The notes: generated by a model from the letters alone, not told the origin. 64,000 nucleotides of DNA from Candidatus Atabeyarchaeum deiterrae (GCA_037310415.1 CP147780.1:1888001-1952000); one strand, 5' to 3'. Shown: positions 1 to 64,000, numbered from the stretch's first letter. Translations and numbers: made by a program.

Positions 1-1
1 C

Positions 2-322
2 ATTGGGGTATCAGCAGGTCGGCTGACTGCAGAGGAATCGGTTTTGCTTACAGACGAAGTCGTCGGAAGAATCGAGGAAGCATTAGGGCGCCGTATAGCT
101 GAGACAACTCAGGGAAAAGTATCTAGCTCCCTGATGAACATGACGATAGATGAATACTCAGGTGAGCTACCTAAGGTTGTCCAAGTGAGCGAGATTGAAG
201 AGAAATATGCTAAGAACTCAAGTATGGTCGCAGCCGAGATTCAGCGCCTGATAAAACTGGGCTACCAAGTGACGTTTGATCAGCTAAGGGGGAGACTGTT
301 AGTCGCCCGAGGAAGAGCATAG
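2..322 (+). CDS. C-terminal part of a hypothetical protein (runs off the window start), upstream of nurA
   Basis: Frame is open from position 2 to TAG at 320-322. No Rad50 ABC-signature/Walker B motifs in the visible C-terminus. Confidence 0.6.
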   Translation: MGVSAGRLTAEESVLLTDEVVGRIEEALGRRIAETTQGKVSSSLMNMTIDEYSGELPKVVQVSEIEEKYAKNSSMVAAEIQRLIKLGYQVTFDQLRGRLLVARGRA

Positions 323-377
323 CTGGCTGAAATACGCGAGAACTCGGTCTTTTTTGGTGTGGAGGATTCGATCGCTG

Positions 378-1577
378 ATGTCATTGCCGTTTCGAGCCAT
401 TAGGGAGAAACTCGAGAGGATACCGAGCTTGCTGCCTGCATCTTCGCTGGCTGAGCTAAGCGACTTGCGTTTCAATCAACAATATGCACCTGGGGAGCTT
501 GAGCCCATCGAATCCCTCGATCCTCTTAGAGGCATTCCAGTCACTTTGGATCACAAAGTGATGCGCGGAAGAAGCGCAGTGAGCATCGATGGTGGGAGCA
601 ATTTCTGGACGCTCCCTCTCGGGACACTTCTTCTCGGTCGCTCCGGTGCAGCAAAGCGTTCCTTCCTCGGAGCCAGTAGTCCGCCCGTGCAATACCTCGA
701 GGGTTGTGAGCGATATCCGCCTTTCTTCCTTTATTACTCTAAGCTCCTGTTCAATAATGTTGAAGGGTTTGTTAGTGGGGACGTTGAAGAACTAAAATCC
801 TTGGTAAGGGACAGCGTTGACCCGTTCGACATTGGGAGTTTCATCAATCTTCTAAGAACATATGCTGAGAATGAGACTACGTTGGAAGCTTTAAATCATC
901 TCGGGAGGGAAGGAGTACTCGTTAGAGATGGCAACCTATACGGGCCCAGGACAAGGTGGGATGCGGATCCGACACACTGCATGTCTTCATCATACCAGCA
1001 GATCTCAGAGATCGAGGACAAGTACTATGACGTTTTCTTGAACGAAGACGCCGTTTTGCTGGGCATCGTCAAGAGGCCGTCAGTCAATCTCGTTGTCGAG
1101 CTTCTTCGAAGGAACCTCGACGAGAAGTTTGAGTTGGGATACCCCACCGACTGTTCCCTCTATGCATACAAGTTGAAGGCTGGAGAGCGAAGTATAGCTT
1201 TTTATCATCGCCCCTCCAGAGTATTTGGCGCGACTTCATATTCAAGTCCAATTTCATACGTCTTCTTCTACTACAAGCCAACCAAATGGGCTGCTCCTTT
1301 CAGAGTCGAGACTCCCGCGTACTGTTGGGAACGCTGGGGAATGCGCGAAGACTTCATTCCCAGAGCGGTCCATATGATGAGTCTCGCCTCGGCTGCGGAA
1401 GGAGTTCCCCAGCCATTGATGTGTATTCATAGGATGGTTCGCGTTGAGCGATCCACATTGCTTATACACTTGAGGCGTCTAGTATCGGAGTGGATCAAGA
1501 ACAGAGGAGTCGAGGATGCTCGGCTCAGCCTGGGCTACTTGACGTCTCAGTACTTTGTTGGGAGTGAAATAAGCTGA
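378..1577 (+). CDS. nurA: NurA-family 5'-3' nuclease
   Basis: SIDGGS and VLVRDGNL acidic motifs, GIVKRP, PFRVE, GVPQPLMCIH (GYPxxL..aH-like). GGAGG at 361 upstream of ATG 378. Stop overlaps the herA start (TGATG). Confidence 0.8.
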   Translation: MSLPFRAIREKLERIPSLLPASSLAELSDLRFNQQYAPGELEPIESLDPLRGIPVTLDHKVMRGRSAVSIDGGSNFWTLPLGTLLLGRSGAAKRSFLGASSPPVQYLEGCERYPPFFLYYSKLLFNNVEGFVSGDVEELKSLVRDSVDPFDIGSFINLLRTYAENETTLEALNHLGREGVLVRDGNLYGPRTRWDADPTHCMSSSYQQISEIEDKYYDVFLNEDAVLLGIVKRPSVNLVVELLRRNLDEKFELGYPTDCSLYAYKLKAGERSIAFYHRPSRVFGATSYSSPISYVFFYYKPTKWAAPFRVETPAYCWERWGMREDFIPRAVHMMSLASAAEGVPQPLMCIHRMVRVERSTLLIHLRRLVSEWIKNRGVEDARLSLGYLTSQYFVGSEIS

Positions 1578-3406
1578 TGAAGAAGACTGACGCCAATGAG
1601 CGTAGAAGAGACCACTCTGACAATTCTTTGAACCCTCGTGTAGCGCCAACTCCTCACTCTGCTTCTTCAATGCAACTGAAGAGTGAGAAAGTGAAAACCG
1701 AAAATGATACGGCTGCGCTGTCGGAGCGGGCTAACGTTAATGAAGGAAGGGAATTTGTTGGAGTTGTTGCCGGCGGGTTTGAGGATCCAATAGAAACTGA
1801 AATGTTCAAGGTTATCGTTCCTTCCATGTCAAAGAGAAGAATAGTCGGAGACCTCAAGATTGACACAATAGTAAGGGTAGATGCAATGGACGACACGAGG
1901 ACACCTGTGCTCGGAAAAATCAAACGAATTGTAATCCAGCCCGGTTTGTCTTACAAGAGCGCAAAGGACATGGCCATGGTTCCATACTATGGCGAAGGAA
2001 GCGAACATGATGTCACTTGGAGGGAAGATTCCGAGATATTGGAAGTTGAGTCTCTGGGGCAGCTCGTAGGTAGACGCGTCGTGGGACCGCTTAGGCCGCC
2101 GGAACGAGAAAGTCCAGTCTACCTTGCGAATGCTGATGACATTAAGACTGCGCTTATCGTCGAGCAGCCGCATGAAAGAGTCTCAATTCCTCTCGGTCTT
2201 TATGCCAACCCTGAGTCCGTGTATAGACCTTATGTTGTCATAGATTTGCCGCTCGACGCGATATGGTACCACGGCATCATAGTCGGAGCAACAGGAGGCG
2301 GAAAATCAAACACTATCGCCGCCCTCGACAAGGTTCTAAGCGACAATGGCTTGGCAGTAGTTCAGTTCAATGTCAAAGGAAGCGAATTTCTATACCTAGA
2401 TCAACCCTGCCCATCAGATGTCACGGATGCCAACTTCCAGAGAACACCGTCTGGCGGAGCCGTATGGAACGCACTGGGCATCAGTCCGGAAGGGGTACTA
2501 GATTTCAAACTCTATGTGCTGAAAGGGAGAGAGTGCAATCGTAAGGATGGCATGACGAATAGCTTCGACTTGGAACTTGAGGTTCTCGGCGACAGTTACC
2601 TTGAACAAATACTCAAAGACAGAGTGTCAGGCATGGGAATAGACTCTTTCATCCACGCCAAGGACATAATAAAGTACAACCTCGAAAGAGAGGGAAGAAG
2701 CTATAACCTTAGAGAAATAACTCGGTTCCTCTCAATTCTCATAAGAACAGCGGAGCAATCCAAGGATCAGGAGATAAAAATACCTGGACCGACAAGTTCG
2801 GCCGGAATTCACATTCAGACAGCAAAGAGCATTCTAAGAGGTCTGGAGCAACTTCTTCTCATGGACCTCTTCGATGATCCGAGTGTCCCGACCATACCGA
2901 TTGATGAGCTCGTCAAACCCGGACGAGTGTCCGTGATAGATGTCGCTCCGCTCTCAAGGGATGCACAGGAGGTAACTGTTTCCTATGTCTTGTGGGCTCT
3001 GTACGATCACATACATAAACTTCATTCTTTTGGAAGGAACTATCCGCCAACCGTTGTGATAATAGATGAAGCGTGGAAGATACTCAAGGATGAGGCAACA
3101 ATTCAAGGAGTCGAGCGGATCGCTCGCCAGGGCAGATCCCTCAGATTCGGCTTGTTCTTCGCTTCTCAAAATCTGCCTGGTCTTGAAGCAAAGCATGTGT
3201 TAGGGCAATGCCACTCAATGATAATCCACAGAATGGGAGAAGACTTTGACAAACTCAGAGAACTCGTTCCTCACTTCGACCAAAGAGATGTAGCGCGCTT
3301 GTCGAACCTGCCAACGGGTCTGGCGTACGTTTGGAACAAGCAATACTACAGGTTTCCTATATCAGCGCAAATACCACTGGCGCCTTGCAGACATGCTACT
3401 GACTGA
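1577..3406 (+). CDS. herA: HerA/FtsK-family ATPase (HAS-barrel-like N-terminus)
   Basis: Walker A GATGGGKS preceded by HGIIVG, Walker B VIIDEAW, RQGRS arginine finger, ASQ motif. Translationally coupled to nurA. Confidence 0.85.
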   Translation: MKKTDANERRRDHSDNSLNPRVAPTPHSASSMQLKSEKVKTENDTAALSERANVNEGREFVGVVAGGFEDPIETEMFKVIVPSMSKRRIVGDLKIDTIVRVDAMDDTRTPVLGKIKRIVIQPGLSYKSAKDMAMVPYYGEGSEHDVTWREDSEILEVESLGQLVGRRVVGPLRPPERESPVYLANADDIKTALIVEQPHERVSIPLGLYANPESVYRPYVVIDLPLDAIWYHGIIVGATGGGKSNTIAALDKVLSDNGLAVVQFNVKGSEFLYLDQPCPSDVTDANFQRTPSGGAVWNALGISPEGVLDFKLYVLKGRECNRKDGMTNSFDLELEVLGDSYLEQILKDRVSGMGIDSFIHAKDIIKYNLEREGRSYNLREITRFLSILIRTAEQSKDQEIKIPGPTSSAGIHIQTAKSILRGLEQLLLMDLFDDPSVPTIPIDELVKPGRVSVIDVAPLSRDAQEVTVSYVLWALYDHIHKLHSFGRNYPPTVVIIDEAWKILKDEATIQGVERIARQGRSLRFGLFFASQNLPGLEAKHVLGQCHSMIIHRMGEDFDKLRELVPHFDQRDVARLSNLPTGLAYVWNKQYYRFPISAQIPLAPCRHATD

Positions 3407-3527
3407 GTTCATCTCGATGCGCATTCTTGGGGAAAAGCTATAAAGAGAAAAGGTTACCGCCTAGCGTTGGAGAACGGTTCTTTCCTCACATTATGTCAAG
3501 ATTCTATCGAAGAGGTCGCCTCAAGAA

Positions 3528-4214
3528 ATGAAAAGTGATTTCACGGTTAAGTGGTTGCGTCGCACAGCGATAGCAAGCTACTCCGTGGGTGTTTACACAT
3601 TCATCAGTGCTGCAGCAGTGTACGTCATGGCATCGTCAATCGCGAGTGCAATTGTCTATGGTGGTATGACCTTTCAGCAGGCAGTTGAACCAATGATTCC
3701 CCAGCTGACTATTGTCGACGCAGTTGGGACGGCGACCTGGCTGATCTTTGCTTTGGGACTAATGAAGATCGGTCAGTCCCATGGGTCTTCCCTTGTCCAG
3801 CTGACAGGTTTTCTCTTGATGATCTCACCTATTCTCACGGTGGCATTGGCACCACTGTCGCTTTCGTCGACGACCCTGTCAATTGTTGGAGGAACAATTG
3901 TTCAAACCGTAGATCCGTTTGCCGCCGCGGTCAATTCACTAAAGGATCTTGTCACTCTTGTCGCCTACATCATGTTGGTTGTTAGTGCCTTCATCATGAA
4001 TGGGAAGAGCGGCATTGGTGCGTATAATGTTGCAGGTTTCGTAGTGATTATCGGGCTATTCGTCGGATTTGTCGTGCCGATTGGGATTATCATCCTAGGC
4101 ATAGCTCTTAGTTTAGATGCGTCGAAGAGAAAAGCCGAACTCACACCTCACTTGAATGAAGCGGACGAAGACAGGAAGAACCAGCTCCTAAGTCGTGGTA
4201 TGATGAAGCCATGA
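3528..4214 (+). CDS. Multi-pass membrane protein (paralog of 4399 and 35571)
   Basis: About 5 hydrophobic segments; GAGGT upstream. Confidence 0.7.
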   Translation: MKSDFTVKWLRRTAIASYSVGVYTFISAAAVYVMASSIASAIVYGGMTFQQAVEPMIPQLTIVDAVGTATWLIFALGLMKIGQSHGSSLVQLTGFLLMISPILTVALAPLSLSSTTLSIVGGTIVQTVDPFAAAVNSLKDLVTLVAYIMLVVSAFIMNGKSGIGAYNVAGFVVIIGLFVGFVVPIGIIILGIALSLDASKRKAELTPHLNEADEDRKNQLLSRGMMKP

Positions 4215-4398
4215 CTATTGCCCGCACTATGAAGGCAGATTCTGCCCAGGGAAAGAACTTATTCGTGATATGAAGCAAGCCCCGGCAAACAATAAGAACG
4301 GTCACCAATCCTTCTCGATCAGGCACTCAGGAAAGGTTATTCATTCAACCGCCCTCCATCTCTTGTAAAGGAGAAAAAAGGGCGAAAATCGAGATTCG

Positions 4399-5280
4399 AT
4401 GTCAGAAAGAGATATATCAATAGCAACTTTACGGGATATGACTGTAACAACCCTAATAGTACATTCCACACCTACCTCATCGGGTGCTAGAAGCGTAAGG
4501 AACCAGCGAACGGAGCTGAGTATACTGCCTCAGAAAACAAAACAGACAAGTGCCGACAACTTCCTGAAGATCGCAGCTGCATTTATAATTCTCTTTAGTG
4601 CGTACATGATAATTGAATTTGTCACTTCTTCTGTCTTAACCCTCTCACTGTCATCATCACTTGTCTACTCGGGAATGACAATGGCTCAAGCATTGCAGTC
4701 TGGTCTGCTTGTTGTTGTCCTGCTCGCTAGCATCGAGGCTGTGTTCTTCATATTGTTCGGTTATGTTTGTTTCAAGCTCGGTGACCGATACGACATTGGG
4801 TCGTTCAAGTTCATGGCGATAATCTGGATCGGCCTATCTGTAGGAACACTCATTCTGTTGCCTTTTTTCGCTCCGATTTCAATAGTTAATAGTTCGTTAC
4901 TTACGGCTGGTACCTCTTTCTCATTTCAATATCGCGTGTATTTCTTGCCTATATTGTATGCCTTGCTGGGCGCATTTGCTTGGTTCATGTGTGTGATGGG
5001 AGTTTCAGCTATGAAGAAAACTCGGACTGCTAAAGCCCTCCGGTATGCTGTGATCATATTGACGCTCGTGGGGATCATATTCTCATTGGTGGTTCCTGTT
5101 GCCCTGATGATATTCGCTGTTGCCCTATTGAAGTTAGCACAAGCTGAGGAAGAGAGAACTTCAGGCAGAGTAGGGAGACAGACATCTGGAATCTTGACAA
5201 GTCGCTTTCCTAACCCGGTCGACGCCGAACAGGCTTCGGACAGGAAACATAAGCAACGAGACGAGCATACAGAAGAATGA
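4399..5280 (+). CDS. Multi-pass membrane protein; true start may be near 4522
   Basis: About 5 TM segments; KLGDRYDIGS loop resembles KIGQSHGSS (3528) and KVGQAYEIGS (35571). Confidence 0.7.
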   Translation: MSERDISIATLRDMTVTTLIVHSTPTSSGARSVRNQRTELSILPQKTKQTSADNFLKIAAAFIILFSAYMIIEFVTSSVLTLSLSSSLVYSGMTMAQALQSGLLVVVLLASIEAVFFILFGYVCFKLGDRYDIGSFKFMAIIWIGLSVGTLILLPFFAPISIVNSSLLTAGTSFSFQYRVYFLPILYALLGAFAWFMCVMGVSAMKKTRTAKALRYAVIILTLVGIIFSLVVPVALMIFAVALLKLAQAEEERTSGRVGRQTSGILTSRFPNPVDAEQASDRKHKQRDEHTEE

Positions 5281-5647
5281 GGAAATTCGGCGAAAAAATC
5301 CATCTGCATTATTCCCCTTGATGAAAGTCCTTTTCGTTGGAGCTACCTACTGTGAGATCGGAGCGGCGAACGCTGATCGTCCAAAAAGGGAATTCAGAAG
5401 CGGATGCGAACGTCGGTAATGGATATACCGTCTGTGAAACGAAGAAATGGATGTACATTTATGAAATTGAAAACGCTTAAATGGAAGTAGCCAACACTAA
5501 CTATAATCTGACAATTCTTGTCACTCGGCAGTGACTCTCTGGAAAACCAGACTGAAAACGTTTTGTCGCGATCATTCAGTATCTCGTGTGGTTGCTACCC
5601 ACACCCTTTGAATTGCGGGAACCGTGGGCACGGGAGGCGTCTTAGCT

Positions 5648-6700
5648 GTGTCGGATGACTTTAGTCGGAAACAACGGCTTGTTAAGGATATTGAGGTAAG
5701 CGGGGACCTCAGCGTGTCAGATTTGGTGGAGCGGCTAGGCGAAACATCATATAATGCGAGAAAACTTTTCGAGGCTGCGGATATCTGGCTTGACGCTGTG
5801 AAAGCCAAGACTCGCATCTACTTTACCTTGGCTGGAGCCATGACACCAGCAGGGATGCGTAGGGTTATAGCTCAAGCTATTGAGAACAAGTTCATTCATG
5901 TCCTCGCAACAACCGGTGCAAACATGGTTCACGATGCAATTAAGGGCAGATTTCAGGCCCACATGATTGGAACAGAGAACGCTGATGACGCGAAACTCTT
6001 TAAGGAGAGACTCTTCAGGATATATGACATCTTCCTCTCGAATGATAGGTGGGCCGAATTTGGAGATTGGCTTGACAGCACATTCTTCCCTAGCTTCTTG
6101 AAAGAGAAAGGTGGAGCCAGGGGAAAACCTGCCAAAGGCGCTAAGCCCAATCCGGGAAATAAGGAATATGAGGAAGTTAGAATCACTCCGACGCAGTTCT
6201 TTGAGAAGCTTGGAAAAGAACTGTTGGATGGAAATGACAACGGAGTCTTGGCAGCCGCATGCAAACACAAGGTTCCAGTCTACTGCCCGGCGTTCGTGGA
6301 CTGCGACTATGGTATCCGTCTTCATTTCGCGAATCTGGAGGTTCTCCAGCCAAAGTACAATTCCAGATTGATGGTAGATATGGTAGCTGAGTACGACAAG
6401 CTCTTTGAAGATATGCAGACTCACAAAAACAGGGCGATCATTATAGTCGGAGGAGGAACGCCTAAGAATTTTGTGCTGCAGACCTCAATGGCGTTACCTG
6501 ACATAGATTATTGTGGATTCAAGTTTGCTGCACAGGTAACGACTGATGCCCCACAATGGGGAGGACTATCTGGAGCAACGCTTAGAGAAGCTATGAGCTG
6601 GGGTAAAATAAAAGAAGAGGCTAGGACAGCAATCTGTTATAGTGACGCCACAGTTGCGTTGCCTTTGATGGTAGCCTACATGATGGCAAAAATGAAATGA
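5648..6700 (+). CDS. dys: Deoxyhypusine synthase
   Basis: LAGAMTPAG, TTGANMVHD, GGGTPKN, GGLSGAT..EAMSWGK (active-site Lys), DAT.ALP. GGGAGG upstream of GTG 5648. Confidence 0.93.
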   Translation: MSDDFSRKQRLVKDIEVSGDLSVSDLVERLGETSYNARKLFEAADIWLDAVKAKTRIYFTLAGAMTPAGMRRVIAQAIENKFIHVLATTGANMVHDAIKGRFQAHMIGTENADDAKLFKERLFRIYDIFLSNDRWAEFGDWLDSTFFPSFLKEKGGARGKPAKGAKPNPGNKEYEEVRITPTQFFEKLGKELLDGNDNGVLAAACKHKVPVYCPAFVDCDYGIRLHFANLEVLQPKYNSRLMVDMVAEYDKLFEDMQTHKNRAIIIVGGGTPKNFVLQTSMALPDIDYCGFKFAAQVTTDAPQWGGLSGATLREAMSWGKIKEEARTAICYSDATVALPLMVAYMMAKMK

Positions 6701-6718
6701 GGATTCAGAGCAGTTTAT

Positions 6719-7306
6719 TCACGTCTTTGCAGAAGCCAATTTCTTTTTTTTGGCTTCTTCTATCTCTTCCTCTTCTATCCTGAATGTCTCTGGTTCTTCG
6801 ATCTTTAGGATGTTTTTCAGTGCATTCTGATCCAAGTCGACTATGAGCCTCCGTATCTCCTTCTTCGCAGAGATTCTGTGCTTTCTCAGGACATCGTTCT
6901 CGTTGCGCGTCTTGTACATTTTGCTTGCGAGTGAGCAAATGGTTTCGAGCTTAAGATAGTATTCGAGCCTTTTTGTTTTCGGATTGATGTCGAAAGTGAT
7001 GGGACCAGCAACACAGGTCTCAGGTTTAACTTGATGTATTCTGCAAAGCTTTGTGTTCTTGTCGTAGAAGGTGCAGAAACCGTCGAAGGTTTCCCTAGGA
7101 TGAGTATAGCCGTGTTCGTCGTTAAAGTACGGCGGATCGACTTCCTTTAATCGATGGCTTTTCAGGTAGTCCTCTATGGTTTTTCTTCGGGTGGATGAGA
7201 CGGGTGGCCTTGCATCTTTGCAGCAACTGGCCTTGCATTGACCGCAGACGTCGAAGAAATTGTCTTGCCGTTGACTTTCCTTCGAATCGCTCATATGATC
7301 TTCCAC
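6719..7306 (-). CDS. YkgJ-family cysteine-cluster (putative Fe-S/Zn) protein
   Basis: CGQCKASCC ... CTFYD ... LCRIHQVKPETCVAGP pattern. Confidence 0.8.
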   Translation of the reverse strand: MEDHMSDSKESQRQDNFFDVCGQCKASCCKDARPPVSSTRRKTIEDYLKSHRLKEVDPPYFNDEHGYTHPRETFDGFCTFYDKNTKLCRIHQVKPETCVAGPITFDINPKTKRLEYYLKLETICSLASKMYKTRNENDVLRKHRISAKKEIRRLIVDLDQNALKNILKIEEPETFRIEEEEIEEAKKKKLASAKT

Positions 7307-7319
7307 CTTTGGTTGCCCC

Positions 7320-8522
7320 TCAAAAATAGGGTGTGTTCTTTTGCAGGGCCTTGCTCAGATCGAGATACGTGCTTATTATAGCCTCATGTGTCTCAGCTTT
7401 TTGGGATTTCTGTTGTACTTTTCTGACTATCACTTCAGAGAGATTGCCTTCTTCTATCCTCCTCTTGACGAGCGGAAGGTACTCGTTGTCTTCGTCTGAG
7501 GCGTGCTTAGAGGCCAATCCGTATAGATAATTACAAACATCTCTGGCAGTTGGACCCTTAGGGTGTGCGACAATCGCTTTTCGTCCTTCTCTTATCACTG
7601 AGTTGAAGTCCTTCACAAGTGATTCGTGAGGCAGGAGTTTGGCATCTTGCTCATAGTTGTCGATTAAGCCTTTTGCTGCGCCTCTGATGAAGCAACTGAG
7701 AGCTACGTCAGATCTTATGCATTCCTGTTCATCGATGATTCTTATCTCGACTGCTCTACGATCGAATCTCAGCGTGATGCCCCTAGCATTGATCCAGTCT
7801 TTGTAAAGTACTGATTTGCTCGCTTTTGCTTTCGCAAGATCCGCAGAGTACTTACCGACAATCTTCTTGCGATATTCTTCGATAGACTGAATGTACTCTG
7901 GAATAACATCTCCCGCTATTGACGGAACCTCTTTCTGAATGAGTTTATAGAAATACATCCTATTGTCAACAAAGTCTCCAAATCTGCCCTCGCAAATGGG
8001 TGAGGATGCGCTGATTGCAGGTAAATATGGAATCATGTTTGCCAGAACATTGTGCACGGTCGCGGCTCTTTTTCGTCCTCCATAAGGGAGGTTGAGCTGG
8101 AAGGCTTGAATATTCAGCCAACCATGTTGCCTCATGTTGAAGATGGACTGGAAAACTCTGTAGATGCTTGTATGCCGATGGGGCCAGATCGCAGTCTCTG
8201 ACAAGTCAAGGAGCGGATGCATGCCTGAGCCGAGAAGAGAGGCACCATACTTGGATTTCAAGTATTCTGATGTGAATGCAACGGCTTCACTCAAGTTCTC
8301 CTCGAACAATCTGGGTGAGCGGAATGGTTTTTTTGATTTAAGTTCGAGAACATGCATTTGCAGCTCTTTGCCTATCGCGAATCTGGGGTATTCAATCGTA
8401 TTGACTACCCGACCGTGCAAACCCTTCATTATCTTGTCTGTAATCGGGAGAGCGTGTAGATGTTCGTCGATGATTGAGAACTCATGTTCGGGTCCGAGAA
8501 CTTCGAAGGGTTTGTACGTGAT
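7320..8522 (-). CDS. Glutamate--cysteine ligase family 2 (GCS2, carboxylate-amine ligase); probable non-canonical ATC start
   Basis: LGPEHEF (upstream of the tracked ATG), ELQMHVLELK, GSGMHP, NIQAFQLN, SASSP, R..AVEIRIID motifs. Confidence 0.85.
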   Translation of the reverse strand: MTYKPFEVLGPEHEFSIIDEHLHALPITDKIMKGLHGRVVNTIEYPRFAIGKELQMHVLELKSKKPFRSPRLFEENLSEAVAFTSEYLKSKYGASLLGSGMHPLLDLSETAIWPHRHTSIYRVFQSIFNMRQHGWLNIQAFQLNLPYGGRKRAATVHNVLANMIPYLPAISASSPICEGRFGDFVDNRMYFYKLIQKEVPSIAGDVIPEYIQSIEEYRKKIVGKYSADLAKAKASKSVLYKDWINARGITLRFDRRAVEIRIIDEQECIRSDVALSCFIRGAAKGLIDNYEQDAKLLPHESLVKDFNSVIREGRKAIVAHPKGPTARDVCNYLYGLASKHASDEDNEYLPLVKRRIEEGNLSEVIVRKVQQKSQKAETHEAIISTYLDLSKALQKNTPYF

Positions 8523-8585
8523 AGATCACCCTCACTGCTTTCATGGCAAGTAGAACATCAAAATTAAGTTGACGGGTTGGCGCAG

Positions 8586-9479
8586 CTAGCTAGCTAAGTA
8601 GTCAATTATCTTGGCGTAGACGTCTCTGTCGTAATAGTCTTCGTATCCGGCGTTGATGCTTGGGTTGTCATTAACCTCGACCACAATATAGTCTCCGTTG
8701 ATCTCTTTTATGTCTACCCCGAACAATCCTTTCCCGATAGATGCACATGCATTAAGCGCGACTTCCTTGAGTTTCTCAGGCGCATTCTCCTTTTTAACTG
8801 CGAAAGCGTCTCCCCAAATGTAACTCTTCTTTCCTTTACGCTTAGATCCGTGCTTCCATTTACCTTTGATCATGTTGTACTTGCAGACGTATAAGACCTG
8901 ATTATCCAGCACTCCTACTCTCCAGTCGAAAGTTGTTGGCATGAATTTCTGAACTACTATTGCATCCGATCTTCTGAAGAACCTCTTTGCTACCATCCTG
9001 AATCCCGTCTGGCTTGCAACTTTTTCGACATACTTTGAGAAGCTTGTGTACGGCGCTTTCAAAACCAGTGGAGAGCCGAACAACTCGAACAGGTACTTGA
9101 TGTTTCTGCTGTGCAGATCCTGCTTGGTAAAGATCACAGTCGGTATGTAAGGAACACCACCTCTTTCGAGGTGACCGTACATGTCTATCTTGTTGGCACA
9201 TACCTCGATTGACTTCGGTGCATCCACGACTTTTAGTCCGTTTTCAGAAGCTAGCCTTGACACCATGTAAGCAGTGTACGTTGGATCAGTTGTTGCTCTG
9301 ATGAATAGCGCATCGTACCCAGTTATCTTGGAGATATCCTTCTTGAATATGAAATTGAATTTGTGGCCCCGTCTCTCTGCAGTCATTTTGAATTTATTGA
9401 GAGCATCGGCTTCATCTTTGCGAAGGAAGTTGTAGGTCTCAACGAAACAGGCGATCTTCTTGGACCCGTTATTGGACAT
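8586..9479 (-). CDS. RimK-family ATP-grasp ligase
   Basis: DALFIRATT, PLVLKAP, VQKFMPTTFDWRVGVL, GVDIKE, EVNDNPS. GGAGG upstream of ATG 9479. Confidence 0.9.
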   Translation of the reverse strand: MSNNGSKKIACFVETYNFLRKDEADALNKFKMTAERRGHKFNFIFKKDISKITGYDALFIRATTDPTYTAYMVSRLASENGLKVVDAPKSIEVCANKIDMYGHLERGGVPYIPTVIFTKQDLHSRNIKYLFELFGSPLVLKAPYTSFSKYVEKVASQTGFRMVAKRFFRRSDAIVVQKFMPTTFDWRVGVLDNQVLYVCKYNMIKGKWKHGSKRKGKKSYIWGDAFAVKKENAPEKLKEVALNACASIGKGLFGVDIKEINGDYIVVEVNDNPSINAGYEDYYDRDVYAKIIDYLAS

Positions 9480-10395
9480 GTCTATTAACCTCCTCCAGTA
9501 CACCCTCTCTAATCAAACTAGAAACAACTGGGCTGAGCTTTCTGCTGTTCTCAAGAGGATCTAATCCACAGAGACATGTGCGATCGCCTTCTCTCTGCAC
9601 ATAGAATTTGAATAATGGGACTCCAAACTCATCGTATATCTTCGATGAGATCTCAGCCACAGTCCGATCACAGATATTGTTGGTTTCGGGGTCAACGGGT
9701 ACTCCGAAAATAGATTTATACGCGAGTGGCTGCCCGAATAATGGCTGCACACAAACGGTGTAACGTCTATTCATAGTCAGCCTTCTCATGATGCCTCTGA
9801 GAGCAAGCTCAGAATTCACTATCCTGTAACCATAGCTTGGAAACGGTGTAACCGGGAAGATCAAGATAGGAAGATCAAACTGTGAGATCACGTCTTCAAC
9901 AGAGTCGGTGACCAGGTACGGCGAGACAGGTATTCCAGCCTTCAATGATCTCAGCAACAAGATAGGGGCCCTGTAGACGTCAAGGGCATCTGAACACTTC
10001 GGAATGACAGGGTTACCTAAGAGGTCAGCATGTAGGGACACATAGTAGCCCATCTTCATGTAGCGATAGTCCCGACTGACATTGACAACGAAAGAACCTC
10101 TTGGCGATGATCCCAGGAACTGCCTTGCGCCTATCGTTCTGACTCCTTCAAGTGACGGAATCGGAATGTCAGAGACGACTAACAAACTTGCAGTCTTGAC
10201 GACGGCTTCATCTCTGATGGAGTTTCTCAACTCATCATGGCATGAATCAGCACACTGATCAACAAAAGCCGACGAGCCAATCCTTATGCCATTGCCGCCA
10301 GGGTCGAGGTCGGAATCCGGGTCAGAACCCGTATCCGAATCTGAATCCGAATCGGAGTCCTCATCATCACCTGATGAGGAATCACCTTCACCCAC
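9469..10395 (-). CDS. RimK-like ATP-grasp N-terminal (RLAN) domain protein with Asp/Ser-rich N-terminal tail
   Basis: VVNVSRDYRYMKMGYYVSLHADLLGNPVIP is the RLAN signature; degenerate ATP-grasp-like C-half; overlaps the downstream ligase. Confidence 0.8.
   Translation of the reverse strand: MGEGDSSSGDDEDSDSDSDSDTGSDPDSDLDPGGNGIRIGSSAFVDQCADSCHDELRNSIRDEAVVKTASLLVVSDIPIPSLEGVRTIGARQFLGSSPRGSFVVNVSRDYRYMKMGYYVSLHADLLGNPVIPKCSDALDVYRAPILLLRSLKAGIPVSPYLVTDSVEDVISQFDLPILIFPVTPFPSYGYRIVNSELALRGIMRRLTMNRRYTVCVQPLFGQPLAYKSIFGVPVDPETNNICDRTVAEISSKIYDEFGVPLFKFYVQREGDRTCLCGLDPLENSRKLSPVVSSLIREGVLEEVNRHVQ
10301..10386 (-). repeat. Degenerate hexamer repeat (GAYTCN) encoding an Asp-Ser dipeptide tract
   Basis: Encodes GDSSSGDDEDSDSDSDSDTGSDPDSDLDP. 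Confidence 0.8.
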
Positions 10396-10925
10396 TACCT
10401 TTTACACTCCTTGCTTCAGATAGGACATCCAAACGTTCCAGTTGTCTATAGTATATCGACTATATTTAAGCTTTATCTCAAAAATATATGAGTAGGTCGA
10501 TTAATCCTCATGTTCTGCCGCAAATCGACACAAGTTGAGGATCTTGAGTTTAATCTCTTGATTGCAGGCCCCTCAATATTCCGATCAATACAGTATCGTG
10601 AAGTCCTTAGATGATAAACATGTTCCTGTGAAAAGCAAAGAATTCTGGTCCAGCGATGAAGATAGCTCTATAGGAGAGTCGTACGGATAGCGAATCTTAT
10701 TCATGGGATGTCTGGAAATGAGGAACACTAACATCAGCAAGACAAGAGATAGACAAGGTCACGAAATTGGATTATCCACGACAAGTCTCCTGAGACTGTT
10801 CAACAATGCAATGATCCGAGAAAGAGAAAGCTTTTCTATTCGGAGATTACTAAGGATTTGAAAACGACTTACCTTTCTTGCACCGCAATCATCGACCCGT
10901 ACCTTGCGAGCAGGCGAGTAAAGAC

Positions 10926-11918
10926 ATGACTAGTCACATTATTGAGACACGCGACCTGACAAAGAAGTTTGGAACTCTCATTGCGGTTGACCGCCTCAAC
11001 ATCAAAGTTGAGCATGGTGAAGTATTCGGGCTCCTGGGCCCAAACGGTGCCGGGAAGACAACAACTATCTCGATGCTCTGCACGATTCTCAAACCCACCT
11101 CTGGAACTGCTATCGTGAACGGGTTTGACATCATCAAGCAGCCCGCTCAAGTTAGAAAGTCACTTGGGATCGTATTCCAAGAACCAAGCGTGGACGACAG
11201 GCTGACAGGGCGCGAGAACATGGTGATGCACGCCAACCTCTATGGCGTTCCGAGCAAAGTTGCGAAGAAGCGGATCAAGACGCTGCTTAAACTGGTTGAG
11301 CTAGACCAGAGAGCAGACAATCTGCTTCGAACTTATTCTGGCGGGATGCGACGTAGACTAGAAATAGCGCGAGGACTCATACACTACCCAAGAGTACTGT
11401 TTCTCGACGAGCCCACGATCGGTCTCGACCCGCAGACGCGCGAGCATATATGGAATTACATAAAGAAACTCGCGAAAGAAGAGGACATAACGATAATTCT
11501 AACGACGCACTACATGGATGAAGCAGACCAGCTATGTGATCGAATAGCCATAGTAGATTATGGAAAGATAGTTGCACTAGACACACCAGATAACCTGAAG
11601 GCGAGCCTAGGAGAAGAGACCATTACGATAAAGACATCAGAGCCTCAGAAGTTGTCTCAACTGTTGAAAGAGGCCGGGCTTGTTAGAAAGACGACCCTTT
11701 CTAGGAACGAACTGACAGTATACGTCAAGAACGGGCACGAGATCATGCCAAGGATCGTTGAAGCTGGGGCAAACGCAGGAACACGCATCGACTCAATATC
11801 GCTTCACGAGCCAAACCTCGGAGATGTTTTCCTCCACTATACTGGAAGGGCGATAAGAGAAGAGGAAGGGAAAGAGTACCATGGCATTACTGCTGCCAGA
11901 AGGAGAGGAGTGAGATGA
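10926..11918 (+). CDS. ABC-2 exporter ATP-binding subunit (DrrA-like)
   Basis: GPNGAGKTT, YSGGMRRRLE, LFLDEPT, TTHYM. Confidence 0.93.
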   Translation: MTSHIIETRDLTKKFGTLIAVDRLNIKVEHGEVFGLLGPNGAGKTTTISMLCTILKPTSGTAIVNGFDIIKQPAQVRKSLGIVFQEPSVDDRLTGRENMVMHANLYGVPSKVAKKRIKTLLKLVELDQRADNLLRTYSGGMRRRLEIARGLIHYPRVLFLDEPTIGLDPQTREHIWNYIKKLAKEEDITIILTTHYMDEADQLCDRIAIVDYGKIVALDTPDNLKASLGEETITIKTSEPQKLSQLLKEAGLVRKTTLSRNELTVYVKNGHEIMPRIVEAGANAGTRIDSISLHEPNLGDVFLHYTGRAIREEEGKEYHGITAARRRGVR

Positions 11919-12673
11919 CCGAAGCGCGCGCAATCTACACTCTCTGGCTTAGAGAAGTCAAGAGATACTTTCGAGAACGAGTAAGAGTAGTTAGTTCCTT
12001 CGTTCAGCCAGCACTCTGGTTGCTTATCTTCGGATCAGCTTTGCGCGGCACTCCGATTCCACAGTCTGGGTTCACATATCAAGAGTTCATTTTTCCGGGG
12101 ATCGTAGCGCAGACTATGCTTTTCACTTCCATGTTCATGGGTATCTCGGTCATCTGGGATAGGGAGTTCGGTTTTCTAAAGGAGGTACTTGTGGCTCCGA
12201 TATCGAGAAGCTCGATATTCATTGGAAAAATGCTTGGAAACAGCACCGATGCTCTGATTCAAGGGGTTATTACCTTCATGCTTGGCTTCATTATCCAAGT
12301 TCCCTTGAACCTTCTGGTCTTTCTTGCCGCTCTTCCACTGATGATAATGTTGACCTTTGGGCTTGTCTGCATAGGGCTAACTGTTGCGAGCTCGATGAGT
12401 AGCCTTGAGAGCTTCGGCGTTGTTCAGAGCTTCGTAACTTTGCCGATATTCTTCCTTAGCGGCGCTTTGTTTCCAACGACAACCGCTCCGGCTTGGCTTC
12501 AAACAGTCGCCTACTTTAACCCCATGACTTATGGAGTTGACGCCCTAAGAACAGTTGTGCTCGGAGGTGGAATCCCACCACTGTTCCCACTATATATAGA
12601 TATTCTAGTTGTGGTTGCATTCGATGTGGCCATGATTCTCGTCGGGACATGGGCTTTCAGCAGAAGAAAGTAG
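11915..12673 (+). CDS. ABC-2 exporter permease (DrrB-like)
   Basis: DREFGFLKEVLVAP, FLSGALFP, NPMTYGVDALR; ATGA overlap with the ATPase. Confidence 0.92.
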   Translation: MTEARAIYTLWLREVKRYFRERVRVVSSFVQPALWLLIFGSALRGTPIPQSGFTYQEFIFPGIVAQTMLFTSMFMGISVIWDREFGFLKEVLVAPISRSSIFIGKMLGNSTDALIQGVITFMLGFIIQVPLNLLVFLAALPLMIMLTFGLVCIGLTVASSMSSLESFGVVQSFVTLPIFFLSGALFPTTTAPAWLQTVAYFNPMTYGVDALRTVVLGGGIPPLFPLYIDILVVVAFDVAMILVGTWAFSRRK

Positions 12674-13020
12674 ACCCAGCTGAATTTAGCCTCTATGTGT
12701 GTATTTTGAAGTACCCTACACCACGACGTCTCCGTTAGCGTTCCGGATATCAGTTGCTCGCCTGAACGACTGATGATGAAGTCAGTTGCCCCAGCTTCTG
12801 AATATCCTTCTTTATCCTCTTAGGACCAATCAGATGAAAGCTGAACCTGTTCTCCTCTTTGAGGTCCCTCTCAAGACACTTCCTGCAACATTTTGAGGAT
12901 CGTGGGCCTGTCAAGTCTATAAAAAGGCGCAAATGCCAGTTTGGTGCGTATCGTCCGACTGCAAACAGGGATGCAAGTGGTCATAGCGGATAATAATGGT
13001 ATTAAGCTGGCCGCCGCCAG

Positions 13021-13068
13021 TTCCTCCCCACCTCCAAAGGGCGTGGGCTTCCCGCAACAGAATCGTGA
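13021..13068 (-). mobile_element. Solitary IS200/IS605-family end (left-end-like hairpin, guide and cleavage tetranucleotide)
   Basis: Minus strand reads TCAC-N13-GAAG-CCCAC GCCC TTT GGAG GTGGG-GAGGAA. No tnpA/tnpB recognised next to it. Confidence 0.55.
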
Positions 13069-13147
13069 TTATCGTCCGAAAGAATAGGTGCGGTTTTATA
13101 GGGAGGTTAATCATGAATAGAGTTTGCGACAGAAGAAGAGGTGACGT

Positions 13148-14980
13148 TTGTTGCTGAAAGGATGGAATGGAAAGATTCTCCGTGTCAATCTCACAACTGG
13201 AAAATCAACAATCCAAGTATATGACTCAACTTTTGCATCAAAGTTCCTTGGTGGACGTGGCTTCGCTGCCAAGATACTATGGGATGATCTGAAGGCGGGA
13301 GTCGATCCTTTTTCTCCTGACAACGAGCTTGTAGTCGCAATTGGTCCCCTTACTGGTCTATCGATGCCAAGCCCCGGGAAAGTTATCGTTGCGGCGAAGA
13401 GCCCACTCACGGGAGGGTATGGCGATGGAAACATAGGATCCTGGACCTCAGTCTACCTAAGAAAAGCAGGGTACGATGGCATTGTAGTCAATGGTGCGAG
13501 CAACAAGCCATGTTACATCTACATAGAGAACGACAAAACCGAGATTAACAGTGCAGACGATCTATGGGGGAGAGGAACCTTCGAAACTGAGAAGAGGCTC
13601 CACGAAAAACACGGCAAACAGACAGGTGTCCTTGTCATAGGTCCCGGAGGAGAGAGACTCATCAAATATGCCAACATCATATCCCAGGAAGGTAGGGCAG
13701 GTGGGCGACCGGGCATAGGAGCTGTCATGGGATCTAAGAAACTCAAAGCGATCGTTGTCAGCGGCAACAAGGAAATCCAATTCGCAAACCCAGCCGAAAC
13801 AAAGAAACTCGGAGCAGACGGTTACAAAGACGTCCTCGGTAAACCTAACTACAAGTTCTGGAAGCGACAGGGAACAATGTCGACGATAGAGTGGAGCCAA
13901 GAACACGGAGTACTGCCAACGTTGAACTATAAGGAAGGCTGGTTCGTCAGCGGCGGCGCGATCGGCGGAGATGCAATGGAGAAGATAAAAATAGACAACC
14001 GTGGATGCCCGAACTGCAACATGACCTGCGGAAACGTTGTAAAAGATTCTGAAGGGCAGCCCTCAGAGATAGATTATGAGAATGTTGCGATGCTTGGTTC
14101 AAACATAGGAATAGGAGATCTGAAACAAGTATCAACTCTTAACCGACTCTCAGACATCTATGGTGTTGACACGATCTCACTTGGAAGCGCTATAGGGTTC
14201 GCCATGGAAGCCTCCGAGAAGAGAATCATACAGGAATCAATAAAATGGGGAGACTTCAAAGCGGCAAAAAACCTTTTGGAAGACATAGTAGGTCTTCGTA
14301 CGCCTCTTGGTAAGACTCTGGCAAATGGCGTAAAGGCGGCGGCTCACGAATTCAAGAACGGGTCAGAAAAGTGGGCCATGCACGTCAAAGGACTAGAAAT
14401 ATCTGCGTATGATTGCCACGGAATGCCGGCAATGGCATTGTCATACGGCACTTGCTCGATAGGCGCGCATCACAAGGATGCATGGGTGATTGCTTGGGAA
14501 GCCACAACTGGGGGACCGGGCTATGGAGAAAACAAGGTGGACAAGGTAATAGACCTCCAGAGGCTAAGGGGCGGAGTTTTCGAATGTCTCACAGTGTGCA
14601 GACTTCCATGGGTTGAATTAGGATTTGACCTCGGGTTCTACCCCAAGATTCTCAAGAGCGTGACAGGAATAGACTTCACAATGGAGGACCTCTACGGGGT
14701 CGCCGACCGGGTGTGCACACTCATAAGATCATTCTGGGTCAGAGAATATGGCAAGACTTGGAGCAGAGCAATGGATATGCCACCAGCGAGATGGTTCGAA
14801 GAACCGGCTACCAAAGGACCGCAGAAGGGACAGAAACTCGACAAAAAGCAATACGACTCAATGCTCAGTCTCTACTACAAGAAAAGAGGATGGGACAACA
14901 ACGGGATACCAACGGAGCCAACTCTAAAGAAGCTGGGGCTTGAAGGTGCCGTACTGCAGCTTAAGAAAGCCATGGCTTAG
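13148..14980 (+). CDS. for: Tungsten aldehyde:ferredoxin oxidoreductase, FOR-type
   Basis: AAKSPLTGGYGDGN, ISQEGRAGGRPG.GAVMGSKKLKA, CPNCNMTC, DIYGVDTIS and C..VCRLPW resemble Thermococcales formaldehyde:ferredoxin oxidoreductase. Confidence 0.88.
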   Translation: MLLKGWNGKILRVNLTTGKSTIQVYDSTFASKFLGGRGFAAKILWDDLKAGVDPFSPDNELVVAIGPLTGLSMPSPGKVIVAAKSPLTGGYGDGNIGSWTSVYLRKAGYDGIVVNGASNKPCYIYIENDKTEINSADDLWGRGTFETEKRLHEKHGKQTGVLVIGPGGERLIKYANIISQEGRAGGRPGIGAVMGSKKLKAIVVSGNKEIQFANPAETKKLGADGYKDVLGKPNYKFWKRQGTMSTIEWSQEHGVLPTLNYKEGWFVSGGAIGGDAMEKIKIDNRGCPNCNMTCGNVVKDSEGQPSEIDYENVAMLGSNIGIGDLKQVSTLNRLSDIYGVDTISLGSAIGFAMEASEKRIIQESIKWGDFKAAKNLLEDIVGLRTPLGKTLANGVKAAAHEFKNGSEKWAMHVKGLEISAYDCHGMPAMALSYGTCSIGAHHKDAWVIAWEATTGGPGYGENKVDKVIDLQRLRGGVFECLTVCRLPWVELGFDLGFYPKILKSVTGIDFTMEDLYGVADRVCTLIRSFWVREYGKTWSRAMDMPPARWFEEPATKGPQKGQKLDKKQYDSMLSLYYKKRGWDNNGIPTEPTLKKLGLEGAVLQLKKAMA

Positions 14981-15047
14981 TACATGCTTGGCTGCAATTT
15001 GAGTATCGCTGATCGTTGAAATTAACCCAGCGAAATACTTCCCTATT

Positions 15048-16220
15048 TCACTCTATGTACGGCCTAAACTGCCAGTCATCTATTTCCGAACGGATTCTTT
15101 TTAGTATTTTGAGAGCTTTGTTTTCATCTATTTTCAGCATCAGCTTTCCGAGATGTTTGCAGAATTCCTTTTTCGGGATAACTCTATCCCAGTCGGCGCA
15201 GTCGTGAAGGATGATTCTGTTCGGGATGTCGATCAGAATGTGGTATTCCCGGACGGATGCTTTCAAAACTGAATCAGAAAGCTCTTCGACTGCAACCTCG
15301 TCGTCGTTGATTTCCTTCGCCCTCCTCAACCTATCTTTCCCAGTGAATCCTTCAAGAACCCGTTCGATATCCTCCGTTGTCCACTCGTCGAGGGTTCCTG
15401 GTTCTATTCTCGACTTCTGACCGACTGAAGAGAAGTAATTCTGAATGTGAGTCTTTGCTTCAGCCTGTTCAGGCGTAAGAACCCCCAACATGTCGAGCAC
15501 TTGAAGACAATTCTCAACAGCGTAACCGTGATAGTGGTTGTTGAAGTAACCGTACACCTTGTCGACTTTGTTTTCAACTTCCTTGACTTTCGGCACCCAT
15601 GGTTTCAACTCCTCTTCTTTGTATCTGTAGTCGAACCATGGTCTTCTTCCTCTTCCATGCCACCTGAAGTACGCTATGTTTGAAGTGACGTGGAGTTCTG
15701 GCGGTAGCAAAGGTTCATCAACAATCGTGTAAGCGACCCGATACTTCGAAAGGATCTTCCACGTATCACTCGTGACCCAAGACAAGTCGCGAAACTCGAC
15801 CGCGAACGGGAACTCTTGTGGAAGAATTTCAAAGAAATTCTCGAGTCTCCCAACCTGATCGAAGTTGAACTTAGGAGGAAGTTGGATGAGTAGGCAGCCA
15901 AGCTTCCCACCCTCGAGAAGACGCCGCATCAATTCACAGAACTTGTTGAGATCGTCTTCTACCCCTTGGCTGGGATCAAGTAACTTCTCATGGGTAATCA
16001 GCTGCGGAAGTTTGGCGGTGAAGACGAAACTAGGATCGGTATATCTTAACCAACCATATACAGTTCCTTCGGTTGGATAACGATAAAACGTGGAGTCTAT
16101 TTCCGCTGTCTGGAAGACTCTATTATATGCACGAAGCTTGCTAACTTTCTTGAACTTATAGAAGGGTTCTACCCATTCCTCATAACTCCAACCGGACGTC
16201 CCAAGCGCAATGTATCCCAA
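15048..16220 (-). CDS. DUF72 (YecE-like) protein with C-terminal SWIM-type zinc finger
   Basis: GTSGWSY, EIDSTFY, LIQLPP, AVEFR, YFRWHG, YFNNH; C-terminal HDCADW...FCKH. TTG start at 16220. Confidence 0.88.
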   Translation of the reverse strand: MGYIALGTSGWSYEEWVEPFYKFKKVSKLRAYNRVFQTAEIDSTFYRYPTEGTVYGWLRYTDPSFVFTAKLPQLITHEKLLDPSQGVEDDLNKFCELMRRLLEGGKLGCLLIQLPPKFNFDQVGRLENFFEILPQEFPFAVEFRDLSWVTSDTWKILSKYRVAYTIVDEPLLPPELHVTSNIAYFRWHGRGRRPWFDYRYKEEELKPWVPKVKEVENKVDKVYGYFNNHYHGYAVENCLQVLDMLGVLTPEQAEAKTHIQNYFSSVGQKSRIEPGTLDEWTTEDIERVLEGFTGKDRLRRAKEINDDEVAVEELSDSVLKASVREYHILIDIPNRIILHDCADWDRVIPKKEFCKHLGKLMLKIDENKALKILKRIRSEIDDWQFRPYIE

Positions 16221-16501
16221 TAGAAGCGCCACCGAAACAAAGTAGAAAGCAGTTCTCACGATATTTAAGTAGTAGCCTAGACGGCAAACCAGGGTTCTCT
16301 GATTCTCTGAGAAGATTGAAATAAGATGGACATGTGGAAGATTAATCAGAGAAATAAGATGCTCGTGGAACTAAGCGACGGGGAATCCTTGTGGGTAGCG
16401 AATATTGGTTTGAGACTTCGAGCAGAGCCAATAGTCTACAAAAAATGCTTAAATACCTACTCGCTGACAGTGGGTAACGTCAGCAGTCTGCTTGAGGGGG
16501 C

Positions 16502-17344
16502 ATGGGTGAAACGAGTCAGAAAGAGAGAATTCTCTCCAGACTCAGCGAAGGGCGTTTGCTTCAACTGGCAAGACTCGTCTCACAGACGCCAATTCACGCT
16601 GCCACAAGCAAAGAAGAGCTAATCAATATGATTAAGGGGTCTCTCAGCATCGAAGAAATCAAAGATCAGATAAACTGGATTGAAAATGCTCCCCAATCTC
16701 TCGTTGCCCCAAAGGGATTTGGAAATGAGCTTATAATCGGTGGCATAGGACAAGTATTCCTCATAGTTTCCACCTTAGTTTTCAATCTGGGATATTACGC
16801 CTCATCTTACCAATCGGGGTCCTTGACCCCAACTCAGGGGATTGAATTACTGGGTTTCTGGGGTATTGTGGGCTCAGTCTTTCTCATCACTTTCGCCATA
16901 TTGTTCTTGGCATCGATGTTAGTCGGGCGCTGGATATTTTCTGGCAACCGTGTAGGATTAGCCAGCGGTGTAGTGGCCTTCGTTGCCTCCATGATCAACA
17001 TGTCATTCTATGTTCTCACATTCTTTGGGATGACTTACCTTCCTTCGTACTACATCCCAGGTTCATACAGCTTGCTCGGTCTAGTCATGGTGTTCCTTGT
17101 CAGCATCTTTCGAGGACTTGCATTCGTCGCTGTCGGCGCGTTCTTCCTAGTAAACTATAAACGTTTTCCAAATGGCGGACTTTGGATGGGTACAGGTATC
17201 CTGTACATGATTGCAGCAAGCAATGAACTCAGTTTCCAAGCAATAATATACTCGTATTATCCGATCGGTTTCATCTCGTTCATGCCCATGGCCATTGGAG
17301 CATTGGGTGCAAGTTGTCTCTTTACGTCTAAGTCTGGAAGATAG
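16502..17344 (+). CDS. Multi-pass membrane protein with small soluble N-terminal domain
   Basis: About 6 TM segments after residue 75; CTTAAATA TATA near 16448 and GAGGGG RBS. Confidence 0.7.
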   Translation: MGETSQKERILSRLSEGRLLQLARLVSQTPIHAATSKEELINMIKGSLSIEEIKDQINWIENAPQSLVAPKGFGNELIIGGIGQVFLIVSTLVFNLGYYASSYQSGSLTPTQGIELLGFWGIVGSVFLITFAILFLASMLVGRWIFSGNRVGLASGVVAFVASMINMSFYVLTFFGMTYLPSYYIPGSYSLLGLVMVFLVSIFRGLAFVAVGAFFLVNYKRFPNGGLWMGTGILYMIAASNELSFQAIIYSYYPIGFISFMPMAIGALGASCLFTSKSGR

Positions 17345-17491
17345 AATGCAAAGCGCGGTACGGACAGCGGCAATAGCCGTCTGAACATGGGAGGATACGG
17401 TGCACACCTTTTCTAGCCTACTTTCTGTGACAACATCTGTTCAAGGATAGATGGTCATGTTTTAAGGGATACGTCGCATCTACGTATTCTG

Positions 17492-18427
17492 ATGAGGCTG
17501 ATGGCGGAATACAGGATCGGGGCGGGTGGCTGGTCATATTTTCTGGTACCAGGCATGGATCCGCTCTCCACCTATTCAAAAGCGTTCAATTTCGTCGAAG
17601 TGAACTCCACCTTCTACGAGACGCCCCCACTCGACCAAGTCTCTCAGTGGCGCAGGAAGGTCTCTAAGGACTTTGAGTTCTCCGTCAGAAGTCACAAAGA
17701 TCTGACCCACAAGTACAAGCTCGAGCCAGTGAAGCAGGCCCATGAAACGCTCTCGAAATCGATCCAGATATGCAACGTCCTTCAGGCGCAGATTCTTCAT
17801 GTGGAAACGCCACCAAGCCTCGTGATAACCAAACGAAAAGCGGCAGCCGCAAAAGATCTCTTAAGCTCATCTAACCTGAAAAGAACAAGGGTCGCTTGGG
17901 AAATAAGGGGAATGAAAGAGGAAAAGCAGCTTCCAGATTACCTGGTCAAAACAATGCAGGACCTGAATACTATTCACTGCGTTGACATTTCAAGGAGGGA
18001 CCCTGCGTTTGACACAGACATCATCTACACGAGACTCTTCGGCAAAGGCACACATAACATCTACCAATTTGACGACAAAGAACTCAAACAGATCCATGAG
18101 AAAACCAAGAAGACAAATGAGAAGAAGGTTGTGTTAGCCTTCCACGGCTTGAAAATGTACCTTGATGCCGCGAGATTCAAAACATACAACGAAACTCTCA
18201 GCTTCCCGCCCGTAACGAAATCTGTAGGACTCTCTTCCCTCGAGCAAGTCCTGAAAGAGGACGCGCGTTTTCCTGCGACAAGGGAAGAACTCATTAAACA
18301 TCAAGGATGGAAAGTATTTGACTTCACTCCATCAGAGAGAATCCACGCTTCAGAGGTCCTTCAAAAACTGCCCAGCCGAGTATATGAAAACATAGATGAA
18401 GTCGTGAAGACACTCGACCAGATGTAA
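17492..18427 (+). CDS. DUF72 protein (second paralog) with small C-terminal helical domain
   Basis: IGAGGWSY, FVEVNSTFY, LTHKY, YTRLFG; C-terminal FPATREELI...LP.R.Y...DEV resembles DUF2795. Confidence 0.82.
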   Translation: MRLMAEYRIGAGGWSYFLVPGMDPLSTYSKAFNFVEVNSTFYETPPLDQVSQWRRKVSKDFEFSVRSHKDLTHKYKLEPVKQAHETLSKSIQICNVLQAQILHVETPPSLVITKRKAAAAKDLLSSSNLKRTRVAWEIRGMKEEKQLPDYLVKTMQDLNTIHCVDISRRDPAFDTDIIYTRLFGKGTHNIYQFDDKELKQIHEKTKKTNEKKVVLAFHGLKMYLDAARFKTYNETLSFPPVTKSVGLSSLEQVLKEDARFPATREELIKHQGWKVFDFTPSERIHASEVLQKLPSRVYENIDEVVKTLDQM

Positions 18428-18428
18428 T

Positions 18429-18764
18429 TCACGATTTCTCCTTTCTCTCCACTACTATCCTGTAATGCGCCGCCATTGCAGCGATAACTCCGAGAGCAGC
18501 CATCCAAGGAAGCAGAAAAGCTCCGATCACACCGATAGTCACAGGTATCTCTAACACATTCTGCCCTTTGTCATTCTTGACGATAATCCTCCGTACGTTT
18601 CCCTCGTTTATCAGCTTCTTGACGGTAGAGGCCAAGTTGTCCGAGGAGACCGAGATCTCCTCCTGCGAGCGACTCTGTAAGTGCGCTCCACAATTCGGGC
18701 AGTAAATCATGTAAGTTTCCACATTCTTCCCACAATCTGGACATTTCGACATGACAATTGACAT
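18429..18764 (-). CDS. Zinc-ribbon + DUF4342 protein
   Basis: CPDCG..YCPNCG; VKKLINEGNVRRIIVK..LEIPVTIG. Confidence 0.85.
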   Translation of the reverse strand: MSIVMSKCPDCGKNVETYMIYCPNCGAHLQSRSQEEISVSSDNLASTVKKLINEGNVRRIIVKNDKGQNVLEIPVTIGVIGAFLLPWMAALGVIAAMAAHYRIVVERKEKS

Positions 18765-18847
18765 CTCACTGGTTGCTTTTTCCTAATGCACGAGATAGTG
18801 CAAACTCATGAGACGATAGTTGGATGTTATTTCGAGTAGTCTACCTA

Positions 18848-19243
18848 TCATCCTCTTGACCCAGTACCGCCGAGTCTTTCTCTGAGGGATCGAAGCGCCC
18901 TTCGCAATGAGAAACCTTCTTCCTTTTCCTCCTCTCTTTTGATTCTCCTTTTCTTCGTGGCTTTGACTTCTGCCTCCTCGAGTCCCCGCATGAGAGCCTT
19001 TCTTCTAGCCTCTGGGTCACGGGTGTCAACCTTGCCGTAGCTTGGGTCCCAACCCTTCACTTTATCCAACCGATTCACGTTCAGCTCCTCAATGGTCTTG
19101 GTTAAGTCAAAGATAATCTGCCTGTCAGTTTCATCTCTGGAAGCGGCGTTCCTCAAGACATACCTTAGGTCATCTATGACCCTCTCAATATCGTCGTCCG
19201 TCAATGGCAACTCGGTTTTGACCGCCTTCTTCCTTGCCGTCAA
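18848..19243 (-). CDS. Hypothetical charged helical protein
   Basis: 131 aa ORF, GGGGTG upstream of TTG, protein-like composition. Confidence 0.65.
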   Translation of the reverse strand: MTARKKAVKTELPLTDDDIERVIDDLRYVLRNAASRDETDRQIIFDLTKTIEELNVNRLDKVKGWDPSYGKVDTRDPEARRKALMRGLEEAEVKATKKRRIKREEEKEEGFSLRRALRSLRERLGGTGSRG

Positions 19244-19757
19244 TGGTGAAAAGCACCCCTATTTCGATATCATGTCCATCTTGGCTAGTCGTGACTTGGA
19301 TGCTGGTCCTCTTCCTCACATTGGCCTGGCAAGCAGACATAAACCCGCACAGGCGCTGGGCAGATGGGCGTTCATTCGGATTGGGCAGATAGATTTTGAC
19401 TTACCCCACGTGATCATGAATCTGGGTAGTCGGAGCCGTGCTTCATGAACTGCATGGCAATATGGCTCCAAGATTAGGTTATCAGTTATTCTGATAAATC
19501 TATCTGTGAAGTCAACAGCTCAGATGAGATGATGACGTGACAAAGAACTTGTCTTGGCCGTCTCAACCTGCAAAAGAAAACAAACATCCTCTTCAAATAA
19601 CGGTCCCCTTTATGAGCGCTCCAGTTTCTGCACACTCACCTAGTTGTGCCGTGGGAAATGCTTAAGTAGACGCTCCATTCCACCCAGTGAGCCAGCTAAA
19701 CATTTATACGATATTTTGAGCGTTATTATCGAAGAGCGGAATAAAGGAGGTTGCGGC

Positions 19758-20030
19758 ATGTTCGGGTATAAGAAACCCTGCCGTTACTGTGATGCACTTA
19801 TACCACCTGAATCGAACGTATGCCCTGCATGTGGCAAGGTAAATCCAATCGGGCCACTAAGATGCCCCAAATGTCGAAACCCAATCGAGAAGGGGTGGAA
19901 GGCATGCAGCAAGTGTGGCTTGTCGCTAGAAGCGAAATGCCCAAAATGCCACAAGACAACGTTCTTCGGGGACTACTGCGAGCATTGCGGAGCTCCCCTA
20001 GCAGGTGTTCTTGAGAAGTCAAAGAAGTAG
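19758..20030 (+). CDS. Double zinc-ribbon protein
   Basis: Six CxxC pairs in 90 aa; GGAGG upstream of ATG 19758. Confidence 0.85.
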   Translation: MFGYKKPCRYCDALIPPESNVCPACGKVNPIGPLRCPKCRNPIEKGWKACSKCGLSLEAKCPKCHKTTFFGDYCEHCGAPLAGVLEKSKK

Positions 20031-20098
20031 CAGTTACCGAGTGAGAGATGCCAAACTCTATCCGAACAATCAAATAGGGAGGAGGGGAGAAGACAAGA

Positions 20099-20764
20099 AT
20101 GACGCTAAAACCATTCACGAAAAACTTCGCGGATAATAGCACCGAAGCGGGATTTCAGTTCACCTTCTTCTGCGACCTTTGTGGCGATGGATTCAAAACA
20201 TCCTTCCAGGCATCAAAGACCTACAAGAAAGGAGGACTACTAAGAGGACTAGGAAAAGCAGTCTCAGTGGGCGCATCCCTCGCTGGCAAGAGCCAAGCTG
20301 GATGGGCAGCGCAAAGTGGAACCGACATAATAGGCGAGAGATTCTCAGGAATGTCTCCCCAGTGGCACAAGGAACATGAAGCGGCATTTACATCAGCTCA
20401 AAGCGAAGCCCAAGGACATTTCCACAGATGCGCAAAATGCAAGAAATATGTATGCGACAACGACTGGAATGAAGAAGAAGGACTTTGCGTCAACGATGCC
20501 CCCCGCGAGGCCGTTGAGGTCTCAGCTGCCAGAGCAGCCAAGAGAGTTGAAGACATACAAGAGAAGGCAAAGACCACAACTGTCTTCAAGGGAGAAATCA
20601 CTGGCAGGCAGACGACTTGCCCCAAATGCGGCAAACCAGCAGGAACTGGCAAATTCTGCAACAATTGCGGCGCACCATTAGGTCTAGTAGTATGTCCAAA
20701 ATGCGGAGCGCAGAACCAAGCAGGAACGAGATTCTGCGGCGAATGCGGCACGAAACTTGCCTAG
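20099..20764 (+). CDS. Zinc-ribbon domain protein
   Basis: GFQFTFFCDLCG, CAKCKKYVC, C-terminal double zinc ribbon; GGAGG RBS. Confidence 0.85.
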   Translation: MTLKPFTKNFADNSTEAGFQFTFFCDLCGDGFKTSFQASKTYKKGGLLRGLGKAVSVGASLAGKSQAGWAAQSGTDIIGERFSGMSPQWHKEHEAAFTSAQSEAQGHFHRCAKCKKYVCDNDWNEEEGLCVNDAPREAVEVSAARAAKRVEDIQEKAKTTTVFKGEITGRQTTCPKCGKPAGTGKFCNNCGAPLGLVVCPKCGAQNQAGTRFCGECGTKLA

Positions 20765-20815
20765 AAAACCTCGTCGACTCAATAGTTATGTCGACGTCTC
20801 CTTTTTCCTCTTTTT

Positions 20816-20995
20816 TCACCTCAAAATGATTCCGGCAATTAGAAGAACAATGAACAAGGTGAATTCGACGATAACTCTCGGATGAGTGACTGATATATTC
20901 AACTTCCGCAGGTTCGACAAAGTGTAAACGAGAAACGCAAGTGGCAAGAGAGCGATTAGAAGGAGAATGTTGCCGAGCGCAAACATACCATCCAA
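20816..20995 (-). CDS. Small two-TM membrane protein
   Basis: Two hydrophobic helices; AGGAGAGAGG upstream of TTG. Confidence 0.55.
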   Translation of the reverse strand: MDGMFALGNILLLIALLPLAFLVYTLSNLRKLNISVTHPRVIVEFTLFIVLLIAGIILR

Positions 20996-21276
20996 GTTAT
21001 CCTCTCTCCTTGCCTTCTTCGCTGTCGCGCACACGTTTAATCAACTTCTCAGTTCCGCTGATATTTGAGCTTTGGCATCGCGCGATGTGATTAGACAGGT
21101 CTTGTTTTCTCCCCCTTACCAGCGACCCTGCAACATTCGCCACTTCATCCATCAGCCTGATTCTCATGGAGTTCTGCTACCAAGCGTACCTACCTGTCAA
21201 CAATACTTGGTAAGCCGATGCCATCGATCATGGTTCAACCATTTTGACTGTCAGTCCCCCGCCCTATTCGTTTCAA

Positions 21277-21347
21277 TCTGCTAGTGACCAAAGTTACCGA
21301 CTTCACAAGGAAAATCTTAAATACACCCTGTTCTAACCTTATAACGG
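21277..21347 (+). promoter_or_regulatory. Promoter/operator cassette copy 1 (BRE-like AGGAAAA, TATA CTTAAATA, palindrome GTTCTAA-CC-TTATAAC)
   Basis: 65/71 identical to 25401-25471; ends just upstream of ATG 21355. Confidence 0.85.
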
Positions 21348-21354
21348 TGATATT

Positions 21355-22584
21355 ATGGTAGCTGTAAAGAGTAGCGTAAATTGGGGCTCCATGGAAGGGG
21401 CTCCTAAGTGGTATGGAAAAGGAACCCCCTACACAAAGCTTAATTTTCCATTTTCAGAGGAAGAGGAACTAGAGCTAGACAGATACTGCGAAAAGATCAA
21501 GGAGAACATCTCAAAAGACAAAATGACTCCTTGGGAAAGATGGAACGCCACAATAAAAGGCGAAGAAGTTGACACGATTAACGTACACTTACATCCCGAG
21601 ACAACATATTCAATCAAAGTGCTTGACGGCTACGCTAACGCCATTAAGCCAATAGACTCTTTCCGAAACCCGAAACTGTTTCTGAAGGCGCATCTAGCAA
21701 CCGCTGCAAGATTTGCTCCCCACAACCTACAGGTCTATTCATATAGTTATGGCGAAGCGGAATGGGGTGGCAAGGCTAAGCTACTGGACCTCGCTCATCC
21801 AGTAATGGTCGAACCCAGCGTAAAAACCATGGACGACGTCGACAGGCTAGTAGTCCCAGATCCGAAGAAAGATGGGACATATCCAGGTATGCTATGGGCT
21901 ATAAAAAAGATGAAGGAACTATTCAAGAAGAATGGACTCGCTGGCATCGTACCGATTTTGCCATCTTGTTGCACACCGGCCGAATGGATCATTCCAGAAT
22001 GCGTAAGAGGACTCAAGTTGGGCTTCCTTGACGCGATAAAGAACCCTGATATGTGGCACGCAATGATGAAGAAGACAACTGAGTTTGAAATCAGATTTGC
22101 TCAGGCACTATGGGAAGCCGGTGGGGACTACGTCTGGTGTTGCCAACACCATTCAGCATGGCCTCCAGATATTTTCAAGGAACGCATTGCGCCCTACTGC
22201 GCTGAGCTAGCTAAACGTGGTCCACTCGACTCTTGGTATTACGCTGCCAATCAGGAAACCCATGTGCAAATCATGGCTGACGCGGGCGGTTATGACCCCT
22301 GCAAATATCTCTTCTTCACAACGGACACGCCAGTAGAATTTGCAAGACAATTCACAAAGAGTATTGACAAGGCATATGTATGCTGCGAACCTGACAAAGC
22401 GCTTCTAACGGACTTACCGACGCTGGAAGCAACCGTCAAGGAGCACATCAAAATTGGAACTTCAATTCCAGGGGTGGGATTCGCAATGGCAGCCGGTGCA
22501 ATAGACTACTGGACGCCCCCCCAGAACGTCGATGCATTCGTCAAATACGTAAAGGAGTACGGGAAGTCTCCCACAAAGCCGTGA
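21355..22584 (+). CDS. Uroporphyrinogen decarboxylase/MtaA-superfamily methyltransferase (MT1/MtoB-like)
   Basis: MTPWERWNATIKGEEVD, DDVDRLVVPDPKKDG, TPPQNVDAFV; directly upstream of a corrinoid protein. Confidence 0.8.
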   Translation: MVAVKSSVNWGSMEGAPKWYGKGTPYTKLNFPFSEEEELELDRYCEKIKENISKDKMTPWERWNATIKGEEVDTINVHLHPETTYSIKVLDGYANAIKPIDSFRNPKLFLKAHLATAARFAPHNLQVYSYSYGEAEWGGKAKLLDLAHPVMVEPSVKTMDDVDRLVVPDPKKDGTYPGMLWAIKKMKELFKKNGLAGIVPILPSCCTPAEWIIPECVRGLKLGFLDAIKNPDMWHAMMKKTTEFEIRFAQALWEAGGDYVWCCQHHSAWPPDIFKERIAPYCAELAKRGPLDSWYYAANQETHVQIMADAGGYDPCKYLFFTTDTPVEFARQFTKSIDKAYVCCEPDKALLTDLPTLEATVKEHIKIGTSIPGVGFAMAAGAIDYWTPPQNVDAFVKYVKEYGKSPTKP

Positions 22585-22611
22585 AACCACGCGCATGTAT
22601 TGTATTGAGGT

Positions 22612-23280
22612 GTGTATAAAATGGCACAAGCACTTCTCGAACAGATCAAACAAGGAATCCTCGATGAAAACGAAGAACTAGTGAAAGAGTCGGTAAAGAA
22701 AGCCTTGGCTGCGAAGGTTTCGGCCTACGACATACTCATGAAAGGATTACAACCCGCCTTGATCGCATCAGGTGCAAAGTACGAGAAAAACCAATTCTTC
22801 CTCACTGACCTAATGATGGTAGGCGACATAACAACAGCTGTGATGGAAGTTCTAACGCCTCTCCTAAAAGCGCAGAAAGCCAAGAGCGCTGGGAAGGTGG
22901 TAATCGGCACAGTCGAGGGAGACGTTCATAACATCGGCAAAAGCATCGTGAGTTCGGTGCTTACTGGCGCTGGATATGAGGTTTATGACATCGGTGAGGA
23001 TCAACCGGCCAAGAACTTCGTCAGCAAGACTCAAGAGCTGAAAGCGGACATTGTGGGCGCTTCAGCGATCCTCGGCGGCGCGAAATTCCACGTTGGAGAA
23101 ATCAATGAGGAGCTCAAAAAGGCTGGAATCAGAGACAAAGTAGGGCTAATCTGCGGAGGCTGGGGATTCACAGAGAATGTAGCGAAAGGTTTCGGGGCTG
23201 ATCACTGTGGCGACGACGCTTGGGACGCTCTAAGAAAAACCGATGAGCTTATGAAAAAGCTGGGAAAGAAGGCCAAATAA
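22612..23280 (+). CDS. Cognate corrinoid (B12-binding) protein
   Basis: Helical cap (G.KYE..FFL.DLM), GTVEGDVHNIGK (DxHxxG), VGASA, ICGG. Confidence 0.92.
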   Translation: MYKMAQALLEQIKQGILDENEELVKESVKKALAAKVSAYDILMKGLQPALIASGAKYEKNQFFLTDLMMVGDITTAVMEVLTPLLKAQKAKSAGKVVIGTVEGDVHNIGKSIVSSVLTGAGYEVYDIGEDQPAKNFVSKTQELKADIVGASAILGGAKFHVGEINEELKKAGIRDKVGLICGGWGFTENVAKGFGADHCGDDAWDALRKTDELMKKLGKKAK

Positions 23281-23489
23281 CCCTAGCTTCCAACTTTTGT
23301 TTTTGCCATAATAATCGACTACTAGGCCACTTTAGGAAGTCATTCGCTGCGCACAGTTACCCAGGTGCGTAATGGTATCACAGATAAACATCACTCTGGA
23401 AGAACTCATCTACTAAGACAAACAGCCTCTAACCGGAGGATCATGCCTCAACTGAGAAGTCAAAGCATCTGCAAAATGAGGGAAATCAA

Positions 23490-23795
23490 ATGGATGTCTA
23501 TAGGTGTGTGAAGTGTGGAAACACTTATCCTACTAGGGAACAGGCACATCTTTGCGAAAACAGTCCCATCTCTCCATTCAAGTATGAAATCGGTGACACA
23601 GTCATAAGTGGATTTCAATCCCACATAACGAATAAGAAAATCACGTTGAATGGCAAAGTAGAGGAGAGATGGATACAAGGTCTCTCGAAGAAGGGAGAGT
23701 CCCCACACAGAAACATGTACAAACTACGAGTTGTCAGCAGTGAAAAAGGGCTTATTGCCATACGCTACGAGGAGCAAATAATCGGAAAGGCCTGA
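23490..23795 (+). CDS. Small hypothetical protein with N-terminal zinc finger
   Basis: YRCVKCGNTYPTREQAHLCE followed by a beta-rich FKYEIGDTV segment; GAGGG RBS. Confidence 0.65.
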   Translation: MDVYRCVKCGNTYPTREQAHLCENSPISPFKYEIGDTVISGFQSHITNKKITLNGKVEERWIQGLSKKGESPHRNMYKLRVVSSEKGLIAIRYEEQIIGKA

Positions 23796-23906
23796 AATAG
23801 TCCAATGGATGAGGTCTTAGGTCTTCAGCTCTTCGATGCAATCAAGATGAGAATGGCTCTTAGAAAACATGGTCAGAAGAAATCAACCTTAACTGAGGCG
23901 AAAGAT

Positions 23907-24314
23907 TTGGTCAGAGTAAACGACTATGAAGTTCGCGAAGGATTATATTACTCCGAAGATTACCTGTGGCTGCGCATCGAGGACGCATCAGTAAGAATAG
24001 GAATAATCGACTACGCGCAGAAACAACTGCATGAAATCGTTTACGTTGAGCTTCTCAGCGCAGGTGACACAATCAAACAAAATACGCCGTTAGGAACCGT
24101 GGAATCAGCAAAATCTGTCACTGATTTGGTTGCCCCCGTAAGCGGCACTATCGAGCAGATCAACGAAGAGGTGGTTGACAGGCCAGAGCTTATCAATGAT
24201 GATCCATATGGCAAGGGATGGCTTGTGATTGTTTCTCCAACCAACCTTGATGAGGAATTGAAGCGACTCATGCCTGACAAAAGGGCCGTGGAGTGGCATA
24301 AGAAGCTCACCTAA
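23907..24314 (+). CDS. gcvH: Glycine cleavage H-like lipoyl-carrier protein
   Basis: IGIIDYAQKQL, VESAKSVTD (lipoyl-Lys), APVSG, PELINDDPYGKGWL. Likely TTG start at 23907. Confidence 0.9.
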   Translation: MVRVNDYEVREGLYYSEDYLWLRIEDASVRIGIIDYAQKQLHEIVYVELLSAGDTIKQNTPLGTVESAKSVTDLVAPVSGTIEQINEEVVDRPELINDDPYGKGWLVIVSPTNLDEELKRLMPDKRAVEWHKKLT

Positions 24315-24375
24315 CGGGGGCCAATCACTTACCCAATCAACCGTTCTGGACAGAATTACTGGAGGTTGACACTAA

Positions 24376-25299
24376 TTGTTCAGATTTGAGAAAGAACAGC
24401 AAGTACTCGACATTGCGGGGGTCAAGGTAGGCGGTCAGCCAGGTGAATATCCAACGGTTCTCGTCGGAAGCATATTCTATGACAGACACAAAATAGTCAG
24501 CAATGAAGCGAAAGGTGAGTTTGACAAGAAACAGGCTGAACTGCTAATCAACAAAGTCAAAGAGATGTCTGAAAAAACCAAGAACCCGTTCTTCCTTGAC
24601 GTCGTCGCTAACACACCTGAAGCGCTAATTAAATATGTTGATTATATTTCTAGCGCAACAGACTGTCCATTCTTCATCGATGGCCCATCACCGAAAGTCA
24701 GGATACCAGCGACAAAACATGCCATGGAAATTGGGCTACGAGAAAGAGCGATTTACAACTCGATCGACTACCTCGTTACAGATGAGGAAGCAAAGGCTCT
24801 ACGGAATCTCAACGTAAAAAACGCCGTCGTAATGGCGTTTACCCCCAAGAAACCTCTAACCGAGGGGAGAGTAGATATTCTAAGGGGATACCCTGGGCAG
24901 AAAGGATTGCTGAGGTTCGCTGAGGAAGCAGGAGTCAAAAACACGCTTGTCGATACAGCTGTCACCGATGTTCCAGGCATAGGCATAGCCGCCAAAGCAA
25001 TTCATCTCGTCAAGAAAGAGTTTGGGTTGCCAACTGGATGTGGACCAGCGAATGCCGTGACCCAATGGAAAAGATTGAAAAAAGGTGAGTTCGGACAACA
25101 AGGATACAACGTCTGTTCTGGTGGCTCAGGAATAGTCACCCAAATGATGGGCGCCAACTTCGTTCTATTCGGTCCAATTGAGCTTTCTGAATCAGCGTTC
25201 ATAGCATGTGCCATGACAGATGCCATTACAGCTTACACGGCGAAAAGGATGGGAACGACCATAAAGGCAACGGATCACCCACTCTACAATATCTTCTAG
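24376..25299 (+). CDS. mtrH: MtrH-family pterin:corrinoid methyltransferase (stand-alone, MtoA/MtgA-like)
   Basis: FRFEKEQ, GGQPGEYPTVLVGSIFY, IYNSI, LVDTA, FGLPTGCG, FVLFGPIE; no other mtr subunits in the window. Confidence 0.9.
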   Translation: MFRFEKEQQVLDIAGVKVGGQPGEYPTVLVGSIFYDRHKIVSNEAKGEFDKKQAELLINKVKEMSEKTKNPFFLDVVANTPEALIKYVDYISSATDCPFFIDGPSPKVRIPATKHAMEIGLRERAIYNSIDYLVTDEEAKALRNLNVKNAVVMAFTPKKPLTEGRVDILRGYPGQKGLLRFAEEAGVKNTLVDTAVTDVPGIGIAAKAIHLVKKEFGLPTGCGPANAVTQWKRLKKGEFGQQGYNVCSGGSGIVTQMMGANFVLFGPIELSESAFIACAMTDAITAYTAKRMGTTIKATDHPLYNIF

Positions 25300-25400
25300 G
25301 CGCCCCCGCAGATTATCTTCGTTGATAAGGTATCGTATCGTTCCGATTACAGATGAACTCTTTTGGTCATCAAAGCTTCCCAGCTGCATATGCGTGCCAG

Positions 25401-25471
25401 TCTGCTGGTGACCAAGGTTAGCGACGACACAAGGAAAATCTTAAATATACCCTGTTCTAACCTTATAACGG
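25401..25471 (+). promoter_or_regulatory. Promoter/operator cassette copy 2
   Basis: 65/71 identical to 21277-21347; about 45 nt upstream of the SCP2 start. Confidence 0.85.
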
Positions 25472-25515
25472 CTACATATTGATGAATTCAATAAAAGTGG
25501 ATTAGAGGGATGTGT

Positions 25516-25869
25516 ATGTCTCAAAAGAAAGAAAAAGTGGCAGATGAAGTCATGAAGACCGTTCAGCAAAGGCTCAACGAAAGCAAGGACGCGACGAAAG
25601 GCTGGGGTAAGATGGTTCAACAGATTTTCAGTGATATCGGCATCGGATATCGCCTGAAATTCGCCAAGGATGGAACAGTGACAATGGAAAAAGTGAAGGC
25701 GTCAGAAATAAGGACAAAAGACGCAGCAGCAACGGTCACCGTCGATGTGGACACGATGAAGGACTTGATTGACGGGAAGCTACCACCAATGGAAGCAATG
25801 GGAACCGGAAAAATCAAGGTCGACGGGGATATGACTGCGCTATTGAAACTGTTACCAGCGTTTGGATGA
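25516..25869 (+). CDS. SCP2 sterol/lipid-binding domain protein
   Basis: AAATVTVDVDTMKDLIDGKLPPMEAMGTGKIKVDGDMTALLKL matches the SCP2 C-terminal signature. Confidence 0.88.
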   Translation: MSQKKEKVADEVMKTVQQRLNESKDATKGWGKMVQQIFSDIGIGYRLKFAKDGTVTMEKVKASEIRTKDAAATVTVDVDTMKDLIDGKLPPMEAMGTGKIKVDGDMTALLKLLPAFG

Positions 25870-26256
25870 AGAGTATCTTGAAAGATACGTTGACACTCAA
25901 ATGACTTCGAGCTCGCGGTCGACCGAAATTCTCCCTTTCTTCAATTCGCCTCCTCTCCTTTTTCATTGACAGGCTTAGAAACAAGGGGTAATTGGCAACG
26001 ATTCTCCTATCTATCGATGCCAACCCTGTAACTGATATAGCATCAATGAGTTAGGTGTAGATTCTGAACACTGCCATGACTGCTCCTGCGAGTGGGTTTG
26101 GTGTTGACTTTCGTAGCACCGCTCTGTGTTCTATTGCGACCGCGCCCATTAATATTTAACTTTGTGTCTGATAATAGACATAGAGTTGAGGGCGATGGGC
26201 AACACACTTCAATGTCCCCTAATAGGACCCTAACCCATAATCAAACTCCAGAATAG

Positions 26257-27027
26257 GTGTCGGAAATGCCACGCACGAAGCCTACAATGCCGTTGACAGG
26301 TAAGATCCCAGAACACCTGCCCGCAAGCGACATAGTTGTTCTAGCACAAGTTGCCGCTGGAAAGGAGGGTATCTCTGGAAAAGACATTGACAAAGCTCTA
26401 GATTCTCGAGGCGCAAGAAACTGGGCAGACGTCGGTTCATCATCAGTATACAACTGCTTAAGCAGACTTGAGATGTACACGTATGTCAAAGGTGAGCAGA
26501 GCAAGAGAGAGGGTCACGAAGTCAAACTCTATTACATGACTCAGATGGGCGCGGAAGTCCTCAAGAAGGAGCTGATATATCGACTTAGTACCCCCAAGAT
26601 AATTCATGACGAGCTAGACATATCCATAGCGCATCTGCCTCTGCTGAAGAAACAAGATGTGCTGAATGCTTTGGAGTCTTACATGGAACTGGTAGACGAG
26701 GGATTGCAGTATGCGGAATCCTTCATTTCCCCTATGAAACAGTTTGGTCTCCTGCTGCAGAACAGTCCCAGTCAGCGAATCGCAGACAGGACGATTGCAG
26801 ACATCGATCCTCGGGACGTGGAGTTGATTCTCGCTCTCCTAGAGCGCCCTTACCGAGAGCTGCGATCTAAGAAGCAGTGGCTCAGGGAGTTCATCGAGAA
26901 GGTCAAAGATGGCTACGTGTGGTGCGCAGATCAACAGCCAAAGGTGCAGGCAATCGCTCAGGACAAGACGCAGCGAGATCTCGAGCAGAAGAGGAAGGAG
27001 AGGGGCAAGAAAGGTATCCTGATATAA
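26257..27027 (+). CDS. PadR-like winged-helix transcription regulator
   Basis: RNWADVGSSSVYNCLSRLE...KLYYMTQMG..VLK, followed by a helical C-domain. Confidence 0.75.
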   Translation: MSEMPRTKPTMPLTGKIPEHLPASDIVVLAQVAAGKEGISGKDIDKALDSRGARNWADVGSSSVYNCLSRLEMYTYVKGEQSKREGHEVKLYYMTQMGAEVLKKELIYRLSTPKIIHDELDISIAHLPLLKKQDVLNALESYMELVDEGLQYAESFISPMKQFGLLLQNSPSQRIADRTIADIDPRDVELILALLERPYRELRSKKQWLREFIEKVKDGYVWCADQQPKVQAIAQDKTQRDLEQKRKERGKKGILI

Positions 27028-27043
27028 AGGAGACGGAGACCAA

Positions 27044-28312
27044 ATGTCGACCTCGAAATCGGATAAGAGAACTATCCAGAGCGAGAGAAAAGAGAAAGGC
27101 AAACTCCCAGAGGCTGATTACGGCAATATAGGAGTCACCGGTGAAGTATTCAGGTTAGAGAACTTCAAACACATTGCAGGGCACAACTGTCAGTTCTCCA
27201 GTCTACGGAAAACCTTTGCTTACCTCGGCTGGGATTATTCTGAGGATATGTTGTTGGGCTTGGCGTCGGCGCTGGGGATGCTTTACTGGGAAATGAAACT
27301 GATGCCAGTACCATTCATAGGCGCACTAAACGCAAAGGAACTGGAGATATTTGAGCGGACCGTCACACGACTAGGCGGAAAGGTGATACCTCACATAACC
27401 AGCTCACCGTTGAAAGCCCATCAAGAACTCAAAGACATGCTGAGGAGAGGAATGCCTGCTATCACGTTTGTTGATATGGCATTCTTGCCATATTTCTTCA
27501 GAGATGACGCGAAAATCCCATTTGAAGAAGCTCATTTTGGCGGCCATACTGTCGTCGTGTATGGAATAGATGAAAAAGGAGGAACTGTGTGTATTTCGGA
27601 CCGTCTCGCACACCCAGTCCAGGTGCCTCTGACGTATTTCCAGATGGCACGTGCAAGTGGATACCAGCCCTTCCCACCAAAGCACAAGCTTGTAGAGCTG
27701 AGACTTCCAGAAAAACCAAGATCACTCGAAGAGGTGCTTCCGGGAGCCATAAAAGCAAACCTCGAATGGATGACAAACCCACCGATATCCAACTTTGGTC
27801 TCAAAGGCTTACTGAGATTCAAGGAAGCATTTCCCAAATGGCATAAGACGTATGACGCTGACAAGCTGCTGCTGGCACTGTCAAGCACGTTTATCTACAT
27901 GGAAACTGGAGGCAGCGGAGGAGCATGGTGCAGAGTGATGTACTCACGATTCTTGAAGGAAGCTTCCGAAGCGCTACACCAGCCTAAGCTCGCCGAAGTA
28001 GCCAGAATTTTCGAAGATGAGGTTCAGGCAATCAGAGAACTAGAGTCAACAATCCTCCCAGACGAATTAGCGAACATGGCTCGGATAAGAGAAATATTCA
28101 TTGAGAGCAACAGAATTCAAGAGCAAATGCCAAACGACTATAGGCACAGGCTCAGAGAACTCGACGACAAAATGAGAGCCGCAGTCAACGCAGCGAAAGA
28201 AGACGACTACCAAAAGTACGCGCCTCAAATTTCAAAAGTGCAAGCAGCAATTCAGAAAGTTCACGACCTAGAATCAAAGGCATGGAACGAAATGAAAGTC
28301 ATACCACTCTAA
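27044..28312 (+). CDS. BtrH N-terminal-domain protein (papain-like/C39 fold) with DUF4872-like C-terminus
   Basis: HNCQFSSLR, SEDMLLGL, VDMAFLPY, HFGGHTVVVYG, ISD, GGSGG..R.MY.RFL.EA. Confidence 0.82.
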   Translation: MSTSKSDKRTIQSERKEKGKLPEADYGNIGVTGEVFRLENFKHIAGHNCQFSSLRKTFAYLGWDYSEDMLLGLASALGMLYWEMKLMPVPFIGALNAKELEIFERTVTRLGGKVIPHITSSPLKAHQELKDMLRRGMPAITFVDMAFLPYFFRDDAKIPFEEAHFGGHTVVVYGIDEKGGTVCISDRLAHPVQVPLTYFQMARASGYQPFPPKHKLVELRLPEKPRSLEEVLPGAIKANLEWMTNPPISNFGLKGLLRFKEAFPKWHKTYDADKLLLALSSTFIYMETGGSGGAWCRVMYSRFLKEASEALHQPKLAEVARIFEDEVQAIRELESTILPDELANMARIREIFIESNRIQEQMPNDYRHRLRELDDKMRAAVNAAKEDDYQKYAPQISKVQAAIQKVHDLESKAWNEMKVIPL

Positions 28313-28388
28313 GAGCTACTGCTGTGCTCTCTTGCTTCGGGATAAGCGAACTATTCAGTGGAGAATAAGAATGTAGCAGGGAATAGAA

Positions 28389-29096
28389 ATGGACCGTGAT
28401 CAGGTTCTAGAGAAGATAAAATCACTCGGCAATCCTGAAGCGGTAGCCGGTATGGCACGCTATGGAATCAATCCCAAAAACACTTACGGGGTCTCAATGC
28501 CAAACCTAAGGTCAATGGGAAAAGCAATAGGAACCAACCACAAGTTGGCGGAGGAACTCTGGTCATCAGGAATTCATGAGGCTCGAATTCTTGCGGGCAT
28601 TGTCGATGATCCGAAAGCCACCACGGAGGAACAGATGGAACGTTGGGCGAGAGACTTCGACTCTTGGGATGTCTGCGACCAATGCTGCAAGAACCTCTTT
28701 GCCAGAACCCGATTTGTCGAGAAGAAAGTGGAAGAGTGGACGCGAAGAACGGAGGAATTCGTTAAAAGAGCAGGGTTCGTTCTGATGGCTGAAATGGCGG
28801 TTCACCACAAGGATACACAGGATCCAGTGTTCATGAATTTCCTGCGTATCATACGACGTGAGGCAACCGATGAAAGAAACTACGTTAAGAAAGCCATCGA
28901 TTGGGCGCTAAGACAGATCGGCAAAAGAAACCTTCACTTGAATGAGAAGGCCATCATCATGGCCAGAACAATTGGGAAAATCGATTCGAAATCTGCTCGA
29001 TGGACGGCTTCAAACGCACTTAAAGAGTTACAAAGTGAGAAAATCATGAGGAAACTCCAACACAAGGTCAGCAACTATCATAAGCATAGTTGCTAG
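28389..29096 (+). CDS. DNA alkylation repair protein (AlkD-like HEAT glycosylase)
   Basis: FDSWDVCDQCC, EEFVKRAGF, DERNYVKKAIDWALRQIGKRN. Confidence 0.88.
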   Translation: MDRDQVLEKIKSLGNPEAVAGMARYGINPKNTYGVSMPNLRSMGKAIGTNHKLAEELWSSGIHEARILAGIVDDPKATTEEQMERWARDFDSWDVCDQCCKNLFARTRFVEKKVEEWTRRTEEFVKRAGFVLMAEMAVHHKDTQDPVFMNFLRIIRREATDERNYVKKAIDWALRQIGKRNLHLNEKAIIMARTIGKIDSKSARWTASNALKELQSEKIMRKLQHKVSNYHKHSC

Positions 29097-29105
29097 CCTC
29101 AATGC

Positions 29106-29870
29106 TTAGTGAACTTCAATTGGAAACGTCTTTCTGAAGACGTATATTGCCCAACCTAAGGTATCCCTCTCCCAGCGAAGGTATATCTCCTTTTCCCTCT
29201 CCATGCGTTCAAGTATCTCGGGAATATCGGGATCCTCAGGGTGAGCGAGCAGATAGTCATTGACAGACCACCACTTTAGGCTCTCATAATGATCCCAGTC
29301 ATCGTGGTCGCTTACAGCAGTGTATACACAATTGAGTCCTTCCTCTTCCCCCGCTGTGACATTCTCGTTGTGAGTCCCAAATTCATCTCTTTTTGTTTCG
29401 ACCATCTCCAAATACTCTGGATCGGGTTCTCTTTTCCAGAATGCCTCTCCTACAAGCACTAGCCCCCCTGGCTTTGTCATCTTCTTCAAAGTACGGGTGG
29501 TCTCACTGAAGGCGCCATACACGGAAGTAGCTCCAACACACATAGTAAGGTCGTAGCTCTCCAAGGATTCAGGTTCAAACTTCGCGGCGTCCATCTCAAG
29601 GAACTCGATTTTCGCTGTTGGCACTCGGGCGTAGTACCTTTCCCTGCAATCTTTGACACAGTAAGGCGACATGTCCACTCCAATTCCTTGAATCCTATAA
29701 AGTTCTGCCAAGCGAACAAGGAATTCGCCTTTGCCGCAAGCAATGTCGAGGGCGCGAGCTCCCTTTCTCAAGGAAAGTTGCTTGCACAATTCCTCAAACT
29801 TAACGTCGCCCACGGGATTGCAGAACCGGTGCCGCTTGTGCCGTATATCATGGTACTTCCATATATCCAA
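29106..29870 (-). CDS. Class I SAM-dependent methyltransferase (YjhP-like)
   Basis: LDIACGKGE, GIGVDMS, C.GAT, KPGG.VLVGE.FW, LGWAIYV. Confidence 0.88.
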   Translation of the reverse strand: MDIWKYHDIRHKRHRFCNPVGDVKFEELCKQLSLRKGARALDIACGKGEFLVRLAELYRIQGIGVDMSPYCVKDCRERYYARVPTAKIEFLEMDAAKFEPESLESYDLTMCVGATSVYGAFSETTRTLKKMTKPGGLVLVGEAFWKREPDPEYLEMVETKRDEFGTHNENVTAGEEEGLNCVYTAVSDHDDWDHYESLKWWSVNDYLLAHPEDPDIPEILERMEREKEIYLRWERDTLGWAIYVFRKTFPIEVH

Positions 29871-30136
29871 CCGAACGCCACCTTGTTAATGCATGTACTC
29901 TTCATAATATTTAACAACAATTGATCTCACCGATTGGAATCATCTGGTCTTCAGGATGACTCGGTCTCCATTGGTCCGCGATGGGCTGGCTCACTTTGCT
30001 GCTCGCAAAGCCAGAAAGCCGATCCCCCTTGAAATCTGGATATTAGAGAGATGCTGCAACCTATAAGAAAGCTACTGCCCTAAGATCCGATCAAGGAAGG
30101 AGCTACCTAACCGCCGAAGAAAAGGATAGTGTGGTG

Positions 30137-30332
30137 ATGTCTGTGAATAAGGTGTTTTGGATTTGGGCAATAGCTTATTTACCGCTTATGTTACTGATTG
30201 CGTATTTGTCGAGCCCATCTGGGACCGGTGGGCAACTCATCGCAGTTGTGGTAGCAGGGGTTTTTCTATGGCATCTTTGGGGATGTTTTGAATGGGTTGT
30301 TTGAAGATAGAAAACAAGGTGCGCAAGCGTAA
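30137..30332 (+). pseudogene. Small membrane-protein gene, possibly frameshifted at a T5 run (30261-30265)
   Basis: MSVNKVFWIWAIAYLPLMLLIAY...; removing one T gives a natural-looking GVFYGIFGDVLNGLFEDRKQGAQA ending. Confidence 0.35.
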
Positions 30333-30626
30333 GAGACTTGCATATCACTTCTGAGTATTGTCCATACTGCGGGGCCAGGATGCAAAGACGGCATTGAGCT
30401 GGCGGCTTCGAGTTTCGCGATTCTTTCCCGCGGCAGTGACGTTAGAACCCAATTGACGTGAAGCCTTTCCTCCTTGAGCACTCTAATTACCTATGCCTCC
30501 CCGTCATTCTAAGAGGCTTAATCTACAACCACATCACCCCATTGGTTTCACCAGTTGCAAACGATAACCTTAAATAGAAGACCTACGGGATGTTTATTGT
30601 TCATAAAAGGGGGAACATCCAGGAAG

Positions 30627-31298
30627 TTGAGGAGCAAAGTAATCTGTGCTTCTTTGCTAGTCATGATAGCGATCATTCCAGCCATCACAATTTCCGCTTC
30701 GGCTACAACTACAATAGCCAATACGAGTGTTACACTTTCTCAAAGCGCCTACTATCCATGGTCTTATTATTGCTCAAGAAATGATATCATTAGGGTAAGC
30801 TTCGACGTGACGAGTGGTGGCTATACTACCTTCCTCATAATGAGTCAATACGACTACGTTCTATTTGTCAGCAGCGTTCCGACTTATGGCTATGAGGTGT
30901 TGTACAGATACTCGTATGGAGAAATCTTTGTCTGGGTAGCTCCCACGGCCGACACCTACTATTTTGTACTCTATAATTCGGATTCGAATACAACTAGCAC
31001 GATATCGATCACAATTACTGACGATCCAGGCTCAACCTCCCCCGGGAGTGACCAGGTCGTGCTTGCCGCTATCTGTGCTGTGATCGCCTTCACAGCCGTT
31101 GCAACGATCATCGGAGGGATCGTCAAGTTGGCCATCGGATCCAGACAGGTTTCTCGCAGGGTAGAGCCCTCTGCAATAGAGGAGCAAGCTGTGCCTGCGT
31201 CACCTGAAAGGAGAACTAGCATCTTCTGTTCCAACTGTGGAGCAGCAATACCTGCTGCGGCTCAATACTGCCCGTACTGTGGAAGCAGAACACGGTAA
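30627..31298 (+). CDS. Signal peptide + beta-sandwich (GOLD/PPC-like) + TM + cytoplasmic zinc ribbon
   Basis: Hydrophobic N-terminus, TYYFVLYNSD, one TM helix, FCSNCGA...YCPYCG. CTTAAATA TATA near 30569. Confidence 0.75.
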   Translation: MRSKVICASLLVMIAIIPAITISASATTTIANTSVTLSQSAYYPWSYYCSRNDIIRVSFDVTSGGYTTFLIMSQYDYVLFVSSVPTYGYEVLYRYSYGEIFVWVAPTADTYYFVLYNSDSNTTSTISITITDDPGSTSPGSDQVVLAAICAVIAFTAVATIIGGIVKLAIGSRQVSRRVEPSAIEEQAVPASPERRTSIFCSNCGAAIPAAAQYCPYCGSRTR

Positions 31299-31331
31299 CC
31301 AGCAGACCCCAAATCCGCTTCCGCCTTTCGG

Positions 31332-31349
31332 GTTAGAGACGCCTCTAAC
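31332..31349. terminator. Hairpin between convergent genes
   Basis: GTTAGAG-acgc-CTCTAAC. Confidence 0.35.
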
Positions 31350-31418
31350 TGCTCGATACTGTACATTTTGAGGGTTGAGGCTGACTGCTAGCCAAACAGC
31401 GGACTTAAACTAAGGGCT

Positions 31419-32243
31419 CTATTGGATCTTGAAGGACCTCATAGAAACCGAGCCATGCTGAAATCCATCGTGAGTGAATTCTACAGACTCGTTCCGTTCC
31501 TGTAGCCCGATGGTATATATCATCGGCAAGTAGTGGTCAAGTGTCGGTGCTGCCAACAATACATTCTTGCTTAGGAGCCGGTAATTGATCAGGTCCTCGT
31601 GATGTCGGCTCAGCAGACCTGACTTGATCTTTTCATCAAACTCGACGGCCCAGTCATATGGCTTAGCATTGATGTCGTCAAAGTCTATCACTTCCAAGTT
31701 GTGCACAATGTTGCCGCTACCAATGATCAATACTCCTTTTTCCCTCATCGGCTGAAGTTCTTTCGCCAGGTCATAATGGTACTGCACTGTCTTGCGATGC
31801 CACTCGCCGGGTGAATAGTCAAGGCTCATCTCAAATACTGGGATGTCTGCTTTTGGATACATATAGTGTAGAACAGACCAAGCTGCATGATCCAAACCCC
31901 ATCCGGGGTCGCAGGATACTTGGACTTTTCTAACCCATCTCTCAACCATTCTTGCATACTCAGGCGCACCAGGGCTGGGATACTTCATCTTGTAGAGCTC
32001 ATTTGGGAATCCATAGAAATCATGGATCGTCTCAGGCTTGTCGTTACACGTCAGACGAGTTCCGCTTGTAAGCCAATGCGCCGAGATGACCAGTATCGCT
32101 TTCGGCTTCGGCAGCTCCTTCCCCAAGGCAGTTAGGTGCCTAGTAAAATCATTTTGCAGTACGACGTTCATTGGAGATCCATGACCGATAAACAGTACAG
32201 GCATCTTCTCAGTCTTTGCCGCCATAGTCGCCTTCTTTGCCAT
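31419..32243 (-). CDS. 4,5-DOPA extradiol dioxygenase family (YgiD/LigB-like)
   Basis: LFIGHGSPM, VISAHW, HDFYGFP, GLDHAAW, GSGNIVHNL, PTLDHYLP. GGTGA upstream of ATG 32243. Confidence 0.92.
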   Translation of the reverse strand: MAKKATMAAKTEKMPVLFIGHGSPMNVVLQNDFTRHLTALGKELPKPKAILVISAHWLTSGTRLTCNDKPETIHDFYGFPNELYKMKYPSPGAPEYARMVERWVRKVQVSCDPGWGLDHAAWSVLHYMYPKADIPVFEMSLDYSPGEWHRKTVQYHYDLAKELQPMREKGVLIIGSGNIVHNLEVIDFDDINAKPYDWAVEFDEKIKSGLLSRHHEDLINYRLLSKNVLLAAPTLDHYLPMIYTIGLQERNESVEFTHDGFQHGSVSMRSFKIQ

Positions 32244-32268
32244 ATCTTCACCATCTTGTCTTGTCTGT

Positions 32269-32466
32269 TCAGCGCTTCTTCTTGGCAATCTGGCGCCAAA
32301 CCGAAAGCCAGTACATAACGATCAGAATCAGAATGACTACTGCCGCATATAGCAGCAGGAGCCTGATATTAGGATCCCGCGCAAACGTGCCGAGAAAGAT
32401 GATAAACAGGTCTAAACCAGCAGCAAGCATCAGCCAGCTAACGCTTTTCTTTGAAATAGGAGTCAC
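32269..32466 (-). CDS. Small two-TM membrane protein
   Basis: Two hydrophobic helices and a basic tail. Confidence 0.55.
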   Translation of the reverse strand: MTPISKKSVSWLMLAAGLDLFIIFLGTFARDPNIRLLLLYAAVVILILIVMYWLSVWRQIAKKKR

Positions 32467-32633
32467 TCTCCATTATACGAACAAGATCATGAAGACATTT
32501 ATCGCACTCAGGGTAAATGAACGTTTCCTCATATTGATGTGGTTTTCAGCTTTCTGGGGACGAAATTCTTATGGTTTCAGGCCGCATAATGCGATTCGGA
32601 ACGCACTAAGAATCAAGACTCAGGGATGGCTCA

Positions 32634-32987
32634 TCACTTCAACAGTTGTTCGAGCTTGGGCAACTGTTTGCCCTTCTTCACTGCCTCAATCATGTCCGAG
32701 ATCTTCTTGATGTCTTTCCGGAAGCCTCGACGAACGCGATACAATTCGTACATCGTACAGATGGTAAGAGTCGTAACCCCGACAATGAAACCATATAGAG
32801 GTGTCACATTCTGAAATAGTAGCGTATAAAGAACGACAAGAAACCCGATGAAGATTGCGAAACTTGTTGTGACTACCGTCGTGTATTTTGCATGGGCTCG
32901 CTCCGAGCAAACTTGTATTTTCAGCAATTCGATGCCTTGATCCATATTCTGACCCTTGAGGCCTACCTTCTCCTCCTGTCCTTCCAT
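32634..32987 (-). CDS. Small two-TM membrane protein (start 32987 or 32945)
   Basis: Two TM helices followed by a charged C-terminal helix. Confidence 0.6.
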   Translation of the reverse strand: MEGQEEKVGLKGQNMDQGIELLKIQVCSERAHAKYTTVVTTSFAIFIGFLVVLYTLLFQNVTPLYGFIVGVTTLTICTMYELYRVRRGFRKDIKKISDMIEAVKKGKQLPKLEQLLK

Positions 32988-33027
32988 GTACACACTTCCT
33001 ATGCCTCTTGAATCAATCACGACTTTC

Positions 33028-33612
33028 TCATATATGAATCGCGAACTTACATTCCTTGCCACCGGAGACCGCAGACTGCATGATTTCGACTCTCACCGGT
33101 CTTTCCAGAACGCTTTCCCAATACTTTTTGACAAATCCTCTCGAGCATTGGCAGTAGGAGCGTGATACCGTCTCATTTGCGGGCAACCCTCTGAGCAAGC
33201 CACAGAAGCACCTCATGGGCGTCTTAAACGACTGAGGCATGAAATACCAATACAGAACGTCTCCATCTTTGGTGAGCTTTGTTCCTGTCATCGGCTTCTT
33301 CTGCTCCGCTTCAAGGAACTCATCCAAGCTACTGGACTTCTTGCGGCGCGTTTTGGCCCTTTGTATTACTGCCTTGTTTTGCATTGCACAATTGGCACCA
33401 CATGCCTCCATAACCTTTATCCTCGTCTTCTCATCGACCAGCGAATCCATTCTCTCCATCGCACTCTTGACCCAACCGGCAATCTTGTCTTTGCTGGTAC
33501 TCGCCGTTATCTTTTCACTGCCCTCCAAAACCTTCTTCTTCACTTCGGTTCCAGCAAAATGCTCCAAGTTTCCAGCTATTTCCTTTATCATGTCAACATG
33601 TGTTCTTGGCAT
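33028..33612 (-). CDS. DUF6144-like / V4R-like Cys-containing protein
   Basis: MEACGANC, RCFCG, SYCQCSRGF, V.I..S..SGG.EC.F.I. Confidence 0.75.
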   Translation of the reverse strand: MPRTHVDMIKEIAGNLEHFAGTEVKKKVLEGSEKITASTSKDKIAGWVKSAMERMDSLVDEKTRIKVMEACGANCAMQNKAVIQRAKTRRKKSSSLDEFLEAEQKKPMTGTKLTKDGDVLYWYFMPQSFKTPMRCFCGLLRGLPANETVSRSYCQCSRGFVKKYWESVLERPVRVEIMQSAVSGGKECKFAIHI

Positions 33613-33973
33613 GCAAGCCACCACTTTCATCATGGACATAACCATGGTATATAAGATTCCTTTTCAATTCACTCATGTAGTCTTCAACATTTCTCTGCGA
33701 ACCGAACGGTAAGGAGATAACGACGGGATCAAAGCTAGGATCCAAGCTTCTCCGTACTATTCTGAAGCTACTCTTTCCAATGACGATGATCCTATTGAAG
33801 ATCAGTGAGTCTACCTCATTTCTAAGATATTGGGTGCAGGAAACTATTGCTTCTTCTTTCTCATCCTTGGGTAGTTTGTCAATAGGGCACTTCACCACAT
33901 CAATAAGGTAAAATCCTTGGTTCATGAACTTGCTCAGGAAGTGCTCCTTGTTAAAGTCCCTATAGTGCTTCAT
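33593..33973 (-). pseudogene. C-terminal fragment of a uracil-DNA glycosylase-superfamily protein
   Basis: GFYLIDVVKCP...YLRNEV...IIVIGK...LPF; the N-terminal motif region is absent and the frame runs into the next gene. Confidence 0.5.
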
Positions 33974-33989
33974 CTCTTTCTGAAACAGA

Positions 33990-34303
33990 ACTGTCCTTGC
34001 AGCGACCTCTCGCCCGAAATCTATGAGACTACATCAATGAGCGTCGTTGGAATGACTAGAACAGTGAATATCTGGTTGACGTGGAGCGCTGGGGGGACTG
34101 TGAGAGTGATTTATGACAAAGACACTGGCTTAGTTGTCGATATGTTCATCACCAATCTGATATCGCCGGCGGTTGGAACTGTGACTTTGATTTCAACGAA
34201 CGCCTTCCTCAACTCTGATCTACTAATCATAGGGTTGGCGGTTGCTGGAGCGATTATTGTCGGAATCATGGTCGTCTTAATCGTTGTCAGACGGAGGAAA
34301 TGA
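33990..34303 (+). pseudogene. C-terminal fragment of a membrane-anchored surface protein (5' boundary approximate)
   Basis: IYDKDTGLVV...LISTN, then TM helix and RRRK anchor; no signal peptide or credible start. Confidence 0.5.
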
Positions 34304-34396
34304 AGATAAGCGAGAGTACATGCGGAACTCCGCTCCCAAGTTTTTTCAATCACGACTTCTTGTCTGCGCTCGTTCATCAAAGTTTGCGACAGTATC

Positions 34397-35278
34397 CTAT
34401 GCTATGTTGGAAAGTGAATCGATTATATCATTTATTCTCTTCCTTTGTTGATCTCTCCCCACAACGTCGCCAGGCAGTTGATCCAGCAGGGCGATGCTTT
34501 CCTTGTAGTAGTTGAGCGCCTCTTTCAGCAAGCGTCTATCCTTCAGTTTCTCTCCGATGTTTGAGAGATTCATGAAGTGAGTAATTTTGCCTTTCCTGTC
34601 GAGCTTGTCGACTTCAACTCTCTGCCACTCAAACCTATTCACATAATCCAAGCAATCCTTGATTAGCCTTTCATCGTGCATCACGTCACTGTGACTGCAT
34701 AGCACAATTTTCGCTTCTCTGGCCAAGTACTCTTGCAGTGTTGCTTTGTATGTCCGGAAGTTCAGCTCGTTAATATAGGGAACGGGTGACTCGATGTTGT
34801 CACCCACGAAAAGCGTTTTGTCCACATGATCGAAGCACGATGCTGAGTCTACCGTGTGCCCTGGCGTGTAGTAGAACTCCACGCCCTCATCGACAAAAAC
34901 CATCCTGTCGCTGAAGACGAGACTCGGAAACACTATCTCGACCTTTCCCTGTCTGTCGCCTTCGAAATTCCTCAGTGCGTCTTCGCTTTCTTTCTCCATT
35001 CTTCTGAGGCACGCCTCGTGCGCAACGATCACTGAGGATTTGAAACTACCATTTCCCCAGTAATGATCGTAGTCGGCATGAGAGTTGAAGACAACAAGAG
35101 GCTTGGAGCTCAGCTCGTTCTCTTCGACATACTGTTTCACATCTTGCATAGGTTGGTTCCCCAGAAACGTGTCGAGTAGGAACACACGGTTCTGACCATT
35201 TATCAGAAAGCAATTGGTTTTGTAGGGTTCCTCGAATGTGAACAGCACACCTCTGCTTGCGATTCTCTGGACGTTCAT
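34397..35278 (-). CDS. Metallo-beta-lactamase-fold hydrolase with C-terminal TPR-like helices
   Basis: NSHADYDHYWGN, TPGHT.DS, VGDN, SH. Confidence 0.88.
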   Translation of the reverse strand: MNVQRIASRGVLFTFEEPYKTNCFLINGQNRVFLLDTFLGNQPMQDVKQYVEENELSSKPLVVFNSHADYDHYWGNGSFKSSVIVAHEACLRRMEKESEDALRNFEGDRQGKVEIVFPSLVFSDRMVFVDEGVEFYYTPGHTVDSASCFDHVDKTLFVGDNIESPVPYINELNFRTYKATLQEYLAREAKIVLCSHSDVMHDERLIKDCLDYVNRFEWQRVEVDKLDRKGKITHFMNLSNIGEKLKDRRLLKEALNYYKESIALLDQLPGDVVGRDQQRKRINDIIDSLSNIA

Positions 35279-35570
35279 TCTTCTCACACCATCCACTGAA
35301 TGCTCGCGTCTCAGTATATTTGTTTTCATTAATCTGAAGATGGCAGTATTCGCCCTCAAGCACTGGCTACGACAAAAAGGGTATTTGCGAGAGAAAGAAC
35401 TCGCAGCTTTGGGGCTTCAGTCTGCTATTTGCGGATTGCATGGATTGAGCTGTATCACGTTTGAGTGTTCTCCTCCGCGTTTGCGCGGAAAGGTTTATTA
35501 CTATCATGATGTTAAAACGAATACAACGGTTGAAAGATATACATGAGGGAATCTCAGAGGTAGACTACAT

Positions 35571-36335
35571 TTGGAAAAAGAACTTTTCACTAGCTTAATG
35601 CGAAAAGCGTCCCTTTCCTGCTTCGCCGTGGGCATATTCGCGATCTCTAGCTCGGTTGCGCAATCAGTACTTGAGTTTCTGGCATTGGATCCGATAACCT
35701 CAGCCTTGTCCGCAGCCATGATATCAGGGTCCATAGATCCTTTGTTACTAACGCAACTGAGTCAGGTAATGAGCGCATATCTCCTGCCTACTCTCGTTCT
35801 TCTTATGGTGACACTATCGCTCACAATTGTCTTCGCTTTCTACTCATACAAAGTCGGACAGGCATATGAAATTGGCTCGGGCAAAATAGCGGGACCATCA
35901 TACGTGATCATGCAACTAGCAGCAATACCCGTATTACTTGCGAGCTACCAGATACTTGGGATGTTGCCACAGATCATTGTTGACCCGACGTCGGTTATCA
36001 GTCAGCTTTTGGGCATAATCCTCATAATAGGTGTAGGGGCTTTGCTGGCGCTTGCGTTCATGTTCGTGTTCATAATTACATTCGCGATCGCCCTCCACAG
36101 GATGCGAATACAAACAGACATCAGTCTATTCGATACTGCGATGTGGTTGATCATCATAGCCGTAATCCTTACATTCTTGAATTCGGTGTTCACGTCCATG
36201 GGAATACCTATCAGCATTGGCGACTTGTTCCTGCAGATCGGGATAATCACGTATGGGTTGGCACTGAGCAGGGCAGGGCGAATGGGCGCTGTGCCGAAAC
36301 TTCTCAAGGATCGATCCGCGACTGGGGAAAGCTAG
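35571..36335 (+). CDS. Multi-pass membrane protein (paralog of 3528 and 4399)
   Basis: About 6 TM segments; GAGGT upstream of TTG. Confidence 0.72.
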   Translation: MEKELFTSLMRKASLSCFAVGIFAISSSVAQSVLEFLALDPITSALSAAMISGSIDPLLLTQLSQVMSAYLLPTLVLLMVTLSLTIVFAFYSYKVGQAYEIGSGKIAGPSYVIMQLAAIPVLLASYQILGMLPQIIVDPTSVISQLLGIILIIGVGALLALAFMFVFIITFAIALHRMRIQTDISLFDTAMWLIIIAVILTFLNSVFTSMGIPISIGDLFLQIGIITYGLALSRAGRMGAVPKLLKDRSATGES

Positions 36336-36578
36336 GAGTTTTCCCGCTCGCTCTCTTTTTCGCTGACGCCGACGCGTACTCAAACAATGTAAACTTTCAG
36401 TCGTCGTATTGACTGGGAGGAATTGCCTCTTTCATCGCGCGAGTTCTTCAACTGACGAGGCGCGTCGAACAGCGGGTCCAGAGAATAATATTATAAGAGC
36501 AATAATCAAACACTAGGTTCATCCGGATTTCTCCCGTTTGCTTGGAGAACCTGTTACTAGGAGGGTGGAATAGGAAGG

Positions 36579-37307
36579 ATGGCCCGATGTCCAGAATGCG
36601 GAAAGTGGATATGGACTTTCTTATCAAATGAAACAGAGTGCCCAAAGTGCGGAGCCATATTGAAAGTTCACAGAGTTTTTCTTGGCAGATTCACCTCGAC
36701 ATGGTTTGAGACCGTAGGATTCACTCCATCATCCGCGGGAGCTCGCCACCACTTCGCCCGAGATCCTTCTTTTTCGAAGCAAGAGATTGTGCCTGGAGGA
36801 CTTGAAGGAGAGTTAGGAGAGGCTACTCTGCCTGACTACGTTGAAGACGAAGAAGAAAACCCTTCTTATCGACCTCTCTACTCAGACAGAAAAGGTAAAG
36901 ACGCGTCGAAAGCAAGTCCGCAGCAGAGGAGCACAGGGGCTAGCAGAGATATGCTCTCCTCGCAGGACAAGAATGTTGAAGGGAGGCGATGCATCTTCTG
37001 TGGTGCGGGGATCAGGCAACCAGACACCAAGTTCTGCCCAAGCTGCGGCGCAAGATTGCACCTGCAGCCACGAGTCGTCGCATCCACGCAAACCGAGGCT
37101 AACCCTGAAGCTGAGAAACAAGTGACAGGTGAAAGCAGGGAAACGCACGATTGCATCGTCTGCAACGAAGAACTGACCGAAAAAAATGACGTGGTGTGGT
37201 GCCCTCACTGCGGTCAACCAGCCCACAGGGATCATATGGTTAAATGGATCCGTGAGAAGGGGCGCTGCCCGAATTGCGGGGCATCGCTAGATGAGCGATT
37301 ATCTTAG
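36579..37307 (+). CDS. Zinc-ribbon protein with C-terminal RING-like finger
   Basis: CPECG, CPKCG, CIFCG..FCPSCG; CIVC-x12-CPHC-x4-H-x2-H-x3-W-x6-CPNC. Confidence 0.8.
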   Translation: MARCPECGKWIWTFLSNETECPKCGAILKVHRVFLGRFTSTWFETVGFTPSSAGARHHFARDPSFSKQEIVPGGLEGELGEATLPDYVEDEEENPSYRPLYSDRKGKDASKASPQQRSTGASRDMLSSQDKNVEGRRCIFCGAGIRQPDTKFCPSCGARLHLQPRVVASTQTEANPEAEKQVTGESRETHDCIVCNEELTEKNDVVWCPHCGQPAHRDHMVKWIREKGRCPNCGASLDERLS

Positions 37308-37330
37308 GACTAAGCAAATCGATGCTACCC

Positions 37331-37352
37331 CGACCCCCTCATTAAGGGGTCG
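37331..37352. terminator. GC-rich hairpin between convergent genes
   Basis: CGACCCC-ctcattaa-GGGGTCG. Confidence 0.35.
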
Positions 37353-37402
37353 TGTTATCATCGATTGATCGCACGTATTTGGCAATGTTGCCGAACTGTG
37401 AG

Positions 37403-37732
37403 TCATGCTTTGGAGACAATGTCAACCAATACTATCCTGAATTGGAGCGTCTTGCCAACCATCGGATGCTTGCCAGTCTTCCCGTAAGCCAACTCAGGGG
37501 GAAGGGTTACAGTCTTTTCCTCGCCCGGTTTCATACCGAGTATTGCATCGTTGAAGCCTTTTATGACTTGACCTGCGCCCAACTTCACTGTAAGCGGTTT
37601 GTAGTCGCGTCCTTTCTGAAGTATACCAGCTCGGACGGCTTCCTTCTCCATGGATGTATCAAAGACTTTTCCGCCAGGGAACTTTCCCACATAATGGACT
37701 CTGACCGTGTCGCCGGTTTTTGCTTCTGACAT
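37403..37732 (-). CDS. FKBP-type peptidyl-prolyl isomerase, short form without IF domain
   Basis: [45 protein letters not shown]. Confidence 0.92.
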
Positions 37733-38138
37733 GACAGTTCACCTTACGGCTAGATTTGGCGACGACGTTGCTTTTCTACCTTGTGTTCTCCTTAATGCTT
37801 GACTCTATGTGAAACCTCGCAATCCTCATTATAGTGCCGAGCCACTTCACTTCAGGAGATGGGACAGCGTATGAGGAAATGCCCCGGTGAATGGATGCAC
37901 ACGGAAACCCGAATGAAACCCAGCGTGGGAATCGGAAGCCATAAACCAAGCTTTCCCCGAAGGAGTACACGTGAAGTGTGTCTACATTGCCACTACAGCA
38001 CAATGTGGTCATTATAGTCGCTGCGCAAATCGTTTGCGTGCGCCATGAGTCATTTCCCTCCGCGATCAAGGCGACCGCGAATAGCACATTACGATTCTTT
38101 GATCAACTTCACTCCACCGAGATATCCTATAAGTATGC

Positions 38139-38306
38139 TTACATTGTGCCTTCAATGCAGTCTAAGATCCTCTCCATTGGCAGTTGCGGGGCTTCCAGCA
38201 ACAGCCGACGGCTTGTCAGAGGCCGACCGGAAACCAACGCTGCGATTTCGTCGTAGGTTAGGTTCAGTAGAAGTGCTGCCTTCATCGAGTCGTGTAACCA
38301 GTTCAA
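38139..38306 (-). CDS. 55-aa ORF overlapping the upstream stop (TTGA), or the frameshifted C-terminus of the upstream gene
   Basis: (M)NWLHDSMKAALLLNLTYDEIAALVSGRPLTSRRLLLEAPQLPMEEILDCIEGTM; below the ORF-track size cutoff. Confidence 0.4.
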   Translation of the reverse strand: MNWLHDSMKAALLLNLTYDEIAALVSGRPLTSRRLLLEAPQLPMERILDCIEGTM

Positions 38307-39037
38307 GACAACTGTTTCTTGCTTCTCCAGAAGTCAGTCGTCACAGAGCCAGCATCGAATTTCCGATACTGTAGGCAATCTGCGTGGTAGGTTAACACAT
38401 CTAATCCCTTTGGTCTTAGATCGAAAAACGGTACAGCCAGAACCCTTCTATCAAAGAACCCCATGTAAGAAAATCTCTCGCTACCATAACCCTCTCTCAA
38501 TTGCTTTATACCACTCTGGGGACTGACAGATTCAGATTCGACCGCAATGATCTCATCGCTGGTCACTTCTTCCTTGTAATTCGAACTCACCTTGCCGAAA
38601 GCCTTTATTGTTGCGAGCTGGGACAAAGAAGCTCCCTTCCCTATGTATCTCCTCTCCCTTAGTTCCTCGAGGAGCTTTGTCTTGAACGCAATAAGGTCTG
38701 GCCCCGATCCAGTGTCTTCCAGTACCATGAATCCCTTCGACATGAAGAACTCGGCGGCGATGAGGTTTGTTATACTTTCTCTGATGGAGTTGCACCCGTT
38801 TGAATGCAGATTATCACTCCTATAAATGAGAATACTATCTGAATCATGTTCGCTTGTGAACAGCTTCTCGATGGTCTCTTTTTGTTGTCGCAGAGCAGGC
38901 AGATTCTTGTGATCTTGGAAGCAGCAAGTCGCGTCAGAGTATGTGAATGAAATGAACCTCGCTTTGTCGGCAAGCTGATTGATTGTTTCACAGTCACCAA
39001 CTAGGGTTGGGTTGTTGCTAGGTTCAACTGCTGTCAT
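38303..39037 (-). CDS. Hypothetical protein with PD-(D/E)XK nuclease-like motifs
   Basis: AAEFFMSKGFMVL...GPDLIAF...IIAVESES; likely start ATG 39037. Confidence 0.5.
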   Translation of the reverse strand: MTAVEPSNNPTLVGDCETINQLADKARFISFTYSDATCCFQDHKNLPALRQQKETIEKLFTSEHDSDSILIYRSDNLHSNGCNSIRESITNLIAAEFFMSKGFMVLEDTGSGPDLIAFKTKLLEELRERRYIGKGASLSQLATIKAFGKVSSNYKEEVTSDEIIAVESESVSPQSGIKQLREGYGSERFSYMGFFDRRVLAVPFFDLRPKGLDVLTYHADCLQYRKFDAGSVTTDFWRSKKQLS

Positions 39038-39312
39038 TCGATTGTTCGAGCGCTTCGAAGGAATGCATAGAAACTGGAGAGCAAGGAGAGCATCTCGTGG
39101 AGAGACAGCAGTAAGAAGGGGAAATCCGCCCAGCCACCCCACCTTGTGATTTTCTGACCCGTTGTCAGCCAACCATTTGAAGGCGTTATACATGGCCAGC
39201 AGAGCTGTTCTTCTATTGAGATGGCGGTGTTCCTGTCTCCTCATGCGATATTCTCATCCTGCAAGCAAATCCTCCACAACGATATTTAAGGTCCCTTCCA
39301 TTAGCCGCGGTA

Positions 39313-39690
39313 TTGATAACGAAAAGAAGCGGCAAGTTTCAGCCTGAAGCTCTCTTTGCACACTCTGAATCCAGTGTCTTCAAGGTATACAAGAGATTTG
39401 AGATGCTCGTGCGATCAATTGGGCCTGTGACCATTATTCCTCAGAAGGCCCGCGTTGCCTTTCAAGTGCGAACGCGATTTGTCTCGGCATATCCAAGAAA
39501 ATCGCACCTACTAGTCGGCTTTGACTTCGCACGCAAGGTCAGTAGTCCCAGGTTCCACAAGATAGAGCAGTATGGAAGGCACACTTTCACTCACTATCTC
39601 CGAGTTGAGAAAGAAGAGGACTTTGATGAGGAACTCATCGGCTGGATTCGTGAATCATACCAGGTCGGGCAGCAGATGCATGTGCAGTGA
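39313..39690 (+). CDS. DUF5655-like protein
   Basis: IGPVTIIPQK..VAF..RTRF, THYLRV....FDEELIGWIRESY. Confidence 0.75.
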   Translation: MITKRSGKFQPEALFAHSESSVFKVYKRFEMLVRSIGPVTIIPQKARVAFQVRTRFVSAYPRKSHLLVGFDFARKVSSPRFHKIEQYGRHTFTHYLRVEKEEDFDEELIGWIRESYQVGQQMHVQ

Positions 39691-39796
39691 ATATGTGGGG
39701 CTGGCAAAGAGAATTTGCAGTGCTACGTCCAAAGACTTAATAGCGGAAGATCGTTTCCTCTCAAATATCGAGGCTAACTCGTGCCCCTAATACCAA

Positions 39797-40540
39797 GTGA
39801 TTGATTTGACTGATAGGAAGATCGCATTCGTAGCGGGAGGAGGAAAATACGGCTCTGGCGCTCTGACGTACTTCATGAAGGAGCCGGATTGGAATGTGAT
39901 TATATGCGATGAAGATCGTGAGTGTCAAGCTTCGAAACTTGTGAGAACCATAGTTGAACTGAAAGCACTCGGAAACCCTTCGAAAATCAGATACCCTTTG
40001 ATGATGGTTGGCGACGCTGCTGAAGCGTTAATCAGATTCTTTGCAGACGGAATTGTTCCGGAGATAATTGTTCCATGTGTCCCAGTCCATTTTGCCGCCA
40101 AAGTGCTGACAGGTTACTTAGCTAGCCTGGGATTGAGCGTTCAGCCGGATGCCCGGTCTCTTACAATAGGGTTCGAGAGGGTTCCACTTGAGGAAGCGGA
40201 ATTCGCGCTCAGCGAGAATGACGCCTTAGCCTTAGCGAGCAAGATGCCTTTTAACATGCGATGCGCCTCTGGGTGCAGTCAGCCTGAGCGCTGTCCAGTG
40301 ACAGGCAGACCCCTAGCAAAGGCTATGTATGAACTCATAACTGCAACGTTGAACAATACTGGTGCAGATATTGTCAAAGTGCTTAGGAGTCACCTTTTGG
40401 CGCCGAACATAGGCGGCTTCTCAGGCAAGGAATTGAGGCAGACTGTGGATCTTTGCATTGGAAAGAAGCCTTGCACTTTGGCTTTGGCGACTTCATGCAG
40501 TTGCCACGCAGTCGCCAATGTTTTCAAGATCGGAACCTGA
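39797..40540 (+). CDS. Hypothetical Rossmann-like protein with Cys cluster
   Basis: VAGGGKYG, IVPCVPVH, CASGCSQPERCPVTG, SHLLAPNIGG, ATSCSCHAV. Confidence 0.7.
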   Translation: MIDLTDRKIAFVAGGGKYGSGALTYFMKEPDWNVIICDEDRECQASKLVRTIVELKALGNPSKIRYPLMMVGDAAEALIRFFADGIVPEIIVPCVPVHFAAKVLTGYLASLGLSVQPDARSLTIGFERVPLEEAEFALSENDALALASKMPFNMRCASGCSQPERCPVTGRPLAKAMYELITATLNNTGADIVKVLRSHLLAPNIGGFSGKELRQTVDLCIGKKPCTLALATSCSCHAVANVFKIGT

Positions 40541-40546
40541 CCCTTA

Positions 40547-41359
40547 TTAACTTCTCCTGTGTACCATCGTCTTATACTTGTACTCGTCAACTTTGAGTAG
40601 ATCCATGACTTTGTTGGGTTGTTTTTTGACAAGGTTCCTGCACGCTCTATACGCTATCCAGAAGGAATTCCTGTCTCCGCTTTCCACCAGAGTTTTGACC
40701 AGGCCGTATACGAGGTCCGGCAGTTTCCTCGCCAAGTCACTCAGGTTGTTTCCCACGGAGGTGCGGGCATAAGGAAAACTCTCCTTGAACATATTCCTCA
40801 AGATTGGCAATGGGTATTCGGGTTTGCTGTAGAACCATGCATTCTCTTGCACAGGTCGAAGGGTCTCGCCGACGAAACGTCGCACGTTGCCATCCTCTGA
40901 CTTGAGAAGTTGCAGGAGGTATTTCTTCATCTCGTTAGGATACTTTTTTATCAGTTTTCGAAAAAACATCTGCGAGATCTCCCTTACGTTCCAATCTGGC
41001 GAAGAAGCCGAAGACTCGAAGTATGGAAGTACTTTCTCGTAGTCAACGACACCATAGAATGATAGGACGCCCAATGCCACCATCTTGCTCTTGTAGTTCG
41101 CACTGGCTTCATAAAGACGTGATGCGATTTCAAATGGCGGTTTCTTGATATCTACGAGTCGCGAGTATATGTTCTCGCTGAGAACCTTGATCGTATACAC
41201 TATTCCGTACGAGGTGCGCTTGTTGTCTGGGATGTTGTTATACAGCTCAGTTATGATGGATGAGATGTTCTGTGACGCCAAATCGTATTCTCCTTGCACA
41301 GCTTTGGCTACGACATTCTCTCTAATCTCTTCCTCTATTCTCTCAGTCAGTATTCTCAT
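40547..41359 (-). CDS. HEAT-repeat DNA alkylation repair protein (AlkC/AlkD-like)
   Basis: WNVRE, NVRRFVGETLRP, YARTSVGNNLSDLARK.P, ACRNLVK. Confidence 0.78.
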   Translation of the reverse strand: MRILTERIEEEIRENVVAKAVQGEYDLASQNISSIITELYNNIPDNKRTSYGIVYTIKVLSENIYSRLVDIKKPPFEIASRLYEASANYKSKMVALGVLSFYGVVDYEKVLPYFESSASSPDWNVREISQMFFRKLIKKYPNEMKKYLLQLLKSEDGNVRRFVGETLRPVQENAWFYSKPEYPLPILRNMFKESFPYARTSVGNNLSDLARKLPDLVYGLVKTLVESGDRNSFWIAYRACRNLVKKQPNKVMDLLKVDEYKYKTMVHRRS

Positions 41360-41426
41360 GGATCATGATCTCCAGTCCCTTGAGTAAAAACGCGGGTGGT
41401 GTGTCTGTCGATATTCTTTGAGCCCG

Positions 41427-42044
41427 TTACCATCTGTCTACGTGCATTCGTTCCCTAAGTGATATGCGTTTTTGTCTGACGAAGTATTTGCTCGGGTATC
41501 CGATGGGAATCATTGCAGCGATCTCGTAATCTTCCGGGAGGCGCAATTCCTGTTTCAGACGAGTCGTTTCATGAGGTACGCATGTCACACCGTACAAACC
41601 TTCTGCCGCCATCGCAAGCAAGATATTTTCGATACACGCCCAGACGGAAGCAAGGCAGTTAAGATCAAAAAGAGTCTCGCTCTCTTTGAGAGGCTTTTTC
41701 ATTCTGAAACATACGACCAGCAGTTCTGGTGAACTTGTGAGCATCCTTTTCTGAACGGGAATCGCTTTCAGGTACATCTCCCTCTGCATTTTATCCGTCA
41801 TATTCCTCGTGACCGTGCCCAGTTCCTTGGCATCTGTTATGGCCCTTGTTGTTCCTTCCGTTTCTGCGATTCTTCTTCTTTGTTCGGGATCCTTCACGAG
41901 GATAAACTCCCATTCTCTTAGATGATCGTGTGTCGGTGCCTTCAATCCTGCGTCAAGAATTCTCATCAGTTTGTCCTCTTCGACGTGCATAGATTGGAAT
42001 TCCCTCACACTTCGCCTCTTCTCAACAGTCTCGTAGAAATCCAA
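41427..42044 (-). CDS. Nitroreductase family protein
   Basis: RRSVREF, APT...EWEFILV, IENILLAMAAEGL, IPIGYP. GGTGA upstream of TTG 42044. Confidence 0.9.
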   Translation of the reverse strand: MDFYETVEKRRSVREFQSMHVEEDKLMRILDAGLKAPTHDHLREWEFILVKDPEQRRRIAETEGTTRAITDAKELGTVTRNMTDKMQREMYLKAIPVQKRMLTSSPELLVVCFRMKKPLKESETLFDLNCLASVWACIENILLAMAAEGLYGVTCVPHETTRLKQELRLPEDYEIAAMIPIGYPSKYFVRQKRISLRERMHVDRW

Positions 42045-42212
42045 GTTTCTGTCACCTTCCTGCAGCGGGATCAGTCTCTCTCTACACCTTGGCCTCGGAT
42101 TAGACTGTTTTCGTATATTAGTTTCCCTCAGTAAGGGAAATAACGAAATATCAAAAAACTCCAATGCTAAGTCTCGGCCCATTTTGGGGGGATGTGCTTA
42201 TCCAATCTTCTT

Positions 42213-42746
42213 CTAAGCCGGCAGGGTGGAACTAGCTCCTGACAGTTTGCCAGCGACTTTCTCGAAGGCTTTCTCTACGTTTTCACCTGTCTTGGCTGAT
42301 GTCTCAATGAAGTCGGCTCCGATGTCTTCAGCAAGTCTCTGACCTGAGTGAAAATGAACAACTGCAGGCAGATCAATCTTGTTGCCGATCAGAATGGTCG
42401 GTATCTTCTTTCGGACGATCTTATTGACGTCCTCGATCCAGAAGACGACATCCTCAAAAGTTCCAGGCCTTGTGACATCGTAGACTATGAATGCTGCTCT
42501 CGCTCCCTTGTAGTACTCTTGCCTTACCCTGCTGAACCCTTCTTGAGAAGCTATGTCCCATATCATAAGTGTGACAGTTCTTCGACCAATGCTATAGTCC
42601 TTGGAAGTTATGTTTGCGCCCAACGAAGGGAGGTAATTCTCTCTGAAAGAAGAGGTAACATGCTTGGCTACAATGCTTGTCTTTCCGACTGCAGCGTCCC
42701 CCAAGAACACTACTTTGAAGGTATACTTATCGGAACCAGATGGCAC
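42213..42746 (-). CDS. Ras-superfamily (Rab-like) small GTPase
   Basis: FKVVFLGDAAVGKTS, YLPSLG, IWDIASQE, YYKGA, VYDVT, GNKID, ETSAKTGENV. Confidence 0.92.
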   Translation of the reverse strand: MPSGSDKYTFKVVFLGDAAVGKTSIVAKHVTSSFRENYLPSLGANITSKDYSIGRRTVTLMIWDIASQEGFSRVRQEYYKGARAAFIVYDVTRPGTFEDVVFWIEDVNKIVRKKIPTILIGNKIDLPAVVHFHSGQRLAEDIGADFIETSAKTGENVEKAFEKVAGKLSGASSTLPA

Positions 42747-42994
42747 AGAGCCTCAACCCCCAGCAACTCTCCTAGCACATAATTGGAGGCAGACGTGTCT
42801 CTTCCCCTTCCGTTAATAGGAAGGATCGGATGAAGTGATATCGGCTCATCTCGATGCTTCATCAGATGAGTTTCAGTGTGAGAAACGTAGTTCAAACCGT
42901 TCTATATGGGTTACGTTGCACTTGAGAATCTCGCAGTTTCAAAACCTACTCAGCGTCGGCAGAAACCTAATTCCCAGAATGGGGTTTGGGTGTC

Positions 42995-43996
42995 TCACTG
43001 TGGTTGTTTTTGCCCGCACCGACTGCAGTAGGATGAATCTGAGTCTAACCGCGCCTTGCATCGAATACAGTACTTCGCCGTGTGTGTTACAGAATCCTTT
43101 TTCGACACTACTATAATGAAGCGTCCAATATCCGAAGAAGTTACCTCAGAAGAAAGTTTTTCGGAAGGCGTTGAGACTGTAGGCGTTGAGGTCTGCCCGC
43201 TTGCCGCCCGAATCGTCGCGATCACCCGCGCGAGAGACGACGAAAACGCTTTCGATGCAGTGGCACCTGACGTCCCCAGAGTTTCCGCATCTTGCAGAAT
43301 CCCTGGCGGCTTCACGGACTTGGGCATGACAGAAAGTGGGGGAGCCATGAGCACAATTGGTGTGGAAGAAGACAATGGATTCAGATCTTCCCTCACATGA
43401 GTGATTATCTTATTCAAGGCAATCATGAGTTCGACAACAAAGTCCTGAGGACTGAAATCAGTTTCGATTTCCTTTCGCCATTTCTTGTGGTCATTGGTAA
43501 GATCGAATTCCACTTTGCCCAAAACAAAGTCATTCTTCTTTTCATATTCCAAGATGATTGCGCTGCTTAAGTGCCATAAGTCTCTTTGTCTCATAGCGAG
43601 AAGAGATTTGCACAGGTCTTCATCAGAAAGGATCCTCTGGAACCCTGGGGAAGTCATGGGTGTCATTGTGAATACTTCAACAATGTCACCAACTTTGGTT
43701 GACTTACGTATCCGAATCTCCCCCGAGCCAGCTCCACATTTATTTGGGTCAAAGATCAACGGGATGGGAAACCAGAGTCTGACCTTCGTATAGATTCCAG
43801 CATTAATGAACGCGATAACGGAACCCCATTCTCGCAACCTAAGAATCCTCGACGACAGCGGCTTAGACGACAACCCGACATTTGTGACCAGTACTGATAC
43901 CGAATCAACGACGGTGGATGCCTCTGAGGAGACACCCACTTCGCTCGGGTCAATCGCTTCCGACCTCGCAAAGGAAAGTCTCATGTCATTTCTCAT
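42995..43996 (-). CDS. Hypothetical protein with C-terminal zinc ribbon; 5' end probably extends to 44105 across a frameshift
   Basis: YCIRCKA...YCSRCG; frame stays open upstream of ATG 43996 to a TGA at 44102-44104. Confidence 0.7.
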   Translation of the reverse strand: MRNDMRLSFARSEAIDPSEVGVSSEASTVVDSVSVLVTNVGLSSKPLSSRILRLREWGSVIAFINAGIYTKVRLWFPIPLIFDPNKCGAGSGEIRIRKSTKVGDIVEVFTMTPMTSPGFQRILSDEDLCKSLLAMRQRDLWHLSSAIILEYEKKNDFVLGKVEFDLTNDHKKWRKEIETDFSPQDFVVELMIALNKIITHVREDLNPLSSSTPIVLMAPPLSVMPKSVKPPGILQDAETLGTSGATASKAFSSSLARVIATIRAASGQTSTPTVSTPSEKLSSEVTSSDIGRFIIVVSKKDSVTHTAKYCIRCKARLDSDSSYCSRCGQKQPQ

Positions 43997-44224
43997 TACG
44001 TCAGCGAAGAACTCCTCAAGTCTTGACTTGGCGAAGCGTCTTGGAAGATACTCCTCAAAGACTAGTGGACTTGCGCTCGCCTTTGTCGCCCCCGGTTCGC
44101 CTCATATCAGGTCTCTACGGGAGAGGGAAATAAGATTTTCTGTCCTCGTTATGCGCATTAGGGAAAGTCGAAGCCTTTGCAGGCCAAAATCTTCATGGTA
44201 CAGATGTGCATCTGAGGAGTCGCA

Positions 44225-45352
44225 TCACACTCGCAACGATGAGACATCAACTCGGAACAGGTACACACCATAGGGAATGAAAAAGCTGACCATGAGGTAC
44301 ATGTACTTACCGTTTTCACCGAGCATGGATGGATGTGTGTAACCACCATACGAGAGCGGATACTCGGACGTCGGAATCGCGACACTAGGCTGGCTCCATG
44401 TCCCCCAGAGCGTGGAAGCGGTTCTAATGTTCACACCGAAGTGATAAGATGAACCGACAGCGACCCACTTGCCCAGGTAGGCGTTCCAAACCACGGAGCA
44501 TTCACCGATCGGTCCTTTGAAGATCGACACAGCTTGGGAAGAGTCAGACGTCCAATTGGGGATGCCGCCCAATGACCCCATATAGTACTCGTACGCGAGT
44601 TGAGAGAGAATTTTAGTTTTATCAACTCTGAGGAGATACGCATCACCAGCGCGACCTGCCTGAGTCGACAAGAGGTACAGGTAGTTCGAGACCAGTCCTC
44701 CTCCAACGACTGGTTCCCCCGCGTTGACAACGGCAAACTCGACAAATGTGCTATTGCCTCCCCAAGTCATGTTCTGGGCCTTAGTGAAAGTGTTTCCCCC
44801 ATCGAGTGAATATGCAATGGAGGCATTGTTTGCGATCCAGTCGCCGCCCCAAATCCACTGGCGGACGGACATATACCATATGTAGATCGTGCCGTTAATG
44901 CTTACCGCAGCCGTCGGGATGGCTGATATTTCTTTTCCGCTTTCCTTGATGCTAGGGATAAGCTCCTTAGCCTGACCTGTGCCGTTAAGTATCCAACCAT
45001 CGAAACGCAGACCGTCTATAGGGTCAAGATCTGAACCATGGGCCATCGTGTTTGACTTCTTTGCCTGGCTACAGGCTATGGTGTCTCCGAAAACGTAGTG
45101 CAGTTCTCCATTGTGGAGAAAGACGATACCCAAATCACACGCGTAAACATCAACAAGTTGAGCAGGGTTAATCGAGTCCTTACCTGTTTCCTTCGCCACC
45201 AGAATATGGGGCAAAGGTGCCGTCAACGCCACCATTGAAAACACGAGAATGGCCGTCAACCCACCTACGCCGGCAATGACGCCAACTTTCGCCAATCCAC
45301 TCATGCCAGCCGCCGCGGCCACTTGGCGTCTACGCCCCCACTTGCCAGTCAA
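44225..45352 (-). CDS. DUF4185 beta-propeller protein, membrane-anchored
   Basis: N-terminal TM; DLGI, VFGDT, AIPT, YMSV, SLDGG.TF, GECSVVWN.YL.KW, YGGY.HP. Confidence 0.85.
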   Translation of the reverse strand: MTGKWGRRRQVAAAAGMSGLAKVGVIAGVGGLTAILVFSMVALTAPLPHILVAKETGKDSINPAQLVDVYACDLGIVFLHNGELHYVFGDTIACSQAKKSNTMAHGSDLDPIDGLRFDGWILNGTGQAKELIPSIKESGKEISAIPTAAVSINGTIYIWYMSVRQWIWGGDWIANNASIAYSLDGGNTFTKAQNMTWGGNSTFVEFAVVNAGEPVVGGGLVSNYLYLLSTQAGRAGDAYLLRVDKTKILSQLAYEYYMGSLGGIPNWTSDSSQAVSIFKGPIGECSVVWNAYLGKWVAVGSSYHFGVNIRTASTLWGTWSQPSVAIPTSEYPLSYGGYTHPSMLGENGKYMYLMVSFFIPYGVYLFRVDVSSLRV

Positions 45353-45400
45353 GCCTAGTAATGCCTCCCGATAATCAAATTTTTGTGAACCCGCCTTGCA

Positions 45401-46168
45401 CTATGATCTTTGTTTGTCTATTTCCTCTTGTATTGCCGATCTCACGTTTTCCTCTGAGGAGGGTCCCAGTATCTTAACCTTGCCATTGATCAGAGGATCT
45501 GTTGTCCCATATTTCCTGATGGTGCTCAAGGTTGGCTTGATTTCCACCAGTCTAACCTTATCTCCAAAGCTCTGAGCGACCTTCTTGATCAAGCTGTACA
45601 TCGCCATTCCCACAGGACAAAAAGAGTGTTTAAACAATGTCACCTCAACTTTATCCCTCGAAGGCTTGTAAGTCACCTCTATGGGGTTAACGTCGACGTG
45701 CTCCTTCCAAAGTGGGAAATACATTAATCTGAACATTCCGTGCTCCCTAATCAGTTTGAATCCTTGTTTAGCGAATTGGTTATAGTGCATGTATTCTGGG
45801 ATTGTCGATGCGTCGACAAGTATTCCCTTGAATCCCCGTTTCTTTAGATCGTTTTTGGCGTAGTTGAACATCATTGTTCCGTAGCCTTTGCGCATTTGGT
45901 CGCGTAATACCTCTGTGCAGTAGATGAATGCGACGTTTGGCTCTACTTCAAATGGCACGAGCGCCTTCTGTGAACGCGAATAATAGATGTGGCCGACAAC
46001 CTTGCCGTCATCCAGCAGGTGATAACCGTCAACATGTCTCCCCAGATTCTGTTTAAACCACTTTCTCGATTCCGGCAAGAAGTCTGTCCAGTTTACGCCT
46101 GGTGGATTGTCTCCCATGCAACAATAGGTTCCACCAATATTCTTCAGAGTGACCTTCTCGACTTTCAT
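45401..46168 (-). CDS. GNAT acetyltransferase with C-terminal thioredoxin-like (YoaP-like) domain
   Basis: FIYCTEV...RKGYGT, F.KQGF, FCP. GGAGG upstream of ATG 46168. Confidence 0.8.
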   Translation of the reverse strand: MKVEKVTLKNIGGTYCCMGDNPPGVNWTDFLPESRKWFKQNLGRHVDGYHLLDDGKVVGHIYYSRSQKALVPFEVEPNVAFIYCTEVLRDQMRKGYGTMMFNYAKNDLKKRGFKGILVDASTIPEYMHYNQFAKQGFKLIREHGMFRLMYFPLWKEHVDVNPIEVTYKPSRDKVEVTLFKHSFCPVGMAMYSLIKKVAQSFGDKVRLVEIKPTLSTIRKYGTTDPLINGKVKILGPSSEENVRSAIQEEIDKQRS

Positions 46169-46388
46169 GCACCTTCCTCCACTGTACAGGATGGTGACTT
46201 GTCTCGCATTGATAAGTCTTACCAATACTCATAATCCAGTCTATTGTTTTGGTCGCTTGGGTCCACTCTGAGCGAACAAGCGGACTGTCAGTCTGAGCAC
46301 CTCGTTGTTCTAGGTGAATTCCAATAGATGAAAGCGATTACCTTAAATAGTCGGACATATGATTCTACTTGTTTGGAGATGATAGAAA

Positions 46389-47258
46389 ATGGTCACGTGC
46401 CCCAACTGCGGCAGCAAATTCTCTTTCAGGTCAACCTATAACCGCGGTTGTGTATGCCTCAGTTGCCGCGCCGTGGTCAGATTCAGAACTTCGAGATGCC
46501 CCAATTGTGGCAATCGGCTCTCTGGCAGAGCAATGTACGGCCAAGGTTTTGCATGCCCAAGCTGCCATTCCATCCTCAGGTTCCGAACCTCAGGTGCCGC
46601 CAGTTTATTCATGCTGCTACTTCTTGGCGTTTGGATCAGTCTCATTGGCGTATTTGGATTCCTCATCTTGCCTCTCATTCCGTTTATCATCATAGTGTCA
46701 AGCACTTTAAGGACCGTGGAGATTGCCGAACCAAGCACCTTTCCCACCATCGAACGCTCTCCGCTGACAAGGGAGCCAAGCACTCGGATACAGACGCGTC
46801 TCAGACGTGTCCCATCGACTGATGCTTCTGGAAACGAAACCGCCCTAGACAGCTCAAACGGCTTTCGACGCAGCTTGCGCGCTGGGAACTACTGTATCTA
46901 TTGTGGCGCCTCAGTATTGGAATCAACATGGAAATTCTGCTCCAACTGCGGGGCAAGCTTGCCAGAACAGACTGGCGAGTTGAGTGAATCGAACAGTGAG
47001 GAATCCTTTCCTGAATTAGGTTATGGCAGCCCCTGCATGGTTTGCGGTCTGGCTTTGCATCATTCGGACTTGATTGCATATTGCCCACACTGTGGCAACG
47101 GCGCACACATGGGACATATGCTTGAATGGCTTCATGTCAGAAGGCAATGTCCAGTCTGTGGTGAAACTCTTACTGAGCGAGAAGTTCTTGATAATAAGCG
47201 CATGAGGCAAGACTTCAGCGAATCGAACCGCATTCCACTCAGAGAAAATGCACATTGA
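46389..47258 (+). CDS. Multi-zinc-ribbon + TM hairpin + zinc ribbon + RING-like protein
   Basis: Four N-terminal CxxC, hydrophobic hairpin, YCIYCG..FCSNCG, CMVC-x12-CPHC-x4-H-x2-H-x3-W-x6-CPVC. Confidence 0.8.
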   Translation: MVTCPNCGSKFSFRSTYNRGCVCLSCRAVVRFRTSRCPNCGNRLSGRAMYGQGFACPSCHSILRFRTSGAASLFMLLLLGVWISLIGVFGFLILPLIPFIIIVSSTLRTVEIAEPSTFPTIERSPLTREPSTRIQTRLRRVPSTDASGNETALDSSNGFRRSLRAGNYCIYCGASVLESTWKFCSNCGASLPEQTGELSESNSEESFPELGYGSPCMVCGLALHHSDLIAYCPHCGNGAHMGHMLEWLHVRRQCPVCGETLTEREVLDNKRMRQDFSESNRIPLRENAH

Positions 47259-47403
47259 CTGTCGGAAAGGAGGGCAGAATGGTGAATTAATAAGTTCCTC
47301 AGGCAACTGCTATTACACGGCGCAACGAGACTTCCCACCAGAAACTGCCGCAGCAGTAGAGCGCTATCTCAAGAGTCGTTTGTCCTTTTGGTGAGCTAAA
47401 ACG

Positions 47404-48336
47404 TTGACTGAGCGTCCCATCGCAGACATCCCGAAGGACGTGAAGTACGAGTTAGCTGAAGTCAAGAAGATGCTACATTATGTTAACGTTTGGTTCCTTC
47501 CGTTTCGTTGGGGAACCAACACATACAGAGGTTGCGAACATGATTGCATCTACTGCAACGCAAGATACACCCACGAGTACCTTGGTCTTTCGACTGGCGA
47601 TTTTGCTCAAAGAATCGTCGTTAAGAGTAATGCTGCCATTGTTCTTGACAAAGAGTTCTCCAGAGAAAAATGGGACAGAAAGCTGACAGTCAACCTCGCA
47701 ACGGTAACGGATCCATATCAGCCGGCCGAAAGCCTATACAAGATAACTCGGGCAACTCTAGACACGTTTCTGAGGCATCATAACGCATTGATGCTGACCA
47801 CAAAATCCGACCTCGTGCTGAGAGACCTGGACAAACTTGCCGAGATCGCGCAGACCGGTTTCATCAACGTGGTGATCACACTGCCAACCCTCAACGAAGA
47901 TCTTAGAAATAGGATAGAGCCAAAAGCGCCCACCGTAGAACGAAGACTAAGAACTATTCAGAAACTCCACCAATCAGGGATAACCGTGGGAGTGGCTGCG
48001 ATACCTCTTCTCCCACACATATCCGATAATGAAAAAGACGTGGAAGCGCTCATCAAGACCCTAGCTGAAACTGGAGCAGACTACGTGATCGCAGACCTGC
48101 TTAACTTTCGAGGAGAAGCAAGAGCAAGATTCACGAAGTTTTTGGCGGGCCATGACCCAAGTCTTATGCCAGAGTATGAGAAGCTTTACAGGGAGACCTA
48201 CTGTGATAAGACTTACACAAAGAGAATAAGAGGTCAAACAAATAGGCTCATTAAGGAGTACAAGGTCGACAACTACCATAGAATGTTTTCATATCGGAAG
48301 GGGCAGAAAAGTCAGTCTAAAAAGAGTCTCAACTAA
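47404..48336 (+). CDS. Radical SAM protein, SplB/Rv2578c-like
   Basis: NTYRGCEHDCIYCNAR, TVTDPYQPAE, TKSDLVLRD, IEPKAP. Confidence 0.9.
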   Translation: MTERPIADIPKDVKYELAEVKKMLHYVNVWFLPFRWGTNTYRGCEHDCIYCNARYTHEYLGLSTGDFAQRIVVKSNAAIVLDKEFSREKWDRKLTVNLATVTDPYQPAESLYKITRATLDTFLRHHNALMLTTKSDLVLRDLDKLAEIAQTGFINVVITLPTLNEDLRNRIEPKAPTVERRLRTIQKLHQSGITVGVAAIPLLPHISDNEKDVEALIKTLAETGADYVIADLLNFRGEARARFTKFLAGHDPSLMPEYEKLYRETYCDKTYTKRIRGQTNRLIKEYKVDNYHRMFSYRKGQKSQSKKSLN

Positions 48337-48358
48337 GTGCGCACCAAGGTGACATGAA

Positions 48359-49366
48359 GTGGCAGACTGGAAAGATATATTGAAAAAAAATCCCACAGAT
48401 TGGTTGCTGGAAAAAGATAACCCGTCAGTTAGGTATTTTGCATTGGCCGATCTCCTAAACAAGAGTGTGAATGACGCCGAGCTACGCGAGGCGAAAACCC
48501 AGATCATGCAAGTAGGAGTAGTGCCCAAGATCCTCAACAACCAAAAGAATGAGGGTTACTGGGGAACTCCCGGAGGGTACTACTCGGCCAAGTACAAGGG
48601 AACGGTTTGGCAACTTCTCATTCTGGCAGAACTTGGAGCTGACGGAAAGGATGAGCGAATAAAGAAAGCTTGCGAATTCATTCTTGAGAGCTCTCAAGAT
48701 CGAGAGAGTGGTGGTTTCTCCCCGTGGCACAGTGTGAAGGCTGGAGGAGGGAGGCATGGGGGAGTGATACCTTGCCTGACAGGCAACATGGTTTGGAGTC
48801 TGATTAGATTGGGCTATTTGGATGACCCAAGAGTTCAGAGAGGGATTGACTTTATCGTCAAATATCAAAGATACGATGATGGAGCGAGAGAAGATGTGAA
48901 AGGATGGCCATATGATCAGATGGTAATGTGTTTCGGAAAACATAGTTGCCATATGGGCGTTGTCAAAGTGCTAAAAGCTCTGGCAGAGATCCCAGCTGAG
49001 AAAAGATCAGGCAGCATGAAAGACAAGATCGAGAAAGGCGCCGAATACATCCTTCAACACCGCGTATACAAGAGAAGCCACGATCTAAGCAGGACCTGTA
49101 AACCAGGCTGGTTGCACTTTGGTTTTCCTTTAATGTACCAGACTGATGCTCTCGAGATTCTGTGCATTCTCACCAAGCTTGGGTACAGGGACAAGCGGAT
49201 GCAGGAAGCTATCGACTTGGTGGTCTCCAGGCAAGATGATCAAGGGCGTTGGAAGCTCGAAAACACCTTTAATGGGCGATTTGTTGTGAATATCGAACAG
49301 AAGGGTAAGCAAAGCAAGTGGGTCACGTTGAATGCTCTCAGAACCCTAAAAAGATTCTATAGCTAA
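48359..49366 (+). CDS. Alpha/alpha-toroid (prenyltransferase/squalene-cyclase repeat-like) protein
   Basis: WLLE..NPSVRY, Q..EGYWG, KYKGTVWQL, PCLTG, FGFPLMYQTD.LE, QDDQGRW, SKWVTL. Confidence 0.8.
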   Translation: MADWKDILKKNPTDWLLEKDNPSVRYFALADLLNKSVNDAELREAKTQIMQVGVVPKILNNQKNEGYWGTPGGYYSAKYKGTVWQLLILAELGADGKDERIKKACEFILESSQDRESGGFSPWHSVKAGGGRHGGVIPCLTGNMVWSLIRLGYLDDPRVQRGIDFIVKYQRYDDGAREDVKGWPYDQMVMCFGKHSCHMGVVKVLKALAEIPAEKRSGSMKDKIEKGAEYILQHRVYKRSHDLSRTCKPGWLHFGFPLMYQTDALEILCILTKLGYRDKRMQEAIDLVVSRQDDQGRWKLENTFNGRFVVNIEQKGKQSKWVTLNALRTLKRFYS

Positions 49367-49440
49367 CGAGGACAAGGAATGGAGAAGCATGCCAAGAAGT
49401 TGAACGCTCACTCAGCAAAAGATTTCTCAGGACGAGGCGG

Positions 49441-50112
49441 CTAGCGACTGTTATGTGAATGAGATTTCACCCAGTTATATTCGTCAGCAATCTTGGCTAA
49501 TGTCTTCCCCTTGTATCTCCTGCGGATCTGCTTTTCAACTTCGTTCCTAGTCATTCCTGCCGATCTCGCACGGTCACTTAGAACCTCCTTGATGTCACTC
49601 TGCACATCTGTCAGAAACTCCAAGTAACCGTCTGCAGTTTCACGAACCCGGCTGTTCCTGGCCTTGGACATCTTCCTGATTCTGATATCCCACATCACGA
49701 ATATCTCTGGGTTAAGCAAGTGGAGGGTTTTGGAAATCGTGGTTGGACTACCTAAATAAGGTAGCGGATCCAGCGTCTCGTATATTGTTCTAATGGCATT
49801 GGAAGACGTTCCATCACGGAAGTCGATGGTTGGGAACCTACTGCCCCTGATCACCTCAAACTCGCCCCTTAAACTGCGAAGCGTTCGACCAAGCAGAGAC
49901 CAGCTCAACGTCTTCCTGCCTACTACTCTTGCTAGACCGCCCCATTTGACGAGGAACTGCTTGATTATTCGTGCAAGGTGCTTAGTATCGTCTAGCCTGC
50001 CCATGTCCTCTTGGACACTTCTCAGCTTGCTGATAGAGTCGAAGTAAATGTCGTCGATTGATCCAAGTTCATTCGCTTCATCAACCGTCTGTACCAGATC
50101 ATCGTACTTCAT
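49441..50112 (-). CDS. Hypothetical protein, possible helical DNA glycosylase-like fold
   Basis: FLVKWG, PTTISKTLHLLNPEIFVMWD.RI, TLAKIADEYNW. Confidence 0.6.
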   Translation of the reverse strand: MKYDDLVQTVDEANELGSIDDIYFDSISKLRSVQEDMGRLDDTKHLARIIKQFLVKWGGLARVVGRKTLSWSLLGRTLRSLRGEFEVIRGSRFPTIDFRDGTSSNAIRTIYETLDPLPYLGSPTTISKTLHLLNPEIFVMWDIRIRKMSKARNSRVRETADGYLEFLTDVQSDIKEVLSDRARSAGMTRNEVEKQIRRRYKGKTLAKIADEYNWVKSHSHNSR

Positions 50113-50260
50113 GTGTTCGTCCCACGGTTGACTACACTAAGTCCGTTACTTATTTGCTTCGCGAAGGGGATAGGTCGGCGCCCTTAGATCCCAGACAATA
50201 AAAATAAAAGAGTGGTAAATGTTCTGAAATATCAAGACTCGAGAATGTCATTGGCAAGGG

Positions 50261-50626
50261 GTGAGGAATCCGATGTGCCCTCATTATTGGTCATTAAGAG
50301 GAAGGACGACTTGCCCAAACTGCGGAGCAGGCATGGATAGACCAAGAAGAGATGAAGTGCTTCATTGCCAACGGTGCGGCGCCACTGTAGAGGAGGCTAG
50401 GGGCTTGGGCGGTGCTCTCTTAGGCGACGTAGAGCTGGTCACAGACCCAGAGAGGTCTGAGCCAGGGGAAGTTGACTTGACTGAACAAGAGGCAGAGGAT
50501 AAGTGGAGACGAGACCACGAAGACCAGCGTACTGAGGTCAACTACTGCGAGTTTTGCGGCGCAAAGATCAAGGAGTCAAATACGAAGTTCTGTCCGAATT
50601 GTGGCGCAAGCCTTGAGACCGACTGA
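50261..50626 (+). CDS. Zinc-ribbon protein
   Basis: CPNCG, CQRCG, YCEFCGA..KFCPNCGA. Confidence 0.65.
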   Translation: MRNPMCPHYWSLRGRTTCPNCGAGMDRPRRDEVLHCQRCGATVEEARGLGGALLGDVELVTDPERSEPGEVDLTEQEAEDKWRRDHEDQRTEVNYCEFCGAKIKESNTKFCPNCGASLETD

Positions 50627-50990
50627 GTTAGTTTTTTCCGTCTCTCGACCGAACTAGGATGGATCTCTCGTCTTAGCCAAAAGATACGCAAAGATGATGG
50701 GAAACGGTTCGAATAGTTACTTTGAGGAGTCATTAACTTCGGATTTCGCTGGGAAACATGAAGGGCAATGAGATAACTCATACAGCGAAATTGAAATCGC
50801 TGTCTTGGTAATATGGCGAAATGTGTTGGAGGCGCGGATTAACTGTTTCTTCTTTTGGAAGAAAATCCCCTCCCCTCCTCCCCGCGCCTCCGACCTTATA
50901 TTCACAAAGTATCCATCATAAATTACTAGCATCCTGCATTATTCATTTGACATGCGCCGACTTTTCAATTCTCCACTCGTGCTTCTCAGC

Positions 50991-51614
50991 TTATCCCCAT
51001 TTTTTCATGAACTTCTCTGCCTTTTTTTTCGTGGCGGGTCGACTGTTCCTTAGTTCAACTCTAATGAAATCAAGTGCCTTCTCCCTCTCTTTGAGATCCA
51101 TAAAGTAGGTGTCGAGGGTAGATATTATGTGACCTTTGAGTACATTCTTGCACTCGGAGCCATGGTGCGTTTGATTGATGCTCAACAACGCATCTGTGAT
51201 TCTTGTCTGCAGTTCTGGTTTCGCCTTTGCGATGATCGCAGATACGCCAATAAGGCTGGCAGCTGTGATCATGCTTTCATCGTTAAGTAGCTTGTAGAGT
51301 TTTTCGAACAACCTAGCGATCTTGTTTTCCGAATCGACTCTTGTGAGATGCCCTATGATGAAAACCCCATCACACTTGAGGAAGGTGTTGCTACTATCCA
51401 GCATATCTGCAAAAAAGTCCCATTTAGGGTACAGAACTTGGGGGTTCCTCTCTCCAATAATCCTCAGTACTTTTGCGTTGCCATACTTGACTCTTGCCTT
51501 ATCAGATGAAATGCCTTGAAATACTTCGGAAAGCAACTTCTGGTCTTTCATCACTCTCTCTGCGATCCTCTCTGCGCCAACGTTCTTTTTCTCTAGGTCA
51601 GATGATAAACTCAA
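50991..51614 (-). CDS. HEAT/ARM-repeat-like hypothetical protein
   Basis: RVKYGNAKVL...P..LYP.WD, DESMITAA, AKAKPEL, KKKAEKF. Confidence 0.75.
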   Translation of the reverse strand: MSLSSDLEKKNVGAERIAERVMKDQKLLSEVFQGISSDKARVKYGNAKVLRIIGERNPQVLYPKWDFFADMLDSSNTFLKCDGVFIIGHLTRVDSENKIARLFEKLYKLLNDESMITAASLIGVSAIIAKAKPELQTRITDALLSINQTHHGSECKNVLKGHIISTLDTYFMDLKEREKALDFIRVELRNSRPATKKKAEKFMKKWG

Positions 51615-52003
51615 ACTATCACATCCTTTTGATCGTTGAATTATCTAATGACTAGAAAGGTGCCGAGGGCACCCTGAGTTCTAGCTGCTCACACGTTTTC
51701 TAGGATTGGATGTGTGGACAAGTTAAACCTTGCCATCGTTCAAGCTTAACTCCTGGGCATGAGGGATTCAGGAACTCGACAGTCCAAGACCTTGCAGGTC
51801 CACCTGCGAGGCGGCCGTGAGATTCAGGAATCAAACATTTGTATGATCTGAGGACTGAAATACACTTTGCGTTACGCGATTTCACGTATTTCTTGACATA
51901 ACTAAACAAGTGTTTAGCGTTTTGACGCCTAATGTTAAATAGTTATACGGAACAATGATACTTCAAAACGTTTGAGTCAAGGAAGATTAGAGGTGCAAAG
52001 AGA

Positions 52004-52144
52004 ATGAAAGAGTGCAAATATGCACATAGGTTGGAGAGCGGGAAACCCGAATGCAAGGATTCTTCAATGGTCTTGTATGTCGGACTGTATTGTGACCCTG
52101 CCATGTGTGAGAAGGTCAGGAAAGGCGAAATAAAGGCAATATAG
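52004..52144 (+). CDS. 46-aa four-Cys small protein
   Basis: MKECKYAHRLESGKPECKDSSMVLYVGLYCDPAMCEKVRKGEIKAI; GAGGTG RBS at 51990; AT-rich promoter upstream. Confidence 0.55.
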   Translation: MKECKYAHRLESGKPECKDSSMVLYVGLYCDPAMCEKVRKGEIKAI

Positions 52145-52335
52145 AGAAATTCGGGTGCTCAGCTAATCTAAGGATCAACAGCTTTCATGCCGGAAAAGGA
52201 ACTCGTATCGTCGCCTCCTATTGCTGCCTTCGTGCGAGTGCTTGCGCGCCGTGTGGGAGGAAAAGCTTATCCCTCACAACATGCAGATCGCTGAGGTGAG
52301 ATCGAGGAAGGCTTGGAGATGTTTGGTGTCTTCTG

Positions 52336-53709
52336 ATGAAAGCAAGATTCGAGAGATATCATGTTGAAGTGAAGGATGCCCCTCCAAAATTCAAGATACC
52401 GAGTCGATTCATAGTAGAGCGGTACAACAACTGTGACAATGTTCAGGAATGTGTTCAATCATGCATATACGGTGTTCATGTGGTAGGCAAGGACAATAAG
52501 ATTGCTGAGCCCATCAATGAACTGTGCAGAGGATGCTATGTCTGTGTCCAAAAGTGTCCTGATCTCGCCATCTCTGTTAGGGATAATCCAGCGTTTCTAG
52601 CACTTGGCAATTCGTATTTTACGTCAGATCGGATGAAGACAATCTTTTTTGAGGCAGAGACAGGTCGGGTGCCCGTGTCTGGAACTGGTTACAGTGGTTC
52701 TTTTGCCGGAAAAGGTTTCGACGGAATCTGGTTCGATTTCTCGGAAATCGTAAGACCGACACGCGACGGGATTCACGGCAGAGAATATATATCCACATCA
52801 GTCGACTTGGGAAAAAAACCGTCATGCCTCGCTTTTGATGAGAAGGGAAAGCTGCTCTCCGAGAATCTGAACCTAGTGGAGATCCCTATTCCAACAATTC
52901 TTGATGCTCCAGCAGATTGTGCATCGTCGAAACCTCTGTTCCTCGCGGTGGTGAAGGCGGCTTCAAAGCTCGGGACATTTGCGACTGTCAGTTTGAAAGA
53001 CAGTCATATCGATCTACTTCCTTACGCTTCGAACATCATGCTGAAGTTGAGTCCCGACGAAATTGAAGCAGCTGAAGACATGATCCGTCTCTCTAGGATC
53101 GTTGAAATCAACCTTCAGAATGGAGACTCTGACGTAGAAGGTTGCATTAGAAGAACAAAAAAGATCAATCCTTCCGTACTGGTCGCGTTCGGTTCTTCTT
53201 ATGATGAACATTCTCACGAGAAAGCATACACGCTTACCGAAAAAGGCGCGGATGTAATTCATTTCCACACGCCTGATGAGGTTGCCGAGCACAACCCTGA
53301 CTTCATCACTGCCGCGATCCATCGCGTTCACTCACATCTTGTTGAGAAGAATGTGCGTGACAAAGTCACTTTTGTCCATAGTGGGGGAATTGCCGAGGCG
53401 GCACATGTACCAAAATCCATTATCCTGGGGGCGGATGCCGTCGGCATCGGTTCGGTATATCAGATTGCTTTGGGATGCAAACTGTGCAATGACAATCAGC
53501 GCTCCGGTGAGTGTCAACTGAAGATTGAAGATCAAGGTGTTGAATGGGCAGTTCAGAGGATCGTCAACCTTGTTGGGTCATGGAGAGATCAGCTCCTTGA
53601 GGTCATGGGCGGAATGGGCCTACGAGAAGTAAGGAGGCAAAGAGGAGAGACGGGTCGAGCGATGTTCTACCAAGACTTGGAGACAAAGATTTTTGGAGGG
53701 AAAGCATAA
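52336..53709 (+). CDS. Ferredoxin + degenerate FMN-binding glutamate synthase-like subunit
   Basis: CRGCYVCVQKCP, SEIVRPTRDGIHGRE, SGGIAEAAHVPKSIILGAD; lacks GAKPGxGG. Confidence 0.82.
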   Translation: MKARFERYHVEVKDAPPKFKIPSRFIVERYNNCDNVQECVQSCIYGVHVVGKDNKIAEPINELCRGCYVCVQKCPDLAISVRDNPAFLALGNSYFTSDRMKTIFFEAETGRVPVSGTGYSGSFAGKGFDGIWFDFSEIVRPTRDGIHGREYISTSVDLGKKPSCLAFDEKGKLLSENLNLVEIPIPTILDAPADCASSKPLFLAVVKAASKLGTFATVSLKDSHIDLLPYASNIMLKLSPDEIEAAEDMIRLSRIVEINLQNGDSDVEGCIRRTKKINPSVLVAFGSSYDEHSHEKAYTLTEKGADVIHFHTPDEVAEHNPDFITAAIHRVHSHLVEKNVRDKVTFVHSGGIAEAAHVPKSIILGADAVGIGSVYQIALGCKLCNDNQRSGECQLKIEDQGVEWAVQRIVNLVGSWRDQLLEVMGGMGLREVRRQRGETGRAMFYQDLETKIFGGKA

Positions 53710-55256
53710 CGCAAGAGCAGGTTCTTTTCAGCAAACCTAAGGTGGCACCCGCGCCTCCAATTTCTCCATGTCGCATGGAAAAGTATGAGGTGATCATTGA
53801 CAAGGCAAAATGCACGGAGTGCGCCAGCTGTCTTGAAATATGCCCGGAATATTTAGCCCAAGCACCCGTGCCCTATGAGGCGTTCAAGAAGCCTGAGGGT
53901 CGGATTATCCTCCGGAATCCGCTGAGCGTGTGCATTGGTACTGACTGCAGAAGATGCGAGGAGGCATGCGAAGCACGCGGATTGTTGGTCAGAGTCAGCC
54001 CTCAATACCTCGCGCTTGGCGACCTGCGCTGGACCGCCGACCTAATACTGTCGAGTTGGGAAGAAGCAGAACTTGGCAAAGTCTCCGGAAGACTTGAACA
54101 CAGGATCGGCAACTCAGGCGGAGGTTTTGACAGACTTAGATTTGACTTCGAGTCAAACGAAACGAAGCCTTATAATTATGACGCGTTCGAAAATGCAGAT
54201 GTGGACACTTCGATTTCCCTTAATGTGAGGGACGATGGTAGACCAAGAATCGAGATCCCCATACCAGTTTACGGTGCGGATATGTCCTTCGGCTCGATAA
54301 GCCTGAACGTTATGCTGGCGAGGGCACAGGCGGCAACGGATTGGAACACTTTCACGAGCACGGGAGAAGGAGGCTATCCGAATGAGCTGGTTCCATACAA
54401 GGATCATGTCATTACTCAAGTTGCGACGGGTCATTTTGGCGTGAACGCCGAGACGTTGAAGAGAGCTCGGATCATTGTCCTGAAGTACGCTCAAGGCGCG
54501 AAGCCTGGTCTTGGAGGACATCTGCTTGCTGACAAAGTGACTCCGCAGGTTGCGCAGCTTCGTGAAGTTGTGCCATTCATAAGTCTGTTTTCTCCTTTCC
54601 CCTTTCACAACGTATACTCTGTGGAAGACCATTACAGACATGTCCAACTAATGAAAGACGTGAACTCGAGAGCCCTAGTTTCAGTCAAAGTTTCTACTCC
54701 GACAGACGTAGACATGGTTGCAATTGGAAGCTATTACGCGGGCGCCAACATACTGCAGATCGACGGAGGAATGGGGGGAACGGGTGCTGCTCCCGACATT
54801 GCCAAGAAGAATATTGCCATGCCGATTGAGTATGCGATTCCGATTGTTCACAACTACTTGGTTGGCGAAGGGGTAAGGGATGAGATCGTGATAATGGCGA
54901 GCGGTGGAATAAGAACCGCATTCGATGTCGCAAAGATCATCGCATTAGGAGCGGATGGAGCTGTGATAGGAACATCTGAGCTTGTTGCACTCGGATGCAC
55001 CAGATGCGAAAACTGTGAAAGAGGAAGGGGATGTCCCTCAGGCATAGCAACCACTGATCCCTTTCTGACGAGCCAAGTCAAGATAGAATGGGGTGCCCAG
55101 AGAGTGACCAACTTATACAATTCATGGAAAAAACAGTGGCACTACATTCTGACAAAATTGGGGCTCAGAAGCATAAGAGAACTCCGCCCCAAAAACGAGG
55201 TTAGGTTCAAGGATGGTATGTTCGGTCACCTTATCCACCTTGACCATTTGAGGTGA
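53706..55256 (+). CDS. Ferredoxin + FMN-binding glutamate synthase subunit (GltB2-like); start ATA 53706 or GTG 53742
   Basis: CTECASCLEICP, MSFGS, TGEGG, QVATGHFGV, AQGAKPGLGGHL, GGTGAAP, CTRCENC..CPSGIATTD. Confidence 0.9.
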   Translation: MTQEQVLFSKPKVAPAPPISPCRMEKYEVIIDKAKCTECASCLEICPEYLAQAPVPYEAFKKPEGRIILRNPLSVCIGTDCRRCEEACEARGLLVRVSPQYLALGDLRWTADLILSSWEEAELGKVSGRLEHRIGNSGGGFDRLRFDFESNETKPYNYDAFENADVDTSISLNVRDDGRPRIEIPIPVYGADMSFGSISLNVMLARAQAATDWNTFTSTGEGGYPNELVPYKDHVITQVATGHFGVNAETLKRARIIVLKYAQGAKPGLGGHLLADKVTPQVAQLREVVPFISLFSPFPFHNVYSVEDHYRHVQLMKDVNSRALVSVKVSTPTDVDMVAIGSYYAGANILQIDGGMGGTGAAPDIAKKNIAMPIEYAIPIVHNYLVGEGVRDEIVIMASGGIRTAFDVAKIIALGADGAVIGTSELVALGCTRCENCERGRGCPSGIATTDPFLTSQVKIEWGAQRVTNLYNSWKKQWHYILTKLGLRSIRELRPKNEVRFKDGMFGHLIHLDHLR

Positions 55257-55260
55257 TCAA

Positions 55261-57837
55261 ATGAACACGCAAAGAGCTAGATTTGTATCACCAATGAAGT
55301 CAACAGACCGCGCCGTCGACACAAAAGGTGACTCGAGAGTTGCAGAAGGTGGATGCGGCGTCCTAGGAGTTGCGTGTTCTGTCCCAATAGAAGGAAGACA
55401 CCTGCTACAGCCAATGCTACAAATGCACAACCGTGGTAATGGCAAAGGCGGCGGTATCGCCGCAGTCGGGCTTTCCAACCAACAGTTAGGAGTCTCAAGA
55501 AAGGTTCTGGAAAAAGACTACTTGCTGCAGATAGCCTACCTTGACCCTGAATCAAGAAGTCACGTTGAGGCTGAATTCATTGAACCAACTCTCAACGTCG
55601 ATTACGTAGAAAAGATCCCGACACTTTCTGATTACAGAAACCTGGGGTTGGAGGTTAGGCCACCGGAGGTCTGGAGATACTTTGTTCGTGCGAAAGACAG
55701 AGCACTAAGAGAATTCAGTGAGCAACATCTGTTCGAAAAGCTGGATGACCAGCACGCAGAGGACGAGTTTGTCTACAGGAACAGCTTTGCTTTGAACAAG
55801 AAGTTCTATGCTTCTCTTGGAGAGAAGAAAGCGTTTGTCGTCTCGCATGGCAAGAACATGATTGTCTTGAAAGTTGTCGGATACGCGGAAGATGTTCTGA
55901 AGTACTATAAGCTTGAGGATCTCGAAGCCCATGTCTGGATCGGTCATCAAAGATATCCAACAAAGGGCAAGGTTTGGCATCCTGGAGGATCACATCCATT
56001 TATCGGCCTTCACGATGCGCTTGTCCACAACGGTGACTTCGCGAACTATTACTCAATAACAGATTACCTCAAGCAGAGAGACTTGTATCCGCTTTTCTTA
56101 ACCGATACCGAAGTGGCCGCGCTATACTGGGACTTGTTGACGAGAACCTATCAATACCCATTAGAGTACGCTATAGAAGCAATAGCTCCAACGACCGAAA
56201 GAGACTTCGTGATGCTCCCGGAAGAGAAGAAGAAGGTCTACCGCGCAATCCAAGCAACACACATGCATGGATCCCCAGATGGCCCGTGGTTTTTCATCAT
56301 TGCCAGAAATGACCCTCACAAAAAACTGCTTCAGCTCATAGGAATAACTGACACCTCAATGCTCAGGCCGCAGGTTTTCGCACTTCAAGAAGGAAACGTG
56401 AAGATAGGGCTTATCGCATCCGAAAAGCAAGCAATTGATGCAATGATATCTAGCTTAGCGCAGGATGGCAACAAATTCTATCCGATGGCTGATCAATACT
56501 GGTACGCTAGGGGCGGAAGTTATACCGATGGCGGAGCGTTCATATTCACTGTTGACCAGTCTGGCAAAGACCTGATATGCACCGACAAGTTCGGTCAACG
56601 CATCTCAACTGCAAGGCAGCGTCACTATTCCAGGGAAAGCGTCGCCGGCGGCAGCCATCAAAAGCGTTTCGTTAACGTTGACGAAATTCTGACAAGAAGG
56701 ATAGGAGGAACGGGTGAACTTGTCGACCTTGTTTCAGAGAACCTTAAGCACTGGAACCTTGGTGAACTAGGTTACCTTGTAGAAAAACTGAGGACATTTG
56801 CTGAAAAGGGCGATGATGAGCGATCCTACGCGGTCGAGGTCTTCACCCATATCATTGACAGAAGGCTCGACACGGGAGACAAGAAGAGAAGCGATGTAGT
56901 GTCCCTAGTAGAGGAACAGCTTTTCGAACTCTTCAATTTCGTTCCTCAAGTCGAATCTAGTTCGAATGGACGATACAACCTAGTCAACTGGGAGGAAAAG
57001 GGCAAGTTGAGGAGCCCCTTGAATTCTAATCAAACCTTGGTGATCGACGTTTACGACTTCAAGCCAGAGGGAGACGATGGGACATGTCAATTCCTTGAGA
57101 AAGCATGCCAACTCGGATGGCGGAACATCATCGCCTACAACTTCAGGGGACAAAGAAACTTTGGAGCTGGTTTGATAACCAGAGACAAGCTTAGAATCGA
57201 CGTCTATGGAAGAGTAGGAGATTGCCTAGCTGCTTTCGCAGACGGTCCAGAATTCTACGTGCACGAGAGCGCCCAGGACTCAGTCGCCTACTGTTTCAAG
57301 TCTGGAAAACTTGTCATCTATGGAGACGCAGGAAAAGCATTTGAGTACGGTGCTAAAGGCGGAATCACATACATCTTGGGCGACTTGAATGACAGACCTC
57401 TAATCAATTCGGTTGGAAGTGCGACTGCCTTGATAAACGGGTCATGCAAGGACTACATGGGCGAGTCATGCATGGCTGCTAACGGGTTCATTATTCTGAA
57501 TGGTGTCCGATTCAACGAACATGGAAGACCTGTAGAACAAGAGACTCCCTACCAGGGAGGAAATCTCTTCCCCTTGGCCGCCGCAGGCGCAGTATATCTG
57601 AGAGATCCACGCCAGACGGTTGGCGAGGACCAACTTAATGGCGCACAAATCGTGTCACTGTCTGCGCATGACTGGCAAAGGGTCTTGCCGCTTCTAGAGG
57701 AAAATGAGCGCCTGTTCGGGATAAGCATTGAGAATCTTCTCACTGTTGATGGAGTCATAAGGGAACCAGAGGAAGTGTACAGAAAGGTCGTCCCGGTGGA
57801 AATTGGGGCGCTGGCGAGATATGAAAGCGGAGTTTAA
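55261..57837 (+). CDS. Glutamine amidotransferase type-2 + GXGXG domain protein (GltB1/GltB3-like fusion)
   Basis: GG-CGVLG, MHNRGNG.GGG, GHQRYPT, HPF, VHNGD, TDTE, DGPW, LRP; C-terminal Gly-rich beta-helix. GAGGTGA RBS. Confidence 0.88.
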   Translation: MNTQRARFVSPMKSTDRAVDTKGDSRVAEGGCGVLGVACSVPIEGRHLLQPMLQMHNRGNGKGGGIAAVGLSNQQLGVSRKVLEKDYLLQIAYLDPESRSHVEAEFIEPTLNVDYVEKIPTLSDYRNLGLEVRPPEVWRYFVRAKDRALREFSEQHLFEKLDDQHAEDEFVYRNSFALNKKFYASLGEKKAFVVSHGKNMIVLKVVGYAEDVLKYYKLEDLEAHVWIGHQRYPTKGKVWHPGGSHPFIGLHDALVHNGDFANYYSITDYLKQRDLYPLFLTDTEVAALYWDLLTRTYQYPLEYAIEAIAPTTERDFVMLPEEKKKVYRAIQATHMHGSPDGPWFFIIARNDPHKKLLQLIGITDTSMLRPQVFALQEGNVKIGLIASEKQAIDAMISSLAQDGNKFYPMADQYWYARGGSYTDGGAFIFTVDQSGKDLICTDKFGQRISTARQRHYSRESVAGGSHQKRFVNVDEILTRRIGGTGELVDLVSENLKHWNLGELGYLVEKLRTFAEKGDDERSYAVEVFTHIIDRRLDTGDKKRSDVVSLVEEQLFELFNFVPQVESSSNGRYNLVNWEEKGKLRSPLNSNQTLVIDVYDFKPEGDDGTCQFLEKACQLGWRNIIAYNFRGQRNFGAGLITRDKLRIDVYGRVGDCLAAFADGPEFYVHESAQDSVAYCFKSGKLVIYGDAGKAFEYGAKGGITYILGDLNDRPLINSVGSATALINGSCKDYMGESCMAANGFIILNGVRFNEHGRPVEQETPYQGGNLFPLAAAGAVYLRDPRQTVGEDQLNGAQIVSLSAHDWQRVLPLLEENERLFGISIENLLTVDGVIREPEEVYRKVVPVEIGALARYESGV

Positions 57838-58045
57838 CGGCTTCCATTGACCATGGCAGCTCCCGTTAACATAACCTGCCTCCTACGTTTTCTAGGTTTC
57901 CGCGTGGGATAAAAAAAACAGCCATCAGAAAACAGGAAGTGCGGTTAGGCTGAAATGAGGGAGCAAGTCTTTGAAGACTCAATGCCCATAGATATGGCTC
58001 TCTGGCTTTGCAATGAGATTCGAGAAGAGATTGCTCACAGGAGAT

Positions 58046-58588
58046 TCAGTTTGATGATTTCGCATTCTGAGGTATGCTCTCAAGCTTGGCTATCTGTTTC
58101 ATAGTCTCCTCGTATTTGCGAGTAGATTTGAACGACCTCCATCTCTGCAGGCGCACCAAGAATACACTGGTAATTGCTATGAAAAACGCGAGACATGCAA
58201 ATCTGAAAACCCAAATCAGAAGATCTGCGGGACCCGTATGTAATATGAACCTGACGACCTCTTCGGCAGCAAATACGAAGAAGATAACCGAGAAGTAGAG
58301 ACGAGTTCGATCGAGTTTCCTTCCGAGGGCTGACCCCTCGATTTCACCAAGCCCATGCCTCCAAACTTTCTTGTAGTACCTTTTTGCTCTGCGAACCTCA
58401 CCTTGGCTAAGAATGTAGGTGAATGCGACAGCTATCACATATACGAGGAAGGCCACGCCAAGCAATACGAGTATTATTAGGATGATGATGGCGCCATCGT
58501 TTGAACCCGAAGAGATTCCCGAGAAGTCCCAACTACCTTTAGACCACTTCCTTCTGTTCCTTTCCTGACTGTGAGGATCATTCGACAT
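58046..58588 (-). CDS. Three-TM membrane protein
   Basis: Three hydrophobic helices; GGAGA upstream. Confidence 0.65.
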   Translation of the reverse strand: MSNDPHSQERNRRKWSKGSWDFSGISSGSNDGAIIILIILVLLGVAFLVYVIAVAFTYILSQGEVRRAKRYYKKVWRHGLGEIEGSALGRKLDRTRLYFSVIFFVFAAEEVVRFILHTGPADLLIWVFRFACLAFFIAITSVFLVRLQRWRSFKSTRKYEETMKQIAKLESIPQNAKSSN

Positions 58589-58801
58589 GTCTTCACTTCT
58601 CTTCCTTCAGTAGGCAACGGACTACAGTCAGATGCTCTCAAACCAAAAGCTGGAGACCATATCGCCGGTCCATTAGTTTCAAGTGATTAACCGATTCTTG
58701 GTTTCGACTACGCTTCCGTATGACGAAAGACTTCTTCCCTATCTCGTTCTTGATCATCTGAACGATGTTATAAGTTCAATGATTGATGGTTGGGCTCACA
58801 T

Positions 58802-59341
58802 CTACTCGATCAATAGGAAGGCATAGCGGTTCATGGTATCCGAGTAATTCCTGAGGACTTCAATCGGATAGCCCAACGACCTCACGGTAGCGAAGACATC
58901 GACAGCCATCGCGTCGGAAGTAGGTCGCGAGAGCTTGGGTTGTTTGCATGTTTGTCTGTTCCCTGTGCATTCTTCGCATAGCCCGCAACTATCCATGACG
59001 AGGAGAAATGCTTTCCGGTAACCTAATAGGAAGACCTCTTTTTCCAACTCAAGAAGTTTCAGATTCACTTCTTTTGACCATGCGTGTCGGTCTTCTGGTT
59101 TGGCCACCTTCTTTGCGAAGTGAAAGACAGCTGCCTCGTTATATTCTTGGAAGAACTTCTCGCACTCTGAGACAGAAGGTGTATTTGGAGGGCATGAAGC
59201 ATTTCTGCCATACTCCCAACATCCAAACATGCATTTCATCCTCACCCATTGGGAGACCACGATTTCCTTTGGATCAATCCATTTGAAATCGTCGAATCCT
59301 TTTCTCAGGAATTTTTCCTCTAAATCGATCTTCATCTTCAA
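58802..59341 (-). CDS. DUF2284 metal-binding protein
   Basis: WVRMKCMFGC.EYG...CPP, C.LC.EC, C..P..SRP..DAM.VDVFATV. Confidence 0.88.
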   Translation of the reverse strand: MKMKIDLEEKFLRKGFDDFKWIDPKEIVVSQWVRMKCMFGCWEYGRNASCPPNTPSVSECEKFFQEYNEAAVFHFAKKVAKPEDRHAWSKEVNLKLLELEKEVFLLGYRKAFLLVMDSCGLCEECTGNRQTCKQPKLSRPTSDAMAVDVFATVRSLGYPIEVLRNYSDTMNRYAFLLIE

Positions 59342-59342
59342 G

Positions 59343-60101
59343 TCATCTCCTAGAAATGATTTTCCGTATTTGCGGATGGTTAGCGGAACGTTTTGGTTTC
59401 TCTGTGGTGGCGCGTAATGAGAGTAGGTGTCCAAATCGAGTCTTCTTTGTCTCCAGATATGCTCGGTTGTACTTGTTGGGATGGGTTTCTATGGGGACTC
59501 TTTCCTCGATTTTCACACCGTAGCGCTCAAGCTCAGTGATCTTAGCGGGATTATTGGTCAGCAATCTGATGCTCCTCACGTCAAACTTCTTCAACATCGC
59601 GGCTGCCAATTCATAGGATCTTTCATCTGGTTTGAATCCTAGGTCAACATTAGCGTCATATGTATCTTCTCCAGCGTCCTCGAGCATGTAGGCTCTGATC
59701 TTATTTGTCAGCCCGATTCCTCTACCCTCTTGTTGCATGTAAAGCAGTATGCCAAGTCCTTGTCTTTCAATCATGTCTAATGACAGGTCAAGTTGGTCGC
59801 CGCAGTCACACCGCAGGGAGCCCAACGCATCACCAGTCGCACAGGAGGAGTGAAGTCGAGTAAGAATGTTCTCTCCGTGGAGAACGTTTCCTTTGACCAC
59901 CATAATGTGGTCTTTCTTGTCTTTATTGTTGAGAAAACCTACAACATTGAAGTGACCCCGTCGCGTCGGGAAATCAGCTATAGCTATTATCCGAAGGCAA
60001 AGTGATCTGTCGCAATTCTCGCAATCCCACTTAAGCGCGCAACTATTGTACTCTTCAATGTCCTCTTTTAACATTTGATTGTAAGATGCTTGTATCATCA
60101 A
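59343..60101 (-). CDS. ribA: GTP cyclohydrolase II
   Basis: RLHSSCATGDALGSLRCDCG, QEGRGIGL.NK, DTYDAN, LLTNNP.K, N..YL.TK. Confidence 0.93.
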   Translation of the reverse strand: MMIQASYNQMLKEDIEEYNSCALKWDCENCDRSLCLRIIAIADFPTRRGHFNVVGFLNNKDKKDHIMVVKGNVLHGENILTRLHSSCATGDALGSLRCDCGDQLDLSLDMIERQGLGILLYMQQEGRGIGLTNKIRAYMLEDAGEDTYDANVDLGFKPDERSYELAAAMLKKFDVRSIRLLTNNPAKITELERYGVKIEERVPIETHPNKYNRAYLETKKTRFGHLLSLRATTEKPKRSANHPQIRKIISRR

Positions 60102-60390
60102 GATTCATCCCAAGATAGGCCAATTATAGATAAACTGTTGAGTGGAGCAGAAAAGCATTTGCTTTTGCTAAATGAAGTGCCACACTACGTTTTGAATTGG
60201 TCTACTTCCTCTTGTATGAACTCCTTTTTCTTAAGCCATTTCCTAGACTCAGTTCTGAAGTGCACCCAATTCACCCCAAGTGGATTGTCTTCAATACAGC
60301 AATAGCTTCTACCAACATCGAGCCGGAATGCTTGATAATCACTGACGCTAGGTGCGTCCAGTGTGGATGGTCATGTTCTTGGTGATTCGT

Positions 60391-60999
60391 TTACTTCTTC
60401 AGTTCTCCAAGAAGGCAGTAGTGCCAAGTTGAGTCTACCCAAATCCGGTGAATTCTGAAGTTGCTGAATTCCTTCTTTAGTAAGCGTTCATTGAAGATGT
60501 AGTGAGTCAATCCTTTGTCTGGGCCATCCAATGGAATGAACGTTCTTGGCGCAATGGTCTTTGAGGCTCTCACGTTTCTCTTGAGCACTGTTATGAACAG
60601 AAGACCGGACGGCCTTAGTATTCTCTCCATTTCTTTGATCAGTTTTCGTATGTCTTCAATCACAGAGTGATGCATGACTTCGACACTGATTATTGCGTCG
60701 AAGAATTCATCCGGATAAGGAAGCTTGTCATAGATATTCCCTATCTTTAGATCAGCTTTGAGGTTGCGTTCCTTCAGCCATGATTCAGTGAGTCGCATCC
60801 CTTCTCTCGCAATATCAATTCCATGCACCTCAAAGTCCATCTCTGCTAAGTAAACTGTATGTCTGCCCGACCCGAACCCCAAATCAAGAATTCTCTTCAC
60901 ACCATGTTCTTTGAAGAGTTCTGAGACCTTGGGAATATCCTCTTGGACTTCGGTGAATATCCTTCCCTCTCTTTTGAAAGCTTCATTCCATTGTTGCAT
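60391..60999 (-). CDS. Class I SAM-dependent methyltransferase
   Basis: ILDLGFGSGRH, HGIDIA, LPYPDEFFDAII, ILRPSG. Confidence 0.88.
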   Translation of the reverse strand: MQQWNEAFKREGRIFTEVQEDIPKVSELFKEHGVKRILDLGFGSGRHTVYLAEMDFEVHGIDIAREGMRLTESWLKERNLKADLKIGNIYDKLPYPDEFFDAIISVEVMHHSVIEDIRKLIKEMERILRPSGLLFITVLKRNVRASKTIAPRTFIPLDGPDKGLTHYIFNERLLKKEFSNFRIHRIWVDSTWHYCLLGELKK

Positions 61000-61318
61000 A
61001 TGAAACACAATTGCTACACATGGATCCACAGGGATTTGAATCTTGAGACGCTTCATGCAAATCCTTGATTCGTTCCAGAGGAGTATGGTACGCTGCGCAT
61101 TTTGTAGGCAAGCATTGCCCTGATTTTCTCCTTAAGCCTATTGCCTGAAAGGACCTCCAGTTGCTCGAAGGGTGACTTCCACTCTCCAAAGAAGAGTTCT
61201 GAAATGGTCTTGTTAAGTCCACCTCCTTCGATCACGTTTAATACAAGAACAACCAACAACTAGAGAGTAGATGTCGTAAGCCACAGTTTGTGAAAAGAAT
61301 CGTTTGAGGAAGATCAAG

Positions 61319-62485
61319 ATGGAAAACAAGCTAAGGGCAATCAAATCAGCTCCAAGTAAGGAAGAGTTAGCTGGAAGACTCGAAAAAGTCAGAAACCTAA
61401 TGAAAAAGCAGAAATTGGACTACTATGTTTCCTTCGATCCAGTGAACATTTACTACCTAACCAATTTCGCGAACTATGTGCACGAGCGTCCCTTCGTCCT
61501 TGTAATTCCAAAAGAAGGGACCATGAAATTCGTTGTTCCTCTATTGGAAGCCACGCATGTAAGAACAAGGGCCAAATGTGACCTTGAACTAATCGAATAC
61601 TTTGAATTCCCAGCGCCAGAGGGAGAAAACTGGTACGATCGATATCATGGCCTGATCGAAAAGGACGCTCGAGTAGGCGTTGAGCCTGCAATGACGCTAA
61701 AAGTCTATGACAAGACTCCTGGAAAGAAGATCACAACGGATATCATTGACGAAGTGCGACTCATAAAAACCGATTATGAAATCGGTCGGACCGTGCACGC
61801 GTGTAGCGTCATAAGCAAAGGTCACGAGAAGCTGCTTGAGGTGTGTCGTCCTGGAGTGCCATTGTTCAAGGTATACAGCGAAGTCTCAAATTACATGATG
61901 ACAAGAATTTTGGGAGATATGCCAAACCTTAACCCCCTAGTCTCCAAACCTCAAGCTTACGCCTTACCTCCGAGTCTGTCTCACGACCCACATAACATGA
62001 CAAACATCTTCTTCGCGATGGAAAAAGGAGGACCCCACGTTTCAGGCGTAGGAGGCCAAATAGACGGCTATGGAGTAGAACTAGAAAGAAGTTTCTTCCT
62101 AGGCACGGTACCTGAGAAAGCAAGAGATCCTTATGGTGCCATGATGGAGAGTCGCTCCAAAGCGTACGAACTTGCAAAGCCAGGGGGCAATTTTAGCGAC
62201 ATTGATGCGGCAGTTCGCAAGGTATTGAAAGAAAGAGGTTACGTGGATAGAATCCTTCACCGTACCGGACACGGTTTGGGAATCACCGGGCACGAAGGAC
62301 CTTTTCTAGCTTTGGGATACGATCGGGAACTCCAAGCAGGCATGATTGTCAGCATCGAACCAGGTATCTATATTCCAGGTGTGGGAGGTTTTCGGCATTC
62401 TGATACTGTCTTAATTACGGATGAGGGGAATGTCCGCCTAACCGAAGCTCCTGATACACTTGAGGAACTGACAATCTCTCTCTAA
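61319..62485 (+). CDS. M24 (Xaa-Pro peptidase/creatinase) family hydrolase
   Basis: Creatinase-type N-domain, HDPH, GYGVELERS, HRTGHGLG..GHE, IEPGIY, GGFRHSDT. Confidence 0.88.
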   Translation: MENKLRAIKSAPSKEELAGRLEKVRNLMKKQKLDYYVSFDPVNIYYLTNFANYVHERPFVLVIPKEGTMKFVVPLLEATHVRTRAKCDLELIEYFEFPAPEGENWYDRYHGLIEKDARVGVEPAMTLKVYDKTPGKKITTDIIDEVRLIKTDYEIGRTVHACSVISKGHEKLLEVCRPGVPLFKVYSEVSNYMMTRILGDMPNLNPLVSKPQAYALPPSLSHDPHNMTNIFFAMEKGGPHVSGVGGQIDGYGVELERSFFLGTVPEKARDPYGAMMESRSKAYELAKPGGNFSDIDAAVRKVLKERGYVDRILHRTGHGLGITGHEGPFLALGYDRELQAGMIVSIEPGIYIPGVGGFRHSDTVLITDEGNVRLTEAPDTLEELTISL

Positions 62486-62775
62486 TACAAGTTAGACGTG
62501 AAAGAGTACATTGCCGCGCAATGATCGCGGCACTTCGAAGCGCCTCGTTTGAAATGCATTTGAACCGTCGAATTCATCTCACAGGTCTCAGATGCCCAGC
62601 TGAGCCGTGGGTAAGTCTGCAATGCTTACGATGATGACGTGGAAGATCACGCCCATTCTCTGCGAAGTTCCTCCTGTTTAGGTTGCGCAGTTGCACAATG
62701 AAAGAACAATCAAAAAACAGATTGCCATTATTCTAGGCATGATCTTATATCTTGATTTCACCCGAGTACGTTCCA

Positions 62776-62808
62776 TCCAGCTGACGGCCGGGCCCCCGTC
62801 ACGCTGGA
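62776..62808 (+). other. Strong 12-bp stem-loop in a probable 5' leader
   Basis: TCCAGC-TGACGG / CCGTCA-c-GCTGGA with one bulge; lies between CTTATAT (about 62745) and GGAGG (62830). Confidence 0.5.
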
Positions 62809-62840
62809 ACTGTGAGAAGGAACCCGAAAGGAGGGAATCG

Positions 62841-63629
62841 GTCAAAATAGAGGGAATACTTGGGAACTTCGCTAAAACAGTGAATTCTTTCGTGAATTCC
62901 GCTAAGGGTCTGAATGGTAAGAAAATTGCTGTAGCCCTTTTTTTGGGTATGGCAGTCGGGGGATTGGTGTTAGGAGGGACGGTGGCGATCGTTCGGATGC
63001 AGCAGAATCATGCGGTTCAACTTGATAATTCCGTTTCTCAGTTGAATACGCATGGCATTGGTCAGCAAACCTGTGCGTCAGCGCCAGGTGGAGGCTCGCC
63101 ACAGGATTTGAGGACGGATGAGATCGTGCCGGTATCGGAATGTAAGAATGTTTACGGTTTGAACACCGAACAAGGCACGATCGAGGTCGTAGATTCCTGG
63201 ATTAGTGATCCTCTGCCGCTTTGCATCAGCAACGACACTGTTAGCTCGTGGTACGCTTTACTCGACGTACGTGGTGGCTACACACCGTATGATGGGTTCG
63301 TTTGCGTCCAGCAGAAGGGCGACTGGGCAGGGAAGATATACCTGTCCTGGCAGTACGTGGAGCATCTTCCATGCTGCGCTGATGAATGGAAGCTCACGTA
63401 CTATGTAAAACAGCCATTCTGCCTCGACAGCAACCAATACCCGCAGTTCATTGGAGACGCTGTGATAGCGCCAACCGGGCAGCAGACGATACCTGGCAAA
63501 GAGGTAAATCTGTACTACGAGTCGTTCTGGAAGGGGTGTCACCAACCGAACCAGTTCTTCACGATAATATCGGCACAAAAAGATCTCGAGTTCTTTGATA
63601 TCCTCCCTTCCCCCCAATCCCCTTTGTAA
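62841..63629 (+). CDS. Membrane-anchored/secreted Cys-containing hypothetical protein (start uncertain)
   Basis: KKIAVALFLGMAVGGLVLGGTVAIV anchor followed by a beta-rich domain; GGAGG at 62830. Confidence 0.65.
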   Translation, partial: VKIEGILGNFAKTVNSFVNSAKGLNGKKIAVALFLGMAVGGLVLGGTVAIVRMQQNHAVQLDNSVSQLNTHGIGQQTCASAPGGGSPQDLRTDEIVPVSECKNVYGLNTEQGTIEVVDSWISDPLPLCISNDTVSSWYALLDVRGGYTPYDGFVCVQQKGDWAGKIYLSWQYVEHLPCCADEWKLTYYVKQPFCLDSNQYPQFIGDAVIAPTGQQTIPGKEVNLYYESFWKGCHQPNQFFTIISAQKDLEFFDILPSPQSPL

Positions 63630-63759
63630 CTCTAGGTCCTCCGATGACTGCACCTGCCTATCGGCTTTTCTTGGTGGTGACCAAGAGCTGCTAGTTCAGA
63701 GGTACTCTGGATGCCACAGAAAACCTAGAGCCTAGTAAAACCGCAGAGGATAACAAGAT

Positions 63760-63786
63760 CTTCCGCGTAACCGCCGCGCGCGGAAG
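63760..63786 (-). terminator. GC-rich hairpin just after the stop of the last gene
   Basis: CTTCCGCG-N11-CGCGGAAG. Confidence 0.4.
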
Positions 63787-63792
63787 TTCTCT

Positions 63793-63999
63793 TCAAGAAT
63801 GTTCTTTGGGATCTTCCCTCGTGCTTCCAGGAAGAGATTCTTCCCCCGCTCCCCCGGTCTCCGCCGTGCAGTACTCCACGCGTTCCAACAGGTTCCTGAG
63901 CCTTTCTTTCCTTGGCAGACACTCTTCCTGCAATTGTCTGAGACTACCCACGCTTTTCTGCAACTGTTCTATGCTCAGTTTGTCTTCTTTAAGGTCTTC
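63793..63999 (-). CDS. C-terminal part of a hypothetical helical protein (runs off the window end)
   Basis: Open frame EDLKEDKLSIEQLQKSVGSLRQLQEECLPRKERLRNLLERVEYC...KEHS*. Confidence 0.55.
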   Translation of the reverse strand, partial: EDLKEDKLSIEQLQKSVGSLRQLQEECLPRKERLRNLLERVEYCTAETGGAGEESLPGSTREDPKEHS

Positions 64000-64000
64000 T

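Follow-up and report, generated by a model that had tools for sequence, protein, structure and literature searches.

A promoter-like element duplicated upstream of a corrinoid methyltransferase operon and of a free-standing SCP2 gene in Candidatus Atabeyarchaeum deiterrae

Corrinoid systems of the O-demethylase type are thought to be a route for anaerobes, including the very abundant Bathyarchaeia, to lignin-derived methoxy groups. Current models of the pathway comprise a methyltransferase MT1, a corrinoid protein, a methyltransferase MT2, an activator and transporters. The MtoABCD methoxydotrophy system was described for Methermicoccus shengliensis and Archaeoglobus fulgidus, and mtoABC homologues were reported in Bathyarchaeota (PMC8630106, PMC8359953). 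Furthermore, a Bathyarchaeia-specific lignin O-demethylase cluster of the MtgB type, thought to act on methoxylated aromatics, is known from Candidatus Baizosediminiarchaeum ligniniphilus; SCP2 is unmentioned in the corresponding paper (PMC10989822).

The window analyzed in this study, a stretch of 64,000 nucleotides from the genome of Candidatus Atabeyarchaeum deiterrae (GCA_037310415.1, CP147780.1:1888001-1952000), an uncultured, Bathyarchaeia-like wetland archaeon, encodes a corrinoid methyltransferase operon followed by a single-gene SCP2 unit. The following features were annotated:

21265-21347, + strand: promoter cassette copy 1, 83 nt, from the repeat search, ending 7 nt 5' of the MT1 start codon
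21308-21314 (copy 1) and 25432-25438 (copy 2), + strand: BRE-like AGGAAAA, from the sequence
21316-21323 (copy 1) and 25440-25447 (copy 2), + strand: TATA-like CTTAAATA, from the sequence
21330-21345 (copy 1) and 25454-25469 (copy 2), + strand: imperfect palindrome GTTCTAA-CC-TTATAAC, GTTCTAACCTTATAAC, candidate operator, 3' of TATA and 5' of the predicted start
21355-22584, + strand: MT1, methyltransferase of the URO-D/MtaA superfamily, 409 aa (Pfam URO-D 3.8e-19, residues 61-402)
22612-23280, + strand: corrinoid protein (B12-binding_2 and B12-binding)
23490-23795, + strand: u101, small conserved Cys protein (CxxC...C), no family assigned
23805-24314, + strand: GcvH-like lipoyl carrier, lipoyl-lysine context VESAKS kept
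24376-25299, + strand: MtrH-family methyltransferase (MT2, MtoA/MtgA-like; MtrH 1.2e-96)
25389-25471, + strand: promoter cassette copy 2, 83 nt, orthologous in position to the one cassette that precedes SCP2 in each of the two sister-genus genomes (G001, G002)
25516-25869, + strand: SCP2-fold protein, 117 aa, single-gene unit behind copy 2 (ATG at 25516 preferred over 25510)
26164-26181: conserved palindrome GTGTC-N8-GACAT upstream of the PadR-like gene, different from the duplicated palindrome
26257-27027, + strand: PadR-like regulator, 3' neighbour of SCP2 in each of the three family genomes

Annotation confirmed the gene order given in a preliminary description of this DNA, in which copy 1 precedes a URO-D-family methyltransferase and a corrinoid protein and copy 2 precedes SCP2. 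In its architecture, the system resembles MtoABCD, comprising an MT1 of ~46-48 kDa in the MtaA/UroD-related group, a cognate corrinoid protein of 22 kDa, an MtrH-family MT2 within the cluster and a RACo-type activator in the genome; MT1 is assigned at the level of the URO-D superfamily, and orthology to MtoB/MtvB would be putative. Unlike in MtoABCD, there is no MFS transporter in the cluster, and RACo (genome positions 2742209-2744119) is encoded outside of it, 0.83 Mb away, with 51% identity to the RACo that is part of the cluster at a Bathyarchaeia locus (L017). SCP2, the lipoyl GcvH-like protein and u101 are further differences, since they are unmentioned for Mto clusters (PMC8630106, PMC8359953). 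The system is classified as Mto-like, with action on methoxylated aromatics as a putative function. MtgC-like and MtgA-like partners of corrinoid methyl transfer are common to this locus and the Ca. B. ligniniphilus cluster, whereas MT1 is MtgB of the MttB superfamily in the latter and a URO-D superfamily member here. Scores of the corrinoid protein on the MtgC model and of MtrH on the MtgA model were below the cut-offs. For MT1, NCBIfam returned sub-threshold MtaA/CmuA matches only, the profile of its clade matched the MtaA structure 4ay7 at 2e-8, and its nearest relatives beyond the clade are Chloroflexota and Desulfosarcina proteins with 30-35% identity. For u101, neither a family nor an informative structural neighbour was found. 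The G+C content of the operon matches that of the genome. The corrinoid gene is followed by a T-rich stretch (23294-23305) and a gap of 209 nt, which may divide the operon in two; if so, u101, GcvH and MtrH would not necessarily depend on copy 1.

The SCP2 assignment is based on the Pfam SCP2 model (1.3e-9, 38.7 bits against a cut-off of 21.3), accompanied by a match to Alkyl_sulf_C (1.3e-5) and to the mosquito SCP2 structures PDB 2ksh and 1pz4 (E 1.3e-4). The Atlas model of the protein reached a pTM of 0.82, and its structural neighbours (TM 0.72-0.74) carry SCP2 or Alkyl_sulf_C. It therefore belongs to the same fold family as SCP2-type domains recruiting hydrophobic substrates, such as the C-terminal alkylsulfatase domain Alkyl_sulf_C and the eukaryotic/insect SCP2 domains. 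In contrast to those domains, it is a free-standing protein of 117 aa encoded together with corrinoid methyltransferase genes, and its ligand binding is putative. Structure prediction of a complex of MT1 and SCP2 yielded a score of 0.48, compared to 0.01 for the best of three controls, with runs agreeing in at least 92% of contacts and a partner pLDDT of at least 85. Of 80 solved complexes, 58 pass the applied mark, compared to 2 of 110 mismatched pairs; with scores up to 0.60, however, only 7 of the 80 solved complexes do so, as do both passing mismatches, so that the prediction lends weak support to an interaction. Downstream of SCP2, a conserved T5 stretch is located at 25955-25968.

The repeat search revealed one repeat family in the window, namely the two cassettes, which are direct copies with a spacing of 4124 nt and 73 of 83 identical positions (88%). 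Within a narrower core of 71 nt (21277-21347 and 25401-25471), 65 positions are identical; the 71-nt duplication with six differences and unrelated genes downstream, as initially described, was thus reproduced by repeat search and gene annotation. The BRE-like motif, the TATA box and the palindrome also proved to be present in both copies, the palindrome being weak. BRE and TATA form the string AGGAAAA-TC-TTAAATA (21308-21323 and 25432-25447) before the gene start, as expected for archaeal promoters, and similar strings occur 5' of tRNA genes of the same genome, e.g., AGAAAACTTAATAA; this comparison is qualitative, because ARAGORN gave only 24 tRNA genes, some of them doubtful. From the TATA position, transcription is predicted to start at ~21346 and ~25470, and the identity of the copies stops at 21347 and 25471, i.e., at +2 of this site. 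The predicted start leaves ~9 nt before the ATG of MT1, whereas Shine-Dalgarno leaders are the rule in this genome; a histogram of TATA positions for 2110 long ORFs was too sparse to give a typical promoter-to-start distance.

Nine of the ten differences between the copies fall into the upstream 39 nt and one into the last 44 nt (Fisher p = 0.005), which extend from BRE/TATA to the predicted start site. Before SCP2, this 44-nt stretch is nearly invariant in the two genomes of the sister genus. Across four copies from three genomes and two genera, a core of ~42 nt contains only two variable columns, compared to a mean column identity of 82% in the adjoining SCP2-PadR spacer. Because the differences cluster upstream and the 44-nt stretch is near-invariant across genera, the element appears to be a selected promoter, and comparison of the copies indicates selective conservation of the duplicated core. 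Promoter function and the start site are predicted from the sequence. The palindrome is invariant in all four copies; with pairing in 6 of 8 arm positions, however, it does not by itself exceed what AT-rich promoter DNA would yield by chance. The features of weight are the duplication and the cross-genus invariance, not the palindrome itself. An alternative cause of the identical core would be gene conversion between the copies.

In the TrmB/TGM regulon of Thermococcales, one operator is repeated in several promoters. The locus described here resembles this regulon in that transcription units belonging to the same pathway each have one common cis-element in their core promoter, but differs in that the whole core promoter, not just a short operator, is duplicated and in that the element occurs exactly twice.

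Both sister-genus genomes keep the order promoter-SCP2-PadR with a single copy of the cassette, and no MT1, u101 or close MtrH orthologue was found in them. Their SCP2 proteins show 92-96% identity. SCP2 can thus persist alone, although the gene of G001 has an in-frame TAG. As judged by orthology, the position of the element in the family is before the SCP2 gene. In the sister genus, weaker homology of the SCP2 upstream flank to copy 1 continues to ~21222, and in both copies such weaker homology to this flank extends over another ~55 nt upstream, from which it follows that a longer segment was duplicated. A comparison of the 500 nt preceding copy 1 with the genome, the relatives and the sister genus gave no similar sequence. 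Diagnostic positions of the repeat are mixed as to gain versus loss of the operon.

Among Bathyarchaeia relatives, SCP2 orthologues (61-69% identity) reside within MT1-Cor-TrmB-SCP2-u101-RACo-SIP-MtrH clusters (L017, L022, L032-L035), where u101 adjoins SCP2, and SCP2 lies inside the cluster at all six sufficiently long loci. Moreover, SCP2-like genes were found beside URO-D, B12-binding, GcvH, MtrH or RACo genes on six further contigs (L038, L076, L077, L078, L079, L080). Comparison of gene order thus shows the SCP2-methyltransferase neighbourhood to be conserved. Co-occurrence of SCP2 with the MT1 clade, suggested beforehand as a check, holds for these loci but not in the strict sense, as the sister genus lacks the operon. 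Both types are rare: among 400 sampled genomes of the phylum, the MT1 clade was present in one and this SCP2 type in three. In the relatives, a different element of ~38 nt is common to the mtrH-divergent spacer and the region upstream of SCP2, and a related motif also precedes MT1, so that an element is shared by up to three upstream regions; AGTGACCAAAGTTAC only partly resembles their AGTTACAAATGTTCC-type motif. A link of SCP2 with corrinoid methyltransferases was not described in the literature searched, in agreement with the earlier statement that no system with this combination is known.

With moderate confidence, we favour the reading that the SCP2-type core promoter was duplicated before the corrinoid operon, placing both units under shared control, with SCP2 as an accessory component. 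The repeat would represent an archaeal core promoter, composed of BRE/TATA and a 16-bp site proximal to the start site and ending at ~+2, of which a second copy in this genome lies directly before the operon, 4.1 kb upstream. With one copy before each unit, both transcription units would start from near-identical promoters and should answer to one common DNA-binding factor, so that SCP2 would be produced in concert with the methyl-transfer enzymes; co-regulation through a putative repressor site is suggested by the shared sequence. SCP2 would then be a genuine accessory component of the Mto-like system (UroD-like MT1, corrinoid protein, MtrH-like MT2, RACo elsewhere), most likely holding a poorly soluble methyl donor or the demethylated product for MT1, so that its cargo is presumably hydrophobic. 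A more far-reaching interpretation is tentative and, on balance, doubtful: SCP2 might be the substrate-presenting subunit of an undescribed, lipoyl-carrying corrinoid methyltransferase family (UroD-like MT1, corrinoid protein, SCP2, GcvH-like protein, MtrH-like MT2 and RACo) of Bathyarchaeia, Desulfosarcina, Chloroflexota and other anaerobes, which would demethylate poorly soluble methyl ethers or lipophilic methyl donors and of which the duplicated promoter would be a regulatory trace. A conserved free-standing SCP2 in such clusters, often with a lipoylated H-protein, points to components missing from current pathway models and hints at hydrophobic substrates. Furthermore, the two-copy promoter offers a simple handle: the 44-nt DNA should serve as probe for the regulator, and a single inducing compound should activate the two units together, which would identify the substrate.

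As the regulator, the PadR-like protein encoded downstream of SCP2 had been proposed, which fared less well. That it binds the duplicated palindrome is rather unlikely, although SCP2 and PadR are neighbours in each of the three family genomes and a regulator gene beside SCP2 is also the rule in relatives, where it encodes a TrmB-family protein. The region upstream of PadR carries its own conserved palindrome (26164-26181). Bacterial PadR proteins recognize palindromes of the ATGT-N8-ACAT type, which this site resembles and the duplicated site does not. Moreover, no similarity between PadR and the TrmB of the relatives was detectable. A TrmB orthologue was not found in the genome, the best tblastn matches being 21% and 30% identical and located elsewhere, and the locus differs in this respect from the TrmB-controlled cluster type of the Bathyarchaeia relatives. 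The half-site pattern GTTNTAA-N2-TTANAAC occurs in the genome only at the two copies. Allowing up to three mismatches, the operator 16-mer has eight other genome matches, compared to a rough chance estimate of ~20, and none of them precedes a methyltransferase or RACo gene.

It is unlikely that the repeat is a structural scar of operon placement, left by Campbell-type integration of a circle with a homologous promoter segment or by tandem duplication, without selected regulatory meaning, the copies being alike because they are recent or because of gene conversion. Located as direct repeats on either side of the operon, they would mainly make it excisable, and the sister genus shows what recombination between them would leave, namely a single copy and no operon. 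The ~55 nt of additional upstream homology common to both copies and the 5' end of MT1, which is remodelled at the junction and encodes an N-terminal extension of six residues that the orthologues lack, fit this explanation as well. However, the clustering of differences outside the core argues against it, and since the core is near-invariant across genera, purifying selection on the sequence now before MT1 is indicated. Moreover, copy 1 extends as far as the predicted start site, and no BRE/TATA other than that of copy 1 is recognizable upstream of MT1. The two explanations are compatible, as a scar may also work as a promoter.

A transcribed RNA element common to the two mRNAs (leader, small RNA or ligand-sensing RNA) instead of a promoter is very improbable. 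Shine-Dalgarno-led mRNAs dominate in the genome, as this explanation would have it, but no Rfam match covering the element was obtained up to an E-value of 1, and fold energies were no better than those of shuffles (z = +1.07, -0.69, -0.86), leaving it unsupported. In addition, no TATA-like sequence was seen further upstream in either copy, and the conserved part stops at the predicted start of transcription.

A dispersed mobile repeat (MITE) or an assembly artefact, named at the outset as possible refutations, can be dismissed: the complete single-contig genome (2,756,679 bases) holds only two copies of the 20-mer CTGTTCTAACCTTATAACGG even with three mismatches allowed (two in the window versus 0.00 expected), inverted-repeat termini are absent from the element, and both copies are bridged by independent contigs. 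BLAST likewise gave no third match, and the genome-wide search for repeat and palindrome placed the two copies only before MT1 and SCP2, in line with the initial view of a two-copy promoter-like cassette. Scans of public metagenome contigs with the 39-nt and 22-nt core gave no match, such scans possibly omitting records near the window's own genome. A single contig of run X1 covers 21009-26300 with zero differences, and each copy is bridged by contigs of run X3, from another study, and X4. From a third study (X7), pieces of a 90-95%-alike organism with the same layout, corresponding to 24806-25461 and 21308-21497, end or start within the shared core. In a ~92%-alike soil relative, a second copy is likewise located in front of the corrinoid methyltransferase operon.

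Repeat search detected a single repeat family at the locus, consisting of two direct copies of an 83-nt promoter-like cassette (21265–21347 and 25389–25471, identity 73/83). The copies precede the operon encoding the UroD-like methyltransferase MT1 (copy 1) and the gene encoding the SCP2-fold protein (copy 2). The duplicated 71-nt promoter/operator reported in the preliminary description, with six differences between the copies, was thus confirmed by the repeat search and by independent contigs. The genes concerned are listed below.

Genes associated with the two cassette copies
21355–22584, after copy 1: MT1, URO-D-superfamily methyltransferase, 409 aa
22612–23280, after copy 1: corrinoid protein
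23490–23795, after copy 1: u101, small Cys protein, 101 aa, no family, conserved CxxC...C
23805–24314, after copy 1: GcvH-like protein, lipoyl-lysine context VESAKS kept
24376–25299, after copy 1: MtrH-family methyltransferase (MT2)
25516–25869, after copy 2: SCP2-fold protein, 117 aa
2742209–2744119 of the window's own genome, far from the operon: RACo-type activator

The SCP2 gene has a T5 stretch behind it that three genomes conserve; the genes next in line are PadR-like, BtrH_N/DUF4872 and AlkD-like, in this order. The MT1-clade profile matched the MtaA structure 4ay7 at 2e-8.

The genome harboring the window is represented by a single contig of 2,756,679 bases featuring a G+C content of 46.6% and an archaeal 16S rRNA gene; database relatives of its proteins are "Candidatus Bathyarchaeota/Bathyarchaeia" records. 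The 20-mer comprising the palindrome of the cassette occurs twice (0.00 expected), and no third copy was detected in the whole genome by BLAST or with up to three mismatches in 20. A MITE or generic repeat, considered in the preliminary description, is excluded because no further copy exists in the genome. Likewise, an assembly artefact was ruled out by contigs from separate studies: one contig of sequencing run X1 spans 21009–26300 with zero differences, and contigs bridging each copy came from X3, which belongs to another study, and from X4. In run X7 (third study), containing an organism 90–95% alike to the window, one contig (24806–25461) runs past mtrH and stops within the shared core, and another (21308–21497) begins within the core ahead of MT1, as would be expected of an assembly graph containing an exact repeat.

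The ten differences separating the copies are unevenly distributed: nine are located in the first 39 nt and only one in the last 44 nt (21304–21347 in copy 1; Fisher p = 0.005). In the collection searched, the class is small and comprises three species genomes, namely G000 (the window's own genome) and, from the sister genus, the complete genome G001 as well as G002, the latter two each encoding one copy of the element ahead of their own SCP2 gene. Four-way alignment from AGGAAAATCT to ACGG revealed two variable columns in approximately 42, with far more variable flanks; for comparison, the nearby SCP2–PadR spacer showed 82% mean column identity. Copy 1 features the TATA-like CTTAAATA at 21316–21323, and the BRE/TATA string resembles tRNA-gene upstream sequences in G000. 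Archaeal TATA boxes are usually located about 26 nt ahead of the start site, which places the predicted start near 21346 (near 25470 in copy 2). Identity between the copies stops at 21347; therefore, exactly the non-transcribed promoter appears to have been copied, whereas the predicted leaders differ (about 9 nt to the ATG of MT1 versus about 45 nt, including a GAGGG Shine-Dalgarno-like site, for SCP2). Regarding an RNA element, neither an Rfam family nor a fold signal was found for the repeat. The palindrome GTTCTAA-CC-TTATAAC (21330–21345) resides between the TATA box and the predicted start site, the classical position of archaeal repressors. Its symmetry is weak (6/8), and the evidence for a candidate operator is its invariance rather than its symmetry. 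As judged from sequence comparison, the duplicated element is probably a selected promoter.

Compared to its orthologues, MT1 possesses six extra N-terminal residues (21355–21375), and AGC stands where the orthologues have their start codon (MVNWG), so the MT1 5' end was apparently reshaped where it meets the copied promoter. Furthermore, the 209-nt gap 3' of the corrinoid gene (23281–23489) opens with CTTTTGTTTTTG (23294–23305), which may act as an archaeal terminator and would then divide the five genes into two transcription units.

The MT1 clade is rare, showing eight relatives (54–73% identity) among 5.8 billion proteins and four carrier species, all Bathyarchaeia, among 185,579 species genomes. 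Within a 400-genome sample of the phylum, the clade was found in G000 only and the window's SCP2 type in 3/400. Six archaeal loci were long enough for this comparison (L017, L022, L032–L035), and all of them feature the order MT1, corrinoid protein, TrmB, SCP2 (61–69% identity to the window's SCP2), u101, RACo and SIP-like, with MtrH on the opposite strand. On the shorter contig L021, MT1 and the corrinoid gene are followed by a polyprenyl synthetase gene (9754–10812), and SCP2 was not found within the 2.3 kb available; an amine-oxidase/phytoene-desaturase-like gene precedes the pair in place of the usual cluster. In a Desulfosarcina genome (L038), an SCP2-like gene resides immediately 5' of an MT1 paralogue. 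Moreover, distant SCP2-like genes (31–58% identity) on the longest contigs, chosen disregarding their content, were located beside corrinoid-system genes in 5/5 cases.

Gene content around distant SCP2-like genes
L076: URO-D, B12-binding, SCP2, GcvH, MtrH, lipoate ligase, radical SAM, dihydrolipoamide-dehydrogenase-like, RACo
L077: GcvH, MtrH, RACo, radical SAM, FAD oxidase, CCG protein, SCP2
L078: B12-binding, URO-D, B12-binding, ..., FAD oxidase, CCG protein, SCP2, GcvH
L079: B12-binding, RACo, ..., SCP2
L080: TrmB, SCP2, RACo

Complex prediction for MT1 and SCP2 yielded a score of 0.48, compared with 0.01 for the highest-scoring of three controls, with runs agreeing in at least 92% of contacts and a partner pLDDT of at least 85. 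This represents weak support: of 80 solved complexes, 58 passed the mark, as did 2 of 110 mismatched pairs, but the passes at scores up to 0.60 comprised only seven of these solved complexes and both of the mismatches.

Co-occurrence of SCP2 with this methyltransferase clade, a check proposed in the preliminary description, accordingly holds inside the cluster at the six long loci and beside corrinoid genes elsewhere. The regulon idea and the SCP2–methyltransferase link, both deduced from genome sequences, appear well supported by comparative evidence, and a role of SCP2 in carrying hydrophobic cargo is hypothesized.

An element of about 38 nt is common to the region upstream of SCP2 and the mtrH-divergent spacer in these six archaeal relatives, AGT(T/A)ACAAATGTTCCAAAC..TTAACTAC, which differs from the duplicated promoter of G000; a related AGTTACAAAAGTAAATTCC is located ahead of the TATA box upstream of MT1. 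A TrmB-family gene, of which two weak homologues but no orthologue were found in G000, resides within these clusters. Thus, the relatives seem to have evolved a promoter-sequence tie between SCP2 and the methyltransferase genes as well, here adjoining a TrmB-family gene. The two occurrences of the relatives' element (AGTNACAAATGTTCCAAAC..TTAACTAC; L017:13050–13100 and about 18331–18369, likewise in L022 and L032–L035) are oriented identically, and the mtrH spacer borders an ORF of 61–68 aa.

The PadR-like gene, proposed earlier as possible controller, follows SCP2 in 3/3 genomes (G000, G001, G002). Its upstream region contains a palindrome different from the duplicated one, GTGTCTGATAATAGACAT (GTGTC-N8-GACAT, 26164–26181), kept in G001 and G002, which looks like an autoregulatory site and speaks against PadR control of the duplicated site. 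The duplicated palindrome was found nowhere else in G000, not even ahead of the RACo gene. PadR is accordingly a hypothetical regulator. A conserved TATA-like string of its own precedes the PadR palindrome (26149–26181).

In G001 and G002, the promoter–SCP2–PadR segment has the reverse orientation between unchanged neighbours (zinc-ribbon gene and AlkD), and BtrH_N/DUF4872 (window 27044–28312) is reduced to its first approximately 70 codons (L026:14113–14289; L027:1927–2087), with no full copy elsewhere in either genome. The sister-genus layout is therefore derived, inversion and truncation marking a shared rearrangement. Orthologues of MT1 and u101 are absent from both genomes, and their MtrH shows only 53% identity. 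In G001, codon 14 of SCP2 (L026:12554–12910) is an in-frame TAG instead of the AAG of G000, which could reflect pseudogenization, an error in sequencing or codon recoding. Both G000 copies extend into a further approximately 55 nt of weaker homology to the sister-genus flank, from which about 23 nt are deleted in copy 1. Identities to the SPRUCE-type orthologues are 62–73% for MT1, MtrH and SCP2, 70% for EF-2 and 38% for RsmB. The data fit either of two histories: an ancestor possessing both units, with the operon lost in the sister genus (direct-repeat recombination being an obvious route), or an operon that entered the G000 lineage later and came to lie behind a copied SCP2 promoter.

In architecture, the set of MT1, corrinoid protein, MtrH-type MT2 and RACo matches the MtoABCD system of methoxydotrophy (PMC8630106, PMC8359953), a likeness in gene set. 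Compared to the known Mto-like corrinoid methyltransferase systems, the present one is a variant with accessory SCP2, lipoyl GcvH-like and u101 genes, for which the literature searched contained no description. Literature searches pairing SCP2 or sterol carrier protein with corrinoid methyltransferases retrieved no relevant paper, and SCP2 is not mentioned in the Bathyarchaeia, Mto and mlp-cluster papers searched, in agreement with the preliminary description, which knew of no system with this combination.

In u101, C6, C9, C22, H45 and H73 are invariant, and the gene adjoins SCP2 in the relatives' clusters. The GcvH-like lipoyl protein (window 23805–24314) recurs in bacterial homologous clusters (L037, L038, L040, L041, L046, L055, L076, L077, L078), usually encoded directly 5' of MtrH. 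It is found near radical-SAM genes (L076, L077), near an FAD-oxidase and CCG (HdrD-like) pair (L038, L077, L078) and, in L076, also with lipoate-ligase (LplA-B_cat) and dihydrolipoamide-dehydrogenase-like genes. This gene context suggests lipoate-dependent chemistry in the family of these corrinoid systems.
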